Below, one piece after another: positions 1 through 64,000 of a stretch of DNA of 64,000 nt. Below the pieces are notes generated by a model. That model worked only from the letters and a program-made list of their open reading frames with translations. It was not told the origin of the DNA and did no database searches. Each line of letters starts with the position of its first letter. Position 1 is the first letter of the stretch. Origin of the DNA: Octopus vulgaris (lineage: Eukaryota). The position numbers were made by a program, and so were the translations under genes. The DNA lies in the NCBI GenBank assembly GCA_951406725.2, contig OX597842.1, positions 8,494,001-8,558,000 of the forward strand. Reading direction: 5' to 3'.

Positions 1-37
<37 letters not shown>

Positions 38-311
38 GAAATATTAAAATTACTAAGTCTCTCTAAAGGAGATTACGGCAGCGTTACTGGAAATTAATAG
101 TTATCGCCATACTAATATCGTAGTCTATAAATATAAGACTAAAGCTGTTGCTGATTAGTTCCAAAAGGCCACCGCCTCAAGCTAGCTATTTGACACACAA
201 CCTGCATCCATTACAAACCTTCGAATGTGTGTATGTATATATATATATATACATACACACATACATAGAAACTGCTTTCTCATATACAAGCAAAGCCATT
301 GCGAGAAAGAA

Positions 312-600
312 TCACTGAAATGAGTCATTGACGATGTGATGTGAGGCCCTTGTATGGGTCTTGAGTCTGGTGAAAGATTTGCATATTCTACTGCACAATG
401 CACAGCTGTGCTGGCTGGCAGAAGGAACAGGTGCCACAGAATGAATTCTTTTAACAAGCCTTTTCAATCCTCTAATCGAAAGGTACATATTTCCACAAGT
501 TGCAGATGTTCCGTTGTGAACAATAGCCATAACACAATTTACCATGGGTTGATTCCTATGAGTTCTCCGAGGGATGACCAGGCCTGCCGGATTCAGGCAT
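312..600 (-). mobile_element. Degenerate 3' fragment of an RTE-like LINE (C-terminal C2H2 zinc-finger region)
   Basis: ORF 312..545 contains CALCSRICKSFTRLKTHTRASH and a second decayed finger, like the RTE C-terminus at 5750-5830. Confidence 0.5.
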
Positions 601-721
601 TTCCTTCACAAATCACACACATAAAAAAGCCACACTCCCTCATTTTCAAGCAGGCCAGTTCCTGCCAAACCATCCAACCCATATCAGCATAGAAGACGAA
701 TGTTAAATGATGTGATGATGA

Positions 722-790
<69 letters not shown>

Positions 791-803
791 GTATGTATGT
801 ATG

Positions 804-854
<51 letters not shown>

Positions 855-1029
855 ATAAATATTAGGGAATAAATCCAAATTTACAGGGAAAAAATCAGAA
901 TTAGGATTAAATCCTATTTTATAGTAAAATATTATATAATATTAATTAGAGACAAAACCACTATTTTGCAAAACAAACAAGGAAAGACTTAATCAATACA
1001 TAAAATTTTAATAAAAAGTAAAAAAACCG

Positions 1030-1074
1030 CAACTACAAATGTTTCATGTCTTCTAATGACAATCTTCAGGTGGA
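1030..1074 (-). ncRNA. Minimal type I hammerhead ribozyme (C3:G8, cleavage triplet GUA)
   Basis: Minus strand reads CCAC-CTGAAGA-T TGTC ATTAGAA GACA T-GAAA C ATTT GTA-GTTG. Core is intact, stem II is TGTC/GACA, stem I is imperfect. Lies inside a (TA)n-flanked element at about 853-1126. Confidence 0.6.
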
Positions 1075-1115
1075 TTTCCGATTTTCAAATCAGTTTCAAT
1101 TTATGAAGTCTCTAA

Positions 1116-1174
<59 letters not shown>

Positions 1175-1179
1175 TATAA

Positions 1180-1267
1180 CTTTTGTTAACGCGACATCAA
1201 AGTCTGCCGTTTAAAGCTCAATGCGCAACTAAAAAACAAACCCGAGCAACACCGAGCTATACTGCTA

Positions 1268-1270
<3 letters not shown>
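1180..1270 (+). mobile_element. Possible Helitron 3' terminus
   Basis: Imperfect GC-rich hairpin-like segment (cccgagcaacaccgag) about 10 nt before a CTAGT end. Confidence 0.3.
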
Positions 1271-1317
<47 letters not shown>

Positions 1318-1482
1318 TTTCTTCTAAATTATGTCATTATAAGAGAAAAAAATGTTTTTAATATTCTTCAAAAATTTTTTTTAATATTCTTCAGACATAT
1401 TGACGCAAATATATATTTTTTAACATTTAAGCCTTCTGTAGTTTTTTCACTTTTTACGATTTTCTATATATATATATATTTT

Positions 1483-1710
1483 AAAACCTCTATTAAATAA
1501 TTCAATAATGAAAGATGTTATTCACACCATATAGAAAACATATACTATAAAAAACCTTATTATAAAAATCAATAAAGTACAATAAATAGTAATGCGCGTA
1601 GTCTTTTTACTACTATTTACTTACTATTGTACTTTATTGATTTGTAGAATAAGGTTTTCTATATGGTGTGAATAACATCTTTCTTTATTGAATTGTTTAA
1701 TAGAGGTTTT
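1483..1710. repeat. Fold-back (palindromic) element
   Basis: aaaacctctattaaataattcaataatgaaagatgttattcacaccatatagaaaac recurs as its reverse complement at about 1654-1710. Confidence 0.8.
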
Positions 1711-1790
1711 TCTCTAAATTATATAAATACATATATTATATATTGTTAAATTGAATTTTTCCCTGTAAGTTTTGGAATTATATTCCCTAC

Positions 1791-1845
<55 letters not shown>

Positions 1846-2267
1846 CATAAAAATGTGTGTGTTTGTGTATATGTTCGTGTGTATGTGTCTTTGTGTTTGT
1901 ATTTTTCCTCATCACTGCTTGACAACCGGTGTTGATATATTTATGTCCCCGTAATTTAGTGGTTCGGCAAAGAAATACAATAAGCTTTAAAAAATACCAA
2001 TGGTGTCGATTTATTCTATTTACAACTTCTTTAAGGTGGTGGTGCCCCAGCATGGCTGTAGTCTAATGACTGGAATTAATAAAACAAAAGAAGATAACAT
2101 AGTCACACAGCAAATACCGTACAAGATCAATTTTTGAGTTAGTAAAATTATCTCCACCACTAGAGAACATATCATAATTACTGAATGGTAATATAGGGGG
2201 AGATAATCTCGATATGAAAAGGGGAGATTATCTCAAGAAACAAGAATTTTTCCAATATTGAAATACC

Positions 2268-2500
2268 TATTTCTTTACTACCCAGAAGGGGCTAAACACA
2301 GAAGGGACAAACAAGGACAGACAAACGGATTAAGTCGATTACATCGACCCCAGTGCGAAACTGGTACTTAATTTATCGACCCCGAAAGGATGAAAGGCAA
2401 AGTCGACCTCGGCGGAATTTGAACTCAGAACGTAATGACAGACGAAATACCGCTAAGCATTTCACCCGGCATGCTAACGATTCTGTCAGCTCGCCGCCTT
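2268..2500 (-). mobile_element. tRNA-derived SINE with Meta-like core (family B), 21-bp TSD
   Basis: Core gcctttcatcctttcggggtcgataaattaagtacc. TSD tttttccaatattgaaatacc at 2247-2267 and 2502-2522. Many further copies in the window. Confidence 0.85.
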
Positions 2501-3138
2501 TTTTTTCCAATATTGAAATACCATTAAGGAAAAAGATAGGCTATTATCTGGTATTAAGAGGACAGTCATGGATACATGTTTCTGCCTCAATAGACTTCAT
2601 TGATATGGCAATTGTCCAGTCTTGTCTCCTGTAGCCGAAAGGACTTAGACTTCTTTTTACGCTTTTCTCCTTCTTTTGTCTCTTATTGCTTTTTCATAAA
2701 CTTCTTATTTCATATCTTCAGAGCGAGTGGTTGAACTAACATGCAACTCAGTTCACTACTTCAATGGATGATATGTAGTTGATATTTTTGTATTCTCTTA
2801 TAAAATGTCACTTGTTCTTCAACATGATGAAATAAATTGTCTACCCCTTTCATATTACACGTTTCCTTGCTAATTATCATACTGTGCACTTCACAAATCA
2901 AATTATCGAGTGCATTTAGTAAACTCCGTCATTCTTAAAGCTAGAAGTGTTTTGTGTTAAGAAATGTGTTTTTCCACGGCTGTTGTGTTATTTAAGCAAA
3001 CAGATGTCAAGTGAATTACTGGCAGAATCGTTAGCATGCCGGGCGAAATGCTTAGCGGCATTTCGTCCGTCTTTACGTTCTGAGTTCAAATTCCGCCGAG
3101 GTCGACTTTGCCTTTCATCCTTTTGGGCTCGATAAATT

Positions 3139-3524
3139 GTGGAAGCACTCTGTCGGTTACGACGATGAGGGTTCCGGTTGATCCGAATCAACGGAACAGC
3201 CTGCTCGTGAAATTAACGTGTAAGTGGCTGAGCACTCCACAGACACATGCACCCTTAACGTAGTTCTCGGGGATATTCAGCGTGACACAGAGAGTGACAA
3301 AGCTGGCCCCTTGAAATACAGGTACAACAGAAACAGGAAGTAAGAGTGAGAAAAAGTTGTGGTGAAAGAGTACAGCAGGGATCACCACCATCCCCTACCG
3401 GAGCCTCGTGGAGCTTTAGGTGTTTTCGCTCAATAAACACTCACAACGCCCGGTCTGGGAATCGAAACCGCGATCCTATGACCGCGAGTCCGCTGCCCTA
3501 ACCACTGGGCCATTGCGCCTCCAC
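3139..3524 (-). mobile_element. tRNA-derived SINE (family C) inserted into a family B SINE
   Basis: Head ggcgcaatggcccagtggttagggcagcgg...ggtttcgattccc has A- and B-box-like motifs. 12-bp TSD gctcgataaatt at 3127-3138 and 3525-3536. Confidence 0.85.
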
Positions 3525-3729
3525 GCTCGATAAATTAAGTACCAGTGAAACACTGGTTTCGATGTAATCGAATAGCCCGCTCCTCACAAAATTTCAGGCG
3601 TTGTACCAATAGTAGAAAGGATTAATTACTTAACTGTAATCTCTTATCTCGTCTCTGTTTGTTTCTCTCTTTCCATGGTTCTTTCCTTGGGTTTATGAGA
3701 CTGATTTACCCTATTGCTTAGCACCCTTC

Positions 3730-4780
3730 AAACATTGGGCGATATGCTATGTTGAGAAGACCTATCAAGCCAAGTGGGATCGTAGACGTGTTTGAAACCA
3801 GTGCCGTTTGACTGGCACCCGTGGTGATGGCACGTGAAAGCACCGTTCGAACGTTGGGCCTCACGGAGACAGTGACCGGTGACCGAGATCTTTGGCGATA
3901 TACCTATTTCTTTACTACCCACAAGGGGCTAAACACAGAGAGGACAAACAAGGACAGACAAAAGGATTAAGTCGATTACATCGACCCCAGTGCGTAACTG
4001 GTACTTAATTTATCGACCCCGAAAGGATGAAAGGCAAAGTCGACCTCGGCGGAATTTGAACCCACAACGTAACGGCAGACGAAATACCGCTAAGCATTTC
4101 GCCCGGCGTGCTAACGTTTCTGCCAGCTCGCCGCCTTTTATACCAGTGCCGTCTGACTGGCACTCGTGGTGATGGCACGTGAAAGCACCGTTCGAGCGTT
4201 GGGCCTCACAGAGACAGTGACGGGTGACCAAGATCTTTGACGATATACCGGGCTTGTGAAGGCCTGTCAAGCCAAGTGAGGCCGCAGTCGTGGCTGATGC
4301 TGGTGTCACGTCAATGGCACCCGTGCTGGTGGCACGTATAAAGCACCCATTACAATCTTGGAGTAGTTGGCGTTTGGAAGGGCATCCAGCCGTGTAGAAA
4401 CCATGCCAAATCGGATTGGAACCTAGTGTAGCTCCCCCAGCTTACCAGTTTTCAGTCAAACCGTCCAACCCATACCAGCATGGAAAGCGGACGTTATATG
4501 ATGATGATGGTGAGGAGGAGGAGGAGGAGGAGGAGGAGACGGAAGAGGAGGAGGGGGAGGAAGAGGAGGGGGAGGAAGAGGAGGGGGAGGAAGAGGAGGG
4601 GGAGGAAGAGGAGGGGGAGGAGGGGAGGATATCATTTATTCCTCCAGCTTACCAGATCCAGACAAACCGTCCAACCCATGCCAGCATGGAAAGCGGACGT
4701 TAAATGATGATGATGGTGATGATGATGATGGTGGTGGTGGTAGTGATGGTGGTGATGATGGTGATGATGATGATGATGAT
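3730..4780 (+). mobile_element. RTE-related SINE/non-autonomous element (family D) with (GAT)n tail, interrupted by a family B SINE
   Basis: Contains gttggcgtttggaagggcatccagc and aaaccgtccaacccatgccagcatggaaagcggacgtt followed by (GAT)n. Related pieces at 660-720, 7340-7455 and 43300-43560. Confidence 0.65.
3905..4138 (-). mobile_element. Family B SINE
   Basis: Near-identical to 2268-2500 and flanked by a 108-bp direct duplication. Confidence 0.85.
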
Positions 4781-5451
4781 ATATGACATATACTACAAAA
4801 AAAGGCTGTCACCCAGGCAGCTTTCTGCTTGTCGCTAAATAATTTCCGGTTTGTGCACTCATTCTTTCATGCTGTGTCTAATTGTCCATTGTATCCTTTT
4901 ATTCACCAAACAGTACTCACTAGCTCAATAAATTTACGAAGAGACAAAGTCGAGAAGCGTGAAATATCCATGCCCTCCCCCACCCCATCCATTTTTTCTC
5001 ACTAAATTCCGATATAATCATAATCTACACCACCTGAAAATTATTCTTTTAGAAAATTTCATTAACAAATATCCATTTTTCTGGAAGTTATGAGAACAAA
5101 AAATCGTGGCGTGTGACTTATCCGAAATTCCTCTCTTAAACCCTTCAAAAGCAGTTTTTCACAACAAATTCCAAAATATTCCTTAATCTAAACCATCCAA
5201 AGAATATATATTCTTTTATTCTTTTACTTGTTTCAGTCATTGACTGCGGCCGTGCTGGAGCGACGCCTTGAAGGGTTTTTTAGTCGAATAAATTGACCCT
5301 AGGACTTATTTTTTTAAGCCTAGTACTTTTTCTATCGGTATCTTCTGCCGAACCGTTTAGTTACTGGGATGTAAACACACTAATACCGGTTGTCAAGCGG
5401 TGATAGGAAGACAAGCACAGACACAAAATCATGCTCATATATATTGTTGTA

Positions 5452-5672
5452 GGCGGCCAGCTGGCAGAAGCGTTAGCGCGCTGGGCGAAATGCTTTGCGG
5501 TATTTCGTCTGTCGTTACGTTCTGAGTTCAAATTCCGCCGAGGTCGACTTTGCCTTTCATCCTTTCGGGGTCGATAAATTAAGTACCAGTTACGCACTGG
5601 GGTTGATGTAATCAACTTAATCCCTTTGTCTGTCCCCTCTATGTTTAGCCCCTTGTGGGCAGTAAAGAAATA
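5452..5672 (+). mobile_element. Family B SINE
   Basis: Same consensus as 2268-2500, flanked by a tatattgttgt duplication. Confidence 0.8.
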
Positions 5673-5689
5673 TATATTGTTGTTGGCAT

Positions 5690-6545
5690 CCTTTTTGTCT
5701 CGGGAGACAATGGAGTACGCATAAAATAATCTAGTCCAGCTTTTCCATTTCATGTCCTGATACATTTCCTGCTGTGGCTGTGTAGGCCTATCCTGGACAA
5801 ACACTCCCTCTGGCAGGTACCGCAAATGTAGCGAAGACTGTTCCTGGCTGGGTGTAATGCCATAGTTTCTTGTTGACGTCTTTTCTTGTCTTTCCATTTC
5901 TCCTCTCTCTCTCTGTCACTCCTTTGTGTTCCCTCTTTTACGGTACGTCCCCAATCTCCACGGTTGCTGGCAACTGCTTCCCAACTGCTAATATTGATGT
6001 TGCAGGGCTTCATGTCCCTTTTGAAAACATCCTTGTAACGTAAGAACGGTCTTCCCACAGACTTAGTGCCCCTAGTAAGCTCTCCATAGAAGTATGTCTA
6101 TGGGGATTCTGCCATCTTCCATACGGCTAACATGTCCAAGCCATCTCATACGTCTTTGTGTGAGGAGTGCAAACATGCTTGGTATTCTTGCTTGCTTGAG
6201 GACATCTTTGTTGGGGACATGATTCTGCCATTTGATGCCAAGGATTTTCCGGAGGCAGCGCAGGTGAAAGATATTTAGGCGACGCTCTTGGCGTGTGTAT
6301 GGCGTCCAAGTCTCACTTCCATACAGTAGAGTGCTAAGTACACATGCCTGGTAAATCTTCATTTTTGTGGTCTTGGTCAGCTTATTATTGTTCCATGCCC
6401 GTTTGGAGAATTGGGCCATCACAGCAGCTGCCTTGCCAATGGGTATATTGAGCTCGGCATCAAGGGATAGGTTGTAGGTAACTGTAGAGCCAAGATAGGT
6501 AAACCTCTCCACTTCCTGTAGTCTGTGGTTTCCAATATGTATGTT
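5690..6545 (-). mobile_element. 5'-truncated RTE-clade LINE (RT thumb plus C-terminal zinc finger), frameshifted
   Basis: FTYLGS...LLYGSETWT...FHLRCLRKILGIKWQ...RWLGHVSRMEDGRIP and GRPFLRYKD...CGTCQRECLSRIGLHSHSRKC are in two frames, typical of RTE/BovB-like elements. Confidence 0.9.
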
Positions 6546-6546
6546 T

Positions 6547-7303
6547 CATCATCATCATCATTGTTTGACCGTGGTCAAGACAATGGAATTTACCATGCTA
6601 CGCCAGACTCATGGTCCATCATGGCATTACGGAGGTCCTGTTGCTGGATGCCTGTATCCCTGGAGATTACATCAGGGTAGGAGAGTGTGCGCCCTCTGGT
6701 ATTGCGAGTAGATGGCTTCCAGAGGAGAAGAGTAGAAATTACTTCTTTTTCAGCTCTACAACAATGTCCAGCAAACTGGACTCTCCTACCTTTCACAAGA
6801 GATGACACAGGTGGTAGTTTCCCATATATTTGCATTTTGGTTGGATGGCACTTCCACGAGAGATTTTGAGCTCTCATAAGGAGGCGAGTGTAGGTTCTAT
6901 CCAACCGCCTCTCAAGCTTCTTTGATAACGTCCAGGTTTCTGAGCCATATAGTAGAATTGGTTTGACTGTGGCTTTGAAGATTTCAAGTTTGAAGTCTCT
7001 ACTTAGATTTGATGACCAGATCTTATGCATGTCATTACAGGCTGACCAGGCCATACCTTTTCTAGTTAGAAAGTCTTTTCCAGATGATGATATGTATGAC
7101 CCAAGATATTTGTAATCAGAAACCATATTTAAAGGTGCACTGTTGAGAGTGTGGATGATGCAATCACTGTTGGACAGGCACTTGTTTATGTATTCAGTTT
7201 TGGCCTCATTGAGGTAAAGACCTACACAATTTGAGGCTTATTCAAGAGATTGTAAAAGAGACTGGGCATTGGAGTGAGAATCACTGATAAGAGCGATGTC
7301 CGA
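6547..7303 (-). mobile_element. Second 5'-truncated RTE-group LINE with (GAT)n tail
   Basis: DIALIS...GLYLNEAKTEY...YKYLGSYI...ILLYGSETWTL...RVQFAGHCCR. Truncated at the YADD motif, one internal stop, tail at 6547-6561. Confidence 0.9.
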
Positions 7304-7455
7304 TGTAGCCTGACCCATGATGTTGGCGTTCTTGAGGCTATCATCATCATCATCATCATCATTTAGCGTCCGTTTTCCATGCTAGCATGGGTTGGACGGT
7401 TCAACTGGGGTCTGGGGAGCCCGAAGGCTGCACCAGACCAGTCAGATCTGGCAGT

Positions 7456-7494
<39 letters not shown>

Positions 7495-7773
7495 AAAGTA
7501 AGATAGAGGTTATGAGAGTAACCCACTATGGGATATCAGTTATCCAATATACTGCTGGTGAAGCACCCAAATGCCAAATACAAATACATAAATGCTTATA
7601 ATTGCAACGTAATTAATTCATTTATTGTATCGGATAGGCGAAGGTAAAATATTTTACCGTATATTCATAATACAAATAAGAAAATGGAGGTATAAATTCA
7701 TTTCAATCATCAACTTACAGGTATTGGTAATATCTGTAAGTTGGTGATTGAAATGAACTTGTTCCTCCATTTT

Positions 7774-7813
<40 letters not shown>

Positions 7814-8019
7814 TATGACAGGCTTCTTTCAGTTTCCGTCTACCAAATCCACTCACAAGGCTTTGGTTGGCCCGAGGCTATAGCAGAAGACACTTGCCGA
7901 AGACGCCACGCAGTGGGACTGAACCTGGAACCATGTGGTTGGTAAACAAGCTACTTACCACACAGCCACTCCTGCATCTATATATTTAAATGATAATGTA
8001 TGTATGTATGTATGTACAT

Positions 8020-8325
8020 TGTGTGAAGGCGCGTAGTTTAGTGGTTGGGATATTCGTAAGGTCATGACTTCAATTCCTGTCGACGCGTTGTGTCCTTGAG
8101 CAAGACACTTTATTTCACGTTGCTCCAGTCCAGTCAGCTGGCAAAAATGAGTTGTACTTGTAATTCAAGAGGGGCCAACCATGTCATACTCTGTATCATG
8201 CTGAATCTCTCTGAGAACTACGTTAAGGGTACACACGTCTGTGGAGTACGTTAATTTCACGAGCAAGCTGTTCCGTTGATCGTATCAGCTGGGACCCTCG
8301 TCGTTGTAAACGACGGAGTGCTCCT
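8020..8325 (+). mobile_element. tRNA-derived SINE with CORE-like middle and a family C-type tail
   Basis: Has gtgtccttgagcaagacacttt core. Its 3' half matches the tail of 3139-3524. Confidence 0.65.
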
Positions 8326-8540
8326 ATGTATATATGTATGTATGTATTTATGTATGTATGTATGTATGTATGTATGTATACAGATACAGCAGAGTTGAAA
8401 AATGGAAGTAACCATGATATTCTGTTGATCTGAAGAACTAGCCTTCAATACCTGCATTGGTTTACAAAATGTACATTAGTACTATGCAGTTTATAGCATA
8501 CATACTAGTGCAGACATGTAAAATAATCTATTATATATGT

Positions 8541-8698
8541 GTAGGAGTGGCTGTGTGGTAGGTAGCTTGCTTACTAGCCTCAGTCCCACTGCGTAGCACC
8601 TTGAGCAAGTGTCTTCTACTATAGCCTTGGGCCGACCAAAGCCTTGTGAGTGGATTTGGTAGGCGGAAACTGAAAGAAGCCCGTCGTATTTATGTATG

Positions 8699-8732
<34 letters not shown>

Positions 8733-8938
8733 AGTATGAGTGTGTATGTGTTTGTGTGTCTGTGTTTGTCCCCTCCACCATCGTTTGACAACTGATGGTG
8801 GCGTGTTTACGTCCCTGTAACTTAGCAGTCCAGCTAAGGTTTCCAAAGAATAAGTCCTGGGGTCGACATGCTCGACTAAAGGCGGTGCTCCAGCATGGCC
8901 ACAGTCAAATGACTGAAACAAGTAAAAGAGTAAAGAGT
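8541..8938 (+). mobile_element. Dominant tRNA-derived SINE (family A, internal TA/TG microsatellite)
   Basis: ggagtggctgtgtggt...cagtcccactgcg...ggatttggtag...ggcggtgctccagcatggcc...gtaaaagag. More than 20 full or partial copies in the window. Confidence 0.85.
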
Positions 8939-9204
8939 ATGCACTAAAACAAAGCAGTTTTCCATGATGTTGGCTACGAAACAGCTGTAACCCTATGGAT
9001 ATCAACTGGGGAAATAAATATATTCGTCTCATACCTCCTGGCTTTCTTTCTATTCTATAAATATTTGTGTGAGCGTGGTGTACGTGTGCTTGTGTATCAA
9101 TGAGAGAGGCAGATATCGGGAATTGGTTGATGAGAAAGAGTGCTTTATATTGATCTTCGAAGTGGCAACGCCCTTCCCTGCAGCTGTTGCTGTTGCCAAT
9201 GTTG

Positions 9205-9210
9205 CTGGTG

Positions 9211-9242
<32 letters not shown>

Positions 9243-9288
9243 GGTGGTGGTGGTGGTGGTGGTGGTGGTGGTGGTGGTGTTGTTGTTG

Positions 9289-9320
<32 letters not shown>

Positions 9321-9433
9321 GGTGGTGGTGTAGTGGTGTGGTGGTGGTGGTGGTGGTGGTGGTGGTGGTGGTGGTGGTGTTGTTGTTGTTGGTGGTGGTG
9401 GTGTTGTTGTTGTTGTTGGTGGTGGTGTTGGTG

Positions 9434-9465
<32 letters not shown>

Positions 9466-9553
9466 GGTGGTGGTGGCGGCGGTAATGGAAGAGGCGTCGG
9501 TGGAGGTGCTAATTAATCGACGTCGATAATGACAATGATGATGATTATGATGA

Positions 9554-9609
<56 letters not shown>

Positions 9610-9615
9610 GTGATG
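9205..9615. repeat. (GGT/GTT/GAT)n trinucleotide microsatellites
   Basis: Direct reading. Confidence 0.95.
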
Positions 9616-9716
9616 ATGTGGCTTGTGTTGGGATTTCAAAGACTGATATCATTACACGTAAGAGTTTGGGACATACGTGTTTGTGTATACATATATATAT
9701 ATAGAGAGAGAGAAAT

Positions 9717-9800
9717 ATTTCGACTATCGCGGGTGTTACGTTCCAAAACACCCCGCGATAAGTGAAAATCCGCGAAGTAGAAACAGTATTGTACTGTATA
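9717..9800 (+). mobile_element. Tigger/pogo-like terminal fragment
   Basis: cgactatcgcgggtgttacgttccaaaacaccccgcgataagtgaaaatccgcgaagta resembles Tigger-type termini. No partner end seen. Confidence 0.4.
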
Positions 9801-9830
9801 TATTTATTATTATTTTTATAATTTACTTTC

Positions 9831-10031
9831 TTTTACTCTTTTACTTGTTTCAGTCATTTGACTGCGGCCATGCTGGAGCACCGCCTTTAGCCGAGCGAAT
9901 CGACCCCAGGACTTATTCTTTGTAAGCCTAGTACTTATTCTATCGGTCTCTTTTGTCGAACCGCTAAGTTACGGGGACATAAACACACCAGCATCGGTTG
10001 TCAAGCGATGTTGGGGGGTGGACAAATACAG

Positions 10032-10091
<60 letters not shown>

Positions 10092-10251
10092 ACGACGGGC
10101 TTCTTTCAGTTTCTGTCTACCAAATTCACTCACAAAGGCTTTGGTCGGCCCGAGGCTGTAGTAGAAGACACTTGCCCAAGGAACCACGCAGTGGGACTGA
10201 ACCCGGAACCATGTGGCTGGTAAGCGATCTACTTACCACACAGCCACTTCC
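9831..10251 (-). mobile_element. Family A SINE
   Basis: Full-length match to the family A consensus. Confidence 0.85.
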
Positions 10252-10266
10252 GTGCTTTTATATATA

Positions 10267-10313
<47 letters not shown>

Positions 10314-10402
10314 AATTGCACATGTGCGTCAATCAATCAATGTATGTGTGTGTGTGTGTGTGTGTATGTATATGTATGTGTATATATATATATATATATA
10401 TA

Positions 10403-10768
10403 TAGGCGTAGGGTTGGCTGTGTGGTAAGTAGCTTGGGTTCAGTCCCACTGCGTGGCACCTTGGACAAGTGTCTTATACTATAGCCTCGGGCCGACCTAA
10501 TACATAAATGTTAGTGGATTTGGTAGACGGAAACTGAAAGAGGCCCGTCGTATATATGTATATGTATGTGTGTGTGTGTGTTTGTCCCCCTCCCCTAACA
10601 TCGCTTGACAACCGATACTGGTGTGTTTATGTCCCCGTCACTTAGCGGTTAGGCAAAAGAGACTGATTGAATAAGCACTAGGCTTACAAAGAATAAGTCC
10701 TGGACTAATGGCGGTGCTCCAGCATGGCCACAGTCAAATGACTGAAACAAGTAAAAGAGTAAAGAGAG
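10403..10768 (+). mobile_element. Family A SINE
   Basis: Head-to-head with the copy at 9831-10251. Confidence 0.85.
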
Positions 10769-11611
10769 TATGTATATATATACATTTACACACACACATA
10801 GGTTTGTGTGTGTATGCACGTATATGTGTGTCTGTGCACGTGTTTATGTGTGTGAAATTAATTTAAGAATGCTTCATCTCGTCCAAAGTATTTTCACTTC
10901 ATCCATTTTGTAATTGTGACGTCACAATGCCTCGTAACGATTTTTCCCAGAGCTTTTCTTTCCAAAAATCTTCAGTCTCTTTCAACCTTTCACGGTGATT
11001 AGAGGCTAGGGAATGTGTGCGCCAGGGGGCGTACCCAAACATCTGAGGACTAGTGTGAAGTGACAGTCATCTTCACCTTGTTTTTGATGTTTGTGGGGGA
11101 TATTTTATGCACCTTTGGTTTCTTAAACACCCAATGTAACATGCTGGTTGGTAGCATAACATAGTTACAAGGTGTCCGGTAGTGTTCCTCTACCCGGATG
11201 AATTCTTAACCAGGCCATTTCAGGACAGAAAACCTGGGGGTTCCAACCAGAAATATCTTCCCTTCTTCACTCTCCACAGATTCACACAGGATATTTTATT
11301 TTAATAAACAATTGTGTGAGTGTAAAGAAAATACGACATTAAGAATAAAAATATGTGTGTGTGTGTATATATGTATGTATGCATGTATGTATGTATGTAT
11401 GTGTGTCTGTGTTTGCCCCTCCCCCCAACATAGCTTGACAACCGATGGTGGTGTGTTTATGTCCCCGTAACTTAGCGGTTCGGCAAAAGAGAACGATAGA
11501 ATAAGTACTAGGCTTACAAAGAATAAGTCCTGGGGTCAATTCGCTCGACTAAAGGCGGTGCTCCAGCATGGCCGCAGTCAAATGAGAGAAATAAAGCTTA
11601 CTCAACATATG

Positions 11612-12107
11612 CCGTAAATCCTCGAGTATAGTCCACCCTTGAGTATAATATGCAGGGGATTTTTAGGAGGCTGTACCTCTGAAAAACCTAAACCTTGTGT
11701 ATAATACGCACCCCTTCTCTAACTTGAGTCAAGGAGGTCTATACAACATTCTTGGATCATAAAAATGTATACGGTAACGTCCTTTATTATTATTGTATAT
11801 ATAACATAATGCAAACGTGTAGCTTTTTTGTGCATTTTGTTTGCAGAAAAATAAAGAAATAACAGTAATAACGTTTAATAAATGTTGCTTACTGCAAGTT
11901 ATGGATGATTCTTTTATGACTTCATTGCTTTCAGGCTTAGCTTAAGGTATTTTCACACCCGACATCACAAAATGCTGGACAGCAAATAGAGACTCGGACA
12001 TTGCTTAGAAAATAATTTTCATTTTTAACCTCGTATATAGTACGCACTAGGGATTTTGACCTTTAAACTTTGGGCGAAAAATGCGGATTATACTTGAGGG
12101 TTTACGG
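11612..12107. mobile_element. Tc2/pogo-like MITE
   Basis: TIRs ccgtaaatcctcgagtata ... tatacttgagggtttacgg, followed by TA. Confidence 0.75.
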
Positions 12108-12584
12108 TAATCATAGGTATGTCAAAAGAGTATGGCTATAAACTTGGGAAATATTTTAATAAAACATAAGTCTGTTGTTATTTAAATGTTTGATAATATT
12201 TTTTTTAGATATTTCTCTGCTAAAGTAAAATAGTTTCTTCATTTTTTTCATTTATAAACTCCACAAGCCGACATATGTCTGCAATTTATAAGTCTTTATG
12301 TACCTGGGACTGTGTGTATGGATGTATGTATACGTACGTAGTGTGTTTAAGTTTGTGCTTGTATATGTTGTGTGTGTGTATGTCGGTCTCCTTAAGTCTG
12401 TCTCTGTCTATATCCCTGTCTGTCTCTCTGTCTGTATGTCTCCTTCTGTATCTCAAACACACACGCAATGAATACGTATGTATGCATGTACGTATGTTTT
12501 TATCTTGATGTATAACCCATCTTTGTTTGGGCGCGCGCGCACACAAACACACACACACACACACACAGATTTGGTATGAATTTT

Positions 12585-12745
12585 CAGGAGTGGCTGTGTG
12601 GTAAGTAGCTTGCTAACCAACCACATGGTTCCGGGTTCAGTCCCACTGTGTGCCATCTTGGGCAAGTGCCTTCTGCTATAGCCCCGGGCTGACCAAAGCC
12701 TTGTGAGTGGATTTGGTAGACGGAAACTGAAAGAAGCCTGTCGTA

Positions 12746-12796
<51 letters not shown>

Positions 12797-13005
12797 GTGT
12801 GTGTGTTTGTCTCCCTAGCATTGCTTGACAACCGATGCTGGTGTGTTTACGTCCCCGTCACTTAGCGGTTCGGCAAAAGAGACCAATAGAATAAGTACTG
12901 GGCTTACAAAGAATAAGTCCTGGGGTCGATTAGCTCGACTAAAGGCGGTGCTCCAGCATGGCCGCAGTCAAATGACTGAAACAAGTAAAAGAGTAAAGAG
13001 TAAAG
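12585..13005 (+). mobile_element. Family A SINE
   Basis: Full-length match. Confidence 0.85.
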
Positions 13006-13568
13006 AGAAAGAGTAACATTACTTTTACAGTCGTCCCCATAAATCTGTTTATGTGGATCTTGGTTATCCCCGCATCACTATAATCCCACCTTCTTCCAAT
13101 TATGCATTCCAATAGATTTAAGGTTTTTTTTTGCAGTGTCAATGCATCCAAGATGTCCTCCGTATTAATGCACGACGAAATTTTGTGTTGCCAAAAACAA
13201 AACCTGTTTATGTCCAACGCAAACTTTCGTTGAAAGCTGCATTGATCATGGGACCACTGTTCGTAAAGTAGGTAAAGTTACCTTCTCGAGCCATGCCAGG
13301 CTCATAAGGGCCGGTTTCCCGGTTTCAATGGCGTAGAAATTCCCAAACTGGACGGAACCCCGGTTCATTGCAGGGTTACTCTTTTTTGCTAGCTGAGTGG
13401 ACTGGAGCAACGTGAAATGAAGTGTCTTGCTCAAGAACACAACGCGTTGCCCGGTCTAGGAATCGAAACCACAATCATGAGTCCAACTCACTAAGCCACA
13501 TGCCACCACACTGTTAGTAACGATGAAATCTTTATTAGGATCTCTCTCTCTCTCACACACATACACAC

Positions 13569-13646
<78 letters not shown>

Positions 13647-15119
13647 ATATACACAAGATGTCCATAAATTACCTTTAACAATTTGAAAAATATTCAGGAA
13701 GGACAAAATAAAGAAATACTAAGCATCTTTAAAGATAAACGAATGTAATTTAAATATTGATTTTAATTTTTGGTACAATATCAGCAATTTCAGAGAAGGG
13801 GATAAGTCGATCGCTTTGTCCCCAGTGTTCAACTGCTACTGGTTTTATCGATCTCCGGAAGGATAAAAGACAGGGTCGACCTCGGTGGAATTTGAACTCA
13901 GAACATAAGGACAAATAACATGCTGATAAACGTTTAGCCCGGCGTGTTACCGTTGCTGCCAGCTCGCTGCCTTAGAAATTGATTTAACTATTAAAATTTT
14001 AAAAATATAAATAAAAGCATTGATGATATTTATTTAACATGGAAGTCGAGTGATACATCTCGACTTAAATAGATAGAATAAATTGTGGAAGTTGTAAAAA
14101 GATGTATGTGACAAACGCGAGATCTAATCTTGGTACACACTTATAGACATGGTTCACGGGATTCCCATACGCTCCAAGATTCCCATGCGAGGTAGCTTTG
14201 TGGTTCGGACCAGGAAATTCAAACTTGTTCGTGTTTACTCTTTTACTTGTTTCAGTCATTTGACTGCAGCCATGCCGGAGTACCGCCTTTAGTTGAGCAA
14301 ATTGATCCCAGGACTTATTCTTTGTAAGCCTAGTACTTATTCTATCGGTCTCTTTTGCCGAACTGCTAAGTGACGGGGACGTAAACACACCAGCATCGGT
14401 TGTCAAGCGATGTTGGGGGGGGGGGGACAAACACAGACACACAAACATATATACACACACATACATACATATATATTTACATATATACGACGGGCAATAT
14501 ATTTCAGATGTGCTAAGTGTGCACAGCACACCCATCGAAAATGGTAAATTCATTATAAGTATTAGACCTTACTCATTAATTTAATCACAAATCTTAATGC
14601 CAGACTTCTGTTATACGCCAGCTTGAAATTTTGTGGCATTGGGTGTGGCGGTATACTCAATGCAACAACCATAATATGCTACTGATTTTATCCTGGGTAA
14701 AAGAAAGAAAGCATTTACATGCTTATTAAGATATGCTACTGGTTTCAGTTGTTTAGAAAGATGATCTAGTCATGCTGAAATAAAAAGGGGAGAATAAACT
14801 AAAATATATTAAATTAATTTTTCATGATATCAGTTCTGGATGTTCACATGTTTCTCTTATACGAATCACACAGTGCTGAAATTTCCTTACCTAGGTGATT
14901 TTGTTAGAAAATCAGGTGAGCTTTCAGAAAGATTAATTTAGTTTATTTCAATTTGTTTTCCCTTTTTCATTTCAGCATGACTAAATCGTGTTTTAAAGCA
15001 ATTGAAACTAGTAGCATATTTCGATAGAAATATAAATACTTACTTTTATTCATGATAACAACTTCAAAGCATTTTTGGAGTCTTTTGATATATATATACA
15101 TATACATACACACACACAC

Positions 15120-15174
<55 letters not shown>

Positions 15175-15190
15175 CATACATACATACATA

Positions 15191-16079
15191 CAGGATGCAA
15201 TGGGTAAATTGTCACCACTTTATATTTTTGATTTCATGAATGTGTATTGTTTGTTTTTGACTTTGTCCACTACACAGTATAGTAGGGTCAGTTGGGCACC
15301 ATCTGTGAGAAAAACAGCACCGTGATGCAATTCACTCTGCCAGAAATTTGGAAACGACAGGCTGTACTGCTTGGCATTTGTGTAAGAAGCTCCAAGATGA
15401 ACAATTCAGAGTGTGAGAGTGTTTGGGTGTCAATCTGAGGACAGTGTAATTGGAGGACATGTACCAAAAGTGATAAAAATCAAACATCCAGTCAACATTA
15501 TGGTGTTTAGAGTGATCACTAGTGATAGCGATGTTATGCCTCCATTCATCTTTCCACATGGCCTCAGGGTCAATATGGAGGCCTACATCAAGTGCCTGGA
15601 GGAGGTAGTGCTGTTCTGGATCAACATGGTGGCTGCTGGAAGACTCCAACAGAACTCTGCACCATACCACACAGGCAAGAAAACCCAGTCATAGCTGCCA
15701 GACAATTTCTGTGACCACATTGTCCCTAACATCTGGCCACCTAGCTCCCCAAAACTACAACCTCCTTGATTACTATGTGCAGGGTGCAGTTGTGAGAGAG
15801 ACCGATAAAACTCCTTGTAACACCAAAGATGAACTGAAGGCAAGGATTATGGCAGTATTCATCAATTTAAACAAGGAGACCATCCAGAAGAGTTGCAGGA
15901 GATTCCAAAGTCGTCTGGAGGCCATGGTTGAAACCAATAGCAATATTATTGAATACATTTACTCTTTAGTATTTCAGGATATTTTTATGTAATTTTGGTA
16001 AATATAATTGTTAAAATGAGATGTCGGTGCTACTTTCATTTTTGCATAATTTAGATGACAGTTTATTCACCACACCCAG
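15191..16079 (+). mobile_element. Internally deleted Tc1/mariner element (DD37D/maT-like) with transposase remnant
   Basis: Imperfect TIRs flanked by TA. Remnant KHPVNIMVFRVITSD...PPFIFP...QQNSAPYHT...WPPSSP...LDYYV...CRRFQSRLEAMV has stops and frameshifts. Confidence 0.85.
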
Positions 16080-16580
16080 TATATATATATATACACTTTT
16101 ACTTATTTCAGTCATTTAACTGTGGCCATGCTGGAGCACCGCTAAGTTACAGTGACATAAACACAACAGCATCAGTTGTCAAGTGATGTTGGGGGGAACA
16201 AACACACACACACAAAAGTATACAAACACACATACATACATATATATATATATACATATATACGATGGGCTTCTTTCAGTTTCCATCTACCAAATCCACT
16301 CACAAGGCTTTGGTCAGCCCAAGGCTATAGTAGAAGACACTTGCCCAAGGTGCCACATAGTGGGACTGAACCCGGAACCATGTGGTTCGTAAGCAAGCTA
16401 CTTACCACACAGCCAATGATAATATTAATATTAGGGAATAAATATTATTTCAACCTTACAGGTAAAATTCAGTATAATAATATTAGACTGAATTTCATAA
16501 TATATAAAATATAATATATGTAAATATATATGTAAATAACATTAACTGAGTTGTGGAGTGGTGGTTCGTCTCTAAATTAA

Positions 16581-16619
<39 letters not shown>

Positions 16620-16917
16620 GTAATTTAATTTTTCATTATTGAATTGATAAAAGGTGGTTTTTTTCCTATTTATAAATATATATTATATTTTGTGAAATTT
16701 GATTTAGTATTTCTAAATTGAATTTTTCCCTGTAAGTTTGGAATAACATTCCCTCATATTATTACTATACATATATATATATATAGGAGAGTATTGTAGT
16801 TTGCTTGAAGCATTGTGTATTGTTTATAAAGAATAAAAAGTTTTGAATGGTACAACAAAGCACAATAATATAAAGAAAATGGACTATATACCTGCTGTAA
16901 TTTAGTCATCCATAGTC

Positions 16918-16954
16918 CGATGATATTTCGGAATAAAATTCCTTCTTCAGATAT
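16918..16954 (-). ncRNA. Minimal hammerhead-like fold (C3:G8, AUC)
   Basis: Minus strand reads AT-CTGAAGA-A GGAA TTTTA TTCC-GAAA TA TC-AT. Core and stem II are good, but stem I is only 2 bp. Confidence 0.5.
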
Positions 16955-17041
16955 TCTTAGATGGAGTCGCTGCTGTATAAATCTATACATGCACACACAC
17001 ATAGATATATATATACATATACATACACATACATGTATATA

Positions 17042-17486
17042 TTACTCTTTACTCTTTTACTTGTTTCAGGCATTTGACTGCGGCCATGCTGGAGCACCGC
17101 CTTTAGTTGAGCAACTCGACCCCGGGACTTATTCTTTGTAAACCCAGTACTTATTCTATCGGTCTCTTTTACCGAACCGCTAAGTGACGAGGACGTAAGC
17201 ACACCACCATCGGTTGTCAACCAATGCTAGGGGGACAAACACAGACACACAAACACACACAGACACACAAACACACACAAACACACACAGACACACATAT
17301 ACATATATATATATATACATATATGTGACGGGCTTCAATCAGTTTCCGTCTACCAAATCCACTCACAAGGCTTTGGTCGGCCTGGGGCTATACCAGAAGA
17401 TACTTGCCCAAGATGCTATGCAGTGGGACTGAACCCGGAACCATGTGGTTGGTTAGCAAGCTACTTACCACACAGCCACTCCTGCG

Positions 17487-17490
<4 letters not shown>
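17042..17490 (-). mobile_element. Family A SINE
   Basis: Full-length match. Confidence 0.85.
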
Positions 17491-17536
<46 letters not shown>

Positions 17537-18541
17537 GACATATATATATGTGTGTATGTATAATCATGCAAATCAGTTGAGTAATGAAAGAAAATGAAGA
17601 CAACCACAATCTATTGAATTATTTATTGATATATATATACATATTATAATATACATATATATATACACACAGGATATATATATACACTAACATATATATA
17701 TATATAATATATATACACACATATATACATATATATATATGCATATATATATTATATATATACATATTATACATATTATATATACATAAATATTATATAT
17801 ATATTATATATACATATGTATTATATATATTTCTATATACATGTATACAACAGGCTTCTTTTGCATTTATAAATAGTCCAAGACTAAAGTATTCTTATAT
17901 GGAAGGTCGAGAGAGAAAGAGGGAGGAAAGACTGAGAGGGAGAGAGAGGAAGCATGTAAGGGTCTGTGTGTCCCTGAAGATAAATTGTAACATAGCAGAA
18001 TGAGGGAGGGAGAGAGAGAGAGCAAGAGAGAGGAGTCAGAGAAGCTATAGTAGCAAGGGAGGGGAGTGTGTGTGTATGTGTGTGTGTTAGAAACTGCTGT
18101 GAACAAATTGGTCGATATTTAAGAGTACGTATGGGACAGGAATTGCTAGTTAAAGAAACAGTCTGTGTTGGTTGCATTCGAAATTGGGGGTTCTCTCAGG
18201 GTTTTCTGGTTCATAGTAGTAAAGGAGCTGTTTAGAGGTTGTTTATTTTCTGTGCTGGTGCTGTGATGGTGTGTGTGGAGGGAGGGGCTGTATTTGTTTT
18301 TTTTGCAGGGAGTTGTATATAGTTTGTTATTTTTGTTTCCAAGGGGATGTTTCTGTTTGTGAAAGTTTTGTTTACAAGCTGATTACACAAACACAGATGC
18401 ACATAAATATGTCATATATGTGTGTGTGTGTATGTATGTATGTATGTATGTATGTATGTATGTATGTATGTATGTATGTATGTATGTATGTATGTGTGTG
18501 TGTATACATATGCATATACACACACACGCATATATATATAC

Positions 18542-18592
<51 letters not shown>

Positions 18593-18652
18593 TTTCGTTT
18601 CGGGATTTGGTTTGCAAGATTCTTTATATGAGTTCGTGTATTGGAGCATATT

Positions 18653-18923
18653 CTGTTGTGTCAGGGGAGAGTCATTCTCTTTTAATGCCTTATTATTTAA
18701 CACAGTCACCAGTAAAATTTCCACTTATTTCTTATTTTTATTTTCCTAAAATTTTTGTTGCGTCTTGCGACCTTTTCAATAGTCTTTTCAAGTTCAAGAC
18801 TATTGAAAAGGTTGCAAGACGCAACGAAAAATTTAGGAAAAAAAAATAAATAAGTGGAAATTTTACCGGTGATTGTGTTACATTATAAGGCACTAAAAGA
18901 AAATGACTCTCCCCAGACACAAC

Positions 18924-18926
<3 letters not shown>
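18653..18926. repeat. Fold-back element (about 130-bp arms) in (TA)n
   Basis: ctgttgtgtcaggggagagtcatt...ttcaatagtctt is mirrored by aagactattgaa...aatgactctccccagacacaacag. Confidence 0.9.
18800..18836 (+). ncRNA. Hammerhead-like fold with U3:A8 core variant
   Basis: CTA-TTGAAAA-G GTTGC AAGAC GCAAC-GAAA AA TT-TAG. The mirror copy at 18746-18782 has the palindromic AATT stem III but G12>A. Confidence 0.45.
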
Positions 18927-18960
<34 letters not shown>

Positions 18961-19274
18961 CATATGCATATATATATACATTTATATACATTTATTTATG
19001 TACAAATATATGTATATGTATATGTGTATATATATATACAGGTTATGAGAGGTAATGGTGTCATTGAGACCCAAAGTTGTCAGGTAATGCTGAATAAGTG
19101 TTATGGACAAACTATAGTTAAGTTCCAGGTTCGGTGATTATGCAAATGAGGAGTCCAACGTAGGTCATATATCAGCATGCGTATATATAAAAAAAATTAA
19201 CAGAATGAGGTAAAAATCCAATTCTGTGTACAGCCATGGATTTTTATCTCATTCTGTTAATTTTATATATATGC

Positions 19275-19321
<47 letters not shown>

Positions 19322-20264
19322 TATATGCTAAATACAACCACCATCACTACCACATCCACCACCAACATAACCATCATCATCACCAACACCACAACTGTCA
19401 TCACACTACCACATCCACCACCACCACCACCACTATCCCCAACACCACAACCACTACCTGGTCTTGGGGCGCCTTTAATGGAAACACATAAGATCGGCAG
19501 GCAATGATTCTGAAAGGGGGTTTTCAGGACCCTGTGGCAGAGCCGTGAGGAAAGAAAAGTCGCTGGAAAAAACTGCCGTGTTTAATGTCTTTAAGATGGT
19601 TTTAAATTGTAAAACTTTGCATCCTTATAAAACCCTGCTTTTTTTTTTTTTTCCAGAAATATCAGAATTCTATATAAGGATGCAGATTTTGCCTCTCGTT
19701 AATAAAGAACACTAAGGTAGAATCATTAACATGTGGCATTTTGTCCGCGATTATGTCCTGAGTCCAGGTGCTGTGAACCTGGTGGGACCTTAAACTTTAA
19801 GTTGTGCAGTCACCAGTGAGGCAACTATCTGGTTCCTGGTTGAGTAGGAGGGCAACATGGCAAGCATGGGGAATCTGAACATGTGAACTTGGATGAAGTT
19901 GACAAGGGAGGAAGGATGTAATAACCTTATGCACGAGGGCATTGCTGGCATTTTGCATGGGCGATGGTCAGTGATGGCCTTCCTTGGTCATGAGTGGACA
20001 GGCATCGTATGTGTGTGTTCTTTTATCCCTTTACTTGTTTCAGTCATTTTGACTGTGGCCATGCTGGAGCACCACTTCAAAGGGTTTTAGTTGAGCAAAT
20101 CGACCCCAGGACTTATTCTTTGTAAGCCTTGTACTTATTCTATTGGTCTCTTTTGCTGAACTGCAAAGTGATGGGGACCTAAACACACCAGTATCAAGTG
20201 ATGGTGAGGGGACAAACACAGACACAAAGATATAAATATATACATATATATGCATATATATATT

Positions 20265-20298
<34 letters not shown>

Positions 20299-20376
20299 CA
20301 CATACATACATACATACATACATACACACATATGTATATATATATACATATATTCATACACATATATATATATACA

Positions 20377-20415
<39 letters not shown>

Positions 20416-20578
20416 TTATATATATATATATTTATAGACATACATACATATACACATTCGCCATGATAGATCGCTAGCCACTAAAACCCTTTCTATTTTC
20501 TCTCCCTGTTTATTTCTGTGTTCCTTTCTCTCAAAGAGCATAGGTTCGAAACGTAAAAGACTTTCTCACTTCCTGAGC

Positions 20579-20609
<31 letters not shown>

Positions 20610-20626
20610 TAAACACACATATATAA

Positions 20627-20671
<45 letters not shown>

Positions 20672-20904
20672 ATAAGTTTTCACACAGTTTTCATCTCCCA
20701 AGTTCACTTACAAGGCATTCCTTAGCTGCCCAAGGAAATAGTAAAAGATACTGGCCCAAGGTCCGGCATGGTGGGACTGAACTCAAAACCTTGTGTTTGC
20801 AAAGCTAGCTTCTTAACCACACAGCCATGCCTGCACCCTATGGCACCTTGACCACAATCAACATTAGTACCACCACCACCACCACCCCATCTCAGGATTC
20901 CACA

Positions 20905-21635
20905 GTGTGGTTGTAGTAGTGATAGTGGTAGTATCATACTAGTGTTGTTGAAGTGTTCTGGCAATAGTAGTGTAGTAGTGTTGTAGCAGTGTTGTGGCAG
21001 TGTTGTAGAAGTGTTATAGAAGTATTGTGCTGGTGTCATAAGCGGTGTTGTGATGATGTTATAACAGTGTTCTGGTGGTGTTGTCGCAGTGTTGTGTTGG
21101 TGTTGTAAGCAGTGTTTTGATGGTGCTATAGCAGTGTTCTGGTGGTATATCAGCAGTGTTATAGCAGTGTTCTGGTGGCGTTGTAGAAGTGTTCTACCGG
21201 AGTTGTAGCAGTGTTGTACTAGTGTTCTGGTGGTGTGTTAGCAGTGTAGTGACAGTGTTGTAATGGTGTTGTAGTACTGTTTTGATAAGATTGTAGCAGT
21301 GTTCTGGTAGTGGTGCAGCAGTGTTGCAAAAGTGTTATAGAAGTATTGTGTTGGTGCTGTAGCATTGTTCTAGTAGTATTATAGCAGTGTTCTGGTGGTG
21401 TGTTAGCAGTGTTTAAACAGTATTCTGCTAGTGTTGTAGTAGTGTTCTGGTGGTGTTTTAGCAGTGTTATAGTACTGTTCTGGTAAGGTGGTAGCAGTGT
21501 TCTGAGGTATTGTAGTGGTGTCATAGTTGTGTCGTATGGTCTGTTGTAGTGCACTGTGGAGTGCATTGTAGTAGTGTTGCAGAAGTGTTGTGGTAGTGCT
21601 GTTGCAGTGTTGTAGCAGTGTTTTAGTAGTGTCTT
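20905..21635. repeat. Degenerate 11/22-bp tandem repeat (gtgttgtagca/gtgttctggtg)
   Basis: Direct reading. Confidence 0.8.
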
Positions 21636-21889
21636 GTTCTGTATGTGGCATGTGCATGTGTTTATGTTGCAGTAGACAGTCCCTGTGATAAAAAGGTTGC
21701 TGACCCCTACTGGTCTTGCGGAAGGCAGCCCCCTGTGGTTTGTGTGTGGGTGTCATTAGTTAACGAAGTCTTTGACCTCTCGTTAGTGTTTCACAAATTA
21801 ATAAGTTACTTCACAGTTTGATCTCCTCTTGTTGTAGACATCTGTCCAGGTTCTTCCAGAAGATTGTCTTCTGCAAAAAAATAAATAAA

Positions 21890-22642
<753 letters not shown>

Positions 22643-23196
22643 GCCCCGATGCAGTACCAGGCAGTGGCTCCCATGGCTTCTGATCTTAACTGACTGGAAG
22701 TGTTATCATGTACATTGTTTTGCCTTGGTATAAAAGATGGGCTACAGCAAATATTCTGCTCAATACCACAGATTTGCTTGTCAGTTGTTTGACCTTAACC
22801 AGTTGATTATGTCCCTTAGTGGCTGACGATATGTGCATCTCTGATCACAAGCAGAAGTAGTGGGGGAGCATCATAGTCATGTGTTGAGAGGGATTCTTAG
22901 GGGTTTGAATAATTCACCTCTGGAAACATGGGTGGTTCTTTCAACATCCTTAAACAACCCTTATTCAGGGACTTTTTGATCAGGATGGGCTACTCGACCA
23001 GAAGAAAATTCTAACTGGGCCCCACTTGCAAAGTCATGCATTGTTTATCTTGATATGAGATCACCATGTCGCGCACATATGGTTGTGATGCATGTGCCTG
23101 GTGTACTCTTATCAGACGGGTAGTCATGATGGGTATATTGGGCTTTGTATATTTTACCCCAGTGTCACTTTGATGGCATGCACTGCTCTCTCACTC
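22643..23196 (+). mobile_element. About 550-bp non-autonomous element inserted in (TAA)n (family E, possibly Dong/R4-dependent)
   Basis: Copies at 30565-31122 (-) and 51398-51923 (+) have the same ends. All end in ...gcactgctctctcactc followed by (AAT)n. Confidence 0.75.
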
Positions 23197-23206
23197 AATA
23201 ATAATA

Positions 23207-23237
<31 letters not shown>

Positions 23238-23456
23238 CAACAATGGTTTCAAATTTTGCCACAAGGGCAGCCACTTTGGTGGAGGGAATGAGTGGATTAC
23301 ATCAACCCCAGTGCGTAACTGGTACTTATTTTATTGACCTCGAAAGGATGAAAGGCGAAGTCGACCTCAGCGGAATTTGAACTCACATCAGAGCGACGGG
23401 CAAAATACCGCTAAGCATTTCGTCCAGCGCGCTAACGATTCTGCCAGCTTGCCACC

Positions 23457-23500
<44 letters not shown>

Positions 23501-24264
23501 GATAATAATAATGATAATTATAATAATGATGATGATGATGATGATGATGACGATGATGATGATGATGATGATAATAATAATAATAATAATAATAATGGTT
23601 TCTTACATTGCCTTCTACTGATGAGTTCTGAATTGGCTTCGGTCAACAACTCAATGTCCAAAGATGTTGGAAACAAGCTAACGAGGAAACAGGACAATGT
23701 CGGAGAGAACTCGTTAATTAATTGCTGGACTCTTTATCTTGGATGCAGCACGGCAGGCGGTACAGTAGAAATGCTTTTGGGTGACAAAGGCCCCAATTAA
23801 CATGGGTTTAGCAGTCTGTAGACGTCACATCATTTGGGAATTGCTCCGGTAGGGTTCATATCAAAATGCTACTTTTACGAAGCTTGTTTTAGTACTGAAG
23901 CAGCTTTGGTCAATTGTAGCAAGGCTTGGACAATAACAGACACACCGGCAGAAGGGACAAGCACTGGACATTGTCTTGTTTGAAGTTTTCCTTTGAAGTT
24001 TGTTTTCCAGGAAGAAAAAATAACAAATGGCTAATAAACTCTTTTGATACCAATCCTGTTGAAACTGCCCCTGGGTCTATTGATACAAATTTCTCGTTTT
24101 AAAGGAATCTAAATTAAAATCTCTCATCAAGATTTAAAGTTAATTTATGTGACAAATGCCAGTTTAATAATGGAAAAGTTATTTTGCTAAACTCTTGATT
24201 ATTTTCAAAATTAATTAAAACAATTATCAGTGTGTTTTAACGAATATAGTAACACAAGACTGTA

Positions 24265-24562
24265 GGCGCAATGGCCCAGTGGTTAGGGCAGCAGACTAGC
24301 GGTCGAAGGATCGCGGTTTCAATTCCCAGACCGGGCGTTGTGAGTGTTTATTGAGCGAAAACATCTAAAGCTCCACGAGGCTCTGGCATGGGGTGTTGGT
24401 GACCCCTGTTGTACTCTTTCGCCCCAACATTCTCTTGCTCACACTTCCTGTTTCTTGAGTAATGCTGTGATGGACTGGCATCCCATCAAGCTGGGGGGTA
24501 CACATACGCCACAGAAACAGGAAAACCGGGCCCATGAGCCTGGCTAGGCTTGAAAAGGGTGC
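24265..24562 (+). mobile_element. Family C SINE head with an alternative tail
   Basis: Same head as 3139-3524, but diverges after gtactcttt into gatggactggcatcc...aaaagggtgc. Confidence 0.75.
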
Positions 24563-25560
24563 AAAAAAAAATAGTAACAGAAGACTTAAAGTTATCTAAG
24601 TTAAAAACTTCCATCAAAATTTCATGTTAATTTGTTTACAAAATTCTTAATTACTTACAAAATTAATTGAAACAAAAGCTGTGTATTTTGAACAGAAATA
24701 TGGTAACAAAAGGGTTAAAGTGATCGAAAGTAAAACACCCTTCAAAATTCCATGCTAGTTTATGTTCCAAACTTCAGCTTAAACATGATAAAAATATTTT
24801 ACTAAATTCTTCATTATTCTCTCAAATTAATTGGAGCAAAGGCAGAGTATTTCAAAAGGAATTTGGTAACAAAAGGATTAAAGCTCAAGAGTAAAGACTG
24901 TGTCATATAGCTAATAGCAGCAGTTACTAGTCATAAAAGATTAATTCTGATTGGCTAGCTTTTGAAAAGACGAAATATCCCATTGGCTATTCAATGGCAT
25001 CACAAAACCTGTCTTCCTCAAATTGATATTCTTCCCTGTTTCCAGAAATTCTGCGTTTATTTTGTGTTCTGTTTCATTACATGATCTCAGTGGTTTTTGA
25101 TGAGAGGGCTTTCATCCTGTGCAGCAATCGAGGTTCTTTCAAATATGGCGATATTGGATTTAATAAAGGCTGCTCCCTTTGCCTATGTGTAGGAGGGACC
25201 AGCAGCAAAAGCAGGTTGGCTAGTATTGAGTACAAGGCGGAGCTTATGTTTGGACTACCTTTTATAGAAATAGATGAGGATGTAGACGAAGAAAAAGAGT
25301 GATGGACACTGAAGGACCATACAGTGTCCAAAACTGATTCTATGGTAGCAGCTTGGGAGCAAAATTGTAGCAGTATCGAGAGTGAAGCAAATGTAGAGAT
25401 GAACTTACAAAGATTGGGTGGCTACAATATCTCTGAAAGTGTTACTTTTGTTCTATGAGAGGGAGTGGCTAAATAGGCCCTTTTTGTTACAGCAGTAGTG
25501 GGTGTGGTGAATCATTGATAAGGCAGGCATGGTTCGGTTATGTTCTCTCATTGCTGATGT

Positions 25561-26006
25561 AGGCGTGGCTTGCATTTGCATTGTTAATCAGATGGCTTTC
25601 TCGTTTCAGAAAGTAGGCGTAGATGGCATTTTTTATTTGCATTGTTGATTGGCTGGTATTTTTTTATAAAGGACAAGGGGCGTGGCTTACACTTGCATTG
25701 TTAATCAGCTGGCTTTCTTATTTTCATAAAGTGGGCAATGATAGCATTTATATGCATTGTCAGTTATCTGATATTTTTACATCAGGAGTCGTGGGCGTGG
25801 CTTACATTTGCATTGTTGGTCAGCAGGCATTCTCATTTCCGAAAATGGGTATAGATGGCATTTATATTTGCATTGTCAATTAGCTGGCATTTGTCTATCA
25901 TGAGTAGGGGGTGTGGCTTACATTTGCATTGTTAATCAGCTAGCATTCACATTTCAGAAAGTGAGTATTGATAGCATATATATATATGTATTGTCAATTA
26001 TCTGGC
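25561..26006. repeat. Dimeric (A+B) minisatellite, about 116-bp period x4
   Basis: A units start near 25561, 25678, 25793 and 25909. B units alternate with them. Confidence 0.85.
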
Positions 26007-26170
26007 CTTTTTTTTTTACTCAGATCTGAACAGGGAGCTTGGCTGGAACTAAGAAATTAAGGCAGGGAAGAGGGAGCAGCATAATTTACACTAGGCTGTA
26101 CAATGCACTACTCTATACAACAGTTGGTACTCCAGGGGTGGGTGGAGCTAGAATTGTGATTTAGCAACGG

Positions 26171-26680
26171 GGTGGGGATGTCTGATGTAGTAACTACAAT
26201 GGTCATTATATCAGAAGTGGGTTAGGCTAAAGTCAGGTGTGGTATACAGAGGGTGGGATTTAGAATTGTAATTACTAGAACCGTTGTTATTCCAGCCAGA
26301 AGTGGGTGTGGCTAAATGTGGGTGTGACATACAGAGGGTTGGGTCATAAATTGTAATTACAAGAATAGTTGTTATTCCAGCCAGAGGAGGGTTTGGTTAA
26401 AGGTAGGTGTGGTTAGAGGGTTGCATCATAAATTGTAATTACTAGAATAGTTGCTATTTCAGTCAGAGGTGGGTGTGATATACGGAGGGAGGGGGTCATG
26501 TACTGTAATTACAAGAATGATTATTATTCCAGCCAGAAGTGGGCGTGGCTAAAAGTGTGTGTGATATACTGAGGCAGAGGTGAAGGTGAGGTCATAATTT
26601 GTAATAACACCAATGGTTGCTATCCTAGTCACAAATGGGTGTGGCTAAAGCTATAATAGTTTCTATTCCTGCCAGAGAAC
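26171..26680. repeat. Degenerate minisatellite, about 85-bp period
   Basis: tccagccagaagtgggtgtggctaa...ttgtaattac repeats about 5-6 times. An inverted copy lies at about 27481-27590. Confidence 0.8.
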
Positions 26681-26789
26681 AAGGCATTAGCTAGCTTCAG
26701 GCTTGGCCATTTGAAATTAATTATGATAACTGCAATGAGGGTGTGGTTTGGATTGGGTTATCTATGGCAAAACTGGCTTGGCATGGACA

Positions 26790-27194
26790 TACTCTTTTAC
26801 TTGTTTCAGTCATTTGACTGTGGCCATGCTGGAGCACCACCTTTAGTCGAGCAAATCGACCCCAGGACTTGTTCTTTGTAAGCCTAGTACTTATTCTATC
26901 GGTCTCTTTTGCCGAACCGCTAAGTTACGGGGACATAAACACACTAACATCGGTTGTCAAGCGATGTTGGGGGGGGGGACAAACAGACACACAAACATAC
27001 ACACATATATATATATATATTCATATATACAATGAGCTTCTTTCAGTTTCCATCTACCAAATCCACTCACAAGGCTTTGGTTGGCCCAAGGCTATAGCAG
27101 AAGACACTTGTCCAAGGTGCCACACAGTGGGACTGAACCCAGAACCATGTGGCTGGTAAGCAAGCTACTTACCACAGAGCCACTCCTGCGCCTA
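26790..27194 (-). mobile_element. Family A SINE
   Basis: Full-length match. Confidence 0.85.
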
Positions 27195-27893
27195 TATGCA
27201 TAAAAATTCTGAAGACTTTTTCCAGATATGGGTGTAGCTGGATCAGATTCTGCCAAGATGGACATGTCTATGTCATCTTTTTAATGGACTGGGTGTGATA
27301 CCTGAATTACAGGTGAGTACTTCAGATTTATGTGATTGTAGGAATAGGTGAGATGAGAACAGCTGGAGAAGGAATTCCAGTCGTGGCGATCCCATCTTTA
27401 CAGAAATGTCTGGGACTACTTTTGTCGATGTCCTTCACCTGTTAAAAACAGCAAGTTGTTATTTGAGGGAGAGACTACAGTCTAGTAATTACAATTCATG
27501 ACCCAACCCTCTATGTGTGCTACACCCAAGTTTAGCCCCACCCACTTTTGATAAAACAATTGTAGTCACTACATAAGACACACCCACCTTGTCAATAAAT
27601 TACCTTTGGCTGCTGTTTTTAGGGTAATAGTGGCTGGAATAGAAATGGCTGAGATGAGGGTGGCTGGAGTAGGAGTAGCAGATGAAGAGCAAAGCTGGTT
27701 AGGGTGAGTGAGTATAGATAGAGGTGGGGAGTTGCTAGGGTGAGAGGGCCTCATTTTTAAGTGGGAGGAGCATCCCTGTCATCATTTGGCCCAAGATCCA
27801 CTTAGCTGAAATGAATTACTATGCCCTGGGTTATATGTGACCCAAGTTCCTACAAGTGGTTATTTGAGAGGGAGAGAGTGTTGATTGGATGAA

Positions 27894-28900
27894 ATGGTAG
27901 GCATAGCAACCAGATCTTGTACAGAGAGGGCGTGTTAGTCATTATTAACCATGGTGAACATGATAAAGTTTCTTCATTTATGAATAATTGTTCAGATGTA
28001 AACATGGTGGGCATAGCCTCCACACCTATACAAAGAGGGAAGGAGGAGTGTCTGTCATTAGTATTCGTGATGGGCGGGGCAAAGTTTCTTCCTTTATGAA
28101 TAATTGTTAAGATGGTGGGCATAGCCACCAGACTTATACAGGGAGGAGGAAAGTTAATCTGTTAGAACAAACTATACTGCAGTAGGTAATATGAGAGAAC
28201 TTCTCATATTGGCCTTTGGTGCAAAATGCCCTTTTTTTATATCGCTAGTGGGGAGATAAATCCTTGCTATCTCCAGTGCTGAAACCACCAGATCATGTGA
28301 TTTCGACCTTCCTTGGTCTTATCAATGATGGACACTCAACTGCTAGAGATAGTAGTGATGTATCTCCTCACCAGCGATATGTAGATGGACAGTGCCTCTG
28401 TCACTAATATATATTTTTTAGAAAGGAGGAGATTGAGTGTTTGTCATTGTATCGGTGGTGAAGTTTGATCCAATCAGGAACAGTCTCTGATGGTGGGCGT
28501 AGCCACAAGACATGTACAAGGAGGGAGAATGCATCATTATTATCCAGGATGGGCATGAACTTCCATAATTTATGAGCAGTTGCTGATATGGTGGGCGTAG
28601 CCACAAGACATGTACAAGGAGGGAGAATGTGTCTTCATTACCCATGGTGGGCGTGGTGAATTTTCATCATTCATGGACAGTTGTAGATATGGTGGGTGGA
28701 GCCACCAGACCTATAAAGAGAGGGAGTGTTTGCCATCATTAGCTGTGGTGGGTGTGACGAAAAGTGATCACTTATGAATAGCTGATATGGTAGGCGTAGC
28801 CATCAAACATATATATATACACAGGGAGGGAGCATGTGTCATTATTATCCATGTGGTGGGCATGGCAGCCAGCTAAGTTTCATCATTCTTGAATAGTTGT
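27894..28900. repeat. Degenerate minisatellite, about 100-110-bp period
   Basis: atggtgggcgtagccac-like unit starts near 27894, 28004, 28112, 28490, 28588, 28689 and 28787. Confidence 0.8.
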
Positions 28901-28944
28901 AGCTTGTTTAGCCCCAGGTCAACCCTTAATGGGTAAATGTATGA

Positions 28945-29483
28945 TCAAAGACAGTCCATTAGTGACCACCTTGTGTTAATTTCAGGCAGTGTTATCCAAA
29001 TGTGCTCCTTCCTTTTATTGTCTGTCTTAAGACAGGTTAGGGATGCAATCTTCAGAGCAGAGGAGGGAGATTTGGCTGCAATTTCTAGGAGGTCAAGCGG
29101 CCACATAATAAGCCTCCGTTCAGGAACTGTGGAAGGTGAGTCAGTCAAACATGGAGGCCTTGGCTGGAGGGCTGCTTTAAAGCAGAGTTGTCCATAAATT
29201 GTCTTGGTCTTCATTTTATGTTTGTTGCACTTGTTGTTGTTGTTGACAATGGAAGCAGCAGCAGCAGCAGCAGCAGCAACGATGAGTCGGTGGGGAGTGA
29301 AGGGGGCAGGGGGCGGGAAGGCATCAATGTGGCAGGGGAGGTAAATGGGTGTGTGTGGGGGGTGTCGGTGGTGATGGTGAGGGCGGTGGTGGTGGTGGTG
29401 GTGGGGCCGGTAGAAGGTGGGGGTCATATGTGGATGGGACAAGTTGAGCTTAGTTTCGCTCAACCGATTCGAATCACCTTTAT
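28945..29483 (-). CDS. Candidate exon of an unknown His/Pro/Ala/Asn-rich protein
   Basis: Strong polypyrimidine acceptor (ttttcctttctttccag, AG at 29485-29484). Frame is open for about 179 codons (DKGDSNRLSETKLNLSHPH...). Possible donor AAG/GTGGTC after 28970. No recognisable domain. Confidence 0.35.
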
Positions 29484-29544
29484 CTGGAAAGAAAGGAAAA
29501 AGAGAAAGAAAAAAATAAGGGTAACACAAAGATCAGAACAAGAA

Positions 29545-30075
29545 TAGTAGTAACAAGGGTAGTAGTAGTAGTAGTAGTGGTGGTAGTAGTGGTGGTAGTG
29601 GTGGTGGTAGTGGTGGTAGTAGTAGTAGCGGCGGTAGTGGTAGTAGTGGTGGTGGTGGTGGTAGTAGTAGTGGCGGCGGTAGTGGTAGTAGTAGTGGTGG
29701 TGGTGGTGGTAGTAGTAGTGGCGGCGGTAGTGGTAGTAGTGGTGGTAGTAGTAGTACCAGTGGTGATGGTAGTGGTGGTTGCGATAGTGGTAGTAGTGGT
29801 AGGGGTGGTAATGGTGGTGATGGTGGGGGTAGTAGTAGTAGTAGTGTTGGTAGTAGTACTAGTAGTAGTAGGATAGTGGTGGGGGTGGTAGTAGTAGTGG
29901 TGGTATTATGATGATGTTTGTGGTGGTATTTGGTGAGGTAGTAGTGGTAGTAGTAGTAGTAGAGGTGGTGATGAATGCAGTGGTAGTAGTGGTGGCAGCA
30001 ACGGTAGTGATAATGGTAGCTTTGGTGGTGGTTATGGCTTTGGACGTAATGGTTTCGGTGGTGGTATTTGGTGGG
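29545..30075. repeat. (GTA/GTG)n microsatellite
   Basis: Direct reading. Confidence 0.9.
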
Positions 30076-30564
30076 GGGGGGTGATGTCCTGGCTGGTCTT
30101 CATCGTCCACTGGTTCCATCTCCCACAAGCTTTCAGCACTTCTTTCTACAGTGATGGTCATGTAATGCATCCCTACACATCACATGTCCATCACCAACAA
30201 CCAACCCAGTCCCCTTTCTTGCACATTGCATCAAATAAGGCCCAGTTTTCTTTTCTCCCCCCCCCCCACAACATTCACATTCCACCATTCACGCCCCCAG
30301 ATATTGCACGTCCAGTGGAGCATATCAGCTTCATTCATCTCTCTAGTCTTCGCATGCCCTCTGCACTCAGGGCCAAAGTCTCACTACCAAGTAGCAATGT
30401 CATGGGCCCAGGAGCAGGGAGTGCACGGGTTGCAAGCACACACCCTGGAATTTTTTGAAGGGCAATGAAAATACTTTGAACATCTTCTCGAAAATCTTCC
30501 GTTCCAAAATGAACGAGCATAGAAACATTTTTGGATACATCGAAGTAAAAATATTATTATTATT

Positions 30565-31122
30565 GAGTGAGAGAGCAGTGCATGCCATCAAAGTGACACT
30601 GGGGTAAAATATACAAAGCCCAAATATACAAAACATCATGACTACCCGTCTGATAAGGGTACACTGGGCACATGCATCACAACCATATGTGCGTGACATG
30701 GTGATCTCCTATCAAGATAAACAGCACATGACCTTGCAGGTGGGGCCCAGTTAGAATTTTCTTCAGGTCGAGTAACCCATCCCGCTCGATAGGTCCCTGA
30801 ATAAGGGTTGTTTAAGGGTGTTGAACGAAAACCCATGTTTCCAAAGGTGAATTATCCAAACCTCTAAGAATCCCTCTCAACACATGGCTATGATGTTCCC
30901 CCACTACTTCTGCTCATGATCAGAGATGCACATATTGTCAGCCACTAAGGGACATGCTCAACTGGTTAAGGTCAAACAACTGACAAGCAAATCTGTGGCA
31001 TTGAGCAGAATATTTGCTGTAGGCCATCTTTTATACCAAAGACAAAACAATGTACATGATAACACTTCCAATCAGTTAAGATCAGAAGCCATGAGAGCCA
31101 CTGCCTGGTACTGCATCAGGGC
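30565..31122 (-). mobile_element. Family E TAA-targeted element
   Basis: Reverse complement of 22643-23196, flanked by (TTA)n. Confidence 0.75.
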
Positions 31123-31308
31123 ATTTATTATTATTATTATTATTATTTTTTTTTTTTTTTTTTTTTTTTGTTTCTTTACAACCCACAAGGGGCTAAACAT
31201 AGAGGGGACAAACGGCAAAATTGTTAGCATGCCAGGCAAAATGCTTAGTGACATTTCACCTGCCTCGACATTGCATTTCATCCTTACAGGGTCGATTAAA
31301 TAAGTACC

Positions 31309-31541
31309 TACTTCTTTACTACCCACAAGGGGCTAAACACAGAGGGGACAAACAAGGACAGACAAACAGATTAAGTCAATTACATCAACCCCAGTGCGTA
31401 ACTGTTATTTATTTAATCGACCCCGAAAGGATGAAAGGCAAAGTCGACCTTGGCAGAATTTGAACTCAGAACGTAGTGGCAGAGGAAATACTGCTAAGCA
31501 TTTCGCCTGGCGTGCTAACGTTTCTGCCAGCTCGCTGCCTT
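31309..31541 (-). mobile_element. Family B SINE nested in an oppositely oriented family B SINE
   Basis: 16-bp TSD cgattaaataagtacc at 31293-31308 and 31543-31558. Confidence 0.8.
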
Positions 31542-32318
31542 GCGATTAAATAAGTACCAGTTATGCACTGGGGTCGATGTAATCGAATTCATCCCCTCCT
31601 CCAAGCTGCCCTTGTAGCAAAAATTTGAAATCATTATTATTATTATCGTTTGGGGAGGGGGTGCCAGTTGATTAGATCGACCCCAGTATGCAACTGGTAC
31701 TTAATTTATTGACCCCGAAAGGATGAAAGGCAAAGTTGACCTCAGCCTTTCATCCTTTCGGGGTCGATAAATTAAGTACCAGTTGTAAACTGGGGTCGAT
31801 CTAATTGACTGGCTCCCTTCCCCAAAATTTCAGGCCTTGAGCCCAGAGCAGAAAAGATTATAATTGTCATCATTAAGGTAACGAGTTGGCAGAATTGTTA
31901 GCATGCCAGGTAAAAAGGGCTAAAGGTATTTCGTCTGTCTTTCATGTTCTCAGTTCAAATGCCACCGAGGTAGACTTTACCTTTCATCTTTTCAGAGTCA
32001 ATAAAATAAATACCAGTTGTGTAATGGGGTCAATATAGACTTCTCACAGCCTGGAAACATGCTGATCTTGTGTCAAAATTTGAAAACATTATTATAATTA
32101 TAATTATTGTAATTAGTACCAAGTGAGAGAGCAGTGCATGCCATCAATGTGACACTGGGGTTCAAATATATGAAGCCCAATATTCCCATCATGACAACCT
32201 GTCTGATAAGGGTGTCCCAGGCACATGCATCAAAACTATATGTGTAGGACATGGTGATCAAGATAAATAGTGAATGACCTCTCAAAAGGTCCCTGAATAA
32301 GGTTTTTTTTTTTTTAAT

Positions 32319-32510
32319 TGTTTCAGTCATTTGACTGTGGTCATGATGGAGCACCACTTTTAGTCAAGCAAATCGACACCGGGACTTATTCTTTTGTAAG
32401 CCCAGTACTTATTCTATCGGTCTCTTTTGCCAAACCGCTAAGTTACGGGGGCGTAAACACACCAGCATCGGTTGTCAAGCAATGCTAGGGGAACAAACGC
32501 AGACACAAAC

Positions 32511-32551
<41 letters not shown>

Positions 32552-32716
32552 CGACGGGTTTCTTTCAGTTTCCATCTACCAAATCCACTCACAAAGCTTT
32601 GGTCGGCCCGAGGCTATAGTAGAAGACACTTGCCCTAAGTGCCACGCAGTGGGACTGAACACAGAACCATGTGGTTGGTAAGCAAGCTACTTACCACACA
32701 GCCACTCCTGCGCCTA
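32319..32716 (-). mobile_element. Family A SINE
   Basis: Full-length match. Confidence 0.8.
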
Positions 32717-32939
32717 TATATATATGTGTGTATGTATGAGTGGCTGTGTCGTAAGAAGCCTGCTTCCCAACCATGTGGTTTCAGGTTTGTGGCACCTTGG
32801 GCAAGTGTCTTCTACTATAGCCTCAAACCGACTAAAACCTTGTGAGTGGATTTGGTAGATGGAAACTAAAAGAAGCTTCTCATATATATACATATAAATA
32901 TATATACTTTATTTAAAGCAGCAGAAAATTCAACAAAAT

Positions 32940-32977
32940 CTGTTACTCTGAGTTTCTCGTTGCCGTTCATCAGACAG
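32940..32977 (-). ncRNA. Minimal type I hammerhead ribozyme (canonical CUGAUGA core, GUA)
   Basis: Minus strand reads CTGT-CTGATGA-A CG GCAA CG A-GAA ACTC A GAGT A-ACAG. Stem I CTGT/ACAG, GNRA-capped stem II, near-palindromic stem III. Confidence 0.75.
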
Positions 32978-33190
32978 TTTTTGCTAGAATGGAACCGATA
33001 TATCAATTCAATCTAGACTCTTATAAACGCTACACCTTTAAAAAGAAATGGACTTGTTTGATTGGCCCTTTAGAAATAACGGTCAATCTTCGAGCGATAA
33101 ACAAAAAAGGTCAAAAATATATGTATTACTCTACCACTGGTATTTGAGTACTCTTTTTTCCACCTTGTTTCACAATTATGTGTTTACTCC

Positions 33191-33227
<37 letters not shown>

Positions 33228-34071
33228 GTGTCTTTGTGCCTCCGTTTATCCCCCATCACCACTTCACAACCGGTGTTGGTGTGTTTATGTCCCCGTAACC
33301 TTTGTTTAAAAAAAGTCCTGGGGTCGATTCATTTGACTCAAACACTTCAAGGTGGTGCTCCAGCATGGCCACAGTCAAATGACTGAAATAAGTAAAAGAA
33401 TAAAATATTATATATACACACACTTGATGGTGGACAATGGCACCAAACTACAGAAGCACACGGTGCCACATCAACGTCTTTTCTTCTGCCAACCCAACGC
33501 TCATAAACTGAGGGACATTAAGTAGTTATGTCTAGGAAATGGAAAAACCGCATGGAGGTTCATTCGAGGCGCGATTGAATCAAGAGAAAAACTCCTAACA
33601 TTTGAATTAGTTCCCTTGGAAACTAGGGGAAAGTAACTCTTCGCCAATATATTTATTTTCAAGGAACTGTAGTTATCTCCCCTGCCGAAAGTTTTTCCTC
33701 TCGGGATTATGAATGCTACAATAGTTATAGACGACGCGCCATACGTGACAGTCCCGTCTTTTATCAGACGTATTATAACATGGTTCTACATCATTCTGCT
33801 TAGGATTATGTCCACCGTGCTAACGATTTTGCCAGGTCACTTTCTTTGTATGTGTGTGTGTGAGTGTGTATGTGTTACATATATATTTTTTTTTTTTTTA
33901 CCTGAAGAAGTGGAACATTGTGAAAATACAAATTTACATATTGTTACCTATGAAGTTACACAAATGAAACTGGAATTTTGAATAAACATATCATGGGAAC
34001 ATATGGAGTGAGGAGGACACGAAGGGACCATTAGCTTAATACTTCTTTACCATATATATATATATATATAG

Positions 34072-34380
34072 ATAAGAAAGTTGGTTTGTGAAAGCACGTG
34101 GTTGAATATATAGAAAATAGTAAAAAGTGAAAAAACTACAGAAGGCTTAAAGGTTAAAAAATATATATATTTGCATCAATATGTCTGAAGAATATTAAAA
34201 ATTTTTTTCCTTACAATGACATAGTTTAGAAGAAAGACCGGTTTCGCGTTTAGCTTTACGTCTTAAGAAATTTGAAAAGCTAAACGCGAAACCGGTCTTT
34301 CTTCAGACATATTGACGCAAATATATATATTTTTTAACCTTTAAGCCTTCTGTAGTTTTTTCACTTTTTACTATTTTATA
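34072..34380. repeat. Fold-back element in (TA)n; relatives at 1320-1465 and 53395-53575
   Basis: aaaatagtaaaaagtgaaaaaactacagaaggctt... is mirrored, and there is a central hairpin gaagaaagaccggtttcgcgtttagcttt / aaagctaaacgcgaaaccggtctttcttc. Confidence 0.9.
34265..34303 (+). ncRNA. Hammerhead fold with U3:A8 core variant (GUC)
   Basis: AAGAAA-T-TTGAAAA-GC TAAAC GC-GAA ACCGGT C-TTTCTT. 6-bp stem I, palindromic ACCGGT stem III, one extra U before the core. Confidence 0.55.
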
Positions 34381-34689
34381 TATATATATATATATTTATA
34401 ATTATAACAATGAGGGTCTTTGCAACAAGTTGCTTGACTACATACCAAAAATTTTAGAAATAGCAGCCAGAGGACTGCTATTTCCTTTTACTACAGAAAT
34501 ATGTGTCCACAGACAAAAATATTTGTAACTCATATATGGCCATATATTTTGGCAACTTGTTGCAAAGACCCTTATTGTTATAGATGTATAAACTTTAACC
34601 GAATATGGTCCTTTTCCATACCGAAATACTACTGGGTGAAATTTGTTGATTTTATTAAATTAATTATAATTCACCCTTTATCTGTAATG

Positions 34690-34815
<126 letters not shown>

Positions 34816-34875
34816 CATACATACATACATATATAAATATATACATGCATATGTATATACATGTGTGTATATATG

Positions 34876-34907
<32 letters not shown>

Positions 34908-34942
34908 CAATATATATGCATATTATATATATAATATATATG

Positions 34943-34986
<44 letters not shown>

Positions 34987-35151
34987 ATATGTGCATTTAT
35001 ATATGTATATATCTATATATATATACATATGTAAATTAAAATTTAAAATAAGGGTGAAAAAATTGAATATTAATTTTATTAATATCAATTTTGAAACCAG
35101 GGGTCTACCATATTAAAATTTCAAGATTCAGAAAAATTATATTACATACAT

Positions 35152-35362
35152 ATAAGAGGGATGACCACTACGTGGACATCCATAATGCTAGATGAAGACC
35201 CGCTATAGTCTTACCACTAAGACAGGAATGTTCTCAAGAAAATTTAGCAAATGCCAGAACGTTTGCTAAACTTTCTTGAGAACATTTCTTTTTTAGTGGT
35301 GAGACTATAGTGGATCTACTTCTAGCATAATGGATGTCCATGTAGTGGTCATCCCTCTCATA
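35152..35362. repeat. Fold-back element (about 100-bp arms); relative at 62990-63145
   Basis: gagggatgaccactac...ttctcaagaaaatttagcaaa is mirrored by tttgctaaactttcttgagaa...gtagtggtcatccctc. Confidence 0.85.
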
Positions 35363-35525
35363 TATATGTAATATATATATATATACACAGACACATATGC
35401 ATATATATGTATGTGTGTGTGTGTATATCATCATCATCATTTAACATCTGATTTTCATGTGGCATAGGTTTGACAGTTTGACTGGTGGTGGTAATATAGA
35501 GGGCAGCACCAGACTCCGTTGTCTG

Positions 35526-35575
<50 letters not shown>

Positions 35576-35710
35576 TTATATGTATGTATACATATATATA
35601 TATACATACATATATGTGTATATATATATGTATGTGTATATATATATATGTATATATGTATAAATATATGTATATAGATATTCATACATACATGTATATA
35701 TATATGTATG

Positions 35711-35758
<48 letters not shown>

Positions 35759-35818
35759 TGCATATATATAATTATATGTATATGCAGATATGCATACGTA
35801 TATATATATATACATATA

Positions 35819-36724
35819 CGAGGGGGTACCCAAAAGGAACCAGAATTTTGCAATATCATTTTATTCACCTAATTTTTCGTGTTTAAACTTTTACTGCCTC
35901 CAAAGTATTCTCCATGTGAAGCAATGCATCAATCCACTCCTGTTTCCCACTCTTTGAAAGCAGTGCTGGAACTCTTGCGAAGCGATGCCTTTTAATACCT
36001 CCGTCGTCATTTTTCTTCACTTCTTCCACATCTCCAAATTCTGTAGCAGCAGCTTTCATCACCAGCAATGACCTTCTAAAAAAAGGGCCCAGATCAACTT
36101 CCAACTGTTTTGCAGCTCCCGACACACATTCAGAATATTAAAAGCTTTTAATCTTCCGTGAACAACCGAAGCACAATTTTTACTGCTGCTCTTTTCATTT
36201 GGAACCCATCTGTCAAAATTCATAGGCAGGATCTCCAGGAAACACCCGTCATGTCAGCAAGTTCCTCAACTGTTCAGCAACGGCCCTCCAAGACTAGTTC
36301 ATGAATTTTCGTGATGTTTTCCTTCTTTCGGGAGGTTGACGGTCGTCCTGATTGCGGTTGGCTTTCAAACAAAAAGTGACCATTCCTAAACTTGTGTTTA
36401 GCTCATGGCAGCATCCTTCTAAGCTTTTTGGAGCAGGACAACTGTTTCAGCTGCTGTTTCCTGAGCAGAAAACTTAATTTCGTGGAAGCACGGTGTTCCT
36501 TCAATTCAGTCATTGCAAAAGATCAACAGACGGGGCAGAAGCACTGCAAAAAAAAAAACAAAAAAAAAGGAGGCTTTAAGTGGCAGCATGTCTCTTTGGC
36601 TGATGTTGCCTGTCAGCAGACGGATGACTTTGGTCGCATCAAGTGGCTTCTAGCGACAGAAGCCTGAACTACCATGGGTCTGTCCCACAGAGAATGATTC
36701 CAATTACTTTTGGGTACCCACTCG
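35819..36724 (-). mobile_element. Internally deleted mariner element
   Basis: TIRs cgagggggtacccaaaag ... cttttgggtacccactcg with TA on both sides. Remnant motifs include RSGRPSTS...ELADMTGVSW and a mariner-type C-terminus. Confidence 0.85.
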
Positions 36725-36776
36725 TATATATACATACATGTATATACATATATATAGATGTATGTATATATACATA

Positions 36777-36868
<92 letters not shown>

Positions 36869-37068
36869 TAGATAGATAGATAGATATACAAATATATATG
36901 CATATATTTTTTATATATATATATATATATATATACATGTACATATAGATATATAATATATACACATATACATATATATGTACATATATGTATATATATA
37001 TATACATATGTGTATATATATGTATATACATGTATATAGACACACACACACACATACCTATATATGTT

Positions 37069-37152
<84 letters not shown>

Positions 37153-37584
37153 TATATACATATATACATAAGTATATATATGCCTGCGTGTATATATATA
37201 TATATACACACACACATTTTATGCCATGCTAGATGATGATGATGATATATATATATTATATATATATCAAAGAGCATAGGTTTGAAATATCAAAGACTTT
37301 TCCATTCATCCCAAGTGTCAAAATAATACACCTGCTTGTTGTTCCCCCACCTGTCTTCATCTTTTGTCTTTTGTATATTTGAACTATATATATATATATA
37401 CATATATATATATACATTTGTATGTATGTGTGTGTGTGTGTATGTATTTGTATTATATATATATATACACACACTTAAAGATATATATATTTATGTAAGT
37501 ATATATATACATATTGTCTGCATAAATATACATATAAGCACATACAAATGCACACACACACATACACATATATACTTCATTTGT

Positions 37585-37895
37585 GTTAACCAGGCTACCA
37601 GTGGTTTCATGTTGACAGATATATCTCTCAACAGTTATCAAGGCTGACACATGAGACATTGGTGTTTGTCAACTTTTTGGATGAAAGCACAATATAATCA
37701 TGAGACCATGTGAGATTCTATGTGAGATATATATACATATCTCCATAATGTGTATAAAATCTCATGTGAACTCATGTTATTTTACTACGTTTTCATCTAA
37801 GATGGAGACATACACCAACACTCCACATGACAAGGTTGATAATTGTTAAGAGACATCTCTCTCCCTTACATGAAACCAATGGTTGCCTGGTTAAC
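37585..37895. repeat. Degenerate fold-back element
   Basis: gttaaccaggctaccagtggtttcatg is mirrored by catgaaaccaatggttgcctggttaac, with further inner matches. Confidence 0.7.
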
Positions 37896-37981
37896 TTGCA
37901 AATAAAGAATATTTATCCAACAATGTTCAATATTAATGTAAATACACACACACACACGTGTGTGTGTGTATGTATGTATAG

Positions 37982-38048
<67 letters not shown>

Positions 38049-38220
38049 ATATATATATATATATAAATAGATGAGTGTATTTTTCCTTGTTAACAATTAA
38101 CACGGAAAAAATAGATAAATAGTTACCAGGGTAGCAAAAAATCACACAAGTAAAAAGGTTGTAACTCCTTGTTTTTAAAGGTACAAACTTCGGTTTTATG
38201 TGGAATTTTTTGTATAATAT

Positions 38221-38642
38221 ATAAATAAATGGAGTTAGATGCAGGTGTTATTCAAATTCTTTTACTTCCGACACAAGTTTTGAAGATTTCACTGATATTA
38301 TTCCAAAGGAATAAATGGTGTAAAACAATGCAATCTTCTCTTCAGGGAAGTGAAGAAATGAAACTCGTCAATAAGACATTTTCTAAAGGCTACCTTTGAC
38401 GTTATATCCTCTAATATATTTTTAAAACAAACTTAATAGCGTTCAGTTAATCACTATACACATCCATCATATTCTGTTAAAATATCTTATTGATGAGTGT
38501 CATTTCTTCATTTCCCTGAAGAGAAGATTACACTGTTTTATACCATTATTTTCCTTTGGAATAATACCAGTGAAATCTTCGAAACATGTGTCGGAAGTAA
38601 AAGTATTTGAATAACACCTGCGTTTAACTCCATTTATTTATT
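38221..38642. mobile_element. Penelope-like inverted pseudo-LTR fold-back element carrying two hammerheads
   Basis: Arms 38221-38361 and 38500-38642 are reverse complements. Embedded in TA-rich microsatellite. Confidence 0.7.
38510..38598 (+). ncRNA. Type I hammerhead ribozyme with 58-nt stem II (GUC)
   Basis: TTCC-CTGAAGA-GAAGATT ACACTG...CAGTG AAATCTTC-GAAA C ATGT GTC-GGAA. All core nucleotides are canonical. The mirror copy at 38264-38351 has G12>A. Confidence 0.85.
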
Positions 38643-38681
38643 TATATTTATATATATATACACACACACATATACATATAC

Positions 38682-38716
<35 letters not shown>

Positions 38717-39304
38717 TATATATACATATATATATATAATCTGCAGCTAAATGACAACAACCAGCAAGAGCAACAACCAACATCAAGCAATGCCAACAGG
38801 ACATCTTCAACAATTAAAGTACTGACAGGCAACTCAATGATATCTCACGCATGAACAGAGGCAATCTTGAGGAAACAAAGAAATATTTGAAGAAAAACCA
38901 AATGGAACAAATTTATGTCATGTCAGAAGCAATCTAGAAGCAACTCAGAAGCAATTTGGGAGCAACCTGGAAGCAATCTAGAAGCAACTTGGAAGCACCT
39001 ATGAAGCAATCTAGGGTGAACTTATTTTTAACCTGCTGGCATCCCAGGACATAATGCTTGTGAATTTTAGTTGTGTGATAGCCTACAAGCAACTCAGAAG
39101 CAATCTGGTGATATACTGGAAATATTACATTAGCAACTGAGAAGCAATTTTTGTGAGGAAAGGAGACAACTGTATAATATTTTAGCAGTAGATTTTAGGC
39201 AACTTAGAAGCAACTTTCAGTCAAAATGAAGGCAACTTTGAAGCAAATCTATGGCATCACTGAGGCAATCTGGAGGCAATTATTATAAATAATTCAGTGG
39301 TAAA

Positions 39305-39840
39305 GAGCGTGGTGTATTTTGTCAAAGGTTTACAATTAAGGTGACAAGTAGAGTGGTGTGTCTTGTCTAAGGTTTACAGCAGAGGTTGACTGAGGGGACA
39401 AGTAGAGTGGTGTATCTTGTCTAAGGTTTACATCTGAGATTGACTGATGTGACAAGTAGAGTGGTGTATCTTGTCTAAGGTTTACATCTGAGATTGACTG
39501 ATGTGACAAGTAGAAGTGGTGTATCTTGTCTAAGGTTTACATTTGAGGTTGACTAAAGGGGCAAGTAGAGTGGTGTGTCTTGTCTAAGGTTTAACCTGAG
39601 GTTGACTGAGGGGACAAGTAGAGTGGTGTGTCTTGTCTAAGGTTTACATTTGAGGTTGACTAAAGGGGCAAGTAGAGTGGTGTGTCTTGTCTAAGGTTTA
39701 ACCTGAGGTTGACTGAGGGGACAAGTAGAGTGGTGTGTCTTGTCTAAGGACAAGTAGAGTGGTGTGTTCTAAGAGAATATAAGAAAGTTTACACCTGAGG
39801 TTGACTGAGAGGGACAAGTAGAATGGTGTGTCTTGTAAGT
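39305..39840. repeat. Minisatellite, about 54-bp period, about 10 copies
   Basis: gacaagtagagtggtgtgtcttgtctaaggtttacatctgaggttgactgaggg repeated. Confidence 0.95.
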
Positions 39841-41570
39841 GGTAAGCAGATGACAAATTATGTGTGTGTGTTTGGACAGATTGATGGATGGATGGAGATA
39901 GGGAGAGATAGAGAGATAGTGATAGAAAGAGAGAGAGAGAGAGAGAGTGAGAAGAGAATGACAAATTACATATATGTGTGTGTGTGTATGTATATATATA
40001 TGTATGTGTATTTATGTATATATGTATGCATGTATGTATGTGTGTGTGCATATATGTATATGTATGTATGTGTATTTACATGTATGTATATATGTTTGTA
40101 TGTGTGTATGTTTGTATGTGAGTGTGTGTGTGTATTTGTGTGTGTGCATGCATTTACATTTATGAGTGTGTATATGTATGTGTGTGTGTGTATGTATGTA
40201 TGTATGTATGTATGTGCGTGTATGTGTATATATATATGTATGTGTGTAGATATATTTGCATGTATGTATGTGTGTATGTATGTATGTGTGTGTAAGTGGA
40301 TGGATGCAGATAGAGAGAAAAAGAAAGAGAGAGAGACAGAGACAGAGATTGTATTGGAAAGAAAAAGGAGAAAATAAGAAATTACATGTGTGTGTGTGTG
40401 CATGCATGTATTATATTTGTGTATGTGTGTATGTACATATGTATGTGTGTATATATGTGTGTGTGTATATATTATATATGTATGTTTGTGTGTATATATG
40501 TATGTGTTTATATATATGTATGTATGTGTGTATGTATGTGTATATGTGTGTGTATGTATATGTATGTGTGTATATGTATGTATGTATGTGTGTGTGTATA
40601 TGTATATATATATGTATGTGTATATATATATGTTTGTGTGGGGGGTAACAATATATATATGGAGAGAAAGAGGAGAGAGAGAGAGTGGGGGCAGGGAGAT
40701 GACATTGGAAAGAGAAAGAGAGAGAGGAGAAAGTTAGGAAAATAGGGACATGATAATGGATAAAGAGATGAAGAGAGATAAAAGAGAGTATGAGGAATGA
40801 ATAGAGAGAGAGAGAAGGAGAGAAAGGTGGTGATAAGGAAAAAGAGTGGGAAAAAAAGAAAGAGAAAAAGAAAGAATGAGATTTTGGTGTACTTGGTTAG
40901 TTTTGTTTAATTTTGATTTTTTTTTAATTAATTAATTAAAATTTATTTACATTCAACGTAATAACAAAACATATTCACAAAACATATCACAACATAGCTA
41001 TGCCCGTCCCCACCTCTGTAGGCCCCTCACCATCTCCGGCACCACCCCGATGGCCCAATGGATGTAAACAAACCAACCAACCACGGGAGAAACTTTTCGC
41101 AGAATTTTGGTTTAAACACCCCACATGACTCCTTGTAACTTTTTTTATTTTTTGGAATTTCCAGAAAATATTTTGTGGTTTTTATGTTCTGTACACAGGA
41201 ATTCATACAATTATGAAAAAAAAAATTGTGTTATTTAAAGGCAGCTTAGCTGTTGTTTTTAGCACATCCCATGACCACCTAATACCTTCCTCGCTTCTTT
41301 ATCACTCTGACATGTATTGATGTTTTTCAATATTTGGAAGAATTCTGATTTAAGAACCCCATATGACCCCCTCATAAGTTCTTTATTTTTGGGAATTTTC
41401 TAAAAATTTTGCAAATTTGTGTTCTTCATAGAGGAATTCGTATGATTATGCTACAACAAATTTTTGTGTGATTTAAGGGTGATTTAGCTGTTGTTTTTAG
41501 CACATCCCACGACTACCTGATACTTTACTTGCTTCATTGTCACTCTGACATATCTCTTTCTCTCTTTTTT

Positions 41571-41972
41571 CTTGTTTCAGTCATTTGACTGCGGCCATGC
41601 TGGAGCACCGCCTTTAGTCGAGCAAATCGACCCCGGGACTTATTCTTTATAAGCCCAGTACTTATTCTATCGGTCTCTTTTGCCGAACCGCTAAGTGACG
41701 GGGACGTAAAAACACACCAGCATCGGTTGTCAAGCAATGCTAGGGGGACAAACACAGACACACAAACATATACACACACACACTTATATATATATATATA
41801 CATATATACGACAGGCTTCTTTCAGTTTCCATCTACCAAATCCACTCACAAGGCATTGGTCCGCCCGAGGCTATAGTAGAGGACACTTGCCCAAGATGCC
41901 ACGCAGTGGGACTGAACCCGGAACCATGTGGTTGGTTAGCAAGCTACTTACCACACAGCCACTCCTGCGCCT
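41571..41972 (-). mobile_element. Family A SINE
   Basis: Full-length match. Confidence 0.85.
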
Positions 41973-42218
41973 TAATGTTTTCCAATACATTTCTCCCCAT
42001 AAACACATTTTATGGAATGGTGATGCACCCAAGGGTGGTCAAATGCTGGGAATTAAACAAAAATTCAGATTGTCCATATTTTAAACTCTGATTTTAAAAC
42101 AAAATTCAAAAGAGAGTGGAAATCTTTGGATTTATAGGTGGGAGGGTTTAAAAAGAAACTTGAAAAGAAAATTTTTTTGCATAATTGGTTTTTTTTTATA
42201 TAATTGGTTTTTTTTGCA

Positions 42219-42620
42219 TAGGCGTAGGGAGGTAGCTGTGTGGTACCGTAGCTTGCTTACGAACCACATGGTTCCAGGTTCAGTCCCACTGCGCGGCACC
42301 TTGGGCAAGTGTCTACTACTATAGCTTCGGGCTGACCAAAGCCTTGTGAGTGGATTTGGTAGACGGAAACTGAAAGAAGCCTGTCGTATATGTGTATATA
42401 TATATATGTATGTATGTGTGTCTGTGTTTGTCCTCCTAGCATTGCTTGACAACCGATGCTGGTGTGTTTACGTCTCCATCACTTAGCGGTTCGGCAAAAG
42501 AGACCAATAGAATAAGTACTGGGCTTACAAAGAATAAGTCTTGGGGTCAATTTGCTCGACTAAAGGTAGTACTCCAGCATGGCCACAGTCAAATGACTGA
42601 AACAAGTAAAAGAGTAAAAG
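42219..42620 (+). mobile_element. Family A SINE
   Basis: Full-length, inverted relative to 41571-41972. Confidence 0.85.
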
Positions 42621-42978
42621 AGCAATTGTATGAATTCGTGTGTGTTGAATACAAATTCACAAAAATTTTCCAAAAATTCCAAAAAATAAAAAAGTTATTA
42701 GGGGTTATATGGGGTGCTTAAACTAGGATTTTTTGCCCACCTTTTATCTCTAAAATACAGTATAACCCCGTGTGACACAAAATAGGGCTACAATGGCACA
42801 GTGGTGATCCACAAGGAGTATCTAAGTGTGGCACGGATTTAAAATATGACTTAAAGCTTTAGAAAAACCAGGTAAATGCAGAGAATGAGGACAGGTTAAC
42901 GAGGAAGAAATTAGGGTAATGTATGAAAATATTGTGGCTTTCTTGAAATACCTAAATGAGAACGAAATATTGTTTATT

Positions 42979-43015
<37 letters not shown>

Positions 43016-44093
43016 AGTTGGGTGATTAACAAGGATTTAATTAGGGACCACATACTCTTTTACTCTTTTACTTGTTTCAGTCATTTGACTGTGGCCAGTG
43101 CTGGAGCACCTCCTTTAGTCGAGCAAATAGACCCCAGGACTTATTCATTGTAAGCCTCATACTTATTCTATCGGTCCCTTTTTGCTGAAGCGCTAAGGTA
43201 CGGGGACATAAACACACCAACATCGGTTGTCAATCAATGCTAGGGGGACAAACACAGACACATAAACATATACACACACATTAATATATATATATATATC
43301 GGCACATAAAAAGCACCATCCGTTCGTGGCCGTTTGCCAGCTCTGTCTGGCCCCAGTGCGGGTGGCACGTAAAAAGCACCCACTACACTCACGGAGTGGT
43401 TGGCGTTAGGAAGGGCATCCAGCCGTAGAAACACTGCCAGATTTGACTGGGCCTGATGAAGCCTTCTGGCTTCACAGACCCCAGTAGAACCGTCCAACCC
43501 ATGCTAGCATGGAAACGGACGCTAAGAAACGATGATGATGATGATGATGATGATGATGATATATATATATATATATATATACATATATACGATGGGCTTC
43601 TTTCAGTTTCCGTCTACCAAATCCACTCACAAGGCATTGGTCAGCCCGAAGCTATAATAGAAGAAACTTGCCCAAGGTGTCAGGCAGTGGGGCTGAACCC
43701 GGAACCATGTGGTTGGTAAGCAAGCTACTTACCACACAGCCACTCCTGTGCCTAAAGAAAAATATTTCAATAGGCTCAGGTATAACTCTGACCATGTCGT
43801 TCTGAGTTCAATTCCACTGCACTGTAAAGTGTTCTAAATCCCTGGGCTGATTAATGCTTCATGAGCCTGTCATGTATATGTGTGTGTGGGGGGTCTTTGT
43901 CCCCACTCCCCCATCGCTTGACAACTGGTGATGGTGTGTTTATGTCCCTGTAACTTAGCAGCTCAGCAAAAGGGACCAATAGAATAAGTACTCGCATTTG
44001 AAAAGGATAATTAGTGGGGTTGATACATTCAACTAAAAATTGTTGAAGGCGGTGTCCCAGCATGGCTGCGGTCTAATGACTGAAACAAGAATG

Positions 44094-44126
<33 letters not shown>

Positions 44127-44582
44127 GTGCAGGTGTCGCTGTGTGGTAAGTAGCTTGCTTACCAACATGGTACTGGGTTCAGTCCCACTGCGTGGCACCT
44201 TGAGCAAGCATCTTCTAGAGTATGTATTTGCATGTCTGCATTTCTTCCCCAACAATTGTTTGATAACCAACGTTGGTGTGTTTACATCCCTGTAACTGTA
44301 TTGTAGTTCAGCAATAGAGACTGATAGAATAAGTACTAGGCTTACAAAGAAAAAGTCCTGTGATCAATTTACTCTGCTAAAGGCGGTGCTCCAGCATGAC
44401 CACAGTCAAATGACTGAAACAAGTAAAATCTTAGAATTCATCGATTGCAGATGTGTTTGTGTTGATAATACTTAACAAACAAAGAGAGGAGAATGTTCTT
44501 ATCACTAAAACTAACGAAACTGAGCTTAATTACCGTTTTATCTACTATAATAATACTCTCGTGTTTTTCTTTGTCACAACAG

Positions 44583-44672
44583 ATGAATAAGGAAGGAAGG
44601 GGTGATGGCAAACTGGTGGAATGGTGGACGTTCAACGCTGAAAAGAAAAATCAAACAGCGTTTCAACTTTGT
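44583..44672 (+). CDS. Candidate 90-nt exon (MNKEGRGDGKLVEWWTFNAEKKNQTAFQLC)
   Basis: Acceptor gtgtttttctttgtcacaacag and donor GTGAGT. Only frame 0 is open. Unique sequence. Confidence 0.35.
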
Positions 44673-45124
44673 GTGAGTATATGTCTGTATGTGTGTGTGT
44701 GTGTGCACAAGGGAAGTATGTGAATGTATGTGAACATTGACAAGTGTATTAATTTGATTTACCATCCATATTTATATATCTCGTGACCGACCAGGCTATC
44801 AGATGTTGCTACACATCGCTGGTCATTGTTTTAGCCTTTAAATGACGCCACCCCGCTGGCTAAGCGAGAAGGCCAACAGAGGAAAGAATGAGAGAAAGTT
44901 GTGGCGAAAGAGTACAGCAGGGATCGCCACCACCCCCTGCCGGAGCCTCGTGGAGCTTTAGGTGTTTTCACTCGATAAACACTCACAATGCCCGGTCTGG
45001 GAATCGAAACCACGATCCTACAACCACAAGTCCACTGCCCTAACCACTAGGCCATTGCTGAAGGCGATATCCCAGCATGGCAGCGGTCTAATGACTGAAA
45101 CAAGAATATATGTGTGTATGTATG

Positions 45125-45187
<63 letters not shown>

Positions 45188-45629
45188 ATAGATGCAGGAG
45201 TGGCTGTGTGGTTCGATTTCCAGGTCTGGGAATCGAAACCGCAATCCTACGACCACGAGTTCGCTGCCTTAACCACTGGGCCATTGCGCCTCCACGCTAT
45301 CCATATTTATATATAAGATACTACAATTAGCCATCGTTTTTGACAACATGGGACCAGCTTGTATTTTATAAAGAGCAAAACATCATGCTTTAGAATTTTT
45401 GGAGACATTTGGGGAGTTTCATACAGGCAGGGCTGTGTTAGCTGCCTTAAGGGCCCCAGAGAAAATCATTGGCACTTGGTCCTGTGCTTATTAACATCAG
45501 TAAGTCACAGGGTGCTTGGGCTAAGTTTGATGGGTTACATGAAAGGAAAAGGGATCACAATATCCCTTCTAAAAAGTTTTTTTTTTTTAAATCAAAAAAT
45601 ATCTATGACTAGATTATGACTGGGAGAAA

Positions 45630-46290
45630 AGAGTTTACTCAAAGTAGCCACCCTCAGGTTCCCCATGGCCTCAAGACAGCTGCGGAACCTAGCGCATGTG
45701 TTTCTCACAGTGTCCTTGGGAAGATCTTCAAATACCTCCTTGAACTTGGCCACCAGCTCAGCCTTTGTGTGGAAGGCAGAGCAGGTGGGGTCTTTCTCAA
45801 CTGAGCTCCACACACACAGTAATCCATGGGATTAGAATCAGAGGAATTAGGGGGCCGGAATTTAGGGGTTGGTGAAGCTGTAAAGATTCTCCAACAACCA
45901 CTTCTGATTCTTTCTGGAGGTAGGGCAAAAAGGTAAATCCTGCTGCCACACATATGGCCTTCAAGCAACAGTCTTCACCAGCCAGGGTTTGACCAGAGTC
46001 TCCAGTAGCTTCACTTAGCTGTCTGAATTGAATCTAAGGCCTTTTACCTGCAGTTCCTGGACAACCACTTCTGACTCTTTCTGGTGGTATGGCAAGTGAG
46101 ACGAATCCTGCTACCACACATATGGCCTTCCAGCAACAGCCCTCTCCAGCCAGGGTTTGACCAGAATCTTCAGCAGCTTTACAGAGCTGTCTGAATTGAA
46201 TCTAAGGCCCTTTACCTGCAGCTTTTGGACAACCACTTCTGACTCTTTCTGGAGGTATGGTAAGGAGCTGAATCCTGCAGCTCCCTGAAT
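45630..46290 (-). mobile_element. Tc1/mariner (DD37D-like) transposase remnant with internal tandem triplication
   Basis: PPNSSDSNPMDY...WSSVEK...TKAELVAKFKEVF...CARFRSCLEA. A 167-168-bp unit recurs at 45894, 46061 and 46229. Confidence 0.8.
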
Positions 46291-46602
46291 GTGGTCTCTT
46301 TCATTTTGTGGCTGCGCTTGTTGATAGCATTCATATTACATAACTTTACCATAACCCTTTGGAGATGGGGGCCTCATATGAAGTTTCAATGCCAAGAAGA
46401 TGGACCCATTTATGACCTAGGGACCTCCTCTTGGGCTGAGTGTTCCTGAGAAAGTTGGCAGCATACTCATTCGTCTCTCTGACAAACCTTTGAATGAGAT
46501 CCCATGTGAAAAAGAGCATAAATTATTCCACTGGGGAGCTTTTGATTTGTGGCATATTTCTAGGTCCTACATTTTCCAAGAATTCATAAGGGTCATCTCT
46601 AT

Positions 46603-46992
46603 CTTTACTCTTTCTCTTTTACTTGTTTCAGTCATTTGACTGTGACCATGCTGCAGCACCGCCTTTTAGTCGAGCAAGGACTTATTCTTTGTAAGCCTAG
46701 TACTTATTGTATCGGTCTCTTTTGCCGAACTGCTAAGTGATGGGGACATAAACACACCAGCATCGGTTGTCAAGCGATGTTGGGAGAGGGGGGCAAACAC
46801 AACACACAAACATACACATATATATTTACATATATATGACGAGCTTCTTTCAGTTTCCGTTTACCAAATCCACTCACAAGGCTTTGGTTGGCCTGAGGCT
46901 ATAGTAGAAGACATTTTCCCAAGGTGCCACGTGGTGGGATTGAACCCAGAACCATGTGGTTGGTAAGCAAGCTACTTACCACACAGCCACTC
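46603..46992 (-). mobile_element. Family A SINE
   Basis: Consensus match. Confidence 0.8.
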
Positions 46993-47561
46993 AGTATCCT
47001 TAGTTCTAAACCAAAGAGTCACAACATTATCTTCATCACCATCGTCATTTTGATCTTCTCCATTACTTTTCTGAGTGTAATTTGAGGGAGATCTGGCTGT
47101 TATTTCTAGCAAGCAGTTGTATGGTGGCACTGAAGTGACAACATGAAGGGAAAAGAGCAGTAGGGCACCCTAAAACCACATGGCGAAGGGCCATTGATTA
47201 GGAAAGGAGATGAGAATGGTGGAAAAGTTGGAATGAGATGAGAACAGGGGCAGAAGACAGATCTGATTGGAGATAGCATAAAGTGGCCTTATGTATACAC
47301 ATTAAATTAACATGTAACATCTTCATTAACACCACCACTGAATTTAGGACATTTATATTACTTATGAGATATTGTCTATTATTCAGCTAGAGTTTAGTTG
47401 GGTCTCAAGGGGGTGGTACAAACCTAGCAATATGTGTTTTATAGTGAAAAGAAAATTTCCATTCAAATGACAATTACCGGACGATTTTCTTTTTGAGTCT
47501 AACCATTTTAAGTTGTAGAGGAAACGTGACCTATGTTGCAGATAGGCATACAAATATTGTA

Positions 47562-47759
47562 TACTCTTTTACTCTTTTACTTGTTTCAGTCATTTGACTG
47601 TGGCCATGCTGGAGCACCACCTTTAGTCGAGCAAATCGACCCCAGGACCTATTCTTTATAAGCCTAGTACTTATTCTATCAGTCTCTTTCGCCAAACTGC
47701 TAAGTTACAGGGACGTAAACACACCAGCATCGGTTGTCAAGCGATGTTGCGGGGGTCAA

Positions 47760-47801
<42 letters not shown>

Positions 47802-47961
47802 GACGGGTTTCTTTCAGTTTCCGTCTACCAAATCCACTCACAAGGCTTTGGTTGGCCTGAGGCTATAGTAGAAGACACTTGCCCAAGGTGCCACGCAGTG
47901 GGACTGAACCCGGAACCATGTGGTTGCTAAGCAAGCTACTTACTACACAGCCACTCCTACG

Positions 47962-47965
<4 letters not shown>
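47562..47965 (-). mobile_element. Family A SINE, followed by a second head half at 47998-48160
   Basis: Consensus match. Confidence 0.8.
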
Positions 47966-47997
<32 letters not shown>

Positions 47998-49807
47998 TGA
48001 CGGGCTTCTTTCAGTTTCCATCTACCAAATCCACTCACAAGGCTTTGGTCGGCCCAAGGCTATAGTAGAAGACACTTGCCCAAGGTGCCACGCAGTGGGA
48101 CTGAACCTGGAACCATGTGGTTTGTAAGCAAGCTACTTACTCACACAGCTACTCCTACTTCATAATTGAAAAATTTACTGTATTTTGTACATACGAGTAA
48201 ACCAGCCTGTGGGCACAACTGCACCCACAGCTGGAGGTTTCCCCACCCTTGTACTAAGGTATGATTAATAAAGAAGGTAAGCAAAGGTTTTCAGAATTTT
48301 GTCTAAATTTTTAACTTTTAAACATTGTGATCCATGTCAGAACCTTTTTTTTTTTTAACCTGAAGGAGCCCTCAAGTTTAAAAAAATCCCAACCACACAG
48401 TTTTCAGTTCGGCCCCAGTGTGTGACACCTTGAATAAGTGGATAACCTTCAACCCAGCAAAGCCTTGTTAATGGATTTGGTAGATGGAAACTGAAAGAAG
48501 CCCATAGTAAAAGTGTGTGTGTGTGTATGCACACGCGTGTGTATTCTTTTCTACTCTAGGCACAAGGCACGAATTTTTTCAGGGGAATGAGCCAGTCAAT
48601 TAGATCAACCCCAGTACACAACTGGTACTTAATTTATCGACCCACAAAAAGATGAAAGGCAAAGTCGACCCCGAGCGGAATTTGAACTCAGAATGTAAAG
48701 CCAGAGGAAAGCACTTTTCCCAGTGTGCTAACGTTTCTTATTTCTTTATGGCCCACAAGGGGCTAAACATAGAGGGGACAAACAAGGACAGACAAAAGGA
48801 TTAAGTTGATTACATCGACCTCAGTGCCATAACTGGTACTTTGTTGACCCCCCAAAAAGATGAAAGGTAAAAGTCGACCTCAGCGGAATTTGAACTCAGA
48901 ATGTAAAGACAGATGAAATACCGCTGAGCATTTCGCTTGGCGTGCTAACGTCTCTGCCAGCTCACCTGTGTGTACGTGTATTGCCACAGGTATGGCTATG
49001 TGGTAAGAAAGTCTCTTCCCAACAACATGGATCCAGGTTCAGTCCCACTGTGTGGCACCTTGGGCAAGAGTCTTCTACTATAGCCCAGGTCTGACCAAAG
49101 CCTTGTGAATGGATTTGGGAGATGGAAACTGAAAGAAACCCGCCGTGTATGTATCCTACGAACACTTGACGCGTTGGTTTGTTTACATCCCCGTAACGTA
49201 GCGGTTCGCCAATAACGACCAATAGAATAAATACTGGGTTTAAAATGTAAACATAAGTACCAGGGTTTGATTTGTTCGACTAAAACGAAAAGGAAAGTCA
49301 AGGCTTTGCCCCAGCATGGCCACAGTTCACAAACTAAAATACGTAAAATATAAAAGAGAAAGTAATTGAGAGATAACTAATGGAAACCCAAATATGAGTT
49401 ACTTCCCTTAGTGAATAGAATTATTTATTCTTTTCCTTGTTTCGGCTATTTTGGAGCATCGCCTCGATAGGTTTTAGTCGAACAAATTGACCCCAGGACT
49501 TGGTAATTTTAAGCTTAGAGCTTATTCTATAGTTCTCATTTGCTGAAACGTTAAGTTACAGGGACGTAACCACACCAACATCGCCTGTAAGCAGTGATGG
49601 GGAGGGACAAACACAGACACAAAGACAAGTACGCACATATACAAATATATATATATATAAACATATATACAATAGGCTTCTTTCAGTTTCCGTCTACCAA
49701 ATCAACTTACAAGGTTTCACGCAGTGGGACTGAACACAGAACCATGTGATTGGGAAGTAAGCTTCTTACCACACAGCCAAGCCTGCGCTTATATATATAC
49801 ATATAAT

Positions 49808-50212
49808 TCTTTTACTTGTTTCAGTCATTTGACTGCGGCCATGCTGGAGCACCGCCTTTAGTCAGAGCAAATCGACCCCGGGACTTATTCTTTGTAAGCC
49901 CAGTACTTATTCTATCGGTCTCTTTTGCCGAACCGCTAAGTGACGGGGACGTAAACACACCAGCATCGGTTGTCAAGCAATGCTAGGGGGACAAACACAG
50001 ACACACAAACATATACACACACACTTATATATATATATATACATATATACGACGGGTTTCTCTCAGTTTCCGTCTACCAAATCCACTCACAAGGCTTTGG
50101 TCGACCCGAGGCTATAATAGAAGACACTTGCCCAAGGTGCCACACAGTGAGACTGAACCTGGAACCATGTGGTTGGTAAGCAAGCTACTTACCACACAGC
50201 CACTCCTGCGCC
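49808..50212 (-). mobile_element. Family A SINE
   Basis: Consensus match. Confidence 0.85.
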
Positions 50213-51155
50213 TTTATATATTGTTATATTTTGGGACAGTCATATATATATATATATATATACGACAGGCTTCTTTCAGTTTCCAAATCCACTCACAAGG
50301 CTTTGGTCAGCCCAAAGCTATAGTAACAGACACCTGTCCAAGGTGTAATGCAGTGAGATTGAACATGGAACCTTGTGGATGGGAAGCAGGCTTCTTATAA
50401 GACAATCACACCCATGCCTACTTTAAATTTGAAGACATTTTCTTCACCACAGATGCTTCCATCCACAGACTTTTATCCATTTTCATGCCATTCCTGGTAC
50501 TTAAAAAATACCCCACCAATGCTTCTGTGCTTAGTAAGTTCACTGGACCTTAACTACACTGAAATGAAGGGCTTTTTTTGGTTTTTTAAGTAAAGTACCC
50601 TTAGGAGATGTAACCCCAGATATGCCATTGGTGCAGGCGTGGCTATACGGTTAAGAAACTTGCTTTGCAAACTACATGGTTTTAGGTTCAATTCACTGTG
50701 TAGCACCTGGGGCAAACGTCTTCTGATATCTTTTATTTGTTTCAGTCAATAGACTGTGGCCATGCTGGGGCACCGCAATGAAAAATTTTTAGTCAAATGA
50801 ATCAACCCCAGTATTTATTTTGGTTTTAAAATCTGGTACTCACTCTATCAGTGTCTTTTTGCCAAACCACTAAGTTATGGAGACGAAAACATACCGTCAC
50901 CATTTCTCAAGTGGTGGTGGTCTTTAGGCTGACCATATATATATATATATGATGGGCTTCTTTCAGTTTCCATCTACCAAATCCACCCACAAGACTCTGG
51001 TCGACTCAAGCCTACAGTAGAAGACACTTGCTTAAGGTGCCCTGCAGTGGGATTGAACCCAGAATCATTTGGTTGAGAAGCATGCTTCTTACCACAAAGC
51101 TACCCTTAGATAGGCTTATCACCCAAGCTGAGTCCCCATGATAGATAAATATATT

Positions 51156-51206
<51 letters not shown>

Positions 51207-51397
51207 TTAAATATATACACCTACATATATACTGTTACTTATTTTATCGACCCCGAAAGGAAGAAAGGTAAAGTAGACCTTGGTGGAATTTGAACTCAGA
51301 ATGTAAAGACAGACAAAATGCTGCTAAGCATTTTGCCTGGCGTGCTAACAATTCTGCCAGTTTTCTGCCTCAATAATAATAATAATAATACAAGGAT

Positions 51398-51923
51398 CCC
51401 CTGATGCAGTACCAGGCAGTGGCTCTCATGGCTTCTGCTCTTAACTGATTGGAAGTGTTATCATGTACATTGTTTTGTCCTTGGTATAAAAGATGGGCTA
51501 CAGCAAATATTCTGCTCAATATCACAGATTTGCTTGTCAGTTGTTTGACCTTAACCAGTTGAGCATGTCCCTTAGTGGCTGACGATATGTGCATCTCTGA
51601 TCACTAGCAGAAGTAGTGGGGGAGCATCATAGCCATGTGTTGAGAGGGATTCTTTGGGGTTTGAATAATTCACCTTGGGAAACATGGGTTTTTTGTTCAA
51701 CATCCTTAAACCCTTATTGAGGGACATTTTGAGCGGGATGGGTTACTTGACCAGAAGAAAATTCTAACTGGGCCCCACCTGCAAGGTCATGCGCTGTTTA
51801 TCTTGTTATGAGATCACCATGTTGCGCATGGTTGTGATGCATGTGCCTGGTGTACCCTTATCGGACTGGGCTTGTATATTTTACCCCAGCGTCACTTTGA
51901 TGGCATGCACTGCTCTCTCACTC
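51398..51923 (+). mobile_element. Family E TAA-targeted element
   Basis: Matches 22643-23196 with small deletions. Confidence 0.75.
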
Positions 51924-52399
51924 AATAATAATAATGATGATGATGATTTTTTTTATTTGTTACAAGGGCGAAGGATGCAGGGGACAATACAAAGACAGAC
52001 ATAAAATGTGGGGTTTATATATAATGGAATGATATAAAAAAAGGGGTATACATGGTATACATTAAAAGAAGGGAAGTATGCATAGTATACGATAGAAAGA
52101 GGGAGAGAAAAAAAATGGGGATTGTGATGGGGGTCATCCTGATGCACGGGGCGGACCTCAAGGGATATTCGAGGAATCTCACCCTCCAAGAGTTCCCTAA
52201 ATACCAAGGACAAGTGCCTTCACCAACTCCTTTCCTCCAACTCACAGGTCTACACTCTTGCCATTTTTTGCAACTTTCACCCACCTTTTAATAATAAAAT
52301 AATAATAATAATAGTAATAATAATAATAATAATAATAATAGTAATAATAATAATAATAATAATGATAATATACATTTAATAATATACACATATATATAT

Positions 52400-52462
<63 letters not shown>

Positions 52463-52557
52463 CATATATATATACATATATATATATATACATATATATA
52501 TATACATATATATATATACATACATATATATATACATACATATATATATATCCATAC

Positions 52558-52588
<31 letters not shown>

Positions 52589-52595
52589 TATATAC

Positions 52596-52670
<75 letters not shown>

Positions 52671-53658
52671 TATATACATATATATATATACATATATAGA
52701 CATATATATATATATATATATATAGACATATATATATATATATATACACACATATATATATGGGTGAGTGGGCAAACAAACAAAGGGGACAATTTGATTA
52801 CATTGACCCTAGTTATTATTATTATTATTATACATATATATAAATAAATATATATATATATATATTCAGTTTCTTTTGACTGGATCCACTTACATGGCTT
52901 TGGTCAGCCTAAGGCGACAGAAGAAGAATAGTTGCCCAAGGTGTCCCAGAGTGGGACCTGAACTGTAGACCACATGGTTGGGAAGCAAGCTTGTTAACTA
53001 GGCAGCCACACCTGCACCTCATAACACCCAGTCATAAAAACGAAACCCCTGAGGTCTGCTACGACCCATATCAAAATGGGTAAGAACGAACGAGAGGGAA
53101 CTGGACTCCACAGAAACCCCAAATGCAGGAAACCTGCCCAGGAGAATGGTGATTCTGAAAAACAACATGGATATAGTGACATATAAAGAAGAGAAACAAA
53201 TACAAAACGGTAGTGTAAGGCAGTGCAAAGTCTATGGTGATGTTGGTGATATATTCGTTCTAATGCTCGTGACTGGATAAAATAGTAAAATGCACTCAAT
53301 ACAGGCTGTAAAGTAGATCATAATAGGAAAAGAACTTCCAAGAAAAACATGCCAAAAACATGATATATATATATAAAATGTGTATATATATATATAGAAA
53401 ATAGAAAAGAGTTGAAAAACTACAGAAGGCTTGTTTTATAAGGTTAATAACATTCTTCTAACATAATGACTCAAATATATTCTTTAACCTTATAAAACAA
53501 GCCTTCTGTAGTTTTTTCACTCTTTTCTATTTTCTATATATCCAACCACGTGCTTTCACACACCAACTTTCTCATATATATATATATAAAAATGTGTACT
53601 TACATATAAGAGAACAAAGTGTACGTACGCTGCTATATATATATATATATATTTGCAT

Positions 53659-53959
53659 AAAATACAAAATCGGGCAAGAATGCAAAACATCTGGACAGCT
53701 AGGTGATACAAAAAGGGACAACAAAACATCCAGACAGACGATACAAAGAAAATAAGGACGGGTCATTCGAAGCTTTCTATCCCCAGTCAAGAACCGGAGC
53801 CGAAATTGCGAGGATGATCCGGTCCTTGACTGAGGATAGAAAGCTTTGAATGATCTGTCCTTGTGCCTTTTTTGTATCGTCTATCTGGATGTTTTGTTGT
53901 CCCTTTTTGTATCACCTAGTTGTCCGGATGCTTTGCGTTCTCGTCCCATTTTGTATTTG
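53659..53959. repeat. Fold-back element (about 140-bp arms) in (TA)n
   Basis: aaatacaaaat...cagtcaagaaccgga is mirrored by tccggtccttgactg...attttgtattt. Confidence 0.9.
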
Positions 53960-54199
53960 ATATATATATGTATATATATATATATATACGTATATAAAAA
54001 AATTTTGATGGTTTTAATCTGTTGTTAGATGTGTTTGTGTTTGTGTGTGCGCGCGCGCGTAACAGAGGGTGCGGAACTGTAATGGGAGGTAAATATTGTG
54101 TCATCCATTCAAACCATTTGACCGTGAAAAAAAGCAGGATGAGATGATTATAATGATGTTGATGATGGTGACAATTATGGAGACATATAGATGGACATA

Positions 54200-54370
54200 C
54201 ATGTGTGTGTGTGTGTGCCTGTGTGCGTCTGTGTGTGTGTATGCATGTGTGTCTGTTTGTGTGTGTCTGTGTGTCTGTGTGTTTGTGTGTGTGTCTGTGT
54301 GTGTGTGTGTATGCATGTGTGTGCCTGTGTCTGTGTGTGTGTGCATGTGTGTCTGTGTGTGTCTGTGTGT

Positions 54371-54403
<33 letters not shown>

Positions 54404-54434
54404 CATGCGTGTGTGTGCCTGTGCCTGTGTGTAT

Positions 54435-54479
<45 letters not shown>

Positions 54480-54622
54480 CGTGTGTGTGCCTGTGTCTGT
54501 GTGTGTGTGTACATCTCTGTGTGTTTGTGTGTGTCTGATGTGTGTTTGTGTGTGTGTGTGCATCTCTGTGTGTTTGTGTGTGTGTCTGATGTGTGTTTGC
54601 GTGTGTGTGTGTATGTGTGCCT

Positions 54623-54667
<45 letters not shown>

Positions 54668-54725
54668 TCTGTGTGTTTGTGAGTGTGTCTGTGTGTCTGT
54701 GCGTTTATCTGTGTCTGTGTGTGTG
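54200..54725. repeat. (GT)n-based microsatellite
   Basis: Direct reading. Confidence 0.95.
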
Positions 54726-55168
54726 ATTTATTAAAAATCAGAAGTTGAAGAGTGACTAACAGCTTCATGTATTGCATCACCCAGTCTATGATATATATAT
54801 AAAAGTTTAACTGCTCTTTCTAGCGAGTCAGATGTCCTATTATGGCCATCACATATGTGTTTAAATGTATATTATATAGTCTATTGACTATTTTTTCTTT
54901 CTCGCTAGACCACTGGTAGTGGAGAATTTTTCTAGAATTTTTTTTACTACCCTAAAATTTATTACTATATATATATATACACACACACATATGGTTGTAT
55001 TATCGTGTGCTAAGAATGGTACAGTATAGACCCTACATCTTGCATGTAAGTAGGTGTGCTTCACCTCAGGTATAGGTACCCCTTTATTTTCAAGCTGTAC
55101 CCTAACCACACACACACACCTCAATGAGGGTGGGAACAGACAAAAACATATCACATTTAAGAAAACAA

Positions 55169-55268
55169 NNNNNNNNNNNNNNNNNNNNNNNNNNNNNNNN
55201 NNNNNNNNNNNNNNNNNNNNNNNNNNNNNNNNNNNNNNNNNNNNNNNNNNNNNNNNNNNNNNNNNNNN
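55169..55268. other. Assembly gap (100 N)
   Basis: Run of N. Confidence 1.
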
Positions 55269-55454
55269 ACATTTAAGAAAACAAAAAAAAAGACAACCTG
55301 AAGCAGGAACACTGCAAGAATATGTATATATGTATCAATGTGTGTATATATTTGTATGTATGCACATATGCATGTTGGTGTGTGTGTGTATATATATATA
55401 GATATAGATATATGTATGTATATGTATATGTATATATATATATATGTATGTATG

Positions 55455-55499
<45 letters not shown>

Positions 55500-55727
55500 C
55501 TCTCTCTCTCTTTGGGAGAGGCACAAGCACATACACGCACATGTACACACACGGCAGTAACTTCCGCCTGCCGAATTCAATCACAAAGCTTCGGTCGGCT
55601 CGGGGCTATAGCAGAAGACACCTACCCAAAGTGCCACACAGTGGGACTGAACCCGAAACCATATAGCTAGGAAGCAAGCTCCCTAACCACAGCCATGCCC
55701 GCGCCTATATATACATATATGTATATG

Positions 55728-55773
<46 letters not shown>

Positions 55774-55805
55774 CATATATGTAAATATGTATGTATATAT
55801 GTGTG

Positions 55806-55864
<59 letters not shown>

Positions 55865-56145
55865 GTATACATGTATACATGTGTATATGTATATATTTAT
55901 ATCCGCACCCCCCCCACACACACATACATTATATGTGTGTGTCGGGGGATGCCGATATAATATACATATAAATACTAATTTATATATATTATATATAATG
56001 TATATATATATATATATATATAGATAGACAGACACATATTAAGTTTAATTTAGTGCACTATACTAAGGGAGTCCCCAGCCAGTCATGGTGCGATAAGATA
56101 TGTAACATGTTTTATCTGGAGCAGAATCTTTACGCACCATTACTC

Positions 56146-56349
56146 CTACTCTTTTACTCTTTTATTTGTCTCAGTCATTTGACTGCGGCCATGCTGGAGC
56201 ACCGCCTTTCGTCAAGCAAATCGACCCCGGGACTCATTCTTTGTAAGCCCAGTACTTATTCTATCGGTCTCTTTTGCCGAACTGCTAAGTGACGGGGACG
56301 TAAACACACCAGCATCAGTTGTCAAGCAATGCTAGGGGGACAAACACAG

Positions 56350-56396
<47 letters not shown>

Positions 56397-56560
56397 TACG
56401 ACAGGCTTCTTTCAGTTTCCGTCTACCAAATCCACTCACAAGGCTTTGGTCGGCCCGAGGCTATAGCAGAAGACACTTGCCCAAAATGCCAAGCAGTGGG
56501 ACTGAACCCGGAACCATGTGGTTGGTTAGCAAGCTACTTACCACACAGCCACTCCTGCAC
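56146..56560 (-). mobile_element. Family A SINE
   Basis: Consensus match. Confidence 0.85.
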
Positions 56561-57104
56561 CGAGTATTATGTTTCTAATCTTTCATGAATGATGCTGTAT
56601 AGAAAGAGTATTTAACAGCAATCTATAAAAAAAAAAGCTGTTATGTAACCATTTTCAGTTGGAGAAAAAGGATCAACAGGAGACCCTATTTGTTGATAAT
56701 GTAGCCACCACATGTCTCTATCTTTTACTTGTCTCAGTCATTAGACTACAGCCATGCTGGGGCACCATCTTGAGAAAAAAGGTCAAAGGTCCTTCCTGAC
56801 CCATAGGCTCACAGGGCCAGTTTCCCAGATTCGGTGGCGTGTTTAGACCTTCTTTGATGGGACACTAGCTGAGTGGACTGGGGCGACATGAAATGAAGTG
56901 CCTTGCTCAAGAATATAGAGCATCTTGCAGTCCAGGAATTGAAACCACAATCTTACCATTATGAGTGCAGCACCCTAACAATTAAGTGCCACACACCTTC
57001 ATTTAATGTCCCCTTTTCCACACTTACATCTATCAAATGGGGAAACCTATTTTCTAGGGCCAAATGACCTTCTTGTTGCCAACCTTCACCTGTTCTCAAG
57101 TGAA

Positions 57105-57619
57105 GTTATAAGTTAAGTTAATTTTTTGGCTCAAAAAACAAAAAGCAAGGCCATGTAGGGGGACATGGAGTTATGTACAGGAAGGGTGTTCATATAAAGA
57201 GTTCAGGCCATTTGTGGTCAAGAGAGACTTTGAACCGAGCGGTCGTCGGCATCTTCACTATCTCGTTCGGCAGCTTATTCCACGGAACCGCAACCTGGAC
57301 GGAGAAAGCCCCTCTCCTTCGATTGAGATGAAATCGTCGTAGATAGAGCTTTTCGGAGTGACCCCGCAGCCGACGCTCTGGAGCAGGAGTGAAGAACAGC
57401 TCTTTCGAGAGGTTACACTTTCCGCTTATGATGTTGTGAGCAAGAATGAGATCACCACGGCAGCATTGTTTTTCGAGAGAATAAAAGTCGAGCGTCTTCA
57501 GCCTTTCTTCATAAGACAAATGCTTGAGACCAAGAACCATGCGGGTAGCCAGCTTCTGGACTCTTTCGAGATGATGTATGTCTTTGAGGAGATAAGGAGA
57601 AGAGGCTTGAATCCCGTAC
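57105..57619 (-). mobile_element. 5'-truncated CR1-clade LINE 3' end
   Basis: SPYLLKDIHHLERVQKLATRMV...LSYEERLKTL...RGDLI...RGHSEKL...WNKLP is a CR1 C-terminus. Short TAACT-type tail and a flanking 31-bp duplication. Confidence 0.9.
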
Positions 57620-58142
57620 TGTTGCCAGCCTTCACCTGTTCTCAAGTGAAATTATATTTCCCTTAGGCCAAACATGTCCTTTTTTAAAACGGAGGACTGG
57701 AAATATTACTTGTATGACAATGAACCTTATATTCTAAGATCACCTGATTTTAAAAGCAATCATTCATGTTCTGTCTTCTTTTACAATCCAGATATACTTG
57801 AACAAGTTTGTCTAAAAAATTTTTTAATCATATTCTTGAGTGAGTGAATGTGTTGCTTATGTAAAGATATGTATGTATGTGTATATGTAAAGGCATGCAT
57901 ATATATCTACATATCTATATATATGCATACATATTTGTGTTCAGGGAGGCATGCATAAATGTTTGTGTATCTGTGTACAAAGGTAAGAGGTATACATATG
58001 CAATTATATATATATATACATATATACATATATAAAAAATTCAGGGTGAATACTTGATAACTGTAAGCACCTGTATATGCCAGTTAGTGGTGTAGGTGAT
58101 AGGATATATTTATCAAAAGAAAAACAGGATGCAAAGGATTTA

Positions 58143-58229
58143 GCGGTACATATGTTTCTGGCTTTATTAAACAGTTTATATCAATGCATAACTGATATAA
58201 CATGTAGGTCAACAGCCTTCTTCAGCCGC
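58143..58229 (-). ncRNA. Type I hammerhead ribozyme with 60-nt stem II (GUA)
   Basis: Minus strand reads GCGG-CTGAAGA-A GGCT...TTATATCA...TGATATAA...AGCC A-GAA ACATATGT A-CCGC, with a palindromic stem III. Confidence 0.8.
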
Positions 58230-58432
58230 ATACAATTATCACACCTTTCTTTATCGACTGAAAAAACGGTATGGACGTTTTGTTTTGGTAACTCGCTATG
58301 CCATATACACCTATGAGGATTTACCTTTCCAATGAAACTGGTTTTTTTCCCAAACTTTTTCTCAAACCTGCTATAATGTAATACATGTCTTTGGTGTGGT
58401 AATTGCACGCGGCTGAAGAAGGCTGTTGACCT

Positions 58433-58816
58433 GGAAGCACTCCGTCAGTTACGACGACGAGGGTTCCGGTTGATCCGAATCAACGGAACAGCCTGCTCGT
58501 GAAATTAACGTGTAAGTGGCTGAGCACTCCACAGACACGTGTACCCTTAACGTAGTTCTCAGGGATATTCAGGGTGACACAGAGAGTGACAAGGCCGGCC
58601 CCTTGAAATACAGGTACAACAGAAACAGGAAGTAAGAGTGAGAGAATGTTGTGGTGAAAGAGTACAGCAGGGATCACCACCATCCCCTGCCGGAGCCTCG
58701 TGGAGCTTTAGGTGTTTTCGCTCAATAAACACTCACAACGCCCGGTCTGGGAATCGAAACCGCGATCCTACGACCGCGAGTCCGCTGCCCTAACCACTGA
58801 GCCATTGCGCCTCCAC
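58433..58816 (-). mobile_element. Family C SINE
   Basis: Near-identical to 3139-3524. TSD gctgttgacc(t) at 58422 and 58817. Confidence 0.9.
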
Positions 58817-59619
58817 GCTGTTGACCTACATGTTATATCAATTATGCATTGATATAAATTGTTCAATAAAGCCAGAAACATATGTACCGCTAAATCCTTT
58901 GCATCCTGTTTTTTCTTTTGATAAATATAACTATATATATATATACATATATACATGAAGGCATGCATGTGTGAATGTACATATGTCTTTTTCTCTCCTC
59001 ACACATACACACATATATACACACATATATACATACATACACATTATACACACAGACATGCATTTAAACAAAGACAATAAAAATAATGAATAACAATGCA
59101 ACAATATGATCGTTAATCTTTCAACACACGCTCGTTTAATAATGTATTTATATAATTTATAATATATAATATATATATATGTATATACACATGTTCATTA
59201 AATTCATTTTTTTTTAACAAAAAAAAAAAAATTCACTAACTTATTAATAAATTAATTAATATACACATTACACCTCTTTCCCCCACCCCCGTTTTTTTTT
59301 TTTTTATCTTACACCCCAGCAATAATTGACCCACCCCCACACCACCCCGCACCCTCAGCAAATAACACCTCCCCGGTGGCAATTGACACCTCCACCCACT
59401 CCCCGAATTTCAACAGCAATTGACCCCCTCCACCCCACCTCACCCCCACCCAGCAGTGACTAGCCACGGCATCGACCAACACATTCAGTCCGCTTGCGGG
59501 ACGACGTGTGCCGAAGCCTGTATGAGGCCGTTTTAATTAAGTATGAGCCGATAAATGTCAGATGACCACAGGTGAAAAAAAAAAAAAATAATAATAATAA
59601 TAATAATAATAATAATTAT

Positions 59620-62700
<3,081 letters not shown>

Positions 62701-62837
62701 AGTGAGTTATACATATGTGTGTGTATATATATATATATACATTTTGGTACTCCTTTCTACTACATTCAAAATGTGACCTTGTGTGTACCGTTGGCAATTT
62801 TTTTTCCTCTGTCTTCCCTTCTTTGGATCTTTCCTAT

Positions 62838-62872
62838 GTTTCCGACGAAGAGCTCTGCTCGAAACGTTAAAC
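62838..62872 (+). ncRNA. Minimal hammerhead fold with U4>C change (likely decayed)
   Basis: GTTT-CCGACGA-A GAGC TCT GCTC-GAA ACGT T-AAAC. Confidence 0.55.
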
Positions 62873-63177
62873 CCTCCTTCTTTCCTGAGCGTCCAATAAC
62901 ACTATACTTGTTCCACATCCTTGCATTGTTGTGTTTTTTTGTGCTTTCATGTTTGGATTAACTATATATACATACATACATACTAGCATACTACTTCTAG
63001 CATAAGGGTTGTCCACATAGTGGTCATCCCTCTCATATGTATGTAATACAATTTACTGAACCTTCAGATTTTAATATGCTAGACCACAGGTGTTAAATTG
63101 ATGTCAATTAAATTAATATCCAATTTCTCACCCTCATTTTAAATTTATATATATGTATATATATATACACACGTGTC

Positions 63178-63478
63178 GAGGCGCAATGGCTCAGTGGTTA
63201 GGGCAGCGGACTCGCGGTCGTAGGATCGCGGTTTCGATTCCCTGACCAAGCATTGTGAGTGTTTATTGAGTGAAAGCACCTAAAGCTCCATGAGGCTCCG
63301 GTAGGGGGTGGTGGCGATCCCTGCTGTACTCTTTCGCCACAACTTTCTCTCACTCTTTTTTCTGTTGGCCTGCTCGATTAGCCAGCGGGGTGGCGTCATT
63401 AAAAGGCTAAGACAATGCGAAGCGCATTGTGACCAGTGATGTGTAGCAACATCTGATAGCCTGGTCGGTCACAGTGAT
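63178..63478 (+). mobile_element. Family C SINE head with a third tail type (also at 44780-45056, minus)
   Basis: Same tRNA-like head, with tail ...gtagcaacatctgatagcctggtcggtcac. Confidence 0.8.
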
Positions 63479-63599
63479 ATATACACACACATATTTAGAA
63501 GTGTGTCTTTGTAGGCAGCTCTAGTAAACGGAAACTGAAAGAAGCCTGCTGTGTGTGTGCATATATATATATAGTACAAAGTATATATATAGACAAAGT

Positions 63600-63650
63600 T
63601 TTGTCAGTGAACAGGTTGCGGTCTCAAAGCGCCGAAAATATTTTGACAAA
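63600..63650 (+). ncRNA. Hammerhead fold with G3:C8 swapped core
   Basis: TTTGTCA-GTGAACA-GGTTGC GGTCTCAAA GCGCC-GAA AATATT T-TGACAAA. 7-bp stem I and palindromic AATATT stem III. A second family copy at 60787-60938 is truncated at GAAA. Confidence 0.6.
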
Positions 63651-63856
63651 TTAAATTTAAATGTTGAAGTGAATCTAACGGTTTTTGTGTGTTTCTTAAA
63701 TGGTTTATAAACACCTTCCATGCTGCAATTGTTTTCGTTCCAGCACATGATCTCAGATCAGGTCACTTGCTATGCAAGTACATCTCCGTAATATATATAT
63801 ATAGCGTGTAAAAATTACCTATTAAAGGTAGTTTTCTCTTGTGTTTAAATGTACAC

Positions 63857-63888
<32 letters not shown>

Positions 63889-64000
63889 TATATATATATA
63901 TACACACATATATATATATATAATATAAATCGGACATGGGTGATCGTTGCATTCTCTCTTGTCTTGAGGTTCACAGCCAAACGCCTGGGTGGATTCACAT

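Follow-up and report, generated by a model that had tools for sequence, protein, structure and literature searches.

The hammerhead motif near the end of the window, which is the whole stretch of 64,000 nucleotides of Octopus vulgaris DNA analysed here, has a G3:C8 pair in its core that is the family state of a Penelope-like element (PLE) with thousands of genomic copies. We judge it reasonably probable, taking the reading as a whole, that the window holds a decayed solo pseudo-LTR (pLTR) of this G3:C8 family, and that intact elements likely cut themselves slowly, as dimers and probably with the aid of protein. All the listed marks of a PLE minimal hammerhead are present save for the swapped 3-8 pair.

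The initial annotation described a 7-bp stem I, a GUGAACA core, stem II, GAAA, AAUAUU and U17, and our inspection bears out each of these elements. It overlooked an extra G after A9 and the damage to stem II, which reads GTTGC/GCGCC in the window copy compared to GTCGC/GCGAC in the family majority, so that one pair becomes a U·C mismatch and another a U·G wobble. The majority stem II has 5 bp, with G10.1-C11.1. U4, G5, A6, A9, G12, A13, A14, A15.1 and U16.1 are all present and positions 3 and 8 could form a Watson-Crick pair, with GUGAACA standing in place of the literal CUGANGA core (C3, G8), and there is a short palindromic stem III, AAUAUU, with an NUH site at U17. At -0.2 kcal/mol the AAUAUU duplex is weak, and the minimum-energy fold extends stem I by G3·U17. 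A UUU triplet is a weak hammerhead cleavage site. As a lone copy with a damaged stem II, the window copy is probably catalytically inert.

Table 1. Positions of the hammerhead and of related PLE sequences in the window.
Feature	Position	Strand	Remark
Solo pLTR of PLE, slightly 5'-truncated, flanked by (TA)n runs	63593..63791	+	95% to family copies
Hammerhead stem I, 5' strand, TTTGTCA	63600..63606	+	7 bp
Core GUGAACA (DNA GTGAACA)	63607..63613	+	G3 = 63607, C8 = 63612; family majority
Extra G between A9 and G10.1	63614	+	typical of PLE minimal hammerheads
Stem II and loop	63615..63633	+	63615-63619 with 63629-63633
G12-A13-A14 (GAA)	63634-63636	+	
Palindromic stem III, AATATT	63637-63642	+	
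U17	63643	+	
Predicted cut	between 63643 and 63644	+	inferred from hammerhead numbering
Hammerhead stem I, 3' strand, TGACAAA	63644..63650	+	
First 30 codons of PLE ORF	63700..63791	+	stop at codon 17 in window copy
Optional PLE tail, between two preferred copy ends	about 63735-63791	+	copy-end clustering
Same pLTR, 5'-truncated copy	60783..60943	+	begins within stem II 3' strand; without core
Sister PLE family copy, U3:A8 core UUGAAAA at 18803-18809	18600..18927	+	inverted partial copy precedes

The repeat carrying the motif is ~207 bp long, and the window copy aligns with the pLTR of a full-length element, L232. The last 30 codons of the repeat are the start of the ORF in L232, and this start continues as an RT/GIY-YIG frame in L231 and L232. 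Both pLTRs of L232 contain the motif, are identical at 516/517 aligned bases and read GUGAACA; the motif is also in the 3' pLTRs of L231, L242 and L243. Among copies in the fetched loci, 99/219 end at base 207 and 66/219 at 145-151, and 70/131 loci have a head-to-head partial copy. These two ends and the inverted partial copies match the tail and the inverted structures of PLEs. Flanking direct repeats of at least 7 nt, some of low complexity, border 12/32 full solo copies. Direct pLTRs, inverted 5' partial copies, an optional tail and AT-rich targets, all marks of EN+ PLEs, are thus found together. A branch-point, a pyrimidine tract and AG lie just 5' of the usual start of short copies, and in full-length elements the splice-acceptor-like site is ~15 nt upstream of the hammerhead; we infer that an intron ends at this site of the pLTR. 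An intron of Drosophila Penelope (D. virilis) is reported to end near helix I (PMC4209133). The second, truncated copy of the same pLTR in the window is uninformative on positions 3 and 8, as it does not include the core. On the minus strand just past the window end, a long exon-like frame (L042:1821-3689) has a weak match to cortactin-binding protein-2, and the window pLTR copy lies 3' of this frame on the opposite strand.

The full-length elements were reached through a sister with a canonical core behind a GIY-YIG frame. This led to a 1,309-aa ORF, and a search with its N-terminus recovered the G3:C8 elements. The 1,025-aa open frame of L242 contains GIY-YIG (E = 1.8e-5). A Pfam search scored no RT domain in the L242 or L232 ORFs; RVT_1 was matched in 5/19 aligned homologues, and BLASTP gave E = 4e-15 to an ORF with both RT and GIY-YIG Pfam matches. 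In the PDB, a single ORF query returned 0 matches and a profile query two weak RT matches. From its visible motifs, homologues and BLASTP match, the predicted protein is the RT of an EN+ PLE with a C-terminal GIY-YIG. Its best named homologue, from Octopus vulgaris, is 54% identical. A CX3CX2C linker precedes GIY-YIG, as described for Neptune/Nematis, whereas PAc, the Poseidon element from Anolis carolinensis (Frangieh et al. 2024, PMC11167929), is of the Penelope/Poseidon clade. A PLE ORF near one copy (L051, L112 family) was dropped from consideration, since it belongs to another family with another pLTR. L112 itself (G000:C1:37062500-37068500) is from a young PLE family with a 775-aa RT and GIY-YIG frame, and our search pattern detected no hammerhead in its pLTR.

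The initial annotation had left it to be seen whether GTGAACA is the consensus of the genomic copies, and it is. We searched the 2.8-Gb genome for exact matches to a 17-mer around the core with positions 3 and 8 free and obtained 7,447 matches, of which 6,746 (~90%) are G3:C8; the reversed G3:C8 17-mer, as a control, gave 1 match. G3 is combined with another base at position 8 in 422 of the 7,447 matches, and 19 are C3:G8. We considered the latter as revertants and rejected this, as the 10/19 examined all belong to sister families. None of 40 of 48 differences listed from contigs of four runs, from four organisms, changes position 3 or 8, and in runs from three organisms the loose-end consensus lines also read GUGAACA. 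Divergence from the majority is 1.4% in the youngest G3:C8 subfamily and ~5% in older ones, and G3:C8 is retained across several subfamilies with changed loop II. Because G3:C8 is the majority state among the family matches, with no variants at 3 or 8 among the differences listed, it is a family state inherited from master elements and not a product of decay. The argument that two random decay mutations would hardly produce the exact swap was therefore misframed.

Stronger support for selection on the pair comes from the sister lineages, since three of them have three different Watson-Crick pairs. A C3:G8 sister PLE lineage has 1,484 genome matches with A9, and a U3:A8 sister lineage accounts for 94/100 matches listed, of at least 2,991. 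In a quick IQ-TREE tree of 42 rows, covering loci with at least 330 aligned residues, the G3:C8, C3:G8 and U3:A8 lineages form one clade versus homologues from other sources (SH-aLRT 100), and the sister-lineage proteins are 54% identical over 814 aa. The 3-8 pair is Watson-Crick in 13/13 distinct rows (C:G 7, G:C 3, U:A 3); these rows were chosen by core and so demonstrate the three states and not their frequency. One old copy in the U3:A8 clade, L237, reads C3·A8. U4, G5, A6, the extra G, G10.1, C11.1, G12, A13, A14, A15.1 and U16.1 are constant at the family level, the extra G after A9 being invariant in 14/14 rows of alignment A1, and stem II has compensatory changes among lineages. The flanks are randomized: the spacer to the start codon has 37 matches, the mean for shuffled sequence being 36.6 (one lineage pair), and the 20 bases upstream of the motif have 5-7/20 matches between lineages. 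With three pairs in three sister lineages, the rest of the core unchanged and the flanks random, the 3-8 pair covaries. Judged from these comparisons it is likely that selection has kept the pair, and selection on the hammerhead fold is well supported. From the published consensus we infer that C3:G8 is the ancestral core. L045, L051, L175 and L196 contain two further hammerhead-like families, unrelated to these, that have U3:A8 cores and were each observed twice.

The G3 copies that do not have C8 are not evenly distributed. G8 is found in 38/100 listed of the 422, an estimated ~160 G3·G8 copies compared to 28 expected from background decay (a C>G background of 13 in 3,353), or a ~6-fold excess; the mirror single change, C3:C8, accounts for 7/100 listed of 218. 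The G3·G8 copies are scattered over the older subfamilies, with 0/32 in the youngest versus 29/84 in other copies of the sample, and do not support a single clade; two are in ORF-bearing loci (L241 and L254). They may be relics of a master-derived intermediate, or may mark a mutation hot spot. Three G3·A8 copies lie ~3.4 kb apart on one strand (G000:C2:171239233, 171242643 and 171246098).

These elements can be compared with several described systems. PLE minimal type I hammerheads in metazoan pLTRs have the consensus CUGANGAH and are marked by one additional nucleotide between 9 and 10.1; U3-A8, in Schistosoma Cercyon, is the sole 3-8 covariant that the available text names (PMC4209133). The octopus family has in common with them the pLTR site, the 9a nucleotide, G10.1-C11.1, a short palindromic stem III, mostly solo copies and a splice acceptor near helix I, and differs in having G3:C8 as a family state. 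Natural U3-A8 core variants have also been described as a compensatory 3-8 change (Perreault et al. 2011, PMC3088659); U3-A8 stands alone in the available part of that report, whereas here a single genome has G:C, U:A and C:G, each in one of three sister lineages. PAc resembles our family in that its pLTR hammerhead lies at the ORF start or immediately ahead of it, a tail is delimited by two copy ends, targets are AT-rich and uncut RNA serves as template. However, the PAc G3:C8 is engineered and PAc belongs to the Penelope/Poseidon clade; its C3G/G8C double mutant partly rescues the hammerhead, the property of engineered G3:C8 mutants that the initial annotation had cited (PMC11167929). Non-LTR retrozymes are likewise short, non-coding, hammerhead-bearing repeats linked to PLEs, but they are head-to-tail tandems with mostly canonical cores (PMC7229834; bioRxiv 10.64898/2026.07.22.740005). 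In contrast, the copies here are dispersed, end in the PLE ORF start and, in the window and in the fetched loci, are solo or head-to-head, with no head-to-tail monomers among them. The largest catalogue of such hammerhead variants is reportedly that of Lunse et al. 2017. A natural G3:C8 was not found in the hammerhead literature searched; this catalogue or supplement file 1 of PMC4209133 may list one. Within that literature, natural U3-A8 and the PLE minimal hammerheads were already known, and natural G3:C8 as a family state would be new.

How such a core could have arisen and worked can be set out as a model. A swap from C3:G8 to G3:C8 would have passed through a mismatched step, with G3·G8 as the candidate intermediate, and selection acting on this tertiary pair in the master elements would explain why the mismatch was compensated. 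For extended hammerheads it has been proposed that G12 acts as general base and that the general acid is the 2'-OH of residue 8, and 3-8 is published as a structural pair; C at position 8 should be tolerable because it is this 2'-OH that acts and the pair is structural, so that C8 could serve in catalysis if paired with G3. With stem III a six-base palindrome, the motif would have to pair with another copy, the simplest source being the second pLTR of a tandem transcript; two AAUAUU stems on the same transcript, one from each pLTR, would then pair and complete the fold, with the cut predicted after U17. U17 avoids a Watson-Crick G3-C17 pair and is also found in the sisters; one paper states, with its data not shown, that a G3-C8 variant had higher activity with G17 than with C17, which fits a G3-C17 trap. 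Minimal hammerheads are reported to cut poorly, dimers included (PMC4209133), and the PAc hammerhead to cut only with protein present (PMC11167929). On balance our analysis favours, with some confidence, slow, dimeric, protein-aided cleavage by the G3:C8 family. We put forward tentatively, as a rather unlikely but fuller version, that the natural G3:C8 hammerhead is active, that its clade has sampled three of the four Watson-Crick pairs at 3-8, that the ~130 surplus G3·G8 copies are fossils of the intermediate and that U17 serves to avoid the G3-C17 trap.

The fold, including the 3-8 pair, might instead be kept as structure, for instance as a protein-binding site, an aid to folding of the RT template or a signal adjoining the splice acceptor and the start codon, with negligible cutting. 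Genomic copies indeed derive mostly from uncut RNA: 126/219 begin within the first three bases, which lie 59 nt upstream of the predicted cut, and there is no pile-up at the cut itself, where 1/219 copies begin, the same copy being 1 of the 31 that start 3' of the core. These counts are biased, since the presence of the core was the reason for choosing most loci. Cutting is probably an accessory to copying, as most copies still contain sequence 5' of the cut. PAc hammerhead mutants were without effect on in vitro insertion and no RNA-seq reads ended at the PAc cut site (PMC11167929). A thriving sister lineage points the same way, since A9C is found in 88/100 matches listed, of 4,201, in the youngest C3:G8 sister, which has many near-identical, intact ORFs, showing that a core change is compatible with spread. 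Changing A9 is reported to have cost an artificial ribozyme at least 20-fold in cleavage, although such a change is found in a functional natural one. What speaks for catalysis is that G12, A13, A14, U4, G5 and A6 are fixed amid randomized flanks, which is the pattern that catalysis requires, and that the related PAc hammerhead cuts with protein. We regard a purely structural role as unlikely. The initial annotation had attributed the swap to selection for catalysis; selection on the fold holds up, as the three Watson-Crick pairs in sisters attest, and the catalytic part is conjectural given the spread of A9C, the G3·G8 excess and the PAc insertion data. A young PLE family with 1,309-aa ORFs and A9C fixed (L186, G000:C1:59391500-59401499, and relatives) is probably active at present. 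In run X8, guessed to be RNA, L025:1491-1700 has A>G at 14 places versus 2 in the other three runs, which would fit A-to-I editing of head-to-head copies; the pattern was less clear on a second look (3-6 places).

Relaxed constraint offers a different history, in which a master element drifted in two steps, regained pairing by luck and was amplified along with its core, with little bearing on present function. The excess of G3·G8 copies over the older subfamilies and the fixation of A9C in a sister would both follow, and there are only two independent double changes, of a kind that yields a Watson-Crick pair in 1/3 of cases. However, both double changes fell on positions 3 and 8 and both re-pair, with a rough post-hoc chance of 4e-5 for ~11 core positions and two events, C3:G8 being assumed ancestral, and unrelated hammerhead families in the fetched loci also have C:G or U:A at 3-8. 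This makes relaxed constraint quite improbable in our estimate. A chance look-alike, held in place by pLTR signals for the promoter or for splicing, would be allowed by the 0 matches of an Rfam scan of the 64-kb window (no hammerhead family at gathering score), the ordinary folding energy of the 61-nt window stretch (z = -0.60; 47/200 shuffles equally stable) and the nearby splice-acceptor-like site. It is very improbable: the sisters, which at the homologous pLTR position have a canonical CUGANGA core and the same stem II, already largely refute it, the stems covary (85.9% of cells paired versus 25-48% when slid; the three U3:A8 rows of alignment A1 are offset by two columns in stem I), and the descriptor gave 139 matches in 1.32 Mb of loci, enriched by selection, versus 3 after shuffling. 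The case against chance thus comes from the family counts and the position in a PLE pLTR, and not from the folding of the window copy.

The 3-8 pair of the hammerhead was originally established with engineered double mutants, and a natural G3:C8 family with thousands of copies would confirm a third type of pair by evolution. Descriptors that demand CUGANGA miss such families, so counts of hammerheads in animals may be underestimates, and claims that some PLE clades lack hammerheads may likewise fall short. As four natural cores (C3:G8, U3:A8, G3:C8 and A9C) occur on related elements in one genome, cleavage can be compared with transposition success. If the G3:C8 ribozyme is active and its intermediate preserved, the octopus elements would preserve, in a form that can be replayed, how the active site of a ribozyme evolved by compensation in nature, and would allow ideas on the purpose of PLE hammerheads to be tested.
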